64,000 nucleotides of DNA from Leucoraja ocellata (Eukaryota). A program made the translations under genes and the position numbers. Numbering within the stretch: position 1 is the first letter of the stretch; the number at the start of each line of letters is the position of its first letter. Location: NCBI GenBank assembly GCA_036785375.1, contig JAWMAR010000023.1:7502001-7566000 (forward strand). The letters run 5' to 3'. The notes beneath the pieces were generated by a model. The model was not told where the DNA came from, searched no databases, and worked only from the letters and a program-made list of their open reading frames with translations. Of this stretch, positions 1-64,000 are shown in pieces.

Positions 1-770
1 CACAAGAGTCTGCAGGGGGCCATTGGACATGAAGGAGCTGTTCGCTGTATTCTGTCCCTATCCTTTTCTTTGTCAGGTGCTTAGCAACTTGTAGAATGAC
101 TGCTGTTTCCACGTAAAATGAGTGCTGAGTCTTCAAAGACTTCAATCAATTGAAATCTTTGAAGACTCAAAGATTTGAAGTCTTTGTCATGGGGCCCATT
201 CGACTCTACTGTATAGCTTAAATTTATGGTTTCTGGTTCTGACGCAAGTCACTATTTATCCCAGATGGGAATTTCGATGAACTTTGAATGTTTTGAAGCA
301 CAATTATTACTTGGTCCTGGGCGTGGGGGATTGTCGGTGTGTTTCCCTGCAACTCCATGTAACCTCTTTACTGTCGCTATCCTCCTCCTCCACCACCCCT
401 GGCACCAGGCAGTTCCAGGCACCCACCATTCTCTGTGTGTAAAAAAAAAAACCTGCCCCACACATTTCCTTTAAACTTTGCTTCTCTCACCTTAAAGCTA
501 TGCCCTGTAGTTTTTGATATTTTCACCAGAAAGGTTTCTAATATTCATCCGTGGTTTGTTTCACAATGCTCCTAAAATGTAAGCATCCCTACAAAATGGG
601 GTTCTCTGCTACATTATTGAGTTGTGTATGATCTGTTGAAAAATAGGCTTCCATTTAATGAGGTTTGCATCAGATGTAGAATTAACCAGTTCCGTTTTTC
701 AGTTGGCCTATGCTTTACGCTGCACGTCGTTTTGTTATAATTTTGTTCTCTCGTTGACTTTTCCTTCTAG

Positions 771-953
771 GAAGCTTGCTCCATTCAGTATTACTTCTTA
801 ATCTTGTGGAGGATCCTAGGAGTTGTGCCTCCATCAAAAGCCTACGTTAATCAGGTGGCAATGAGCACAGCGGAGCTTAGTGAATGCGACATCCTGCATA
901 CGCTTCGATGGTCATCGCGCCTTTGTATCAGCTCCTATGCAACGTGGATCAAG
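771..953 (+). CDS. UBR4: UBR4 exon (window exon 1)
   Basis: ttctag|GAA..AAG|gtatta; [33 protein letters not shown]; 183 nt, phase 0-0. Confidence 0.95.
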
Positions 954-3900
954 GTATTAACAAATGAAACGCCCAGTGGTGTGTGGTGCAAAAGTGCAAA
1001 GTATTTGTTTAGTTGCAGCATGAAAGCCGGCTCTTCTGCCCACTGAGCCCCTGCCAACCATCGATCACCCGTTCGCACTAGTTCTTTACCCACCTTTGCA
1101 TTGATTCCTTACACATTAGAGGCAATTTACAGAGGCCAATTAACCTATAAATCTGCATGTCTTTGGAATATGGGAGGAAATTGGAGCACCTGAAGGAAAC
1201 CCACACAGTCGCAGGGAGAATATGCAAACTCCACACAGACAGAACCCGAGGTCAGGATCAAACCCGGGTCTCTGGCGGCTGTGAGGCAGCAACATCTCTA
1301 CCAACTGGCCTATTACATGTCAAAAATAATCTCATTTTGTGAATATTTATATGTCGGGAAACTTGATGTTTTGAAGAGCCAAGTATTGGACCAGGAGAGA
1401 AAGACATGAAAAACGTAGAATTGTTGCGAGGTTTAGATTGTTAGTTCACACCATATCACAAAGTATTCAAATATTGCTTTATGGCTATATTTTACCTCGT
1501 ATTTTCTCTGTTTTCCTCTTTTGATGCTGCTTAATGCCAGGTTTACCCTGTTCATGCCAAAATTGTTCTACGTCATCATCGAGGCAAATAACCAGTAGTG
1601 TCTGCACCATTAGGGTGCAGAACACAGTCCTGCCCAAATCACTGTACGTTTTTCAAAGAAGCTGCCAGACATCGCTGAGCAACAATTGGGAAACAAGCGA
1701 TTATATTCACATGGATCATTTACTGCTGCCTTAGCCTTTACCTCTGCATCAACCTTTCATCTATGAGACACTAAAAGCCATGTCCCACTGTACGAGTTCA
1801 TTCAAGAGTTCTCCCCGAGTTTGCCCTGATTCGAACTCGGAGATTTACGGTAATGGCCGCTCGCTCGTAAGGCTCTCGTGGACATTTTTCAACATGTTGA
1901 AAAATCTTCACGAGTCTTCCCGAGCTTACCTGCCGTTAGCGAGTCTTTCCGAATATCTGCCATTAGCGTTACGAGCCACTAAGAGACGTCCCCGAGCTTC
2001 GATATACCCGCTACGTTCATTCTACGTGCTTACCGCGAGTTTGATTTTTTTTTTTTTACTCGGGAGAGCACTTGAGTGTACTCGTACAGTGGGACAGGGC
2101 CATCAGTCTTGTACTGCAATGCTATGGTGCATGAAATTAATGTTGAGCCATTAACATATCTACATACAATAGCAGATGGAAGATTACACGGTAACATGGA
2201 AAGGATATGGAGAGTAAAGCAGTTATTTTCAATATGACTGTTGTTCAATGAGAGGCTTGTTAATGCATGATTTTGCTTTGCTGCAGGATCATCTGGTGCG
2301 ACAGGGCATGAAGCCAGACCATGCTGGCTCACTGGTAGAACTGGCCGTTGCCAAGTGCAGTTTTGTGAAGTATGATGTGGAACTTGCAGAGGACTATGTT
2401 GCCAGACAGGTAAGAAAAAGCCTGGCCAGTGTGCTGTCTGTCTGAAAGTGGTGTTTTTAAAATTATTTTAAGGATGAAATAACCTTGATATTATAGGCTG
2501 TGGTACTGCCATTGTGGCTATAATCTTCAAGCCATGGGAAATAGTTCCTCCTGTATTTTCAGAATATTTCACCAAAGTATTTTCATGAGGAGAAGAGGGA
2601 ACAAGAAGACCAGAACAGGAGCAATACTGGGCATGTTTTTTACACAGAGAGTGGAGAGTGCCTGGAACGTATTGCCAGGGGTGATGGCGCTGGCATTGAT
2701 GACAGTGGTGTTTAAGAGGCTTTTAGATAAGTGCTGGGAATGGAGGGTAGTGGATCATGTGCAGGCAGGTGAGATTAGTTTAAATTATATCTTCGGCACA
2801 GACATGGCCAAAGGGCCTGTTCCTAGGCCTATTCTTTGAAGTTCTGTGAGCTGAATATCTTGTTTCGCTGCTGTGTAAACTTTGCCCAGATTTACTGAAA
2901 GAAACTGGGGGTGGGTGAGGCTGTGGGGAAGACCACAGAGATAATTAGAACCACAGCCACCATATTATTGCTTCCATTCTCTCGCAAGTTTTTCTTTACC
3001 GTAGTCCCTGACAGAATTACCACACGGAGCGGTTGAGGCAGATTGGTTTGATTACCTTAAAAGGATGTGAGTAGACGAGAGGGGAACAGTAAGGAAGGAT
3101 TTATTATTATTCATTCACTTATTTGTAGAATGCTATAGACTGCATAGTCAAAGGGCTCCCATGGTGTTAGACAGGAATTAATGTAGTAATGATATATATT
3201 TTTATTGTGGATGATATGTTATCTCAAAATGGTGGTCTCTGATCAGCAAGGCGATAAGGGTGTTGGGAATAGAAGCTGCTGTTGGGAACTCCTGGCAGGT
3301 TGCTGTCTTCTTTAAAAATGATTGAGACAACAGATCTTCTAAAACTTTTGTCTTTGTACACGTATGTGTGTGAATTGCATGTTTTAATCGGAAATCCTAA
3401 TGTGCCTTTATGTAACAGTTTTATTTGTTCAATTATTCTGGATTCTTGTTCGTGATCCAGTTGCAGAAAGTATTTCATTATCATTTAGCGTATATACAAT
3501 GATATTTGACAATGATGCTACTATCCATTCAAGAGCTTGAAGTGAGTTCTCCTACAAATTTAGGTCTCCTCCTGTAGTGGAATTGATGCAACCGCTATCC
3601 TCCCACTCAACCGGCTCCCCAACATGCAGACCATCTATACGCTTGATGCAGTTATATCAAAGATCCAGGTTTCTTTGGATGAGTACTTTTCCAAGGTGGC
3701 TGCAGAAACTGATACCCACAAGACATCTGAGATCACAAAGAATTTGCTTCCTGCAACTCTTCAGCTGATTAGCATCTATGCTACTTTTACCAGGTACAAA
3801 ACTGAATGCTCAGGCATTTCTTTTACATTAAAATTGCCAATTGAAATGTTGGGAAAATGCAAATGTTAGTGATTGGGCTGCTGGTGTTTTAAGTCTTGAT

Positions 3901-6900
3901 TATGATTTTTTTTTAACCAATTTGTGTATAATGTTTGGTGTTTGTTTGGTGTTTGATGTTAGGTCATACCTGTTGAGGAGCCTGTGTGAAGAGGGCTCGG
4001 CTGACTGCCCAACTGAGGAGAAGCTGCAAGGCTACGCGGCAGCACTGGCGATTGGATCTGCCCGTTGCAAGACCAACACTGTTGGTAAGGGCAGAAACTC
4101 TTCTGTAACTGTTTAATCATTGGCACTGTAAAGAAAGTGGAATAAATTGCAGGAGTTGGTCTTATCTTTGAAAAATACATTTTTCCTTTTTTCCAAAAAA
4201 TTAATTCCTTCTGATCCTTTCCTTTTTGGCCATGGCTACTGTCATCTTGCTCAGGTCCCCAGTAGACGTCCATCTTTTCAGCCACATGACATTCAGTCTA
4301 TGAACCTGGGTATGGGCGTTAGCAGGCTGATTTAATCAAATCTCAGACTTGTTCTACCATTATGTGTGCACACACTGTTCATTCACAGAGGCTACAGAAA
4401 TTGGTCACATGCCATCATCCTGGTTTTTAATTTCCTTTCTCTTATCTCAATTGGAAATTTTGATCCTAATTGCAGTATGACATTGGGACCTCTATTGTGT
4501 GACATTACCATACTGATAAATTAATTGAAATTATTCCTGATTACATTGGTTCGTGTAAGGAAAAAATAGAGTACTGTAAAGTTTATTTTAATCAGTCATT
4601 TTTTACTTGGGATTAAAAAAATGCATTAAAACGGCAAGTCAATGAGGGAAATGGCTTTGATTAAAGCTTACTATGGATACTGAAGGAATGTCCATTTGTT
4701 GTGATGCTTCGGTTATACTTTAGTCGTGCTAGCTAGAAATTCTGTCTGCCTAAGGTTTATGTTGTATCCGTGAGAAGTATTCTGTTCTGCATGATACACA
4801 AGACTGAACTGCCTGCTTGAAATCATTCCAATTGATTGTGATTCTGTTTACAGCTCAGTTGGTGGTTCAGAACCTTCCATCAGCTGTTCAGACACTGTGT
4901 GAAACGTGGAGCAACATCCACACCAATGAATTTCCCAACATCGGATCATGGGTAGGTGAAAGTTGTTCACATTTAACAGAGTACAAGATTGTAAAATGGA
5001 GCAGGATGAGGTCTAATGGCCTCTCCAGCCTGTTCTGCTATTCAATAAGGATCAAGACTCTACCAATCTTTGGCCTTAGCTATATTTTTGTGCCTCATCC
5101 CCAAGATCATAATTCTCTTGCCGTCCAAGAGGCTACGTCATCCTTATTTATTCTTGAACATACATTAGATATTAAATGGTTTTGTAACAATGATTAGATG
5201 GAACATGACCATCCATTGAATGGGTCATTAATGATCCCATGGTATTATGTAGAAAGATATGAAGTGTCTTAACGAAGGGTCCTGCCCAAAATTGCCTATC
5301 CACGTTGTCCTGAGATGCTGCCTGACCCGTTGAGCTACTCTAGCACTCTGTGACTTCCCACGGTATTATCTCTGGACCACAATTAATTTAATAAAATAGT
5401 GATTAATTGTTTCTAGAATATTATGCTGAATGGCTTTTAGATTTTGTTAAATAAGTTATGAGGAATTGTTTTATTTAAAATCCTTTGACATTTTCCTGGA
5501 TAGTGTGATAAGGTACTATATAAATGTATGCAATGGGTCATCTCCTTCTGTTACATTGCAGCAGATCTTTTGTCAACCCATGTTAGTGTCTTAGCTTTCG
5601 AGGTTTAATAAGTTGCATGCACATGAAGCTCAATTCACAATAATGTATTCCTTCTCTCCAGAGATGCTGCCTGTCCCGCTGAATTACTCCAGCTTTTTGT
5701 GTCTTTTTTCACAATAATGTACAGATATTTATAGCCAGAGAGTTTAAGAAATAGAGAAAATGAAAATGGAACTTAGACGGAAATGTATATCCGCTAATTC
5801 AAAGGCTGGGTCGTATGTGCTGTGATAGAGGAAGGTTTGAGTGTTTGTGCACATGGCGCATGGTATCTTACTTCAGAGAAATCTTATGAGGTGATCCTGT
5901 CGTGCTGTATGTATTTTACACTAATACAGTAATTGAAATATTGAGAACATATGTGGTCATGTGAATTACTCTGGGCTTAGATGAGTAAAGCTTAATCAAT
6001 AGGGATTAACAAATACAAAGAATTGTAAAATTGAAGGTAGACAAAAATGCTGGAGAAACTCAGCGGGTGCAGCAGCATCTATGGAGCGAAGGAAATAGGC
6101 AACGTTTCGGGCCAAAACCCTTCTTCAGATTTTAATTGTAAAATTGAACCTTTTTCATAGGAATATAGGATATTATGAGGTGAATCAGAACAGTGTTTAA
6201 AAGTATGAATGGATACGACAAAAATATTTTGCATCTAGTCTAAGGAAGGTTTAGACACCATATTGAATAGATTCAGGAGAAATGTTTTTCCAGGGAGCCT
6301 TGGCTTATATGACCATGAGGCACTAATTGAAGGGTCAACTATGACAACATTGAGTAAAGCAATGTAGGTAAATGAAATGTTAAAAGATTTGGATTTCTGC
6401 TTCTTTGGACCGATAGAGCTAAATGTTATGTTTTGATGTAGGCCCATTGATTTCTTCATTGTCTATCCTTAGTGCTAATGTTATCAGCGTATTATACTAC
6501 ATTGGCAGATAAACCCCTTCCATGTTTGGTACTAGCTGTTATTATCCATAGGTTATGAATAATTTGAATGTAATTCAGGGGTTTAAATGAGACTTCATTT
6601 TTATCTTTTTGTTTTCTTCACAGCGAAATGCATTTGCAAATGACATCATTCCAGCAGAGAGCTACATTAGTGCAATCCAGGCCGCACACCTTGGCACGTT
6701 GTCCAATCAGAGTCTGCCATTGGCTGCATGCCTGAAACACATTCTACTTTCGTTGGTCAGGCTTACCGGTGACCTCATAGTGTACGTTGAATAGTGGATT
6801 TTCAATCTTCACTCTGTTAGATGTGACGTTGCCCTGCAGCATGCATCAAAGACTCCAGCGTTACTAATCACTCCTATATTTAATGTCCCCTCTACAATCT

Positions 6901-9900
6901 GGAAGGATATCATCTGGCCCATTGTGCCAATGAGAGGTCTCGAGCCTTTCCACTGAGAACGCCAAAGTTAGATATAGCTCTTGGGGTTAATGGAATCCAG
7001 CATATGGGGAGAAAGCAGGAACGGGGTACTGATTTAGGATGATCAGCCATGATCATATTGAATGGTGGTGCTGGCTCGAAGGGCCGAATGACCTACTCGT
7101 GTACCTAATTTCCATATTCCATTCCCCAAATCTTTTCCTTTAACTTGTCCTCTCACATGCCTTCAACTCCTGATTTTCCTGTCACAATTTACACAAGGGT
7201 TAATTTACATCAAGCAGCATGTCTTTGGAATGTGGGAGAAACTCGAGAGGTCACAGTGAAAACCATGTAGTCACAAGGAGACATATAATCTCCACACAGC
7301 ACCTGAGATAGGATCACATTTGTGTTGCTGAAGCTGCACATCAACAGCATGAGGCCCTGCATCACTTTGTCCCCTCTGTTGTAGGGGACAAATCACTTTA
7401 CGACTGGTGAGTTGACCAGTTTATCTGTCCTCCGCCTGTAGATCTAATACATGCATCCTGAATTCTCCAAAAAAGACAACAAAATTCTACTAGGCCACAA
7501 ACCTTTGTGGCTGAGAGAGCCTCAACCGTCTCTGTTGCTTCTGCTATCCCAGGTGCTTGATGCTGTAGTTCATTTACTCGGTATCCAGTACACAAGTAGG
7601 ATTGTGATCAGGAATTTCTTAGGATGGAGTATTAATTTTCTAGCACCTGCTCTTGGTCAACTGCCCTGATGTCTCTGTCTGGCTCCGTGTCAATTTTAGT
7701 TTGAAAATACCCGTGGGATATACTTTATGATAATTTGCCACTTTAAGACTTTATATAAATGGAACTTTTTGTTGGAATGTCTGTGTAATTGTTTTCTTCC
7801 CTCAAACTAAATATTCGGATTTGAATTTGACGTCTTCCATTTTTCATGCTGCTAAATTGAATTTTGTTGTCCATTTATTTGACCTCCTTGCACTGTTTCC
7901 ATTTTCAGGCAATTGAACTCACCGTTAAGTATGTTTATCACAAATCTTCTGTCCTAATTATTTTTCCAGGTGGTGTCCTGATGAACTGAACCCACCCCAA
8001 GTTATTCACACTTTGCTGCCATTGCTCTTGGAGACCAGCACAGAAAGTGTGTCTGAAATCTGTTCCACTTCACTGGAACGTATCCTGGGACCAGCGGAAT
8101 CCGATGAGTTTCTTGCACGGGTTTACGAGCGACTCATCACCAGCTGCTACAATATAATCGCCCACCACTCTGACCCCAACAGGTAGCGAAAAGGTTAAAA
8201 TTAGTAAATGACTTTGGATTTTGTAAAATATGAAATCATCAGAATCTATAGTACTAAGGGGTGGCACAGCGGTAGAGCTGCTCCCTCACAGTGATTCGAT
8301 CCGGATCACGGGTGCAGTCGGTACGGAGTTTGTACGTTTTCCCTGGGACTGTGGGGGTTTTCTCCGGGTACTCCGGTCTCCTCCCACACGCCAAGGCTTG
8401 TCGGTTAATTGGCTACAATAAAATTGTACAATTGTCCCTAGAGAGTAGGATAGTGTAAGTGTACGGGGTAATCGCTGGTTGGCATGGGCTCAGTGGGCCG
8501 AAGGGCCTGTCTCCGTGCTGTATCTCTAAAGTCTACAGCACAATTTGATTATAACCAATTTAGCTTGTAACCCAGGACTAACACAGGTGTTTAGTCATTA
8601 CAGCTGATTTATCGTCTACAATGCACCCATATTTTTGAAAGTATAGAAAGATTATTAAAACTCAAATTTGTTGAATAATTAGAATGCATTTTAGAAACAT
8701 AGAAATAAGGTGCAGGAGTAGGCCATTCGGCCCTTCGAGCCTGCACCGCCATTCAATATGATCATGGCTGATCATCCAACTCAATATCCCGTACCTGCCT
8801 TCTCTCCATACCCTCTGATCCCCTTAGCCACAAGGCCACATCTAACTCCCTCTTAAATGTAGCCAATAAACTGACCTCAACTACCCTCTGTGGCAGAGAG
8901 TTCCAGAGATTCACCACTCTCTGTGTGAAAAAAGTTTTTCTCATCTCGGTTTTTAAGGATTTCCCCCTTATCCTTAAGCTGTGACCCCCTTGTCCTGGAC
9001 TACCCCAACATCGGGAACAATCTTCCTGCATCTAGCCTGTCCAACCCCTTAAGAATTTTGTAAGTTTCTATAAGATCCCCCTCAATCTCCTAAATTCTAG
9101 AGAGTATAAACCAAGTCTATCCAGTCTTTCTTCATAAGACAGTCCTGACATCCCAGGAATCAGTCTGGTGAACCTTCTCTGCACTCCCTCTATGGCAATA
9201 ATGTCCTTCCTCAGATTTGGAGACCAAAACTGTACGCAATACTCCAGGTGTGGTCTCACCAAGACCCTGTACAACTGCAGTAGAACCTCCCTGCTCCTAT
9301 ACTCAAATCCTTTTGCTATGAAAGCTAACATACCATTCGCTTTCTTCACTGCCTGCTGCACCTGCATGCCTACTTTCAATGACTGGTTTCAATTTTCTTC
9401 ACTGTTAATCAGCAATTTAAATATTAAAATGGTTCATTTGGAATGGCAGATTGGCTCAAGTGGCATTTTTTGTCAAAAGATTATGGATGTTACTGGCTGT
9501 AGGATTAAATACATAATCCGGTATTGTATCTAATTGCCATTCTGAAAGCCTGTTATTTTTCAGATAATATGTTAAAAGAAAGCCGTAAATGCTCATTTAT
9601 ACCATCATATTAATTATAGCGAAACAAGAAGTTTTCCTGATGCGCTAACCAACATTCATCCCACTCAGTTAATCAATATCACTAAAAGAATTGACTGGCA
9701 ATCCATTATCTTATTTGTTTTCGTTGGACTAAGTAAACCAAATTGTGCAAGTTTATCTAGGCACTTCAAAAGGAAGAAATTGCCAGTCAAGCTAAGTCGT
9801 ACTGAGGGCATGAAAGATAAGTTCTTTGTTCTTTGCTTTGTTTTATGTTTCAAATTGGGGAAATCCTATTAAGTACTTGATAACTGCTTTAGCATAATGG

Positions 9901-12900
9901 AAGTGATGAGACTCAAGATTTTACAAATTGCTTGGGATTGGATACCTCAAAACAACATCACATCAATCCAGCAGAAGTGACTGTTCTGTTTCTTCTTGAT
10001 CCCAGTCCTAATTATTATAAATATTTTAAACCAGGCACTGAATCTACAGAACTACAATAAATGATTGGTGAAAATGTGCTGTCTGGTTCACAGTTCAGTT
10101 GCAGTGTACAGATCAGGTTCTAAATAGTACAATGTATCAGGAACTCTGATCCCATTCAATCTGGTGCTCACGAGTATTGCTTGCATTTTTTCTCTGGTGA
10201 TGTCCAAGGTTTCATATTTTGAGTGCATGCGAAAGGGGACATGCTGCATGGAGTGTAACTTATTTCCAGCCCCCCCCCCCCCCCCCCCCCCCCACTCAGT
10301 CAGTTTGAAGAAGGATCCTGACCAAAAGTGTCACCTATCCAAATCCACCACAGTTGCTGCCTGACCCGCTGAGTGACTCTGGCACTTTGTGTTGTGGTTT
10401 GTAAACCAGCATCTGCCGTTCCTTGTTTCTCCAACGTATCCATTGCTTGGATATGCACAGAAAATTATTCAATCATTCTCATATTTTAAGATTTACTACT
10501 TTTGGTTGAGAATATTCATCATTTATGAGTATAGATGTGAAAGTTACATTTTCCCATTTGTGCAACAATTTAATAACGTGTTTGAATTAGAAAGAATTTA
10601 GAACTTTTGCCAGAATACTGAACTTAATGGAGCACAAGCATCTTCATTAATGCACCACTCTTTCCATCTCCACAGTGGTCTAGATGAATCTATCTTAGAG
10701 GAGTGCTTGCAATACCTGGAGAAGCAGCTGGAGAGCAGTCAGGCACGTAATGCCATGGAGGAGTTCTTCTCTGAACGGTAAAAGGAGGATCCTGTGAACT
10801 GCAAATTAAATATAAACTATACAAATTGGGAATGAGAAAAGTGTTGGATTTAGCATAAGTTCTGCGTTAAGTAATTGTTGTGAAGTCTCTTTTAGTGGAC
10901 CATTCCTTTCTCCGCGATTTACTCGATTTGCCCCACATTCCTTGGATTGGCTGGGTCAGGGTTTATCTCTACTGCACCGTGCCTACAAATGTCATGTTTT
11001 AAGTCTTTCACGCTAAAGAACCGTTTATTGATCCCAGTAAACATAAAACTGTAACAGCAAGCTGTAACTGCTTTTCTCATTGTTTTTGTTACTTAATGAA
11101 TATTTGGCAGAACAGAAAAGGACAATCAGATTTTTTTTTAAATGATGTTCTAAAGCAATGAATCCCATGAACATGTTTTCATGATGAGTGTTGCCTCTGC
11201 CTACCTCCTCCATTAGTTTTATTCATTATTTTAAACAACATTAGGATTGGATAGACGGCTTATCCATGTTCTCCAGAAATTCAGCCTGACCCGCTGAGTT
11301 ACTCCAGCACTTTGTCTTTTTTTGTAAACCAGCATCTGCATTCCATGTTTCAACATTAGGCATGTTTATTGACCCATAGAAATACGGCACCACCTTTAGG
11401 ATCCTTTTTTATTTTCATAAAAAGTGTTTATTGGGTTTTGATACTCAAGACTTTGAAGAAGGTTTAGAAATACAAATGATCAGGTGGAATTTTTGTCCTA
11501 AGTAACAGCATGTTTTTTTTCTATCTTTGACAAAGTCAGTTACTCACTTTGACTCGGTTTATCAGCATTAGTGCCTGTCTCCTTCTTTCTTGCAGTGGGG
11601 AGTTGGTACAGATCATGATGGCAACAGCTAATGAGAACCTTTCGGCAAAATTCTGTAACAGAGTGCTGAAGTTTTTCACAAAGCTCTTCCAGCTTGGTAA
11701 GTAGTAACACGCAGTGGTCAGAGCTAATGCATATTTCCAGTGCTTCCTTTGTAGATGACCAGATGCCGGTACGCATATTGTTTCTTTGTGTTGGTGTCTA
11801 TGGCAGATCGCTTTCCTATAAGCTGCTGAAGCTCTTTAAGGGCCTGACTGCCAAATTTAAATAATACATTTTATTTTTTTATCTTCAGTAATCTTTCTGT
11901 GATATAAAAAATTCAAAATCTTTGAAAACTGCGTACTGTCACCAAAAAAAGGCACTGCATATTTATTTCTAATCTGATAATAATGCTGTAAGAACATCTG
12001 GGCACACTTAACTTCTTTGAACCCTTGGTTTTTATTTGATTAATAGTTGGATTCGGATCTAAGGGGGTTGAGAAGCAGCTCAGTTTAGAAATGTGCTGAT
12101 AAACCAAGACCGTAAAGGACTGGATATTTTGTCTTTATACCAATTCAACCATTTATCTGTCATGGTTAAAATGTGGAATGGTGGTTTCTGTGATGCCATT
12201 TGATTTTTATTTGGCAGGGAATTGTACACTGCCATTTGAGGTGGAATTGTGTTCTTTCTAAGCAAAGCAATGCATACTTTACAAAATAATCAGCCTCTGT
12301 TTTACGTCTATTAAAATGTTCAAACTTAAATATTGGTAACTTTTGAATTTGAACTGAGTAGTTAGATTTCAAGTGGGCTTTTTGAGATTTGGGATTGGTG
12401 GTACTCATCCCAGCCCTGCTGTACAACGTCCCGTTATTCTTCTCACGGCTGCTTTTCCATCCTTTGCTGTTGGCAATTTAAGGATTTGTAAGGTTGTTCT
12501 ATTTTTTCTGTGTCATTAACATTGCGGCAATGGGAATAGAATTGATCATTGCCTTCAGCATCGAATTAGACCTATTGGCCTAACTCATCCATGCCAACCA
12601 AGTTGTCTAACTGAACTATTCTCACTTAACTGTGGCTGGCCCATATCCCTCCAAACCTTTCCTACCCAAGTACTTATCTACTGTCTACGTGTCTTTAAAC
12701 GTCATTATTGTATTTAATTGCCCTCTCCCACAGCTCATAGCTTGTTCCATATACATACCATTGTCTGTGTAAATGATTGCCTCTCGAGTCCCTTTTTAAA
12801 TCTTTCCTCTCTCACTGTAAACCTATGCCTTCTTGTTTTAGACTCCCCTATATCTGTTCTCCAGTGATGCTGCCTGACTTGCTGAGTTACTGCAGCACTT

Positions 12901-15900
12901 TGTGTCTGGCATTATGTTTGCCCTGCTTTAGCAAGGAAGATATAATAAATTGGTATTTTGTTCCCGATTATTCTCGTGAAGTTATTTGTAAACGGTTTTC
13001 TTCCATCTACTTTCAAGGATGTTCAGTTAGAGTATTTAGTTAGCTTTACACGTGGTCAAAATAATATTGATAAATGTGGAGCACATCTCAGAACATTTGG
13101 AAGAGGATGCATTGACTTGCTTTTCCTGTTTCAGCGGAGAAGAGCCCAAACCCAAGTCTCCTATCTTTGTGCGGCTCATTTGCACAGCTGGCTTGCGTTG
13201 AACACAGCCGCTTACAAGCCTGGCTGACAAGAATGACCCAAGCACCCCCAAAAGACTCTGACCAACTCGAGGTGGTGCAAGAAAACAGACAACTTTTGCA
13301 GCTTCTGACTGCGTGCATCGTTCGAGAAAACAGGTACTTTGTAGCAGAGCCCTAGTGAATGATTCAACAGTAAAGGTTGTGTTAAAGTTACTTCTCATTA
13401 TGCAGAAAAGGTGTAATAAGAATATGGCTGAAAACAATGAGTGCAGACACTCACTGAAAATGTGACTGATGATCTAGTTACAGTAAATGAGAAGGATTCA
13501 TGTTGCAGCAATCAAACCGATATCATGAGAATCAATGGAAGAAGGGTCTCAACCCGAAATGTCATGCATTACTTCTCTCCAGAGATGCTGCCTGTCCCGC
13601 TGAGTTACTCCAGCATTTTGTGTCCACCTTCATTGGAATCTAACATTTGTTAAGAATGCAGTGGCTGGTTTGCTGCAGGTGGTCACGTAAGAGATTTACT
13701 TTGGAAATTGACAAGGCATATCTCATATTGACATGTAAAATATTCTGCTAAACAGTGTAACATCCATTGATACTTTCAGGTAATTGAAAATAGCCAATAG
13801 ATGTGGGATAACCTGATTCTGTACCACACAGGAAGACAATCAATAAATGTTCATGTTAATTGACCCTCATTGACATTGTTCATTTCGGACGTGTAATAAT
13901 CGATTTACAGTTATTTCTTAGAAACGGAAACCCTTGCAAAAGCTCAAGATTGCCTGTTGTTATATGCTTGAGGTATTATCAGGTGGTTAACTTGATGCTA
14001 ATTTGTTGCCATCCACTCTTCAGCCAGGTTGGAGAAGGTGTTTGCACGGTGTTACTCAACACACTTATTCCCATGGCGACAGAGATGTTGTCCAACGGCG
14101 ATGGAACGGGATTCCCAGAGCTGATGGTTGTTATGGCAACACTGGCCAGCGCTGGGCAGGGAGGAGGACACTTGCAGCTTCACCGTGCAGCGGTGGACTG
14201 GTTAGGGAAGTGGTGAGTACCACCGGATCATTCAATGGGTTATTGCAGTTAATGAGTCAGCAAAAGGAGATTAGGGTTCAATGACAAGTCCACACGAAAG
14301 GATGTTGGCTCGAACTTTAATTAAAGAATTTTGGAAAAATGTTGGATAGTTAACAATTGGGTTAACATCTAGAAGTAATTGGACAATATTTATAGTAGTT
14401 TGTCACATTCCATTTCTCTCATAAAATGGCATTCTTTCTTTTTCAGTAAGAAATATCTCTCCCAAAAGAATGTTCTCGAAAAGTGGGAGCAAACGTAACA
14501 CAGGGGAAGGTAAGGTTGTTTGTGGGAATAAGTGTGGAGTTTGTGTATCTAAAATAATCCCAATATTTGCAGAGATTTTGTTTTGAAATCCTGTCTCTTC
14601 TTCTGGAATTTCCCCTGAGTAATGATACGTACAATACAATACAATACAATTTATTTGTCATTTGAACCCCATTGGGGTTCAAACAAAATGTTGTTTCTGC
14701 AGTGATACACACAAAAAAGAACCAAGACGCAACACAATTTACACAAACATCCATCACAGCGCATCTCCTCCTCGCTGTGATGGAAGGCAAAGACTTATCT
14801 CTCCCCTGCACTTCCCATTCCCCTCCCGATGTCAGAGTCAAAGTCAAAGCCCCCGGTGGGCGATGGTAAATGTCCCGCGGCCATTTAGCCGCGCTGGGTG
14901 ATGCAAGGCCACGCTCCGGGTCTTGGTGTTGGAGCCCCCGGCGGGCGTAGCAAAGTCCCGCAGCCATTCCAAGCCGCACGGGGCGGTGATGTAAGGCCCC
15001 GCACCAGGTAATCTTCAACCCCTCAAATCGGGCGGGTGAAGTCGCCGTTGGGGAAGCCCCGAAAAGCGGTTTCCCAGCAGGGACCCGCGGGCTCCTGGTG
15101 TTCCTGTCTGCCAGACCTGCGGTGAGCCTCCGAATCTCCGGGGTCAGGACGCAGCAGCGCGCCACCACCGCTCCTCCGCTCCGAACTCGGCCAGCTCTAT
15201 GATGGCGAGTAGGTCCGCAGGCTCCGCGACTGGAGCCCCAGGTCGTTCCTGCCGGAGGCCACTCCACGGTGCTAGGCCCCAACGACGACGGAGACCCGAC
15301 AGTGAAAAGGTTGGGTTCTTCGTGCAGGGGATAGATTTTTAAAGTTTCCCCCACCCCCCGCCCCCCACACACATACACAAAAAAATTAAAATAAAAACTA
15401 CTTTCAAACGAGACAAAAAATAATAAAAATACAGACGGACTGCAGAGGCCCTGCGACGTGAGTCACGTGGGGTGTTGTAGCGTTTGCTTGTATTCGGATG
15501 GTTTGACAATTCCTTTTGATGCTGGGTTTAACCTTTGCCGTGCAGCATGTCGGCATGCTTGACTGTGCCTGCCATATCATGACTTACCTCGCCGATGTCA
15601 TGAATGCCATGAGACAGGGCAGTGGGCAGGGATCAACACACGTACTGGTGGACGGTGAAGAAAGGGCAATTGAGGTTGATTCTGATTGGGTTGAAGACTT
15701 GGCTGTGGAAGAAGAGGACTCACAAGCAGAGGACTCGGTGAGTAGTTTGGCTAACTTGCTGGTGAATTGTAAAGTATGAAATAATATTGTCATGTCAACT
15801 GACAATGTTTTATCACAAAAGCAATCACTGGAATATTCTTTGTTCAAGGATGAAGATTCCTTGTGTAACAAGCTGTGCACATTCACAATAACACAGAAGG

Positions 15901-18900
15901 AATTCATGAACCAGCATTGGTGAGTACATTGGCCTTGTATTATCTTAGATCTTCTTCTTATCGAGTCCACACACAAGATTAGAAGTTGTTCAGCCAGAAC
16001 TGAACGCACTTCTCGGCATCTGCATACAATGGTTCTTGCGCTTCTTGTGCGTGGTGGTGGAAAGATTGGGGAAAACAGGGCCGCGACGTGAAAGCTCTTT
16101 CCTTGACCCCATTATCTTAGATGATTGTTGCATTGTATTTTAGTGTGCAGAATATTCATAGATTAGATTCATGGCACAACACAGAAACAGGCCCTATAGC
16201 CAAATGCATCCTAATTGACCAAGATGTCTATCAACACTAAGCCCAAGGGCTGAGATTGTCCTCTGTCCCTACCATCTATCTATGTTCCTGTCCAAAGTCT
16301 TTTCAATGTTGCAATTGTACGTACCTCTGCCATCTCTTCTGGCAGCCTGTTTAAAAGTTGATGAAAAGTTGTTTCTGTCACTATGGTACAAGAAGTAATT
16401 CAAGTAGGAACGGAAACTAAACTTATGAACGCACAATGTACAAATTATTTAAATTGTAGACTTGCATTGAAACATTAAAACTGCTGTAAAAGTCCATCCT
16501 TGTATGAGGAAGATAAAAATAGGCACAATCTAACTTCTTGTTTCAGGTATCACTGCCACACTTGTAAAATGGTGGAAGGAGTAGGTGTTTGTACCATTTG
16601 TGCAAAGGTCTGTCACAAAGATCATGAGATTTCTTATGCCAAGTATGGATCGTTCTTCTGTGATTGTGGAGCAAAGGAAGATGGGAGTTGTCAGGTATGT
16701 GGTAAATAAAGTTTATATTGAAGGGTAGTAGGAAACTAAGTTGGTGTAATACAGATACAAGGTACTGCAAATGCTGGTTTACAATAGATAAGACCCAAAG
16801 TGCTGGAGCTAGTCAGCGGGTCAGGCAGTATCTCTGGAGAACACTGTTGGGCGACGTTTCGGGTCAGCTCTGAAGAAAGGTCCTGGCCCGAAACATTGCC
16901 TCTCTATGTTCCCCAGAGATGCTGCCTGATATGTTGAGTTACTCCAGCACTTTGTGTTTTTTTTGTATTACAGAGCTTGCTATTAGTATTTCTGGTGGAT
17001 AAATGTGATAGAGAATTTAAAGAGCTTTTCCTGGGCAGTTCCTCACTAATGTCTTTAAAACTAATGTTATTTCCACAAACTGATCTGTGGGCTCAGAACT
17101 TCACTTTTGTTCGAAAGATTGAATGCCTTAGGTCCTTTGAAGGTTAAGGCTCACGAATAAACTATGCACATTTATCTGACAACAACTTGAAAGGGAATTC
17201 AAGATCTATAGTTGACTCAGTCTCTGTATTGGGAAACTAACCAGGAGGCACAAAGCTGGATTATATTTGAGAACATGTGGGGATTGAAGATAATGAAGGG
17301 GACTGGTTATCATATTACTGAGGCTTGCACCGTAAAAAGGTCGCTCACAGTTGAGGGGTTGTTTGTTAATATTCCCCAGTCACCGTCCTTATTGATTTTT
17401 CTCAACCGATTTTAATTTAGATTGGGTTCTTCGAGACATTTCTCAATACCATTTGCAACTTGCTTTCACATCATGTCATCGTTTCTGAATCTGGAGAATC
17501 ATATGCAGGGTTCTGTTGAAGTGAAGGAGCTTTATCAGTCATGTCATCGTTCTGCCATAAGGTGGTGGCCTGTCTAAATACTCTTCAGACTGACTGATAC
17601 GATCTAGTTGTTAAAGAAGGAACTGCAGATGCTGGAAAACCGAAGGTACACAAAAATGCTGGAGAAACTCAGCGGGTGCAGCAGCATCTATGGAGCGAAG
17701 GAGATCTCCTTTGCTCCATAGATGCTGCTGCACCCGCTGAGTTTCTCCAGCATTTTTGTGTATGGTACGATCTAGTTCTCTGGTGAATTACTTCTGAGAA
17801 TACAATTAATTTTCTCCAGGAATGTCTCCAGTCTTTCTTCCAGGGGACTGGTTATCATATTACTGGGGATTGCACCAGAAAAAGGTCGCTCACAGTTGAG
17901 GGGTTGTTTGTTAAAATTCCCAAAGAGCATAATTGGAAACTTTTACATTGTTTTCAATACACTTGGGGTGCAGTGAGCTTTTGGGCTAAGTACAACTTTA
18001 AAACACCTTGCATCTTGAACACCTGTGATATTTATATAGCACAACTCGCAACTAAGCAATATACAAAGTTATGGAGTAGTTCGGCGGTCAGGAGAATCTC
18101 TGGAGGAAATGGAGAGGTGACGTTTCGGGTCAGTACCCTTCTTCAGATAGATAGGTGACATTTCAGGCTGGGACCCTTCTTCAGACTGATTTGTAGGGTA
18201 GTTCTCTGGTGATGTCTGGGGGGTAGAAAGCTGGAAAAGAGGTGTTGGCAGGACAAGGTTTGGCAAGGGGTGAGGAGGATTTAATTGGTGGATGGGTGGA
18301 GTAAGTAACAAAGGGCAGAGATGGAAAGGAGACAAAAGGGTTTCAGGCAAGGAGAGAATAAATACCAATATAGATTGGTAACAAGTTATACAAGTTCTGT
18401 CTGAAAAGGGGCCCTGCCCAGAAATATCGCCTATCCATGTCCTGCAAAAATGCTGTCTGACCCGCTGAATTACTCCAGCACTTTGTATTTTTTTGTGCGC
18501 CAACCAACATCTGCAGTTCCTTGTGTTTACAAGAACACAGATAAGATTGAATAGTGAGAGCCACTTGTTGGTTGCGGGGGGGGGGGGGGGGGGGGATGTT
18601 AGGCAGGCAATTTGAAGATAACATTTAAATTATTTTTGTGGGTCTAAGGGCAGATGTTTAATATAATTTCCACAGGCTTTGGTAAAGCGGAGTCCAAGCA
18701 GTGGAATCAGCTCCTCCATGAAGGAATCATCTGCCTTCCAGAACGAACCACGTGTCCCAGAGAGTGCCCTGCGACATCAGAGCTCGTCTCCGGCAGATAA
18801 ATGCAAGATAATGAGTGCAGATGGCAAGACCTGCGAGGATGACAAGCCAAAGAAGAGCACCTTGTGCAAACAGATCCAGGGCTGCAGGGAGGAGCTGCAG

Positions 18901-21900
18901 ACCCAGGTGGTGAGTACTGATGAGTGAACTCAAAATGTTCAAATCTCATTCATGCAGCATAATTTATTGGTCAAGCGGTGGCAATTGATGGTGGCCGTCT
19001 GGCTTTTATAGGCCATTCTTGGAGTTATAGAGTCATCCAGCACGAAAACATGCCCTTTGGCCCAACTCATCTATGCCGACCAAAATGCCCCATCTAACCT
19101 AGTCCTATTTACTTGTGTTTAGTCCATATCGCTCTAAACGTTTCCTATCCACATATGTATCCAAATGGCCTTTGAAAGTTGTTATTGTACTTGCTTCTCC
19201 TACTTCCTCTGGCTGTTTGTTCCAAACATCCACAACCCTCTGTCCATATTCTTGTTCTATGCTTAGTGCAATTCTGAGGAATTTCAAAAATAAGGGTAAA
19301 AGTTTCAGAAGAACTCAGGGGCTTGTATAATAAAGGTAAAATCCTGAATGTCTTGCTCATCTGTGCTGTGGAGGAGTGGGTGGGAGGAGTGGTGGCTGTT
19401 GAATGGGGGTAGTTCTATGATCAGCGCAGTTTCCTTTCCAGTGCTTACAAATGAAAACTCTTGGAAACTGCATGTCATCACGAAGCTTGGAAGGATCAGG
19501 GCCACTTGTTAAATAGTTCCATAGTATTCAGCTTACAAAACGAAAGCCTATTTATATTGAAAGATGCCTGCTGGCCAAGAAGTTTGTTTAACGTGGAGAA
19601 AAGAGAGAGATGATTGAGTTCATCTCCTTTGCTTTCTCCACGGTCTTAATGACTTTTCAACTACCTTTGGAATGTTTCTGATAAATCCACTTCCACCATC
19701 ATAGAAGTGATTTACTGTAATCAAACCCTTCATGATTTTGAACACATCTTTTAATTCACCTTTCTCCAACAAATTCATCTTCTCTACTTTTGCCAAAAGT
19801 CAGTTGAAATCACATACTTTTCTGGACATCCCATCAATCTATCCAGTGTGTTGCATTTTTCTAAAGTGTTTCAACAATTGCTCACATTATTGCAGCTGAG
19901 GACTAGCCTTTGCTTTCCAAAGTTTAGGATTTGTTTAAATAAATTTTACTTTCATAAAGCGATACAGCACAGAAATGGGCCCTTCAGCCCATCCACTCCA
20001 TGCCAACCATCACTGTAGATTGGGCAGGGTAGGAAAAATTGTTTAACAGAACAAAGTTGAATGCAAAGGAGGCACAACATGCTGGAATAACTCAACAGGT
20101 CAGGCAGCACCCCTTGAGAATATGGGTAGGTGATGTTTCTATCCGAATGTTTAATGCTACTAAGTTGTACTCCCAGCACATTGACATGCACAGGATGTTG
20201 CAATGCCTCTCCCATCAGGCGTGATCAATTGCAGTAACAAATATGGTGTTGATAGCAACGAGGACTCGCCTCAACAGGTCAAATCTACTGTTTAAATTGA
20301 AATTTGTGAATCTCTTTGTTGTTTACAAATGCTCAAATTCCCTTAGGTTTTATCAAAGATTAAATATGACATTAAAGATTAAATTATTAACACAAATTCA
20401 AAATTAACTTAAAAAAACACTTAAAACGAAATTGTGTATGCTAACTTAATTTAAAACGAACACCAAGCTTTATTGGCTGCATGGAAATCTGCAGAGGGTT
20501 GTGTTGCCTGGGACTGCTGAGGTCTTGTGGCCAGTCGCATCTGAGCACATTTTTAAGGAGTTAAATTTGTTAGATATTTGATCTTCGAGATAGTGGGGAG
20601 CTTCAACCCAACAACTTAAAATTGGGCTGAAAACCAGACTGCGAATATTTTGTCACTAAGCTGTTACAGTCGCAAGCACCACATGTCATCCCAAATTACT
20701 AACCATTGTTTCCCTTTCATTTCACTTAGGCTGGCTGCTCCACTGCTGGGTTGGTCCTTGACATGCTTATCTTCCTAATGGATGCAATACAAACAAACTT
20801 TCAACAAGCCTCAGCGGTTGGCAGCAGCAGCAGGGCCCAACAGGCGTTAGATGATCTGCACACAATGGAGAAGAATATGGAAATGACTGACCAGCTGATG
20901 GTACGCCCTGGAACTGGAAATGGAGTGTTGAGGGTTAGAAAGTGTTTGGTACAGTAATTGAGTATGCTGAATAATGTAAAGCTGTGCGTTATGTAAGCTG
21001 TGTTGTCCCTCTGTAACCTGCAGTGAAATATAACCCTTGTATCATCCAAATTCAAGCCACATGATGCAGTGTCACAATGCTCATCTTGAACCATTTAGTT
21101 TTCATAGCAGGTCCTTATATGTCACCATGCACACAATAAAGTGAAATACATGAGGATGATATTTTTATAATAGAACCAGCAGAAAATAATATAGTGCAAA
21201 ATACTGATTCATGAAGTAAATGTCTTGTGAAATTGAAGCACGAACCATACTTTGCATCATAGATACACCACTCAGTTCCTGTCACCATATTTTTTTGTGC
21301 CTCTTATCTCCAAAAATAACAAAACACTGACTATTGAAGGAATAACTTGTATGGATGTCCAAGTACATATGAAATATTGCAAAGCAGGATGTGGTGAAGT
21401 AATTGCTTCTGTCATTCAGAATTTTTGCAATGTTTATTTTTTAATCAACTGGGGTGGGATAATTTTTTGAATTTTGTTAATTTAGTGTCTTAAGCTATAT
21501 TTGCTTCAGTAAGTTGCCGCTTTTTCTTTTTTATTTTGCTGTTTTTTACTGGAATTATTCATTTTGGGTCTTGGGTGTTTTGATGTTCCTGACAATATTC
21601 TGGTCTTACAGGTTCCAACACTGGGCTCTCAGGAAGGGGCCTTTGAGAACGTACGGATGAACTACAGTGGCGATCAGGGACAAACGATCCGTCAGCTGAT
21701 CAGTGCGCACGTGCTGCGCCGTGTTGCTATGTGCGTCCTTTCCTCTCCTCATGGACGCCGACAGCACCTCGCAGTCAGCCATGAGAAAGGAAAGGTACGT
21801 TTCATTGTCATCTTCAGTATTAATGCCATTTGGAACAGAGTTTATAATAATTTATTTAACGTCAGCAAAGACTCTTGGTGCACACCACTGTCTACCATCT

Positions 21901-24900
21901 TTTAGTCCAGAAAAACTGGATTTTTTGGCAGCAGAATCTTTTTAGAAAAAAACCAGATACAATATAATCAAGTATTCCAGCCATCCCTGTGTCTATACAT
22001 CGGTTATTTCTTTGTTCTCTAGTTGACCACTCTTCTCTTTTTGTTTGTAGATTGCATGTCAGTGTTGCACCTTCTCATAGCCTCTCCTTTATTTCACTTG
22101 AACTTATTTATTTTCGATCTGGTTTACGCTGAGACCAATGCGATAAACACCGTACTATTATTTCTGTGTAACTTTTCGTCTTTTGTAAGCTTCACATGAA
22201 ATGTACTATCTTGCACTGAGTACCAGACAAACGTTCCAAGCTTAAAGCTAGCAAAACCAGTATGCATACTGGAGACATAAAGTGACACCATCGAATTCCA
22301 CACTTGCAAAGTTCCCAATCTTTGTCACTCATTGAAGCTGCATTCTGATATCTTACTGATACAACATTGTTGCCAGTTGATTGGAGACAGTTCGTTTAGG
22401 TTTATTATTATCGAGGCATAGTGACATTTTTTTTTGCATGCAATCCATTCAAATCAGGTAATATTACACATAAATACAATCAAGCCAAACTCAAGTGTAA
22501 TAGGTGGAGCAAATGGGAAGATACAGAGTGCAGAATGTAGTTCTCGGCATTGTAGCACAACAGTTCCAGAGGCAAAGTGCAATGCCTGCAATGGTGTAGA
22601 GGAGGTTTGGCCAGTACCTTAGCTTATGGATGAACCATCCAGAAGCCTGAAAGCAGAGGGGAAGAAGCTATTCCTGAGTTTGATGGCGAGTATGGTTGCT
22701 GGGGAATAGATTAGAATTACCCAAAACTGTAAGTCAAGCTCACTTTAGAAGAATTCTGATTTTTCATAGTGGTGTCAAAAATGCATTTGCAAAATAGAAC
22801 TTCAGATGAAACTTGGCCACACATGCCTTTCCCCCTGTTGCAGATCACGGTGCTCCAGCTATCAGCTTTACTCAAGCAGGCTGACTCAAGTAAACGGAAA
22901 CTGACACTAACTCGACTTGCTTCAGCTCCAGTACCTTTCACTGTTCTGAGCCTGACTGGAAACCCATGTAATGAAGATTACCTCGCAGTGTGTGGACTGA
23001 AGGTAAGTGATACCTGGAACCTTTGGTAAAACCACGTTACTTAATAAATATGTTTAGAAAACATAGTGTCCTTTATCTGATTTTGGCTAAAAAATTGTGT
23101 GAAATCATTGGTTTCATAAGAAGAGGCATAAAAATACAAAAGCAAGAAAGTCCTATTAAATCTTTATAAACTCCGTATTAGACTTCAGCTGGAATATCAG
23201 GAGGCATTCAGAATTATCATAGCATGATATTATTTAGAGCACTTGGCTGTTGCCACTGACTGAAAAGTAGAAGTTTCTCAGTAGTGACGTCCAGAGGGAA
23301 AAGGGTGAAAACTTGTCAAGGAGAAGGTTGCATTGATGGGAATGAATGAGTGTGTGACTAATTGGGTAACCCTGTGAGTAAGCAACACCTTCTCTGCTGC
23401 GTGATATTGTATCATTTTTATTTTAATGCAGATCCGAATGTTAGTCTTAATCTACGTTAATCATGGAGCAATAAATCAACCTTTATCTGTTTTGCTCTTC
23501 AGGATTGTCATGTTCTCACATTCAGCAGTTCAGGATCAGTCTCTGATCACCTTGTTCTACATCCGCAACTCGCCACTGGCAACTTCATCATTAAAGCTGT
23601 CTGGTTGCCAGGGTCACAAACAGAACTTGCGATTATAACAGCAGATTTTGTCAAGGTAAGAATAGAATAGCAAGTCATGTTGTTTAGTTGCTCTACGTTG
23701 CTCTTCCACTGCCACAAAATGGGGATATGTCTTTGGTTGCCAAAGTTTATTTATCCCAATCAGATAGACATTGCTCTGTTAATAGCTGGAAAATAAAAAT
23801 GATTTTGTGCTACCCATTGTGATTCAGGCAGCTGTGGGTCAGCTATATCAAGGAGTACATTCAAGGTGCTCCACATGTTTGCATCTCAAAGAAAATCCTA
23901 TAATAAAAATATATTATGCCCTACAACAGCCAACCTTGTAAGGAATTAATGCAATATTAATTTATATGTTGTAACAGTACTTGATAGTGCATTTGAATAT
24001 TGGTCCTGATTTGAAAAGTACTCAATGCTGTGTCCTTTAATATACAAGAGAAAGATTTATATTTGTTAACCATAATTATTTGCCAGCTTTGTACCCACTG
24101 GCCTCCCTCTACTGAGGTAGTACATAGAACAGTACAGCACAAGAACAGGACTTTCCCCCCGCAATGTCTGTGCCGATCATGATGACAAGACCATCTCTTA
24201 TCTGCCTACACATAATCCATGTGCCTCCATACCATGCATATCCATATGCCTATCAAAAAGTATCTTAAATGCCACTATCATATCTCCCTTAAACACCAGC
24301 CCAGGCAGAGTGTTCAAGGCATTTACCACCCTCTGTGTAAAAAAAAAAACTTGCCCTGCACATCTTCTTTAAACTTTGCCCCTCACCTTAAAGCTATGTC
24401 CTCCAGTATTTGACTTTTCCATCCTGGGAAAAAGGTTCTGACTATCCACCCTATCTACTCCTCTCATAATTGTATTTATTTCTGTCAAGTCTCCCTGCAA
24501 CTTCTAACGTTGCAGCGAAAACAATTCAAGTCTGTCTAACCTGTCCCTGTTGCTAATACTTCTAATCCACGCATAATTCTGGTAAATCTCCTCTGCACCC
24601 TTTGCAAAACGTCCCCATCCGACAAGAACAATGCGCAATACTCCAAATGTGGTCTTATAAGTGAGTAACCTTGATCAGTAAGTTAAGAATATCTGGTAGA
24701 TTCAGTTAGGATGTCTGTTCAAATAGAGCCAAAGTGGGATATCATGTGAAAACAGGCCCTTCAGCCCATTGTCCAAGCTGACCATAAAACACCCATTTAC
24801 AATAATCCCACGTTAATATTCTTGTGTTTCTCCTGAAAATGCATGCAGAAACCAACTTTTTAAAATTTCATTTCAAATTTGCTTTAAATTAAACCAGATG

Positions 24901-27900
24901 ATTTTTTGAAGCTCTTGCAGCACAAGTAGTTCCTATAGAATATTATTAAAGATGCACAGTGAAGTTCTTTACCAACTGTGTTCTAAATTTCATGTTCACA
25001 GGTTTATGATTTATCCACTGATGCCTTGAGTCCAATGTACTACTTTCTTTTGCCAAGCTCAAAGATTCGTGACACAACATTTCTGTTCAATGAGGAAGGG
25101 AATAGTATTATTGTCGTCATGTCTTCGGCGGGTTATATGTACACACAAGTGATGGAGGAAGCCAGCAGTGCTCAGCATGGACCATTCTATGTCACTAACG
25201 TGTTTGAAATCCTGCATGAGGATCTGAAGGTTTGTACACAAATCATACTCTGTTATAATAAATTTTGCTTCCAATATTTTGATATTCTCAAATGGTCAAG
25301 GTTGGATTTAACCGCACATTTTAAAATTCGATCTGGTTATATAAACATCAGTCAAAGCACAAAGTGCTGCAGTAACTCAGCGGGTCAGGCAGCACCTGTG
25401 GATGAAATGGACAGGAGGGTGGGGACACTTCTCCTAGGCTTTAGTCTAAAGCAGATTCTAACCTCGAAAGTGGAGTCGACTCGAAACGTCGCCGTTCCAT
25501 TCTCTCCACAGATGTTGTCTGACCTGCTGAGTTATTCTACATTTTGTGTTTTGATCAGGATTCCACATTTGCAGTTTCTTTAGACTTTATATAATCACTG
25601 AACTTCTGCAATGATTTTATGGAAGTGTTAAATGCACCCTGGTTGCGAATGTTCATGATACTTAATATTTCAACTCGATGATTATATTAATGTGTCAATG
25701 TACACACCCAAACATGATCCTTTCTCGTTTCCTTTCTAGGATAGTAATGGGCAGTTTGCAGGCGGTGGTGTCTCAGTCTTCTACTCCCATGTCCTCCAGA
25801 TGCTGTTTTTCAGTTACAGTCAGGGCAAATCCTTTGCAGCCATGTTAAGTCGCACAACCCTGGAAGTGCAGCGTCTGTTCCCAATCAACCTGAAGAGGTG
25901 AGTGACATGCAAGGACTATCGCACACAGAGGCTCGTGACACGTGGGGACTGTCACACAGAGGCTCGTGACACGGGGGACTGTCACACCGAGGCCTGGCAC
26001 CTGCGCACTGTTACAAAGGAGATGGTGATCGAACATCTCTCTCAACAGCTTCTCAGATATCAGCTTTTATACTATATATTTCATCTAACAATACAGTGAA
26101 CTAACAGAGACGTCTACAAAATAGTAATAAAAATCTAAATTCTGTAAATACTGGAAACCCTAAGCAGGATTGATGGCATGTGGAGAAAATGCAGGGAGGT
26201 TAAAGACTCTGTTATAGCATCTTAATCTGAAGAGCTTAAAGTCGAAGATAAATGTAGCATATGATGAAAGAATGGCTCGACTGGGATTATATTCACTTGA
26301 ATTTAGAAGGATGAGTGGGGATCTTATAGAAACATGTAAAATTCTTACGGGCTAGATGCAGGAAAAAAATTCCCTATGTTGGGAACATCCAGAACCAGGG
26401 GTCACAGTTTAAGAATAAGGGTTAGGCCATTTAGGACTAAGATGAGGAAAAGCTTTTTCACCCAGAGAGTTGTGAATCTGGAATTATCTGCCACAGAAGG
26501 CAGTAGAGGCCAACTCAGTGGATGTTTTCAAGAGAGAGTTAGATATAGCTCTTAGGGCTAACGGAATCAAGGGGTATGGGGACAAAACAGGAATGGGGTA
26601 CTGATTTTGGATAATCAACCATGATCGTATTGAATGGCGGTGCTGTCTCAAGGGGCCGATTGGCCTACTCCTGCACCTATTTTCTATGTTCTATGTTTCT
26701 ATAAATGGGCTCCTCTGCTAGCAGAAACTGTGCCAGCCATCATGCCCCTATTTACACTTGTCCTACCCTAAGCTGTTTATTCCTCTTCACATTTCCATCA
26801 AATGCTCCCAGATTCTGCCACTCACTTGCACGTTGAGAATAATTTGCCCTGGCCAGTTAACTGAGCAAGCTGCAGTGCTTGGGGTGTGAAACAAACTGAA
26901 AAATCCAGGGGAGACCCATGTGGTCACGGAAAAGGTACAAACTGCACGCAGATAGCACCAGAGGTCAGGAGCTTTACTTGTAGTGTTGTTGCATCCTCCT
27001 CCACCACAATCTGCATCTAATATATCCATGTACATCTTCTCTACATTCATAGAAATTAGGTGCAGGAGTAGGCCATTCGGCCCTTCGAGCCTGCACCGCC
27101 ATTTTCATATTCAATTTTAAAGGCATTCATGACCATTGATGATAGATGCACCATTTTGAAGGCTTGGTGGTTGTACCTGAGTGTCTATTTATATCTCTAC
27201 CCTCTAACTCCTGCTTCCCATCTTCTTTGTTTCCTTCTCCTCTCCTTCTCTCTTGCTTTCATTACTTCCCTCCTTTCCCGCAGACTTTGCTTCTCATTCT
27301 TTAAAGATGATATTAAATTGGAAAGCTGTTCTGTCACACTGTCACAAATGGCCTGCTCTCAAATAATTGATTTGATTTCACATCCTCTCCCAGCGTCTCT
27401 GTATCTTCTGAAGCTCTCATCCCTTCACACATTTCCACGCATGAGTCATCCAGCCGTGGCTCCTCAGTTTACGTCTTTCCTCCTGGCAGATCTCTTGCAC
27501 ACGCCTTCACCTCCAGCCCAGCCTCTTTTCTGAAGAGCCATCAATTGAATTGAAAAATACAGCATAGAAAATGGTCCACCGAATCCATGTTGACCATCGA
27601 TCACCCGTTCACACTATTTCTACATTATCCCACATTCGCATCCACCCCCTGCCCTCTTGGTGCAATTTACAAAGGCCAATTAACCCTCAAACTAGCACAT
27701 CCTTTGGACGTGGGAGGAAACCAGAACACCTGTCGGAAACCCAAACGGTCACATGTAGAACATGCAAACTCCACACAGAGAGCATCCAAAGTCAGGATGG
27801 AACCCAAGTTACTGACACTGTGGCAGTAGCTCTACCAGCTGTGCCATTGTCCCTTCCCTAATTTACTTTAATCCACTACTTTCCATGTGTAAATTGTTTC

Positions 27901-30900
27901 TTATTATGTTAGAATAATACAGCTGGAACGGGACCTTTGGCCCACAATGTGCCAAACATGATGCTGAGTTAAACTGATCTAATCTGCCTGTAGAGGTGTA
28001 TCATGACTTCCTTACTCTTAGGTGCCGGTATGATTCACTTGTTCATATTTGTATTGCTTTATTTTCCTCTCTAGTTCCAATGGTGGCAGTGGGAAGACAG
28101 TTCCTGCCTTATGCCAGTGGTCAGAGGTGATGAACCATCCAGGTCTTGTTTGCTGTGTCCAACAAACCACCGGAATTCCACTGGTTATTATGGTTAAACC
28201 AGACACGTTCCTTATCCAGGAAATAAAAACCCTGCCTGCCAAAGCCAAGGTCAGTGACTGTCTCGCTGAAAATGTATCTGGTAGATAGTAATAAATTGGT
28301 TCAACGGTACTTTATTGTCCTATATACCTCAATGCAGTGAAATGCTTTGTTTTGCACAATTCTGTAAAAATCACACCTTACATAAGCATAATCATATATG
28401 TTCCACATTTTGTGACATCTTTTATGTTGGCAGTTAGAGTTGATGATATGCTGACGGTAGGAATGTAGTGAGTGCTTTCAATGGTTAAACGGCAGTGAAG
28501 GAAGGTCGTCAGCTTTCCTGTGCAGCTGAGCCACATTTGTAATGAAACATAGCAAACTCTCCAAAAAAGAATGAAATCTGGTTTTCAAATGAGTCATTTC
28601 CAATGCAGCAGCATGACATATGACTGCCCAAAATAATGAGGAAAAGGATGAATAACATAGGACAGAAATACCAGGTGCTTGAGCAAACGACCAGTTTGTG
28701 GTTATAATACATCCAAATGATTCCTATCGTTTCAGTTTCAGTGAAAAGCCTCCAACTAAAGTGTTAACTTGTCCTTTTAGTGCTTCCCAAAGGCTCTCTA
28801 CATCTACGTAGTAGCCTCGCTGTGCAGAACAGCACTTTATGAGATTTAATCCAGGCTGAGAATACTTTAGGACGATTGAATTACAGAAGTGATCATCTGG
28901 CAGATGGCTGTGCATATATAATATCTCTTGCTGGGTATATGTCTGAATGTCAATGGAGACTGCATTACTTTGTGCATTTTCTGTGTTGAAGCTGGTTTTC
29001 AGTGAACCACACTGTCGCTTGCTGACAGCTTATCAGAGAGCAACTGCTAATTAGATGGTACACAAAAATGCTGGAGAAACTCAGCGGGTGCAGCAGCATC
29101 TATGGAGCGAAGGAAATAGGCAACGTTTCGGGCCGATGTATCTACCCGAAACATTGCCTATTCCTTCGCTCCATAGATGCTGCTGCACCCGCTGAGTTTC
29201 TCCAGCATTTTTGTGTACCTTCGATATTCCAGCATCTGCAGTTCCTTCTTAAATGCTAATAAGATGGCGCCACTTCATGATAAATGATGTGTCAGCTGCT
29301 TTTCATTTTGCTATATATTCCTGTACCGTCCCTCTCAATTGTTCTTGCCATCTTCAAAGGTCAGCAAGATTGCCTCAAGCTGCTTGTTGGGTTAGCTGAA
29401 GCCATTTTTTTAAACGGAAGTCGTGTCTGACAAAGTTATAAGAGGAAGGGAGTTCAAGTTCAAGGGAACGCATGACTTGCTCCTGCTCTGATTTCTTATG
29501 TTTTTGTGGGGAGATCCTACACACTGGCCAAGGCTTGTGTAATTGCTGTGATAAATGTGGGCAAGAACTCGTGCGCCTTACCCACAATAGCAGAATTAAC
29601 AACAAGCTGAACTATGCCTGTAGCTTTACTGGCAACGTTTCTAAATATCCATCACATTCAGGAACATTTGCGAACTATTAAAAATAAAGCAAACAATTAG
29701 AACCAATTAAAACATTTTTAAAAAAATGCTATGTAAGAAGTAGGTTTGAGGTGAGAGGGGAAAGATTTAATAAGAATCTGAGGAGCAACTTTTTCACACA
29801 GAGGGTGGTGTTGGATGGAACAAGCTGACGAGGAGGTTGTTGTGCTGGGAAATTGCCAACGGAGCTCATTTAGCAAATCTTGGACTTCAGGGTCCATTCC
29901 CAACCTCCTGGCACTATGGAGGATAAAAGCTGACTGTTTGGCCCATTGTCTTTAATTCAAATTCATTTCTAATCCACCAATATTGTTGTAGACAGTCTGG
30001 GACTGAGCCGTTTTGTTTCTGCCATACTCAAGTACAAGAACTTTAAACCACAATATATGAAAGCTACAAAATATATACGTTTTCACCTCTAAAATTCCCT
30101 AGTTCCACCACTTGCTTTTGAAGCATTCAGCTTTACATTTGTTCTTTCTGGAATTGACTGTTTCAATATTTGCTGGCTGATGTCCCACTTTCTACCCTTG
30201 GTATACTTGAGGTCATCCAAAACTTAATTGATTTCTTTTCCAGTCTCGTTTGTCAATATGATCTGCATTTATCACTAGTTATACACCTCAGTCTTAAAAT
30301 TGTATTTCTCATCTTTGGTATCCTCCATAGTCTGGCCCCTTCCTGCCTCTAATCTCTTTCCACTCAACAATTCTTGATATTTGTTTTCCAAATATCTCCT
30401 TTTAAATGTAACTAAATTGACTTCATATTTGCTAATTGTGCCTCTAGCAGCAGAGGCACAAACTCTGGAATCCCTTTACCTTTCCTTCCATTTTGTTAAT
30501 GCTTCTTTGACCATTAATGTTTGGTTAATTGCGCCGAAAGTATCACAGTTTTTGGCAGTTCTTTGGTGTACATTGGAATTTTTTTACCACATTAAAGGTA
30601 TTACATAAATGTGCTATTGTTGATCACCTGCACCTCCTCCATTGCCTTACATGATCCAATATAAAGGCTTCTGCTGATAAATGTACATATTATTGCAAAG
30701 ATTGAGCTATGAACGATAAAAATTCCCGGTAGAGATAGTTTAGGTATTAAGAGAAATATTTATCTCCAAATTCCAAGCAATATATTGTGCGTCCAGAGCA
30801 TTTTCTAATTTTACTTAAGATTTCCATTGTGTGAATTTTATTGTGATCTCAAATACTTCCATTGAATTATTGTACTGGAAAACTGAAATAACTCAGCGGG

Positions 30901-33900
30901 TCAGACAGCATCTGTAGAGGAAATGGATAAGTGGCATTTTGGGTCGGGAGTTGAGCTCAAGTCAGGGGTCTCCAGGTTATTGTAAAGGTTGTTCAAAAGC
31001 TGATTGTATATAACTGTAACAATCAGATATTCTAATATCTCTGCACTCTTTGGGGAAAGATGCGTAGTTACTGGAAATGTTCTGACAGCCTGCTAGTTTC
31101 AGCACATTGCCTTAGGATACTTGATTATTTCCTTTAGAATGTAAACGGAAAAGCCTCAAATTTGGAAATGTGATTTGGAACCAAAACGACAATTTATTAT
31201 AAATGAAAGGCAACTTGCTCTCAGCGAGAGGGACAATATTGGTGATATGTCTGTTGAAAAATTCATTTGCAATCTCAAAATAATTTATTTTTAGAATTCA
31301 AAATATCAAGAGTGGGGCAGTAACGGTGAAACTGTTCAGATCTGCAAGTAAACAGAGACTTGGGAAAAAATATTTGAAAGACCGTTCCTTCCGCAATTTT
31401 GCATTCTTGTCCTCTTCCTTTCACATTCCAGATTCAGGATATGGTTGCTATTCGCCACACGGCCAGCAATGATCAACAAAGAACCACCATGATACTTCTA
31501 TGTGAGGATGGCAGCCTGAGAATCTACATGGCAAACGTCGAGAACACATCATATTGGCTGCAGCCTTCCCTCCAGCCAAGCAGTGTCATCAGCATCCTGA
31601 AACCTGTTCGCAAGCGCAAAGCTGCAGCTGCCAGTAAGTCTTTACTCTCAGATCTAATCCTAAGAAGGGAACTTACACAATGATAAGTATGAGTGCAAAG
31701 ATGGCAAGGGAAATGCCTGTGTAAATGATTGCACTGCCTACTCAAACTGAGGTTCTCACTTGTTCAAACCTTTCTGCTGGAAATGAGAATGATAATCTCC
31801 TTCACAGGGCTCTTTTAGAAATTTAGGATTTCAGTTTCTTAGTTTAGTTTAGAGATACAGCATGGAAACAGGCTCTTCGGTCCATGACAATTATCGATCA
31901 CCCGTTTACAAATTATCTTTGATCACCTTTGAGGAGTTAATCGCCCTTGCTTTCGTAGGCAGTACTGACGAAAAAGTCAGAAGAGGAAGAAAAAATTACC
32001 TGTTTTGATTGCCAGCTACGTGCTTGGATAATCTCTGGAGAGACCTGTTGAAAGGCTAATGTGTTCATATGTAAATTTGTAATTTTACTATTAACATTCT
32101 ATAATTCAAAGATCACCACAATAGTTTACAGTATAAATGTATCTTTGAGCTGAATGGATGGATGGTTGTAAAACTGGTGGATGGAAACATTTTGCACAGA
32201 TATGTCACAAAAGAGAAATGTAATTTATTTCTCAACAAAACATTGAACAGTGCAGCACAGGAACAGGTCCTTCAGCCCACATTGTCTTTGCTGAACATGA
32301 TGGCAAGATCAACTCGTGTCCTGTGTCTGCTCATGATCCATGTCCCTAGATTCCCTGCATATCCAAAGCTTGAGTGTAAGTTGTTTATTGACAGCATCCT
32401 GCATCACTGGTTTATTACTGACGAGTTTCCTTTGCTGCCTTTGTTTACAGCTACACACACCTCCAGTCAGGTTACATTTCCAATTGATTTCTTCGAACAC
32501 AACCAGCAGCTGACTGATGTTGAGTTTGGGGGCAATGACTTGCTGCAGGTGTACAACATGCAACAAATCAAACATCGGCTGAACTCCACCGGCATGTACG
32601 TGGCCAGCACCAAGGTACGTCCACCAGATGGCACCCACTGTCACTTTCTGAAGATGCCATTAGTTCTTCAATTTTAATGTGTTGATATCTTGTTCACTAT
32701 TTAATTTTTCAAGAAGAGATCAGAGGTGCAATCTCATTACATAGATGACATTGAATATAACACAGTATTAAAATGAAACTTGTAGGTGGTGAGTTCTGCA
32801 GTACAAAGTCTGTGGCACCTTTTCAACTAGGGCCATCATTTTGGAAAAAGCTGCCCAACGAATCCAGCTGCTCTGCTCTTTCTCCATTCGTCTGCAGTCC
32901 CCATCTTCCTTTTCAAGAGACCATCCAATTCCCTATTCAAACTTCATACTTCAACTGCTCCAACATTTATCCAGAAAGCACACTTCAGATCACAACGGTG
33001 TACCTTTTTTGTTTTAAAAAAGCTCCTCCTCGCCACTGGTTCTGTTGTCAAGAGTCTTAATTCATTGTCTCCTGGTTACCAACTCTGTTGCCTGTGGATT
33101 GATTTCATTATTCACTTGATTTTTTCATCAATATTTAGATGTTTTGAGGAGGAAGAAAAACTATTACTAACAAGGAAGATGGGGACTGCAGAGGGCAAAC
33201 ATTTTTGTGTAAATACATGGTTTCTGACAACAATTGTTTATTGAATACATTTGATCATAAAATTGCACGTCAAGTCAAGTTTATTTGTCACATACACATA
33301 CGAGATGTGCAGTGAAATGAAAGTGGCAATGAAAGTGATTACAATAATCACACATAACTAAAATGACCCTTTAAGTCTGCTTGGGGTCCTTATTCATTCA
33401 AAGGGGTGTTCATTATATCGGAGCAGATTTGGAGAATTATGACAGAATTCTGAGAGATCATACTTAGTTGCTGTACAAAAGAAAGTAGGAGCGGACGCAG
33501 ACGGCTTAAGCCTGCCCCTCCTTTACTTAAGATCATGGCTGCCTATGCTAACCTTGACTTTTCTTCCAACTCAATTCCTCCCCCAGTTCTCCCCCAACTC
33601 AATTCTCAATCTTTCAAATACTTATCGATCTCCACCTTAACTATATCTAATGATCTGGCTTCTACCACTCTCGGGGGTTGGAGAATTAAAAAAAAAAAAT
33701 GTCTATGCATTTCAGTTTTAAGTTGTTGATATGTCCCTTATTCTCCCATTAGTGAACATATCTCAGCATCTACTCTGTCTAGCCCCCTTTGGATCTTACA
33801 TTTATTTTAATGCTGTTAGAGTATTTTAAATATGTTGTTTGCGGTTGAGGTAAAAGGGATTTGGTATGAATGCATATTTCCCTGCTGGTTGTCAGTCTAT

Positions 33901-36900
33901 GCATAAGAGGAAGATAATCGGAAGATGATAAACATAAGTGTATGGCTATATTCGTTTTGATTGATACTAATCTGTACATTACTTTGCAGCCAGGTGGATT
34001 CACAGTGGACGGTGTCAACAACAATGCCACCATGGTAATGACGGGGATGCGGATCCAAGTTGGGACTCAGGCGATTGAGAGAGCACCGTCCTATATCGAG
34101 ATTTTTGGTCGCACAATGCAGCTGAACATGACGAGAGCTCGTTGGTTTGATTATCCATTCACACGTGAAGAGGCACTGCAGGCTGATAAGAAATTAACCA
34201 TTTTTGGTAAGTGGGAATTAGTTGTAGATGTTGGAATCTTGAGCAAAGCACAAAGAGCTGGAGAAACTCAGCAGGTCAGGCGGCATCTGCGGAGCAATCT
34301 AACAGGCGACATTTCCGGTTGGGCCCCATCTTCTGGGGAGAGATAGCTGGAAAGGAGAGGTGGAGGCGGGACAACATAGATACAGGTGAGGGTAGGGCTG
34401 TAATTGGCAGATTGGTGGCGTAAATGACAAGGGCTGGAGGTGAAAAGGAGACAAAGGGTGACAGATAAGGTGAGAGAAGAGTGAAATGTAAAGATATATA
34501 TAGATCGGGGGGGGGGGGGGAGGGGAAAGAGGGGGGGGATAGAAAATAAACGAGGGACAGTGTACCAAAGGAAAATAAGCAGGATTGCGGGTGGGTGGGA
34601 GATAGTGGGAGAAATAGGTGCTTAATATTTCTATATTGGTACACAATATTTCTCTCCTTCCACAGGTAGGGTTTGGTGAGGGCTGCTTATTTTTAAGCTA
34701 CCATCTAAACCTGTTATATGTTTGATTAGCTCGGCCTATTTTTCTGATTTCTGATCTGAGTGATGTTAATCCTGCAAAAAATGTTTATTACTTTTAGGAA
34801 GTAAGTCGATTTCCACATTCAGCTTCGAGCATTAATCGAGAGTAAGAGAAAATCATTTTTTGTTCGTAGAACATAGAAAAGTACAACAGAAGAACAGACT
34901 CTTTGGCCCGCAATATCCATGGCAAACATGGTACCGAGCCAACTAATCTCATCAATCTGCACATGATCCATATCCTTCCATTCTTTGCCCATGCGCCTAT
35001 CCAAAAGCCTTTGAAACGCCACTGTTATATCTGCCTCCATCTTCAACCCTGGCATCGAGTTCCAGATACCCACCACTGTGTGTAAACAAAATTCTGTCCC
35101 CACACATCTTCTTTAAACTTTATCCCTCAAAGATATGCCCTCTCATCTTTGGCAGTCCCACACTGAGTTCTTAAAGTGTCCATATCTTTTTGTAATAAAT
35201 TATCTCCTTTTTTTTTACTCTTATAGTTGGTGCATCGGTGGATCCGGCTGGGGTTACAATGGTCGACTCAATAAAGATCTACGGGAAGACAAAGGAGCAA
35301 TTTGGGTGGCCCGATGAGCCTCCAGAGGATTTCCCTTCAGCCTCTGTGAATAATGTCGTTGCTCCGAGTGTCAGCCAGAGTAACACCACGGGAGAAGTGG
35401 ACTCAGTCACTCCATCCTCCACCAGTGGCTCTGTCCTTGAGAGGTAAGCATGAGCTGGACTCGGTGAAGTTATGTGAATTGCATACTGATGTCCAGCTCC
35501 TGATTGGTGATGAACAAATGTTGAACGGTGAACATATATTGACAGCATTTAATATAAGATTCTATGGGATAAATTCCAAAAATATGTTTTCTTGCAGCAA
35601 ATTGTAGACTCCAAATGGAGAGAACTTGGCAAGGCTGATTAAAACAAAATAAACATTCTCTAACGTGGGGAATGATTTTGTTCACCTTGATGCATTTGTT
35701 CTGTGATCAGAGTCGAGTGTTCTAGAATGCCTTTTTTGCTGAACCGTGTGTGGCTTTCATGCAGAAGCTTGTCATTACGGCATGATATCAGGCAGTGTCT
35801 TGAGCTTACAGTTCTGGCATTGAGTCGATTGATGCATTTTTATTGTTTCTGAAGATAGTGGGATTAGGAAGTAAAACCTAGCAACATGCTCTTTTCATCA
35901 GTCCTGCCCAAGAGCTCCTTTCTACTAAGCTGTGGCTGTCTGTATCTCTGCACGTTTCTGTCATCTCTGTCCATTTATGTTAATCTGATGCGCAGTTATG
36001 TGCTAATATTTTTGCATTAGACCATTTTATTTCTCATGGCCATGCTCAGACGCTTCTTGCTGCCTCTTGCCTTTTGTAAAGTATTGCTAGTTTTTTATTT
36101 ACACCCTCAACCAATTTATAAGTCCATCCCTACTGCCCTGCCTTTCTTTGCCACCTCTTACAGTTTGGATCCTTCTCAATAAACCTCCAACTGTTTTCTC
36201 TGCCTTTCTTGGCTTCCTCTGAACTTCCGTTATTGCTTTCATAAAAACGGCAACTCTAACTGTCTCATACTTATAACCAATCAGCGTTCTCATCTAACTT
36301 CAACTTGCTCACTGTTCCACTAGCTGTATTCACCACAAACCCACTAATTTTGGACAGATGAACAATAATTGCCCTTGTCTAGATTTCCTTCCAAAGTATC
36401 ATCTGAGCAACTTTAAATCTTCAATGACCACCTCAACTGAAATAGTGTCAACTAATACCTTCAACAATATTGGCAACATCAGCCCTCCTCAAAGCTACAT
36501 TCACTGTAATTAAAAATATGCAGTTGCTGGAAATCTATAAATTAAAACAATGTGCTAGAACTATTTGGTTAACCAGACAGCCTCTGTGGGAAGAGAAATA
36601 GATGTAACTCTAAGTCAACCATGCCTTTAAGCTATGGTGTTAGTCAACTTTTCATCTTGCAATCTCGGATTTTAAAACTCTTCTGCCTTTAGTGAATTCT
36701 GTACTATCCCATTCACCCATCTCTCCATTCATCACATGCATACAATGGCTTCCACAGTGTTTCTCATCCTTACGTTTAAATCCTTGCACATCCTTTACCC
36801 TTCTTAACTCGGCAATCAATTGCATACTTCCCTCAAGTATATATTTCTTGTTTCTTTCTTCACTCACTCTCCATAGTGTATAGGCATAGGCATTATCCTC

Positions 36901-39900
36901 ATGTGTATAACTTCCCCAGATTGCTCCTCCACCCATTGCACAACATTCAGTCTGGGTGTCTTTGTAAACTAGATCAAAGCTTTGGAAACTCTGCACCAAA
37001 TCTGCTCATCTATTACCCACTTATCCTTTGCATCTTCCCCAATGTCTTTTCCTTTTGGCTTAGTAGCCACATCTGAGGAGTTACATCTCTGAGTTACTGT
37101 CGTCATTTAGTAGGGCACTATTGATATATATTTGTTGCTTTAATGAAAGAGAAAATCTACAGATATGGCGATATCTGTAGTTCAATAAAAAGCAGTTTTT
37201 TACTATTCTAAAAATAGTGTTTTTTATTGAACTGAGGAATTTTATAATTCCTTAAAGCATTGATGCCAACTCAATCATATCTGTAGGTGCTTAAAGTAGT
37301 AGTAGTAGTAGTAGGCCCCTCTCGGTCATGACTGACCATGGGTGATGCATCCTGGTCAGATGCAAGCCTGGGCGATGTCATATGCAAGACATGCTGTTGC
37401 CCATGCAGCACGTCCCCCCTCTCCACGTCGCTGATCGATCCAAAGGGACAGCAGGGCCGTTACAGTTTGGCACCAGCGCAGACGCAGGAGCTGCCAGAGC
37501 GAGGTTGTAGACAACGACAAACTGCCTTAGGGGCTCTGGATATTCGTGAGGTTTACTCCTGGAGCCTTTTCCATGACTGGATATGGCCACAAGGCAGTGT
37601 AGGTTTTAAATCAGTTTTCCCTCTCCTAGATGGACTGCCTTCCCAGGCGGATGAGCCCCATCTGCCCGAGGCTCGTGGGGGCGGGAGCGTCTACCTTTCC
37701 GTGCAGGTCTATAGCACCAAGTAGATTTTGACATATTATATGCAAAAAGTCTGCACATTATTCTCCTAGCAAGATGTCAGTTGCTGGGAGCTCATCTGAG
37801 GGCACTTCAGTTGGGGTTTGGAGATATGACCATCGTAGGAAGGTAGAATAGGGGAATGGGCAGAGAAAGCCAGAACGGTTTACTGGCAAGAATGTGTTTG
37901 GAATGTGACCATATCGATAAGATTTTTACATGACCACATTGGATAGAAATTTTAAATTACTTTCTCTCTTGGGGATGTGAGGATAATTTGACAGCTGAGT
38001 TGTTAGTGGTAAGCATGCCGTAACTTTAAATAAGCAATGTATTTCCTGAGTGTTTTGAGCCTGTATAATGTTACTTTGCACTGAATCGCAATGATTTTTT
38101 GCAGTTTGCAGCTGTTGTTCTGGATCAGGCTGGATTGCTACAGTTATAAATACCTCAATGTTTTCCCAACTGAAACCACCTGGTTTAACACCAGTCCTTT
38201 CTACTCAAAATGGAAACCCATTGTAGTTTTAAGTCTCCAGGGTGTTTCGCATTCTGAGAAATCTCCTGGGGTTTCACTACAAAACTGCAAAGTGTAAAAA
38301 GTGTATATGTTTGTGCAGAATGAATTAATTCCCAAACCTACAAACAATGAAATGAATGGGGAGGTGTTGGGATAACTGCAAAAGGAAATGGTCTCCATCT
38401 TGCATTTCATTTGTCTGTTGCATTTTGTGCTGTGTGCTGAAACAAAGTGTTTCATAGCAAACACTAGCATGACTCCATCAAAACCTCTGCTGTTTCTGCA
38501 TGCTAGGCTCGTCATCTTTTCTTTCTGCTTTTTTCTAAAGTGTTATAAAGAATTGTGTTTACTTCATTTAAAGTTCTCATGTGGTGTTCTTTTCTGTTAT
38601 TCCTTGAAAGTTGTGAAACTGAATCCCTAAACTCCTTAGACCGGTTAGTATCCCTTCTTTCTCTTTATGCTGTTCTCTTTTCTGATCATGTTGTCGTTTC
38701 TATAACATCAGACTAACTAAAGTGGCAGTAACAATGCAGATGTTTGATCCTTTGATTGTGAAGTGCTTTTCAAAGTAACATTGATTTAATCGTGTTCTTG
38801 GGTTCAATAAACCATTTCCATTCATGTCATGTGTTTATGGAATCAATGTCGGCATGGATAACTGCACATTGCTGGCTGGGTGAATCCTGTGGCTCTACCA
38901 CTAAGTGGGATGTATCTAGTTTTTAGAGTTTGTTGTTTAGGTCTTTGATGATCTATTGACGGTGCTCTTTATATGACTCCACATGAAGTCTTTGGTTATT
39001 TTATGTTAATGATATGGACAATAATTTGGAAGAAATGTTCGGTATTTTTATAAGTGATACCAAAAGAAATGGAAGGGCATATAATGGAAAACAACATGAT
39101 GAGGATTTGCAAAGATTTATGTTTATTACTTTATCAGAATAAAACATGGGACATGAAGTTGATGTGGATAAGAATAAAATAGGAAAGCAAGGAATCAAAT
39201 GAGAGAAAGAGGTCTAATTGAAGAATGAGGAGCATTCTCATTCGTTAAAATTGTCATCAGTAAATCTATCAGTTTTGTCTTTAGCTGCAGATAAAATCGG
39301 AAGTATGGTGAAGCACTGAGGTCTTCTGAACAACCTGTTGCTCTAAAGCTCATGGAGATAATCCATAGAAGTTTGCTCAGGGTTTTGATAGACTGGACAA
39401 ATTAGTGCCAGAAAAGTCAAATTATTCTTTAAGGGTGGAAATACCATTTGACGTAAATGTTACACGGCTTTATTATGTTTGGAGACAAGGAACTGCAGAT
39501 GCCGTAATCTTGAGCAAAGTACAAAGTGCTAGCAGAACTCACTGGGTCAAACATCATCTGTGAAGGTTGCTAAGACAGGTGGGACAGGTGAAGGGTACGA
39601 AACGCTGCCTGACCCATTGAGTTCCCTCTGAGTGTCTTATTACTAACCTGAGGAAAAGTCACCAAGGGCTGAAGTAACTCAGCAGGTCAGGCAGCATCTG
39701 CACCACAACATCACCTGTCCATTCCCTTCACAGATGCTGCCTGACCCGCTGAGTTCCTCCAGTATTTTGTGTTTTACTCAAGGTACTAGTATCTGCGATT
39801 CCTTGTCTCTCCATCTGTGGGGGGAATGTTTAGGCAATGTTTTGGGCAGTGACAGTTCTTCAAAATGCTGCTTGTTGCTTGACATTGAATCAAGCACTTT

Positions 39901-42900
39901 TTTATAGTGTTAATGAACATGTCTTGTACCTCTCCCAACAATGCGGTCAGCGGGAAGTAATGCTCCCCTTTCTCCTCAGGCTCGTGGTGAGCTCCATGGA
40001 GGTTCTGGAAAGCTGCTTCGTCGTTGGGTGCTCAAACGAAAAGGTTAGCTACTTGCCTTAGTGATATAGGGGGAAGAAAGTGATTTAGACAATAGACAAT
40101 AGGTGCAGGAGTAGGCCATTTGGCCCTTCGAGCCAGCACCGCCATTCAATGTGATCATGGCTGATCATCCACAATCAGTACCCCGTTCCTGCCTTCTCCC
40201 CATATCCCCTGACTCTGCTATTTTTAAGAGCCCTATCTAGCTCTCTCTTGAAAGCATCCAGAGAACCCGCCTCCACCGCCCTTGAGGCAGAGAATTCCCT
40301 TTTATGCTATAAATGAGGGGAGTCATTGGTTAATATAAGATTCTTTTGATTTATTTATTTTCAACTTGTTCCATCTACTTACGGGTACAGGGAGAACATT
40401 TAATACAATCTGACAATGTGCACTGTAACCTCATGTGATTTTTTTCTATTACAAATCTCAAATTGTGGAGTACAGAGGCAAATAAATAAATGATGGGTCT
40501 TTGTCCCACACATTATGGAGGGCACTCCTAAAAATAGATCTCAAAGCGATTTGCCCTTTTGAAGATAAAGAATGTTTTCAGTAACAACGTCTTTCTCAAC
40601 AGGAAAAGAATAAACAGACAGCATTGGAACTGGCCACTACGTTGTTGTCCATGCCAACTCCTTCCAGTATCCAACAGCAAACTAAGGGTCTGCTCGCGAG
40701 TCTTCACAACAGCCGTGGCAGCTATCACAATCATAAGGTGACTTGTGACTCTCTGAAAGTTTCATGTGCATGTGTGGAACCGGTCTGTGTGTTTTCCACA
40801 ACGGTGCTTCAAGGCCAGGTAGTGAGGCTACCACAGCTTCCAATCTCCTGCCTTTGAGGATTGTAGTTCAGCTGGATATGCTGCAATGTGGTTTGCAAAT
40901 ATGGAAATACATGGTGATCTTAAACTACCAGGCACGATGTCTCCTTGAAGCCAGTCTGCTTTCAAATTAGTGACGATATCAGCTGAGCTCCAATGGCAAC
41001 ATCTGTTTTAGCTCATCTACTTAAATCGTTAACGAGAGGGTTAAAAAATAATGCAGATGAACTTGTAGCAATGAATACTTTGTTTTTCAGGTGAAAAGTA
41101 GAGCTTTCAAAGTAGAGCTTATGTTCTATTTGAATATCGTAATTACAGTATCCTTACAAAATATGTTTCTCCTTGTTCAGGATCAGGCTTTGCTGAATAA
41201 CGCTGTGCAGATTCTAAATACTTGGAATAAAGATGGCCGTGACCTTGACCCAGAGGTGTTCCAACGACTAGTAATCACAGCCCGTTCAATCGCCATGATG
41301 CGACCCAATAATCTTGTACACTTCACTGAGGTGAAAACATCACAGCCTGATAAAGGTGAGGTTGGATATGGGTAAGCTGAGAAGAATATTGTAATTACAG
41401 GAAGGACCTTTCCCTCTCCGGTCATTCCCCTTTCTCCCTGACCCCTTTGGACAGAAGATACAGAAGCTTGAAAGCATGTACAACCAGACTCAGCACCAGC
41501 TTCTTCCATTCTGTTATCAGATTCCCATTAGTTAGAATATTGTCCCGATTCTCCATCCTAACTCATTGCAGACCTTGGACTTTTTCCTCTGGAATTGTCA
41601 CACTACAGTACTGAGAACAATATTCTGCACTCTGGTATTTTTAGTTTGGTTTAGTGATACAGCGGGGAAACAGGCCCTTCGGCCCCGAGTCTGCACTGAC
41701 CAGCGATACTCACAGATTGACTCCAGCCGACAGGCACTTAGGACAATTTACATTTATATCAAGTACACAAAACCAAGCCAATTAACCTACAAACCTGTAG
41801 GTCTTTGGAGTGTGGGAGGAAACCAAAGACCTCGGAGAAAACCCATGCGGTGACGTGGACAATGTACGAACTCTGTATAGACAGCACCCGTAGACGGGAT
41901 CGAACCTGGGTCTCTGCCGCTGTAAGGCAGCAACTCCACCGTACCTCAGTTGATTGGGTAGCACACAAGCTTTTCGCTGTACCTTGGTACACATGACAAT
42001 AATAAAGCTACATCTAAATACAGAAGATTCTGGAACCAACCAGCATCACTGGAGAGAAAGCTTTGAACATGGACCTTGCATAAGAATTGGAAACTGATAA
42101 AATAAAAAGAATCTCTTAAAAACTGCTGAGACGTGGTTGGGTGATATAAAGGCACGGAGGTGGAAATCCTTCAAGAAGGGTCTCGACACGAAACGTCACC
42201 CATTCCTTCTCTCCAGAGATGCTGCCTGTCCCGCTGAGTTACTCCAGCTTTTTGTGTCTACCTTAGGCTAATTGGTTACAAGTTGAACTAAAATGGTTTC
42301 GAAAAGCTGGAAATTGTTGAAAACTGACATGGTTCCAATGAATCATTGAAAGGGTAATGAGATTAGAGGACCATGATGTAAGGCAAAAAGTCTGTGCAAA
42401 GATGCCCAGATACAAAAACACTCATGTCATCATATGCACTCCTGAATTTGTATCTGCCCTTTGAATCATTTTATTATTTCATGTATCTTGATTAGATCAG
42501 TGCATAACCAACTAAGTTGAAAGGAATTATTAGCTTTAAGATAGTTATGGATAAAGGCAGGGCATGTTAAAATTCAAAATTAAGGCAAGGCCAATGTGGT
42601 TGGTATTAGTCAGGAACTCGCTCAAGTTAATTGGACCAAATTGTTTGCAGGAAGAGGAACATCCGGAAAGTGCTGCTTTAAAAATGTGCTGGCATTTGTT
42701 CGGGGCATGCATGTTCCTGTTAGAGTGAAGGGAAAGGCAGGTGGGCGTAAGGAAGCTTGCGTGACAAGAGAAATTGAGGCTCAGGTTAAGACAAGAAGGA
42801 GTCATGGGACAGGTATTGGCAGCTGGAATCAAGTGTATCCATAGGAGTTTTGGGAACTGAGGAGCCGGCTAAAGAAGGAAATCAGGAGGGCATAAAGAGG

Positions 42901-45900
42901 GCAGGACATGGTTCTGGCAGATAATATTCAGGATCATTCAAATAGATTTTATGTACATTCAAGGAAAAAGGGTAACCAGAGAAACCAGGGGCCTCAGGAA
43001 TCAAAGCAGTCAACTCTACAGCATGTGAAGCCACTGGAGATGGGTAAAGTCCTCAATCAGTATTTCTCCTCTGTTTGTACTGCGGGGAAAGGCATGAAGA
43101 CGGGATCTTGGGGCAGTCAATATTACGGTTGAGGCGGTATTGAATGTCATATTGCGTATGAAGGTAGACACATCTCGTGGGCCTGAACAGATATGTCCAA
43201 GGACACTGTGTGAAGCTAGAGAAGAAATTGCAAGTGCCCTGGCTGAGATGTATGTCATCATTAAATACGTTTGAGGTGCTGGAAGACTGGAAGGTGGCAA
43301 ATGTTGTGCCTTTATTAAAGAAGAGCTGCAAGGAAAAACCTGGGAACTATAGGCCAGTGAGTCCAACATCTGAAAGTTACTAGAGAGTATTCTGAAGGAT
43401 AAGATATGCATCCATTTATATAGACAAGGGCTGATTAGGGATAGACGGCACAGTTTTATACATGGGAGATCTGTTTTTTAAAGATGTATCCAAAAAGATT
43501 AATGGGAGCAGAGCTGTAGACATTGTACATATCAGCAAGACATTTGACAAGGTTTTGCATGGTAGGCTGCTCTGGAAGATTAGATCTCATGGGATCCAGG
43601 GAGAACAAGTCAACTGGTTATAACATTTTCTTCATGGCAGGAAACAGAGGGTTATGGTGAAAGGTTATATTTCAGACTAGAGGCCTATGACTCGTGGTGT
43701 GCCTCAAGGATTGGTGCTGGCCTATTGCTGTTTTTGGTTAAATAAAATATATGCCTTTCAGAACAGGATACCTTCTGTACCAACCTGGTCTGATCTATGT
43801 ACAACTCCAAACTAACAGTGACGAAGATGTCATCTAACATTGCTTTAAAATAGTCCAGTATGCTGCTTAATTGTTTCAAACTATTACAAAGACATATAAT
43901 GACATAATCTTGCAATCTGACATCTTTATGGAGTGGCTTTGTCACACACAGTTCACTGTTTCACCATCTCCTTCACAAGGACTATTGGGGAAGATCAATA
44001 AACACGTCTTGCCAGCACCATCCTTATTTTGTTTAGTGATTAATAACAATTAGACGCTGCAGATGAAGTGAAGAAATTGATATTAATGATGCCACATTCA
44101 GCAGAGAAAACAATGACTGTTTAATCTTTCTCTAGAAGGATCGGATGAACGAGATCATGTCCACAGGGGTGCAGAAGCTGAAGGCTGCAGTTTTATCATG
44201 CAGTTAGTTACTCATTTCTGGAGACTCCATGCATCCAAACCTAAGAATGCATTCCTGGCTCCTGCGTGCCTACCTGGTAATTGTAACTCTGTCTCAATTT
44301 TAGATAATTATCTTGCAAATAAAATGAAAGTAAAGCACATTCACAATCGATAAAACATAATAGATTAAAATTTACAACCATAATCAGAGTTTCTAATGAT
44401 TGAAGGTATTTTTGGAGCTTTTCTGAATTAAATATTATGTTGCAAGAAATAATATTTTACAGTTTCCAGTAAGTTGTAATATGCTGTGGCAATAAGGACC
44501 ATCGGGACTCTAATGAGTACATTGTAATTTGTTTGGCGCCAGATACGTGGTGACGTTTTGCATACTTGGTGTATTGTATGCAACAATAAATAATTTCACT
44601 GTACCTTGGTACATGGGAGAATAAAGTATCATTGATGAATATTAAAGAGTACATTTAATAAATATGGAGAGTTCTATAATATGGTTGTATAGAAATAACC
44701 AGCTTTGCACATGTCCCTTATCCATACCCATGTAAAATGCTGCTGCACTTACTTTGCTTGCACTGAACTGCTTGTCAATTATTGTGAAGTCTGTTCAATG
44801 TTAAATCATATTTCAGTTTTCATTTTCTTCTCTAGGTCTGACTCACATTGAGGCAACGGTCAATGCATTAATTGACATTATTCATGGTTATTGCACCTGT
44901 GAGCTTGACTACATTAATGCTGCTGCAAAGGTTTACATGCAGATGCTGCTGTGTCCTGTAAGTACCTTTGCTCTGTCGAAGCTAATGGGTGTTTAATTAA
45001 TCATAGGTGGTCAGCTTTGTGGCGCTATTTTGTGGGATATGAGCAGTCTGTTTGGGACTTGGTTAAAGATTAAATGTGAATATCAACTGTTGAATTGTTG
45101 TGAAATGCTATTTGCCTGTCACAGTGAGTGCTGGTTACCAGTATAATCGAGCTTATCCATGTTTTTGTCTGACCCCAGCAGTGTTTTGGATCTAATTAGT
45201 TTAAACTGTTCTCCCTCAGGACCATTCGGTGAGTTTTGCCTGTAAGCAGGCGCTAATACGTGTTCTGAGACCACGGAACAAACGCAGGCACGTCACGCTA
45301 CCCTCCCCTCCCCGCAGCAACACTCCAATGGGTAAGGGACAAGCAATCTAAATAATAAATATAAATGCAATGTAATAATGCGCTATGTAGTATCTAGTTA
45401 ACAGAAATGTTGCTATTCCCAAAACCCTATGTAATATTCACCTGAAGTCCAGAACTCAAATGGTTTAAAAAAAAAACAGGTACACCCACCTTCCTGTTGT
45501 ATTACTTAAAGGACCAAGAAATAATCAATTTTGACATTCAGAAAAGTGTTCTTCACTTCTCATAAAGGCTATGAAGTTTATTTCTACATGGTTTCTAGCT
45601 ACGTTGACTCTTGAATCGTTTTGTACAAGTGCTGAGTAGAATTCAGGAATAAGTTGCACCAGGCCACCAGCCCTTGTATAATTGTAGCTGCACACCAGCA
45701 TACTTGATCGTACATGTTCTTCATCAGTGTTGTGCAACTGTGTTAATAAATTAACATTGGCCTTTTAGATTTTCCTATCGATTGAATAATGCTCCAAGAC
45801 GTGGCTTTGTATTAATGTTCCTACTAAATGAATAGTTGATAGCTGTAACACATTGGTGTACAGTGAGATTCACTTCAGCGTGAGCCAGCAAACTCCCTTC

Positions 45901-48900
45901 TTTGTGCAGGTGATAAAGATGACGATGACGATGATGATGCTGATGACAAAATGCAAACATCAGGAATGCCGGGCAGTGAAAATATCCGTCAGGAAAGTCA
46001 GGAACAAAGTGAAGTGGATCATGGAGACTTTGAGATGGTGGTAAGCGTCTTAAAAAGATAAATTGTTTTTTTCCCGGCCAACGAAAAGATGAGATAAAAC
46101 CCCAACAATAATTAGCAAATAAAGACTTTTCTATGTCTGGAAATGTCTGAAGAAGAGTCTGTGTCTGAAAGAGTCTGAAGAATCCGAAATGTCATTTATC
46201 CATTCCGTCAGCAGATGCTGCCTGACCCAATGAGTTAGTCCAGCAGGTAGACACAAAATGCTGGAGTAACTCAGCGGGTGAGGCAGCATCTCTGGAGAGA
46301 AGGAATGGGCGACGTTTCGGGTCGAGACCCTTCTTCAGATTTATTCCAGTACTTGTACTTTGATCAAGATTCCAGCATCAGCAGTTCCCTGAATCTCCAG
46401 AGATTTTTTTACGCTCAACTCTCTCCTTTTACTAGTGTGGGTGCAGCTAAAAACTGCAATAAGTCTGTGCTTTACACAAGGAGCAGAATTGACTGTGAAA
46501 GTGAAACTGTAGCAGATAGCTACATCGCGTACACATTACACAGTGAAACTCCATACTGTAATAAAATGCCTGTCGTTCTCTTCACCTAGTGGTCTACATC
46601 TCAATGCATCATCAGCTTGCATGACATTGCACCTTTATATGATAAAGAATTACAGGAACATTATGAAATAAGATTTGACACTAAGCCACAAGAGGTTATC
46701 AGTACATGAATACAGTTAAAAGTTTAAATTGCATTACAAGAGGATGTGAAGGGCCGCAGAGGGAGAAGGGTCCTGACCCAAAATGTCACCTATTCGTGCT
46801 CTCCAGAGATATTGGCTGACCCACTGAGTTATGCCAGCACTTTGTGCCTTTTTTAGAAACCAAGTATCTGCAGTTCCTTGTGTCTGTATTCTAAGGCATT
46901 CCTTCAGTTATAAGGCAGTGAAAGTGAGCATACTGAGACATTTTTTACCTGATGCTGCTCTGATTCAAATTATCTTCTTATGATCCCTACGCTCATGATT
47001 AATCCTCATTCCCTCCTTTCCAGTCGGAATCGATGGTTTTGGAGTCGGCTGAAAACGTCACAAACGGAAACCCGTCCCCTCTGGAAGCACTGCTGGCAGG
47101 AGAAGAGGGTTTCCCTCCAATGCTGGACATCCCTCCAGATGCTGATGATGAGACTATGGTGGAACTGGCAATTGCTCTTAGCCTGCAGCAAGATCAGCAA
47201 GGTACAGCACGTTTACTCCCATCCGTCTGCAATGGGAACACAATGGAATTTGGTTAATTTGTAAAGGATTGAATAGAACAAAAATAAGTTTCCTTAATCT
47301 CCATTTCAAGGAACTGAAACTGTTTCCCTTCTAAAAAGCCACACATGTTATAAATTCAAAACAAAAATGAAACTGAAAACAAATTTGGCTGCTCCATCTT
47401 CTTTAAAGTGCAGTAAATTTGAGAAAGCAAACTGACTAAGTGCCTTTTATCAGAGCTGGGCAATCTGGATAGAGATGTGTCTCATTATACAGTTACCTTG
47501 TTTCACCCTGTTTCACATCTACATTTGGCTAGACTGATTAGTGAGCTAATGAATTTAAATCTGGGCTATCATTCACTGCACTGACTGGGTGCAGCTATTT
47601 TGGATTTGATGGATATTTTATTGATTCCTGAAATCGATACACTGGTTACTGTAAGCTTGGCAGTAAAGTGCTGCACGTTTAAACCAAAGGCTCAGCATTT
47701 CCCTCATGCTGATTAAATATAGGTTTCCTGAATTAGAATTTCCAGCTCGTGTTTTCCGAGTCTGACTTTCTTCCACGGGTCCCTGCTGTATGAACAAGTT
47801 ACTGATGTTGAGATTTGCCCTTACTAGGCAGCAGCAGTAGTGCACTTGGTCTGCAGAGCCTCGGACTATCTGGGCAAGCACCCAGCTCCTCCTCATTGGA
47901 TGCAGGGACACTGTCAGATACTACAGCTTCAGGTAACTGCATTGATTAAATTTAATACGCGTCTAAACATGAACAAAATGTCCGCATGAGTACAGCTACA
48001 TGGGTTGTCTTGGCCTCGGCTTTTGCTGGGCCATAGTTATCATCAAGCGTAGAGTTTTAATTTTGTCTAGGTGTTTAGTGATAATAAATTGTCATCAGAA
48101 TTTAAATTAAATGAAACAGTTCAAAAGCAATAAAGCTGCTTTAGAAATAATTAGCAAAGTGCATTGTTGCATTTCATTATTTAGAAATAGTTCTGAAAAT
48201 TCTCAGGTATCCTTTTTCTTGTTCGGGTATCTTGGATTGGTTTAGATCGATCTGACTCGCAATGAGAAGGTCCATTGCACCTTTAACATGATAAAGAATT
48301 CCAGGAACATTATGAAAGGGTCAGCCTTCATTTTCTATGCTTCTGTTTGCAATCCCTACAGTTGGATTGCACTCTCCACATGTCCCATGTTGTTCGATTG
48401 CGTTTTTAAACCGCAGGCTAGAAGAATGATTCTCAATTTATTCTCCCCAATTGACATCTTGGTAAATCGTGACATTTAAAGAATGGATTGTGCCTGATGA
48501 ACCTGGTGTATTTCTTTTAATGGTGATTAAATTAGAGGACCTGGTAAAAGCTGTGGATGTTAATTAACGAGAAAAATTTAGTTAAAGTTAAAACCTTTGA
48601 AACAAAATGCAAATAATTGCACTTGTGAGAAACGAGCTGAGCAGTGGGAGATGGTCAGATGAGATTAGGAGCATGCACTCATGATGCTAATTACAGACAT
48701 ACCCTCAGCAGTTCTGTGTTAAGGCTGCAACTATTCCCAGGATTTGTTAATGACAGAGATGATAGGAGTTTTCTGTGTTTTATAATGACAGAAATATCAA
48801 ATGCTTTTTATGTAATGTGGATGCAATCATAAAATTATGTGGAGATATTAAATGAGTCAAATAGATTTTGGTGTAGGCCCATGCAAAGTCAATCACTTTA

Positions 48901-51900
48901 CGTCTAGAAAGGATAGAATAGAGGACTTTCTGGTGAAATGTTAGCAGTAGAAATCCAAAGAGACTGGTTGCTCCATGTATGTTGATCATTGGACTAGAAA
49001 TGATGGTCAACAGCAAATTACCAGATGGGAGGAAAAGATTGATTGCATCTTCAAGATTTCTGCATTCATGGTGCATACACGCAAATGCCCATGTTGCTAT
49101 TAGTTAGGCAAAATGGTGTTGATTTTTAGATGGTTAGACGATGGTATGAAGTTTGTTAGATTTTAAGGGAGCATGCTAAATTAGATTCAGAAAAATTATT
49201 TCTGGAAGTTGGGCATAAGTTATTCACTGCAGGAAACAATATGTTTCTATTTATCATCCCTGTGTTATTTTAAACACTTGTCGTATTGATCTTAAGGGAT
49301 TGGACAGGCTAGTGCAGGAAAAATGTTCCCGTTGTTGGGGGAGCCCTGAACCAGGAGTCATAGTTTAAGAATAAGGGGTAGATCAGGAAGGGGTAGATGA
49401 GAAAAAAACTTTTCACCTGGAGAGCTGTGAAGCTGTGGAATGCTTTGCCACAGAAGGCAGTGGAGGCCAATTCACTGGATGTTTTCAAGAGAGCGTTTGA
49501 TATAGCTCTTAGTGCTAACAGAATCAAGGGATATGGAGAAAAAGCAGAAACGGGGTACTAATTTTGCATGATCATATTGAATAGCAGTGTTGGCTTGAAG
49601 GGCCGAATGGCCTACTTCTGCACCTATTTACTATGTTTTTATGATCCGTAATCTATGTCATTTTGTTAATGTCACCAAGCATCCACTGTCCAAATTAGTT
49701 TTATCTTTTCAAAGAATTATTAACTGCTGGCACAGGTATTAGACAGGCAATCCATCTCCATAAAGTGCTTTTGTTCCACATTCATTGGAGGGTTTTCCCC
49801 CTTTCTGCTAGACAGGTGTGTGTGTGTGTGTGTAAGTTCTGTATAGTTTGATCAAATGCTAGAACTGTTCTGTACTTGCTTTGAGCTTGTTTCAGTTGTT
49901 GCATATTAAAAACCGGTAAAGGATCGTGCCACGTCTGCGCGGTCTGCACTGTGTTGCTCGCAAACTTCTGTGCTTGTGCTCACGGTTTGTAAATGTGGTG
50001 TTTTTACCTGTAACAGCCGTTGCTATGCTTTTAGCTCCAGCCTCTGATGATGAAGGGAGCACAGCAGCAACAGATGGATCAACATTGCGAACATCTCCAG
50101 CAGAGCACGGTGGTAGTGTGGGGTCAGAGAGCGGGGGAAGCGCTGTGGATTCAGTTGCTGGAGAACATAGCGGTAAGCCTAATCACTGGTGTTAGCTTAA
50201 GCGAGAGGGATAAATATATTATAAGAAATCTAACTTCAAAACTAGAATTTTGTGCATGATCCCAGTATTTCAGTATGTACTGTGTCCTCCATAATGTTTG
50301 GGACAAAGACCCATCATTTATTTATTTGCCTCTGCACTCCACAATTTGAGATTTGTAATAGAAAAAACACATGTGGTTAAAGTGCACATTGTCAGATTTT
50401 AATAAAGGCCATTTTTATACTTTTTGGTTTTCCATGTAGAAATTACAGCAGTGTTTATACATAGTCCACCCCATTTCAGGGCACCATAATGTTTGGGACA
50501 CAGCAATGTCATGCAAATGAAAGTAGTCATGTTTAGTACTTTGTTGCATATCCTTTGCTTGCAATGACTGCTTGATATCTGCGATTCATGGACGATTCAT
50601 GTCTTCTCTGGTGACGCACTGTATTGCAGCCAGATTTAGCTTATGCTTGTTTTGGGGGCTAGTCCCCTACAGCTTTCTCTTCAGCATATTAAAGGCATGC
50701 TCAATTGGGTTCAGATCGGGTTCAAGAATTGACCATTTTTTAGCTTTGAAAAACTCCTTTGTTGCTTTAGCAGTATGTTTGTGATCATTGTCTTGCTGTT
50801 GAATGAACCGCGGCCAATGAGTTTTGAGGCATTTGTTTGAACATGAGCAGATAGGATGTGTCTATACACTTCAGAATTCATTATGCTACTACCATCAGCA
50901 GTTGTATCATCTATGAAGATAAGTGAGCCAGTACCTTCAGCAGCCATACATAGGTGTCCTTGAGACTCTTGAAAGGCGCCCATAAATAAAATTTATTAAA
51001 ATTATTATACATGCCCAGGCCATAACACCCCCACCACCATGTTTCACAGATGAGGAGGTATGCTTTGGATCTTGCGCAGTTCCTTCTCTCCTCCATACTT
51101 TGCTCTTGCCATCATGATATAAGTTCATCTTCGTCTCGTCTGTCCACAAGACCTGTTTCCAGAACTGTGGTTGTTATTTTAAGTACTTCTTGGCAAACTG
51201 TAACCCGGCCATCCTATTTTTGCAGCTAACCAGTCGTTTGCATCTTGCAATGTAGCCTCTGTATTTCTCTTCATGAAGTCTTCTGCGGACAGTGGTCATT
51301 GACAAATCCACACCAGACTCCTGAAGAGTGTTTCTGATCTGTTGGACAGGTGTTTGGGGATTTTTCTTTATTATAGAGAAATTTCTTCTGTCATCAATCC
51401 TTTGCCTGCCAGTCCCTTTGCAATTAGTAAGCTCCCCAGTGCTCCCTTTCTTCTAAATGATATTCCAAACAGTTGGTTTTGCAAAGCCTGAGGTTTGGCT
51501 GATGTCTCTAACAGTTTTGTTCTTGTTTCTCAGTCTCATAATGGCTTCTTTGACTTTGGTCCTCATGTTGATAAACAGCAGTACAACTTGCATTGGAGGA
51601 GAGGGAGGAGGGGAGGGGAGGGGAGGGGAGAGGAGGGGGGACGGACTGTAAACAAAGCTGAAATTTCCACATAGTGAAACCAAAATGTATCAATGAAATC
51701 TGACAATGTGCACTTTAACCACATGTGATTACAGCACATTGCTGTAATTCTCTCCAGACTGTTTGTCCTCTGTAATGTTCTGAATATTAAAGGAATCGAG
51801 GAATAGGGGGAAAGTGGTGCTGAGGTGAAAGATCCACTGTGATTTTACCAGAAGATGAAGCAGGCTGGAGGGACCTTTGTTAGCTGAATCCTGCTTTAAT

Positions 51901-54900
51901 TATACTCTTATGTTCTCCTGTTTGCGCCCATTATTATAGAATTAAACAACACAAATTAGGCCAATCAGTTTATCATGCCAGTACCTGCATTTTTGAACAA
52001 ACTTTCAAATCAGTCTCAAGCTTCTGGCTATGATCATACTGCCCTGCATTAGAATTGTGCATCTTTCATGTCGTATACAGCTACACAACAGAAACAGCAT
52101 TCCTGGTCATTTTGGGTTGCCAGCTCAACTACTGAATGTAAACACTGAACGCTACTTTGTCTCTCTAATATTTTAAGATGCTGTTTTGACAACACAGCCC
52201 AACAAGAAAAAAAAAAATTGTGACTTGATGCTCAGTAATGATGTCTTTTTATGGTTTGCAATGGAAATGCTGACGTAAAGAATAGGGCTGGGGGTAGCCA
52301 CAAAAATGTCACCAGCTGTTCAACAAGATCGCGGCTGGTCTGATCTTGTATTCAGCTTCCCCAAAATACTTGACACTCTGTGACACTGCAGATACTGCTG
52401 CTTCCTCTTAGCTCTAATAAACCACATTCAATCCTGGCCTTCTGTGCTGTCTGTGTGGAGTTCTCCTACAACCTTCGCTCCATAGATGCTGCTGCACCCG
52501 CTGAGTTTCTCCAGCAATTTTGTCTACCTTCTCCTACAACCAAGCAAGTTCCCTGGGTTCTGTTTCCACCTTTTCACTTATTACAGCCTTTGCTGTGCTT
52601 TTCCTCCCACATTTCGAAGATGGGTTGGTTGGCAGTTTAATTTGTTTCTGTAACGTTCCCACAGGGTCGTGGATGGTAACAGAATAATGGTGGAGTTGAT
52701 TAACAAGTGTACTTAAGTGGGGGGGAAGAAATTATTCTTAGAGCCAGTATACATTTGATAGATGAAAAAAAGGATTGTGGATGTTGGAACCTAGAACAAA
52801 AACAGAGCACCAGAATAACTCAGTGGGTTAAGCAACATGGTGGCGTGGCGGTAGAGTTGCTGACTTACAGCGCAAGAGACCCAGGTCAATCCTGATTACG
52901 GGTGCTGTCAGTACGGAGTTTGTACGTTCTCCCCGCGACCAGCTGGGTTTTCTTCAAGATCTGCGGCTTCCTCCCGCACTTCAAAGATGCACAGATTTTG
53001 TAGGTTAATTGATTGATTGATTAATGTAAAATTGTCCCCAGTGTGTGTAGAACAGTGTTCATGTGTGGGGATCGCTGGTTGGTGTGGACTCGGTGGGCCG
53101 AAGGGCCTGTTTCCGCGCTGTATCTGTAAACTAAACTAAAACATATGTGGAGGCAAAAAGACATATGTGTTGGCAATTTGAGTCGAAGCCCAATATCTGG
53201 ACAGAGAGAGAACAGGAAAGATTATCAATGTCTGGCAGTAATTCGGGGGTGGGGTGCATTGGAGGCAGGTAGGTGATGGAGGGAACAAGGTGGGGATGGA
53301 TGATGGGATCAAGTGGGGGGTGATGTTGATAAAAGCTGGTCAATGAGTGGTGGAGCCAGATGGGCAAGGGTTGGTGAACAGATGAAACCAGCTTGGTTGA
53401 CTGATGACCTCCTGTGTCATCAGGGAATATGACCGTATGTCTCATTAATTTGTGAACTAATACTGTTCAGACAGCTGTTCACTCTAAAAAAGGCAGTGCT
53501 GGAGTAACTCAGTGAGTCAGGCAGCATCTCTGGGAACAAGGATATGGTTGTTTTTGTAAATCAGCACTTTCGATAGGAAGTTAACTTAACAAATACGTTA
53601 GTACATTTCTGATTACCTCGCAGTTCCTAGCAAGGTTATTTTTTTAAGATTGAGTGAGCAACATTAAAAATGGGAGACTTAAACCTTTTTTTAAAAACAC
53701 GCAACTAAATCATGAAAGAATCTAAATGATTTCTGAAACCAAATCATAGATGAGAATGGTAATAATTTCATGAGCACAGTAACCATGGGTGTAAATCGGT
53801 ATGTAAATGTAAGGTATACATGTATTTTAATGTACATTTTCACACTTGATGCAGCTTGCAAGACTGCATCAGGCACTTTAACCATTTTCTAATCTGTCTG
53901 CAGTATCTGGGCGCAGCAGTGCCTATGGAGACACAACGGCCGAGGGACATCCTGCAGGTCCAGGCAGTGTCAGCTCCAGCACTGGAGCCATTAGTACCAC
54001 CACAGGGCAGCAGGAAGGTGAAGGTTCAGAAGGAGAAGTTGAAACAGATGGTGACCTGCATACAAGCAACCGGTGAGAAAGAAATCACAAAAGCAATAAA
54101 ATCCCAATGATGTGCATGTTTGTAGGGTGATTGGCCTCCATAAATTGCCCCTAAATTGTTGGGAGTAGTGGGAGTAAATCAGAACAGGCGTGGACCGGTG
54201 ATTGATGGTTGGCATGGACCCAGTATGCCAAAAGGCCTGTTTCAATCCTGTATCATAAAAACTAAAACTTTCAGGTAATTTTCACCATCCATCCGAAGTA
54301 GAGTGGGCCAGTGATGGTGCGTTGCATTTCATCTAGCCGTGACCTTCGGAGCATTTAAAATGTATATTAAAGTTGCAGAATAAATGATCCCTCTACCTCT
54401 CCTTATATAGGCTCCACATGGTGCGTCTGATGTTGCTCGAGAGACTTTTACAGCATTTGCCACAGCTTCGTCATGTCGGAGGAGTTCGAGCTATTCCTTA
54501 CATGCAGGTGAGCTCTCTTGAGTTTTTTCTAATTTTTACATGTTTGCGGGTGACACCAAACATTTTATTTTCTCTTAAATGGGTCAAGGAATTAACTGCT
54601 AGGTTGGAGATTAAAAATGATGAATGCATTGGCATTTGAAGTAATTACAGTAATATTAGGACATTAATGTCGTTTAGCAAGTAACAAAAGTTTTTCACTG
54701 TACCTCGGTACATGTGACAGTAAACTAAACTAAACTAAGAATATGAATGAAAGAATGCCATTAGTTCCTCTCAAAGACAGATCCATATTTCACCTTACAG
54801 CTTTCACCAAAACAATTAACGGCTATGGATTAAAGAAATAACTGGTGGGAATTTTGAATCGCTATCCTTGTTTCCTTTTACAGCTGGAAATACTTTTGGG

Positions 54901-57900
54901 GTGATTCCCCTGGATATTTTCAACCATCGTGCAGTCTGCATGATTCTGTGTTCAATGGCTTTACCTGCTTCCTTTGTCAGTTCCTTGATCATTCAGAAGC
55001 AGTCCGTGCGATAACTTCATTAGGTCGGTCAGATAGTGCCCTGTGGAAACACTGCATGACAAGTGATGGAGTAGATCAGGACTTTGGAGTTTAGAGGTTA
55101 GATCAGAACAGGACAATGAACAGTAAATTGATTGAGCATCTCTGGAGAACATGGATAGGTCTTGGAAAATGTTCTCAAGAAATGCTGCCTGACTCGCTGA
55201 GGTACTCTGGCACTTTGTGTCTTTTTGTTTTAAAGAGTAAATTAATAGGTGGTTGGCATGGAGGAAATTTGGCTTCGAGAATTGGGGAACAGTTTGAAAA
55301 TATGTTGAACTTGTACCTCGGTTTGTGTTATTGATGTTTTGAGTCTACACTGCATTTATCTGTCAGGTCATCTTAATGCTGACTGCTGATTTGGATGGAG
55401 AAGATGAGAAAGATAAAGGAGCCTTGGACAATTTGCTTTCCCAGCTAATTGCAGAACTGTGCATGGACAAAAAGGTAATGGTACTTCTGCAATCAATTTT
55501 TCCATTAAAATGTAAATTGTATTTTTCTTCTTTCAATATCATGCGAGCACCTCCCTGACTGCTGCTGCCACAGATGCAGCATTCAACAATAAATAGAAAG
55601 TCATCTAGATACCTTGCCTTCTGGAATCATTCTGCCCCCTCCCTCCAAAACATCTTTTTTTTCAAATTAGAATTAGCACAACTGAGCCATTGAACTGTTT
55701 TGAAATATACATGTTTAAACCTAACATTGCACGGCTGGTTAATACGATTAAAAATTATAAATATAATGATCCACAGATATCCATCCAATTAAAAATGCAG
55801 CAGTAGTTTGTGTAGAGCGAATTGTGCTGATCTGCACGGAATGAACTCTGTTCACAGGAACCGAGAGATTTGTGGGGTCATTTCTGGGCCATTCACAGTC
55901 GTCACAGGCTGAAATGTTGGCGTGAAAAGTTGTGACATTAAATTTAATATATGGAGGAATTTATCGATCAGTTTAAGAAAAGCAACCATAAAAGTCACCC
56001 ATTTCTGCCAAGAACCCAGTATAGGTTCTACTAACCTACTAATGCCCTTCAGGGAATGTAGGCTGGCAGCTCGGGCTGACTTGTTTTGATGTAAAGATAC
56101 ACCATGGAAACGGGACCTTGACCTCACTGAGTCCACACAGACCATCGACCACCCGTTCACACTGGGTTTATGTGATCCCACATTTGCATCCACTCTACAC
56201 ACTAAGGGCAATTAAAAAAAGGCCAATTAACCTACAAACCCACGCATTTTTGGGGATGGGAGGAAACTGGAGCACCTGAAATAAACCCATGTGATCACAG
56301 GGAGCGTGGAAACTCCACATTGTCAGGACTGAACCTGGGTCTCTGGCTTTGTGAGTCAGCAGCTCTACCAGCTGCGCCACTGTGCAGCCCTCAATTGCAC
56401 ACAATTCCAGTTCTACATAGCATGGTTAATGACGTGTGAAATGGTCCCGCACTACAATTAATCATTAAAAGATGCTAGATAGTTCCAAAATAAGAAAATG
56501 GCACGATTGTCACCACCAGATGAAGGCTGTGGGGGATGGGCAGTCAGTGCATCTTTCTAATTCCACCTACTCTCAAGTATAAGTGAAGATGTTCAGAATT
56601 TCAATTTCTTTGTTGCTTACTGGTTACTATTTTTGCCAGGATGTTTCGAAGAAGAACGATCGCAGTCCACTGAATGAAGTGCATTTGGTGATCATGAGAC
56701 TTCTCAGTGTTTTTATGTCCCGAACTAAATCAGGCTCAAAATCAGCTTCTGAGGTAAGTAAGTCACTGCTGTGCACTGCAAATATCAATTCATATAAATG
56801 TTCTTGTTTCTTTTAATGAAATAAGTTGCATCTGTTTTGTTTATGTGTGGTCTTCAAAATGTGTCGTATTCAGAGTCTGCGATAGAAAGTAATTATTTTC
56901 ATACCTGCAGTCGTCATCGTTGATCTCCAATGCTACGGCCACCGCACTGTTGAGTTCAGGAGCCATCGACTATTGTCTTCACGTTCTTAAATCATTGTTG
57001 GATTACTGGAAAACACAACAGGGTGAGGAGGAAGCCGTGGCCACAAGCCAGCTCCTGAAGCCACACACGTCATCCTCACCACCAGACATGAGCCCGTTTT
57101 TCCTGCGACAATATGTGAAGGTAAATAACAAGCCCCCTTGTTGAGTCTCAAGTCAGCCAACAATAAAAGTAGAGGTGGGTAGGAAAAAACTGCAGGTGCT
57201 GGTTTAAATCGAAGGTAGCCACAAAATGCTGGAGTAACTCAGCGGGACAGGCAGCATCTCTGGAGAGAAGGAATGGGTGACGTTTCCGGTTGAGACCCTT
57301 CTTCTGACTGAACGTCACCCATTCCTTCTCTCTAGTAAACGTAGAGGTGTAATACTTTGAAGATAGTAAATAAAATTCCAGTTCTGGATTTGGGATAACT
57401 CTAGCGCAGAAGTATTTTGACACGTATAAAATATGAAGATGATATGTAATAGCAGAAAGGATAAGATGTCGACATTCTGTTTATGGAGACACAGGGAGCT
57501 GGTGATACTGGATTCTTGAGTTAAGCACAAAGTGCTGGAGGAAAACAGCGGGGCAGGTCAGGCAGCATCTGTGGAGGGCACGGACAGGCAATGTTTTGGG
57601 GTGGGACCCATCTTGAGACAGATTGTAATATGATTGGTTTATGTGACAGATGCGCAGTAATTTCATTAATTTTTGCTTCACAAGGTTTAAAATTCTTCAT
57701 AAATGCCTGTTGTTTTTTCCAGGGGCATGCTGCAGATGTGTTTGAGGCTTACTCACAGCTCTTGACTGAAATGGTGCTGAGATTACCGTACCAAATAAAG
57801 AAGATTGCAGATGCAAACTCTCGGATCCCCCCGCCTATTTTCGACCATTCTTGGTTCTACTTCCTGTCTGAAGTAAGCACCTGTTCGCATCCGGTAACGC

Positions 57901-60900
57901 GGTCGTGTGCGTGCCTGTCTGTGTACGCTTCGATGTACGGTACAGTTGCCGAGTTCCTTTAACAGTGACCGTTTCCTCCTGTTTCAGTATCTCATGATCC
58001 AGCAGACTCCGTTCGTGCGTCGCCAAGTCCGCAAACTCCTGTTGTTCATTTGCGGCTCAAAGGAAAAGTACCGTCAGCTGCGTGACCTGCACACGCTCGA
58101 CTCCCATGTTCGAGGAATTAAACGGCTGCTGGAGGAACAGGGAATCCACCTGCGAGGTGGCATTGTCACAGCTTCATCAGGATCCGCCCTGCAGTACGAT
58201 ACACTCATCAGCCTGGTGAGTTGTGGCTGATCACCAGTCATCCTGTTGGCAACATACCAAACTCTGAAAATAATCCTTGATTTTCTGCAAACACATTAAA
58301 ATGTGTCATTGCGTTTGCTCTATTATATTCTTACTACATGGAAACCTGCCCTTTGGCACAACTCATCCATGACAACCAAGATGCCCCATCTACGCTAGTC
58401 CCACCTGCCCATATCCCTCTAAACATTTCCTATCTGCCCCTGTCCAAAAGTAGTTTAAATGTTATAGTACCTGCCTTAACTACCCCCTCTGGCTGCTCAT
58501 TTCATCTACCCATCACCCTCTGTGTGAAAAGGTTGCCCCTCAGATTCCTATTAAATCTTTCCCCTCTCACCTTAAACCTATGTCCTCTGATTCTTGATTC
58601 CCATACTCTGGGTAAAAGACTCTGTGCCTTCACCCTATTTATTCCTCTCATGATCTTCTGCACTTCAAATAGATCACCCCTCAGCTACCTGCGCTCCAAG
58701 GAATGAAGTACTAGCCTGTTCGACCTTTCCCTAAAGCCTAGGATCCCAAGTCCTGGCAGCACCTTATTTGCCCTCTCTGTGGCTTAACAACATCCAATGC
58801 ATTGGGAATATTGTGTTATCTTCCACAAGTCATATTTCTGAACAATGTTATTTGGTAAATTACTTTTACTCGACCTATGTAAGTTGTCATTTTTTGTTTC
58901 AATCAAAACATCTTTCTATTAATTCAATACCTCTGTCCCTCACAGATGGAGCATTTAAAGGCCTGTGCTGAGATTGCCAGCCAGCGGACTGTGAACTGGC
59001 AGAAATTTTGCCTCAAGGACGATTGTATGTATAACCTTTCAACATTGAAATGTTTGATTGAACTCAGCAAATAATTCCTGGTATCTTGTGCTAGACAGAC
59101 CTTCCTTCATGTCACAGACCATTCCTTCTTGAACATTAACCTCAGCTATGAACTGTCTTTGGTTGCATTAAGGACCTAGTGGGGGGGTTTGCACTAGTAT
59201 TGGGGTTATTAATTGAATGTTTACTTTTATATTATTTGTCTATTGTGTTTACAGACCCCATTTGCCCCAAAAGGATATTGTGGTTCCATTGTAGGTGGCA
59301 TATGCCAAACACTCTTGACACTTCAGTTTCACGATTGCATTATCTTTGAAGTCCACTGTAAACCCTGCTGTTCCCGGGACATGTCACCAGGGTGTTGCCT
59401 GTGTGGTTGTGAGTCGTCTCCTCAGTTGCCCAAAGAGTCGGAGCGTCTTTCAGGTCGCCGCTGGATTTTCAACATGTTGATCATTTTCGGCGACCTGCAA
59501 CGACCTATGACGGGTGCCGGCAGTCGCTGAAAAAGTCGCGCAAGTGGGACAGGCCCGTAAGAGAGTACTGGAGATCTTGAGGGACGAAGGAGAAGGAAAG
59601 TCTAGTTTGGAGAAAGACCACTTTTCCCAGTTGTCAGACTTCCCTGATCAAGTGTTGTGGTCCACGGCATCATAGTTAACACAAACTAAAGCTGCACATA
59701 ATTGCGTGTGGAGCCCGAGCTCGTCTAATTCACACAATAAACCTTTTTTTAATCGAGGTGCAGTGCCCACTCCTCATGGTCTTTAATATTCCATTTGTCT
59801 ACAAGCGCCTCTTCTTCTGTTCAAACAGTTAATAATCAGGGACTTTAATAAAAATTAAACACAGAATACACACACTTTTGTGTTTAAGAAGGAACTGCAG
59901 ATGCTGGAAAATCGAAGGTAGACATAAGTGCTGGAGAAACTCAGTGGGTGCAGCAGCATCTATGGAGCGAAGGAAAAACCTTTGGGTTTCGGCCCGAAAC
60001 GTTGCCTATTTCCTTCGCTCCATAGATGCTGCTGCACCCGCTGAGTTTCTCCAGCACTTTTGAATACACACACTTAATTACTTTAAAATATGAATGCAAA
60101 TATTCGATAGTGTGCAACATTCCTGGAATACATTTATTATCCTGAACCACGATTGAGTTTTGCTGGTATTATTCTTTATGTTGGTAATTTAAGTCCGTCA
60201 AGTAAATAAAATAGTTCTGAAAGTGTTTCTCTCTTTTGTTCCTCCACAGCCGTTCTGTATTTCTTACTGCAGGTCAGTTTCCTCGTGGATGAAGGGGTGT
60301 CCCCGGTTCTCCTCCAGTTGCTTTCCTGTGCATTATGTGGCAGTAAGGTGGCCTCCACGACAACATCCAGCAGCACAGGGGGCGCCGGGACAGCCGCAGG
60401 CTCCTCCACCTCGGGACAGTCTGGATCCCAGTCCAAATCGTCCAGCAAAAAGAGCAGGAAGGAGGAGCGGGAGAAGGAGAAGGATGGTATGCTGATGTAT
60501 CTTACTACAAATCATTATCCACAGCATGTTGCCCTTATATCAGTAACACTCTTTTTAGAGTTAATAATTCAAAAGGCTGAACTGATAATAGGACACAAAT
60601 TCAAATAACACCTTGATTGTGGGGGAATTTAACTTATTTAATTAAATAATCTGGAATAAAAACAAATTAGTGGTAGTGTGTATGAAGCTGTGAGATTTTT
60701 GCTAAATACCACCAGGTTCACTAAAAGTCACAGAGCTGTACATTGCAGAAACGGGCCCTTCAGCCCACCATGTCCATACTGAGCTAATTCCATTCACCTT
60801 CATTTGGCCTTTACCTTTCCTATTCATATCTGTCTAAAAGTCTTTACTATGTATGATTTCAGGCCCACAATATGATTAACGCTTAACAGCTCGACAAATT

Positions 60901-62579
60901 GGACAACAAGCCACTTAGTTCAAGTGTAATTTGTATGGGCAATAAATGCTTGTCTTCGCCAGCAATGCCTGCAGATCATTAACAATATTTTTGCATAATA
61001 TTTAAAATGTAACAAATGTTAAAAGAGACCGTTTTAATAATGTGTGCTCTAAAAATAGATTGCCAATCAAAAACAGACAGCCAAATGGGAAAAAAAATCC
61101 AGAACTAGATTTCTTATATCTCTATGTGCCTTCAAATCATATATATCAGAACAACTGCAGTCTTCCTTGGAGTTAATGTCATCACATGGTCATTTGATGA
61201 TTTAATTAGTTTTATACCAGACACTGAAAATTTACATCTCTCTTATTGCAAATAAAAACGTGATTGTGCAGTGGCGTTTTTGAAGCTGGGGTCAGAGCCA
61301 AGCCATGCCTGAACTGAGGGAGGCTGGTGTGACTGTGTTCTACATGTAATTGCGGCTGTGCTCATCGTCTGCATTGTAGTTAGAACATTGCACGAAAGAA
61401 TGGGAGCTACAACTTGGCAAAATGAGCAACTATGTTACGGACGATTAAGATGACTCACTCGTGTGGACATGACGACATTTGTACTTCAACAGGGAGGGTT
61501 ATTTCATAGTTTTGACTCAGACTCTTTGTTGAAATACACACTTAACTATAGCAACTGTGAGTAAGCATTTTTATATCTGCCCTGCAAGTGCTTTAGTGGG
61601 CATTGTTCGGAGAGCCTGACTCTGTGTACAGCGGCTGCTTAGCCCACCATGGTAATATTTCAACTTCCAAACACATGTTTTTGATGTTTATACAATACGT
61701 GACGACGCCAGACATTTATAGCATCAACAATAGTCTGGACATTGTCTCATGCCGTTACTGGGATACTTGCTGCTCCTTCATTCACATACAACATGGACGT
61801 GTACAGCAGAGGAGCAGGCCCTTCAGCCCACAATGTTTGTGCTGAACATGATGCCAAGATTAACTAATTTCATCTGCCTGCGCATGATCCATATTCTCTC
61901 CATTCGTCACTACCAAATCTGCCTAATCTGCTCCAGCACTTTGCTTTTCCTAAGTTTAGTTACTCTTACATAGAATATAATCTCCAAAACTTGCCTACAT
62001 GTGTTTAATACCCCTCCATTCCCTGCATATCCATGTACCTCTTAAATGCTATCGTATCTGCTTCCACCACCACCCTTGCAGCGGGTGCCACGTGTCCTCC
62101 ACTCTCTGTGCTTCAAAAAAAGACTTGCCCCGGACATCTCCTTTAAACAGTGTCCCACTTACCGAATCACTATGCCCTCTAGTCTTTGGCATTTCCATCC
62201 AGGGAGAAAGGCTCTGACTATATACCCTTAGGTAGGGAATTCCAGGACTTTGACCAAGTACTGTGTGGAAATTCTCATCACCAACTCGGGAAGCCTAATT
62301 AATTTGACCTTGCAGATTCCCAGACTGCAACTAATGTGTACCTGATTAAAAGTGTTCAACGCTCTTATTACACCAGTTAATGAATATTCATTTTCTTTGT
62401 TTCCTGTTTCCAGAGAGCACAAGCAGCCAGGAAGATCAGCTCTGCACGGCTTTGGTCAACCAACTGAATAAATTTGCCGACAAAGAAACACTGATTCAGT
62501 TTTTACGTTGCTTTCTGTTGGAATCAAATTCCTCATCTGTTCGTTGGCAGGCGCACTGTCTCACTCTACATATATATCG
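771..62579 (+). CDS. UBR4: UBR4 (E3 ubiquitin-protein ligase UBR4/p600), internal part of a multi-exon gene; 47 coding exons traced
   Basis: Spliced exon translations are colinear with recalled vertebrate UBR4 (UBR box [25 protein letters not shown]; [29 protein letters not shown]; FPIDFFEH; [16 protein letters not shown]). All introns GT-AG; phases chain except at exon 14447-14509. Confidence 0.98.
1011..1310 (-). mobile_element. HE1/V-SINE-type tRNA-derived SINE
   Basis: Reverse complement of the SINE at 8258-8530 (ccaattaacc V-domain motif, gggaggaaa..ggagcacc). Confidence 0.7.
1777..2101. mobile_element. MITE / non-autonomous DNA transposon (possibly PIF/Harbinger-like)
   Basis: TIRs TGTCCCACTGTACGAGT (1781-1797) / ACTCGTACAGTGGGACA (2080-2096); central palindrome tttttcaacatgttgaaaaa. 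Confidence 0.75.
2287..2409 (+). CDS. UBR4: UBR4 exon 2
   Basis: ctgcag|GAT..CAG|gtaaga; [24 protein letters not shown]. Confidence 0.95.
3564..3793 (+). CDS. UBR4: UBR4 exon 3
   Basis: tttag|GTC..AG|gtacaa; [46 protein letters not shown]. Confidence 0.92.
3963..4084 (+). CDS. UBR4: UBR4 exon 4
   Basis: gttag|G..G|gtaagg; [33 protein letters not shown]. Confidence 0.93.
4854..4951 (+). CDS. UBR4: UBR4 exon 5
   Basis: tttacag|CT..TGG|gtaggt; [32 protein letters not shown]. Confidence 0.94.
6036..6133 (-). mobile_element. Penelope-like-derived short repeat with hammerhead-like core
   Basis: 15-bp TSD aattgtaaaattgaa (6021-6035 / 6134-6148); minus strand CTGAAGAAGGGTTTTGGCCCGAAACGTTGCC. Confidence 0.7.
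6624..6781 (+). CDS. UBR4: UBR4 exon 6
   Basis: tcacag|CGA..GT|gtacgt; [33 protein letters not shown]. Confidence 0.94.
6966..7118 (+). mobile_element. CR1 3' tail fragment
   Basis: gttagatatagctct..ctggctcgaagggccgaatgacctactc, matches the 8692-9386 tail. Confidence 0.75.
7970..8182 (+). CDS. UBR4: UBR4 exon 7
   Basis: ttccag|G..AG|gtagcg; [47 protein letters not shown]. Confidence 0.93.
8258..8530 (+). mobile_element. HE1/V-SINE-type tRNA-derived SINE
   Basis: A-box-like tggcacagcggtagag, central ggttaattggct, CR1-type tail tgggccgaagggcctgtctccgtgctgtatctctaaa. Confidence 0.8.
8692..9386 (-). mobile_element. CR1-clade LINE 3' fragment (RT C-terminus + tail)
   Basis: ORF 9068-9379: [51 protein letters not shown], typical of CR1 ORF2 C-terminus; tail ggccgaatggcctactcctgcacc(ttctatg)n. 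Confidence 0.9.
10676..10777 (+). CDS. UBR4: UBR4 exon 8
   Basis: ccacag|T..CG|gtaaaa; [33 protein letters not shown]. Confidence 0.94.
11596..11696 (+). CDS. UBR4: UBR4 exon 9
   Basis: ttgcag|T..G|gtaagt; [33 protein letters not shown]. Confidence 0.95.
13135..13333 (+). CDS. UBR4: UBR4 exon 10
   Basis: tttcag|CG..AG|gtactt; [40 protein letters not shown]. Confidence 0.94.
14024..14212 (+). CDS. UBR4: UBR4 exon 11
   Basis: cttcag|C..TG|gtgagt; [44 protein letters not shown]. Confidence 0.95.
14447..14509 (+). CDS. UBR4: UBR4 exon 12 (63 nt; apparent 1-nt deletion)
   Basis: tttcag|T AAG AAA TAT..AAG|gtaagg; reads [12 protein letters not shown], then VGANVTQGK only in a shifted frame; 64 nt are needed to join phase 2 to phase 0. 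Confidence 0.88.
14631..15470 (-). mobile_element. GC/CpG-rich non-autonomous retroelement with (TTGTA)n tail
   Basis: Minus strand ends tgacaaataaa(ttgta)n, preceded by hairpin tttgaacccc-att-ggggttcaaa (14661-14683); composition contrasts sharply with the AT-rich intron. Confidence 0.6.
15546..15737 (+). CDS. UBR4: UBR4 exon 13
   Basis: gtgcag|CAT..TCG|gtgagt; [47 protein letters not shown]. Confidence 0.95.
15849..15919 (+). CDS. UBR4: UBR4 exon 14 (UBR box N-terminal part)
   Basis: ttcaag|GAT..TG|gtgagt; [23 protein letters not shown]. Confidence 0.95.
15951..16110 (-). mobile_element. 160-bp non-autonomous retroposon with ribozyme 5' end and (AAG)n tail
   Basis: Perfect 12-bp TSD attatcttagat at 15939-15950 and 16111-16122; minus strand ends GACTCGATAAGAAGAAG. 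Confidence 0.8.
16059..16110 (-). ncRNA. Minimal HDV-like (CPEB3-like) ribozyme motif
   Basis: Minus strand GGGGUC AA GGAAAGA GCU UUCACGU CGC GGCCCU GU UUUCC CCAA UCUUUCC: P1 6 bp with G1-U wobble, P2 7 bp perfect, P3 2/3, L3 UUCACGU, J4/2 C-C-A-A, no P4. Confidence 0.75.
16547..16694 (+). CDS. UBR4: UBR4 exon 15 (UBR box zinc finger)
   Basis: tttcag|G..CAG|gtatgt; [49 protein letters not shown]. Confidence 0.97.
17297..17921 (+). repeat. About 80-bp direct repeat pair (17297-17376 and 17842-17921)
   Basis: aggggactggttatcatattactg..aaaaggtcgctcacagttgaggggttgtttgttaa present twice. Confidence 0.85.
17610..17765. mobile_element. Fold-back copy of the same repeat family
   Basis: 58-bp arms 17647-17704 / 17705-17762; 12-bp TSD tacgatctagtt. 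Confidence 0.8.
18065..18525. mobile_element. Long copy of the fold-back family with tandem hammerhead-like cores
   Basis: Inverted ends; two minus-strand CTGAAGAAGGGT..GAAAYGTCACC units at 18116-18187. Confidence 0.65.
18676..18909 (+). CDS. UBR4: UBR4 exon 16 (donor at 18906 or 18909)
   Basis: ccacag|GCT..CAG GTG|gtgagt; [35 protein letters not shown]. Confidence 0.9.
20730..20900 (+). CDS. UBR4: UBR4 exon 17
   Basis: acttag|GCT..ATG|gtacgc; [46 protein letters not shown]. Confidence 0.94.
21612..21794 (+). CDS. UBR4: UBR4 exon 18
   Basis: ttacag|GTT..AAG|gtacgt; [39 protein letters not shown]. Confidence 0.97.
22395..22690 (-). mobile_element. Rex1/Babar-like LINE 3' fragment
   Basis: gaggggaagaagctattcctgagtttgatgg motif; same family on + strand at about 41400-41640. 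Confidence 0.5.
22844..23002 (+). CDS. UBR4: UBR4 exon 19
   Basis: ttgcag|ATC..AAG|gtaagt; [35 protein letters not shown]. Confidence 0.97.
23503..23655 (+). CDS. UBR4: UBR4 exon 20
   Basis: cttcag|GAT..AAG|gtaaga; [51 protein letters not shown]. Confidence 0.96.
24122..24657 (-). mobile_element. Degraded CR1 3' fragment
   Basis: caccctctgtgtaaaa, ctcctctgcaccct, gcgcaatactccaaatgtggtct (HLEYC motif, reverse). Confidence 0.7.
25002..25229 (+). CDS. UBR4: UBR4 exon 21
   Basis: tcacag|GTT..AAG|gtttgt; [41 protein letters not shown]. Confidence 0.95.
25740..25897 (+). CDS. UBR4: UBR4 exon 22
   Basis: ttctag|GAT..AG|gtgagt; [41 protein letters not shown]. Confidence 0.95.
25913..25992 (+). 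repeat. Short tandem repeat, about 30-31-bp unit, about 2.5 copies
   Basis: ggactgtcacacagaggctcgtgacacg(t)ggg repeated just after exon 22. Confidence 0.8.
26255..26702 (+). mobile_element. CR1 3' fragment
   Basis: gaatttagaaggatgag..ttcacccagagagttgtgaat..ggcctactcctgcacctattttctatgttctatg. Confidence 0.85.
27557..27847 (-). mobile_element. HE1-type SINE
   Basis: Same family motifs, reverse orientation. Confidence 0.65.
28075..28249 (+). CDS. UBR4: UBR4 exon 23
   Basis: ctctag|T..AAG|gtcagt; [36 protein letters not shown]. Confidence 0.95.
29059..29253. mobile_element. Fold-back copy of the repeat family
   Basis: Inverted arms; TSD tgctaat(t/a)agatgg (29045-29058 / 29254-29267). Confidence 0.8.
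31432..31633 (+). CDS. UBR4: UBR4 exon 24
   Basis: ttccag|ATT..A|gtaagt; [38 protein letters not shown]. Confidence 0.96.
32451..32614 (+). CDS. UBR4: UBR4 exon 25
   Basis: ttacag|CT..AAG|gtacgt; [43 protein letters not shown]. Confidence 0.96.
33990..34206 (+). CDS. UBR4: UBR4 exon 26
   Basis: ttgcag|CCA..G|gtaagt; [50 protein letters not shown]. Confidence 0.96.
35227..35443 (+). CDS. UBR4: UBR4 exon 27
   Basis: ttatag|TT..AG|gtaagc; [36 protein letters not shown]. Confidence 0.95.
37300..37718 (-). mobile_element. RTE/Vingi-type non-autonomous retroposon with (CTA)n tail
   Basis: (gta)n at left end, probable TSD aagtag (37294-37299 / 37719-37724), GC-rich body with RTE-5'UTR-like ttttccctctcctagatggactgcc. 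Confidence 0.55.
38611..38643 (+). CDS. UBR4: UBR4 candidate alternative microexon (33 nt, phase 2-2)
   Basis: Pyrimidine tract ttcttttctgttattccttgaaag|TTGTGAAACTGAATCCCTAAACTCCTTAGACCG|gttagt; adds [11 protein letters not shown] in frame; resembles a recalled SSETESLTKLD-like insert in tetrapod isoforms. Confidence 0.75.
39980..40043 (+). CDS. UBR4: UBR4 exon 28
   Basis: cctcag|G..AAG|gttagc; [21 protein letters not shown]. Confidence 0.93.
40086..40298 (-). mobile_element. CR1 3' tail fragment
   Basis: aggtgcaggagtaggccatt..gccattcaatgtgatcatggctgatc. Confidence 0.75.
40408..40526. mobile_element. Solo TIR fragment of the same Tc1 family
   Basis: Reverse complement of about 50280-50400 (ttgtcccacacattatggagggcac). 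Confidence 0.8.
40603..40737 (+). CDS. UBR4: UBR4 exon 29
   Basis: caacag|GAA..AAG|gtgact; [34 protein letters not shown]. Confidence 0.94.
41181..41355 (+). CDS. UBR4: UBR4 exon 30
   Basis: gttcag|GAT..G|gtgagg; [35 protein letters not shown]. Confidence 0.95.
41641..41945 (-). mobile_element. HE1-type SINE
   Basis: (tttag)n tail, caggcccttcggccc, ccaattaacc, B-box-like gggatcgaacc, reverse orientation. Confidence 0.75.
42530..43740 (+). mobile_element. Degraded CR1 ORF2 internal fragment
   Basis: Broken frames including [27 protein letters not shown] and a KTFDKV-like RT motif. Confidence 0.8.
44136..44276 (+). CDS. UBR4: UBR4 exon 31 (NAGNAG acceptor)
   Basis: ctctag|AAG GA..G|gtaatt; [36 protein letters not shown]. 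Confidence 0.93.
44836..44957 (+). CDS. UBR4: UBR4 exon 32
   Basis: ctctag|GT..CCT|gtaagt; [32 protein letters not shown]. Confidence 0.95.
45220..45331 (+). CDS. UBR4: UBR4 exon 33
   Basis: cctcag|GAC..G|gtaagg; [37 protein letters not shown]. Confidence 0.95.
45910..46040 (+). CDS. UBR4: UBR4 exon 34
   Basis: gtgcag|GT..GTG|gtaagc; [33 protein letters not shown]. Confidence 0.95.
46146..46390. mobile_element. Nested copies of the fold-back family
   Basis: Younger copy (about 46246-46340) with intact minus-strand core inside an older + copy. Confidence 0.65.
47024..47201 (+). CDS. UBR4: UBR4 exon 35
   Basis: ttccag|TCG..G|gtacag; [40 protein letters not shown]. Confidence 0.95.
47828..47932 (+). 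CDS. UBR4: UBR4 exon 36 (105 nt, symmetric, candidate cassette)
   Basis: tactag|GC..G|gtaact; [35 protein letters not shown]. Confidence 0.92.
49291..49643 (+). mobile_element. CR1 3' fragment
   Basis: cttaagggattggacaggctag..gggccgaatggcctacttctgcacctattt. Confidence 0.8.
50035..50172 (+). CDS. UBR4: UBR4 exon 37 (alternative in-frame acceptor at 50017)
   Basis: ttttag|CT..G|gtaagc; [45 protein letters not shown]. Confidence 0.93.
50280..51730 (-). mobile_element. Decayed Tc1/mariner transposon (IR/DR type) with frameshifted transposase
   Basis: Minus-strand fragments [22 protein letters not shown] (HTH), [39 protein letters not shown]; TA then TIR with direct repeat ccataatgtttgggaca at about 50289 and 50484; partial opposite TIR at about 51645-51730. 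Confidence 0.9.
52838..53140 (+). mobile_element. HE1-type SINE
   Basis: tggcgtggcggtagag head, taggttaatt, tail gggccgaagggcctgtttccgcgctgtatctgtaaactaaactaaa. Confidence 0.8.
53904..54072 (+). CDS. UBR4: UBR4 exon 38
   Basis: ctgcag|TA..CG|gtgaga; [40 protein letters not shown]. Confidence 0.95.
54411..54507 (+). CDS. UBR4: UBR4 exon 39
   Basis: atatag|G..CAG|gtgagc; [32 protein letters not shown]. Confidence 0.96.
55367..55474 (+). CDS. UBR4: UBR4 exon 40
   Basis: tgtcag|GTC..AAG|gtaatg; [36 protein letters not shown]. Confidence 0.96.
56095..56387 (-). mobile_element. HE1-type SINE
   Basis: Same family motifs, reverse orientation. Confidence 0.7.
56640..56753 (+). CDS. UBR4: UBR4 exon 41
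   Basis: tgccag|GAT..GAG|gtaagt; [38 protein letters not shown]. Confidence 0.96.
56911..57120 (+). CDS. UBR4: UBR4 exon 42
   Basis: ctgcag|TCG..AAG|gtaaat; [39 protein letters not shown]. Confidence 0.96.
57723..57872 (+). CDS. UBR4: UBR4 exon 43
   Basis: ttccag|GGG..GAA|gtaagc; [38 protein letters not shown]. Confidence 0.96.
57988..58215 (+). CDS. UBR4: UBR4 exon 44
   Basis: tttcag|TAT..CTG|gtgagt; [44 protein letters not shown]. Confidence 0.96.
58336..58760 (-). mobile_element. CR1 3' fragment
   Basis: caccctctgtgtgaaaaggttgcccctc..agatcacccctcagc..ctccaagga, reverse. Confidence 0.7.
58946..59024 (+). CDS. UBR4: UBR4 exon 45
   Basis: tcacag|ATG..T|gtatgt; [26 protein letters not shown]. 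Confidence 0.95.
59370..59556. mobile_element. Partial MITE related to 1777-2101
   Basis: Ends in AGTGGGACAGGCCC and shares ttttcaacatgttga core; left end not seen. Confidence 0.55.
59878..60061. mobile_element. Fold-back copy of the repeat family
   Basis: Inverted arms; 14-bp TSD gaatacacacactt (59864-59877 / 60062-60075). Confidence 0.8.
60250..60486 (+). CDS. UBR4: UBR4 exon 46
   Basis: ccacag|CC..G|gtatgc; [41 protein letters not shown]. Confidence 0.95.
62414..62579 (+). CDS. UBR4: UBR4 exon 47
   Basis: ttccag|AG..CG|gtaaag; [54 protein letters not shown]. Confidence 0.95.
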
Positions 62580-63792
62580 GTAAAGTACTGCTCAGATTCA
62601 GGGTTCAAGCAATACGAATAACTCAGTTACTGTCGCTGTGCAGAAAATATCAAATGTTGCAGAGAAGGAAGGGAGTTTTAGGGAGTTATAGACAAGACGC
62701 TTCAAATTCAATATTAATAAAATAAAGTTGTAATAGACGTTTTCCCTTGTCCCAACAGAAGTCCCATCCTTTCCTGTATTAGCAGGATAAATGTGAACAA
62801 AGGCGGGGTCTAGTGATGACAACCACAGGATCTGTATTGAAGCTTCAATACACAAACGCGTGACTTAAATGATAGATTATTCAAACACTTTAAGCTTGTT
62901 GCAAACACCAGGTTAACATGTAGTGTGCCTGAGCAGAATGTTGCAAAGAACCAGATTATAACCGGCCAAAAATAGCAAGAGACTTGGTGTGTGGAGTGTG
63001 GGCACATAAATCAATCTGTGCATCTGTCAAATATGAACTGTGGGGAAGTACGGAGATTTGGGGATCCATGGAGAAATCACTGAAAGCTAATGGACAGCAC
63101 AAAATAATATAAAATAAGAACATAATGAATCGAAGCCTTTATTTTACGTATTTTACCCTTTATAAGCATGTTTAACCGAGTGTCAGTGGCGAGGTGATGC
63201 ATCAGTTACTGCTGCTGCCTCATTGCTCCAGAAACCTAGGTTAGATCCTGACCCCGCGCTGTCTGGTGAATTTGCACCTCGTTATAATCTGGTTCTTTGC
63301 AACATTGTGGGTGCCCTACTGCTCTGGCTTCATCCAAAAGACATGCTGGTAGTTAATTGCCTGCTGTAGATTACCTCTTAGTGTAGGTCAATGGCCAAAA
63401 GATTCAAAGCAGGCTTGTGTGAGAGGAATAGTTTGCAGGGAAAGAGAAATTGAGCTTTATTATCATACCCCGGAGTCCTAGTGTGGACTCTGAGCTGAAT
63501 GCCCCCCATTCGCGGAATTAAAAGGATAAAGTAAGGTGAAAGAATTGAAGTTACATTGTAAATTCTACTTGGGAGTTATCACACTAAACAGTCTCTTGAG
63601 TTAAGCTCAGCAGCAGTGAGATGGGGTTTAGACAATAGGTGCAGGAGTAGGCCATTCGGCCCTTCGAGCCAGCACCACAATTCACTGTGATCATGCTTAC
63701 TGCCCATGTGAACAGAGAGATTGCCACTATGGGTTGTGACACAGGTAATGATTTTCAGGAGCCGGAGTGATGGTAGACAAGAACATAATGGG

Positions 63793-63975
63793 CACAAAAA
63801 GCTGGAGTAACTCGGGGTCAGACAGCATCTCTGGAGGAAAGGAAAAGGTGACGTTTCGGGTTGAGACCCGAAACGTCACCTATTCCTTTTCTCCAGAGAT
63901 GTTGTCAGAGCCGCTGAGTTACTCCAACTTTTTGTGTCTATCTTCGGTTTAAACCAGCATCCGCAGTTCCATCCT
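63793..63975. mobile_element. Fold-back copy of the repeat family
   Basis: Palindromic centre ggtgacgtttcgggttgagacccgaaacgtcacc with inverted arms. Confidence 0.75.
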
Positions 63976-64000
63976 ACGCAGGAATATTATGAGAACTGGT

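Follow-up and report, generated by a model that had tools for sequence, protein, structure and literature searches.

An internally deleted Vingi-type retroposon with a predicted P4-less HDV-like ribozyme head in Leucoraja ocellata, and a probable link between such heads and the mammalian CPEB3 ribozyme

Results

The element and its host intron

The window analysed here is a 64-kb stretch of Leucoraja ocellata DNA, and all coordinates are positions within it. It contains an intron of UBR4 followed by the UBR-box exon, which spans about 16547-16700 and matches the UBR box of UBR4 in the PDB with an E value of 2.5e-30. On the opposite strand of that intron lies a short retroposon, an antisense placement already given by an earlier reading of the DNA made from the letters alone (hereafter the sequence-only reading). 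The features are as follows.

15738..16546, plus strand: host UBR4 intron (GT/AG bounds), immediately upstream of the UBR-box exon; the element is antisense to it
15951..16110, minus strand: non-autonomous retroposon of 160 bp, derived from a Vingi-type LINE (family V6) by internal deletion
16111..16122, no strand: target-site duplication copy adjoining G1 (12-bp exact direct repeat)
15939..15950, no strand: target-site duplication copy beyond the tail (12-bp exact direct repeat)
16059..16110, minus strand: HDV-like ribozyme head of 52 nt without P4; predicted cleavage 5' of G1 (16110)
16105..16110, minus strand: P1 5' strand, 6 nt, partner 16082-16077 (paired in 500 of 548 cells in 93 near-full copies)
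16096..16102, minus strand: P2 5' strand, partner 16065-16059 (paired in 590 of 619 cells)
16083..16095, minus strand: P3 (16095-16093 with 16085-16083) and L3 (16092-16086)
16077..16082, minus strand: P1 3' strand
16070..16076, minus strand: G35 (P1.1 with C21), U36 and a 5-nt linker in place of P4 (C21-G35 paired in 87 of 89 cells)
16066..16069, minus strand: J4/2; C42 at 16069 is the candidate catalytic base (80 of the 85 copies that have a base at this position carry C)
16021..16058, minus strand: remainder of the parent 5' end (in the parent copy, an ATG stands where the element has 16052-16050)
16021..16025, minus strand: deletion junction, a 5-nt overlap, 4 of 5 alike, between the parent 5' and 3' parts
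15961..16025, minus strand: parent 3' end, comprising the last ~15 codons, a stop at 15981-15979 and a short 3' UTR (84-93% identity to V6 3' ends)
15951..15960, minus strand: tail of AAG repeats

The minus strand from 16110 to 16059 reads as the 52-nt sequence quoted in the sequence-only reading, and the fold drawn there holds in its details. P1 lies where it had been placed and includes the G1-U wobble it described, together with a second wobble, U5-G; that this helix has 6 bp, against 7 in CPEB3, had passed unremarked. All seven pairs of P2 are Watson-Crick, P3 carries the described U-C mismatch at 16093 ahead of L3, J4/2 opens with C-C-A-A, a 5-nt linker replaces P4, and G1 directly adjoins one arm of the 12-bp repeat. 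With one P3 mismatch allowed, an HDV descriptor matched the window at this site only, and produced one match in 60 dinucleotide-shuffled windows. The model scan that had been suggested gave CPEB3 as the best Rfam match (RF00622, 23.9 bits, E 4.6e-4), but this falls below the gathering score of 35, which no family reached anywhere in the 64-kb window. No tRNA or other Rfam RNA was found as the element's head by Rfam and tRNA scans. In a nested fold of a family-typical copy, the first five bases pair with a CAC run behind P2, in competition with P1; fold z-scores ranged from 0.02 to -1.5 and were non-significant, although nested folding cannot represent a pseudoknot.

A dispersed family that begins at G1

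Across the genome (3.44 Gb) we obtained 1598 DNA candidates, 872 exact matches to a 3' 31-mer and 3601 translated candidates, all of which are lower bounds as family counts, in an assembly whose duplicated haplotigs inflate them; the family has thousands of copies. Removal of duplicates reduced 124 loci to 104, and one further duplicate pair (L059/L060) was recognised later. When 25 independent loci were picked by the 3' 31-mer alone, 23 had a head starting at G1 and the other two were 5'-truncated, and in contigs assembled from three to four DNA runs loose ends piled up at 16110/16111 and 15950. A search for runs that carry the element listed none from RNA. Target-site duplications of at least 8 bp, mostly 10-13 bp, flanked 46 of 62 copies, compared with 1 of 62 when the flanks were swapped.

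The predicted family consensus of G at ribozyme position 18 is borne out by 70 of 93 near-full copies (17 have A, 4 T, 1 C and 1 a gap) and by 82-93% of depth in the contigs assembled from four runs. Hence the U at 16093 in the window copy, which creates its P3 mismatch, is a change from the family base and represents decay. P3 is paired in 224 of 266 cells of the same 93 copies, and together with the P1, P2 and J4/2 figures listed above this agrees with the earlier expectation that family copies start at G1 and keep P1/P2 pairing and the J4/2 C. The core is fully intact in 21 of the 93. Non-CpG divergence is 3.8% in the head, against 5.6% and 3.2% in the body, and the copies show no sign of selection, as expected of dead copies. 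Inserted copies would thus decay neutrally after landing, and within-family covariation was for that reason discarded as a test. It should also be noted that uniform starts at G1 are by themselves no proof of cleavage, since full-length copying of an RNA of only 160 nt is frequent in any case.

An older subfamily carries the same head, and two older family copies (L329 and L332) have a 7-bp P1, with one extra G and one extra C on the two strands; in L332, both P1 strands equal the CPEB3 consensus. A genome pattern search with the upstream sequence negated returned only the older subfamily and truncated copies, and no parent. The pair L059/L060, a long copy considered as a parent, is in reality the element split by a fragment of another LINE. 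Scans of viral and metagenome sequence for the head of the window copy gave nothing or chance matches.

The parent retrotransposon

A degenerate pattern built on a reverse transcriptase (RT) motif that we take to be typical of Vingi gave 136 matches in the genome, across several families. Among these families, V1 (3.15 kb) and V7 have a single ORF with AP endonuclease and RT in about 3 kb, and Pfam found no RNase H after the RT in V1, V7 and their close full-length relatives. The family that matters here is V6: the 3' 40-75 bases of the element are matched by 21 of 23 V6 loci at 84-93%. One V6 locus, the haplotig pair L238/L239, extends for 2.78 kb between TSD-like repeats. It opens with the P4-less head of the element (84.5% over 96 nt), followed by an ATG just behind P2, which would be the start of the parent ORF, and then by sequence coding for RT; the endonuclease part is absent, and another repeat is inserted at that place. 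A search of the genome for a second V6 5' end with this head found none besides L238/L239.

Because the element shares both its head and its 3' end with V6, and the two parts meet in the 5-nt overlap, it is a short, internally deleted (bipartite) copy of a Vingi-type LINE in which the first ~90 and the last ~75 bases are kept. The sequence-only reading had taken it for a SINE-like family without a Pol III promoter; the dispersed retroposon and the absence of a tRNA or other Rfam head stand, while the assignment to SINEs gives way to a deleted LINE. Two other candidates for the parent were rejected. The top PF14529 matches, which we take to be Nimb-like, are two-ORF LINEs with RNase H and AAG tails and have no similarity to the element; families V1-V5 have the tail type in common with it, but not the sequence.

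The proteins most closely related to those of the V families are endonuclease-RT proteins of 900-1000 aa that lack RNase H; those with a named source come from teleosts, lancelet, sea urchin, starfish and insects. Pfam detects RNase H in the Nimb-like proteins and in nine more distant ones. In an RT tree made with FastTree, all V families group with the RNase-H-less proteins and apart from the RNase-H-bearing ones, and V6, V7 and V8, all three with this type of head, form one clade with a support of 0.906; the tree excludes the L1-like row, in which no residue was aligned, and three of the outgroups span less than one third of the columns. Vingi has been defined as a clade of compact LINEs with a single ORF, AP endonuclease and RT, no RNase H and dispersed insertion (PMC13708176). 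The parent fits that definition, a placement drawn from architecture and from a tree without a named Vingi or Ingi reference.

Heads of the sister families

We examined the 5' ends behind 20 endonuclease matches chosen from at least 150, and several head types were present. A strict HDV descriptor recognised 6 of these 20 Vingi 5' loci and missed both V1 copies, among others; the folds of V1, V2, L266/L267 and L268 were therefore read by eye. The V7 heads have a 7-bp P1, retain P4 and share P3, L3 and P1.1 with the flagged head, and the six that were scanned scored 49-64 bits on RF00622. Two V8 heads scored 45.6 and 29.1 bits, the latter for a head incomplete at its 5' end. Of 59 candidates scored across the genome, 56 exceeded the RF00622 gathering score of 35, the best reaching 64.7 bits, and 23 of the 56 lie on the same strand as a listed endonuclease match and no more than 800 bp upstream of it. 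The same candidate search gave no match in 14 control genomes.

Reading 26 further RF00622 matches (16 and 10) added to the V7 and V8 heads and revealed a type linked to V4, the two older family copies and a group that we call class X, which, judged by sequence, holds the heads closest to the CPEB3 consensus among those read. Of the 63 positions at which the class X head L314 aligns with the Rfam CPEB3 consensus, 56 are the same, counted by eye; the P4 loop holds three of the seven mismatches, and the entire 7-bp P4 stem is identical. A second head, L315, equals the consensus at 43 of the first 46 positions (also by eye), and in L315/L324 the sequence continues into codons for the C terminus of a Vingi-type ORF (58-63% to P0102, E 3e-6).

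Among 12 heads from across the families, 92.5% of cells are paired and 11 of 25 pairs change on both sides, including four of the seven in P2; the three P2 differences between the flagged family and V7 are all compensatory. The covariation score of the 12 heads was reached by none of 500 shuffles, and slid controls were 39-47% paired, the latter comparison carrying more weight as related sequences can beat shuffles. These patterns suggest that the P4-less head with a 6-bp P1 is a trimmed form of the P4-bearing, 7-bp-P1 head kept by the sister families.

Discussion

We consider the element to be an internally deleted Vingi-type retrotransposon whose HDV-like head sets its 5' end, and would put the probability of this reading at roughly 0.82. 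In the mechanism that we propose, transcription of a source copy would start at a promoter of the host or at an internal Pol II promoter, and the head of the transcribed element would fold as the HDV double pseudoknot; C42 and Mg2+ would then cut 5' of G1, which would free the element from the longer transcript and fix its 5' end. The endonuclease-RT of the V6 parent would bind the 3' end and copy the RNA by target-primed reverse transcription, giving rise to the duplications of 10-13 bp. The role of C42 as cleavage catalyst is suggested by analogy to C57 of CPEB3 and C75 of HDV, which are described as proton donors (PMC9901934). A 6-bp P1 and a missing P4 would be compatible with activity, as in R2 ribozymes: their P1 has 6 or 7 bp, those of silkmoths have no P4, and an abalone ribozyme carries five nucleotides in its place (PMC3774820). 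The pairing that competes with P1 may confine cleavage to a co-transcriptional window, as has been proposed for L1Tc (PMC4035085), or may weaken it.

The sequence-only reading had left it undecided whether the head is related to the CPEB3 ribozyme or converges on it. Relatedness is now clearly favoured, since the sister families are far closer to CPEB3 than the window copy is, and convergence has become the less likely of the two. Because the sister heads pass the CPEB3 threshold, which HDV ribozymes of phages and of other Vingi families do not approach, it is likely that the mammalian CPEB3 ribozyme shares ancestry with the Vingi heads and arose by exaptation of the 5' head of a Vingi-type retrotransposon, or of the head of a short derivative of one. 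On that account, which leans on sequence comparison, the head would have landed in CPEB3 intron 2 before the marsupial/placental split; V4, V6, V7, V8 and class X would be its mobile relatives and could serve as an outgroup for ancestral reconstruction; and the flagged 52-nt head would be a reduced member of this group, stripped of P4 and of one pair in P1, that nevertheless reached thousands of copies. The human genome retains an ancient Vingi trace, X12_LINE (PMC5753468), so that Vingi elements must once have been present in the mammalian lineage. Bendixsen et al. (2021) describe the CPEB3 ribozyme as not found outside mammals and as lacking outgroups, and a descent of the HDV ribozymes from it has also been proposed.

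Convergence deserves consideration here, as HDV-type cores are short and constrained, and unrelated ribozymes share bases: R2 and HDV have 21 of 27 core bases in common (PMC8256844), the Vingi family represented by L266/L267 combines the same L3 with unrelated stems, and a eukaryote-like metagenome contig carries a CPEB3-like ribozyme of 66.5 bits with no Vingi ORF or TSD behind it. Constraint on the core would not, however, account for identity in the parts that vary freely, namely all of P1, J1/2 and P2 and the 7-bp stem of P4, as seen in L314 and L315, and P4 is moreover dispensable. Nor do other HDV-like ribozymes drift towards the CPEB3 model, in that six phage HDV-F-prausnitzii ribozymes gave no RF00622 match at E<=10, seven other Vingi 5' loci scored at most 16.2 bits, and viral matches to the P3/L3 core had the full fold in 0 of 23 cases and an RF00622 match in 0 of 18 scanned loci. 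We therefore regard convergence as unlikely.

A different concern is that the head is a relic, its activity lost along with P4 and one P1 pair, and that the 5' end is set by an internal Pol II promoter at G1, like Pr77 of L1Tc, which is promoter and ribozyme at once (PMC3383444; PMC8256844). The alternative pairing that competes with P1 and the two wobbles within a P1 of only 6 bp would suit this explanation. A promoter would, however, need none of the pairings that persist: P1.1, C42 and a perfect P2 were retained after P4 was lost, the P2 differences from V7 are compensatory, and the shortening of P1 took one base off each strand. Loss of activity in the family as a whole thus appears distinctly improbable. 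The window copy itself is another matter; with U18 and an antisense orientation, it is, judging from its sequence, probably weak or silent, and being decayed it probably has no consequence for UBR4. An exaptation of this copy to regulate UBR4, comparable to the regulation of its host gene by the CPEB3 ribozyme, could be entertained on the grounds that the same insertion with its intron flanks occurs in three runs under three organism codes, one of them ~5% diverged in a flank, but the antisense orientation, the broken P3 pair, a 5-nt deletion and an ordinary divergence from the typical copy (set mean 6.2%) make this very improbable. Least credible of all is the reading of the element as a plain Pol III SINE whose tail comes from a LINE and whose fold arose by chance: although the element is short, abundant and TSD-flanked with a LINE-like 3' end, its head contains no tRNA or other Rfam RNA, is the 5' end of the parent LINE itself, and shows pairing that covaries across families against a chance rate for the descriptor of 1 in 60 windows.

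Ribozyme-headed SIDEs, deletion derivatives of Vingi and P4-less ribozymes are each already known separately. In our literature search no paper connected Vingi to a ribozyme or to CPEB3, the sole match for CPEB3 and "vingi" being the name Tvingi; Repbase, the full Rfam hit lists and patents lay outside its scope, and prior notice there is possible. If the internally deleted, ribozyme-headed element is what we propose, Vingi joins the LINE clades with ribozyme heads. The significance of this lies in the CPEB3 link rather than in the decayed window copy: among human self-cleaving RNAs the CPEB3 ribozyme, which has ties to memory, is the best known, and near-identical heads on Vingi-type elements offer a concrete origin that is testable in public genomes. 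The Vingi heads, including the 52-nt form, also constitute a set of natural variants for structure-function work. Furthermore, Vingi elements are under development as gene-insertion tools with their native 5' UTR (PMC13708176), and a self-cleaving 5' end would for this reason bear on template design.

Compared with known systems, the parent has the ORF architecture and dispersed insertion of Vingi LINEs, for which the accessible portions of PMC13708176 and PMC5753468 mention no 5' ribozyme. The derivative resembles the R2 SIDEs (Eickbush and Eickbush, 2012; PMC3414825) and the NARTc and RIME elements of L1Tc/ingi (PMC4035085) in having the 5' and 3' ends of a LINE, no ORF and a TSD; mobilisation in trans and a 5' HDV-like ribozyme, both of them predicted in our case, are common to all of these elements. 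The Vingi-1_EE derivatives of hedgehog (cited in PMC5786205) are likewise bipartite, lack an ORF, are flanked by a TSD and are mobilised in trans, and bipartite, internally deleted LINEs are, according to the same source, reported from RTE, Ingi, Vingi and R2 only. What sets the present element apart from these bipartite elements is a Vingi-type parent in a vertebrate combined with a 52-nt head without P4. Pol III SINEs are similarly short, abundant and TSD-flanked, but the family has no head derived from tRNA, 5S, 7SL or snRNA.

As to the ribozyme itself, the minimal HDV-like or theta ribozymes (PMC10879173) also lack P4, measure about 50 nt and have C first in J4/2. They are nearly confined to gut phages and often lie beside tRNAs, whereas the window head sits in an animal intron with no tRNA, and its loss of P4 would be secondary, within a retrotransposon lineage. 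The silkmoth R2 and abalone ribozymes (PMC3774820) are likewise animal HDV-like ribozymes without P4, and the abalone form also has 5 nt instead; R2, however, is site-specific, with a long J1/2 and 28S sequence in P1, while the window head has a 2-nt J1/2 and dispersed sites. With the mammalian CPEB3 ribozyme (RF00622; PMC8233481) the window head has in common P3, L3, the single-pair P1.1 and the type of P1 3' strand, and differs in its missing P4, 6-bp P1, different P2 sequence and score of 23.9 bits; the sister heads, at 35-65 bits, additionally share P1, J1/2, P2, P4 and J4/2 with it. The CPEB3 ribozyme is a conserved, single-copy intronic RNA in sense orientation in CPEB3 intron 2, whereas the window element is one of thousands of decaying copies of a mobile family, antisense in UBR4.

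Very short and internally deleted elements

Ribozyme heads were also found on insertions that carry scarcely more than the ribozyme (L314 and the pair L321/L322) and on further internally deleted Vingi-type elements (L309, L315/L324 and L317).

L314, oriented positions 38-111: ribozyme-only-like insertion of ~74 bp, flanked by 11-bp repeats with one mismatch
L309: head and ORF start followed by an AAG tail, ~212 bp in length, with a target-site duplication (TSD)
L315/L324: class X head, the type closest to the CPEB3 ribozyme, fused to the C-terminal ~55 codons of a Vingi-type reading frame
L317: head fused to reverse transcriptase (RT) sequence of the V4 family

Retrocopies consisting of the ribozyme only could account for the apparent lack of a LINE body at CPEB3. 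A CPEB3-like ribozyme with compensatory changes is also present in a eukaryote-like metagenome contig, and neither a Vingi ORF nor a TSD was seen in the region behind it.

L274/L275, 3489-3567: CPEB3-like ribozyme, 66.5 bits on Rfam RF00622

Related families and other repeats

A second Vingi-type family (L266 and L267) has a P4-less head, its fold having been read by eye; this head shares with the flagged one an identical L3 and a 5-nt linker and differs from it in P1, P2 and P3, and P4 may have been lost more than once among Vingi-type heads.

V1 is a young family, with copies ~97% alike.

L213, 3139-3846: RT of family V1

The likeness of this RT to that of the teleost Siphateles boraxobius (91% protein identity) exceeds that to other Vingi-type families of the same genome (45-61%), which makes horizontal transfer of V1 possible.

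The genome also holds young two-ORF RNase-H LINEs (L155, L156 and L157) with AAG tails and an intact ORF2 of 1246-1268 aa. The window holds many copies of inverted-repeat elements that are probably miniature DNA transposons.

Window 16790-16960: inverted-repeat element
Window 17647-17762: inverted-repeat element

Near-identical pairs are common in the assembly, comprising 21 of the 124 loci of the flagged element, and locus counts therefore exceed the true copy number.

Sequence around the predicted cleavage site

In the body of the element (window 15951-16050, minus strand), bases directly behind the ribozyme are able to pair with the 3' UTR, making the body one closed domain, the fold of which is not significant (z -1.5). 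At the other end of the ribozyme, the base preceding G1 is T in 40/62 copies of the flagged family, against a background of 0.29. This excess may be a mere target preference of the endonuclease; it also agrees with the U(-1) preference that has been described for HDV (PMC1874588).
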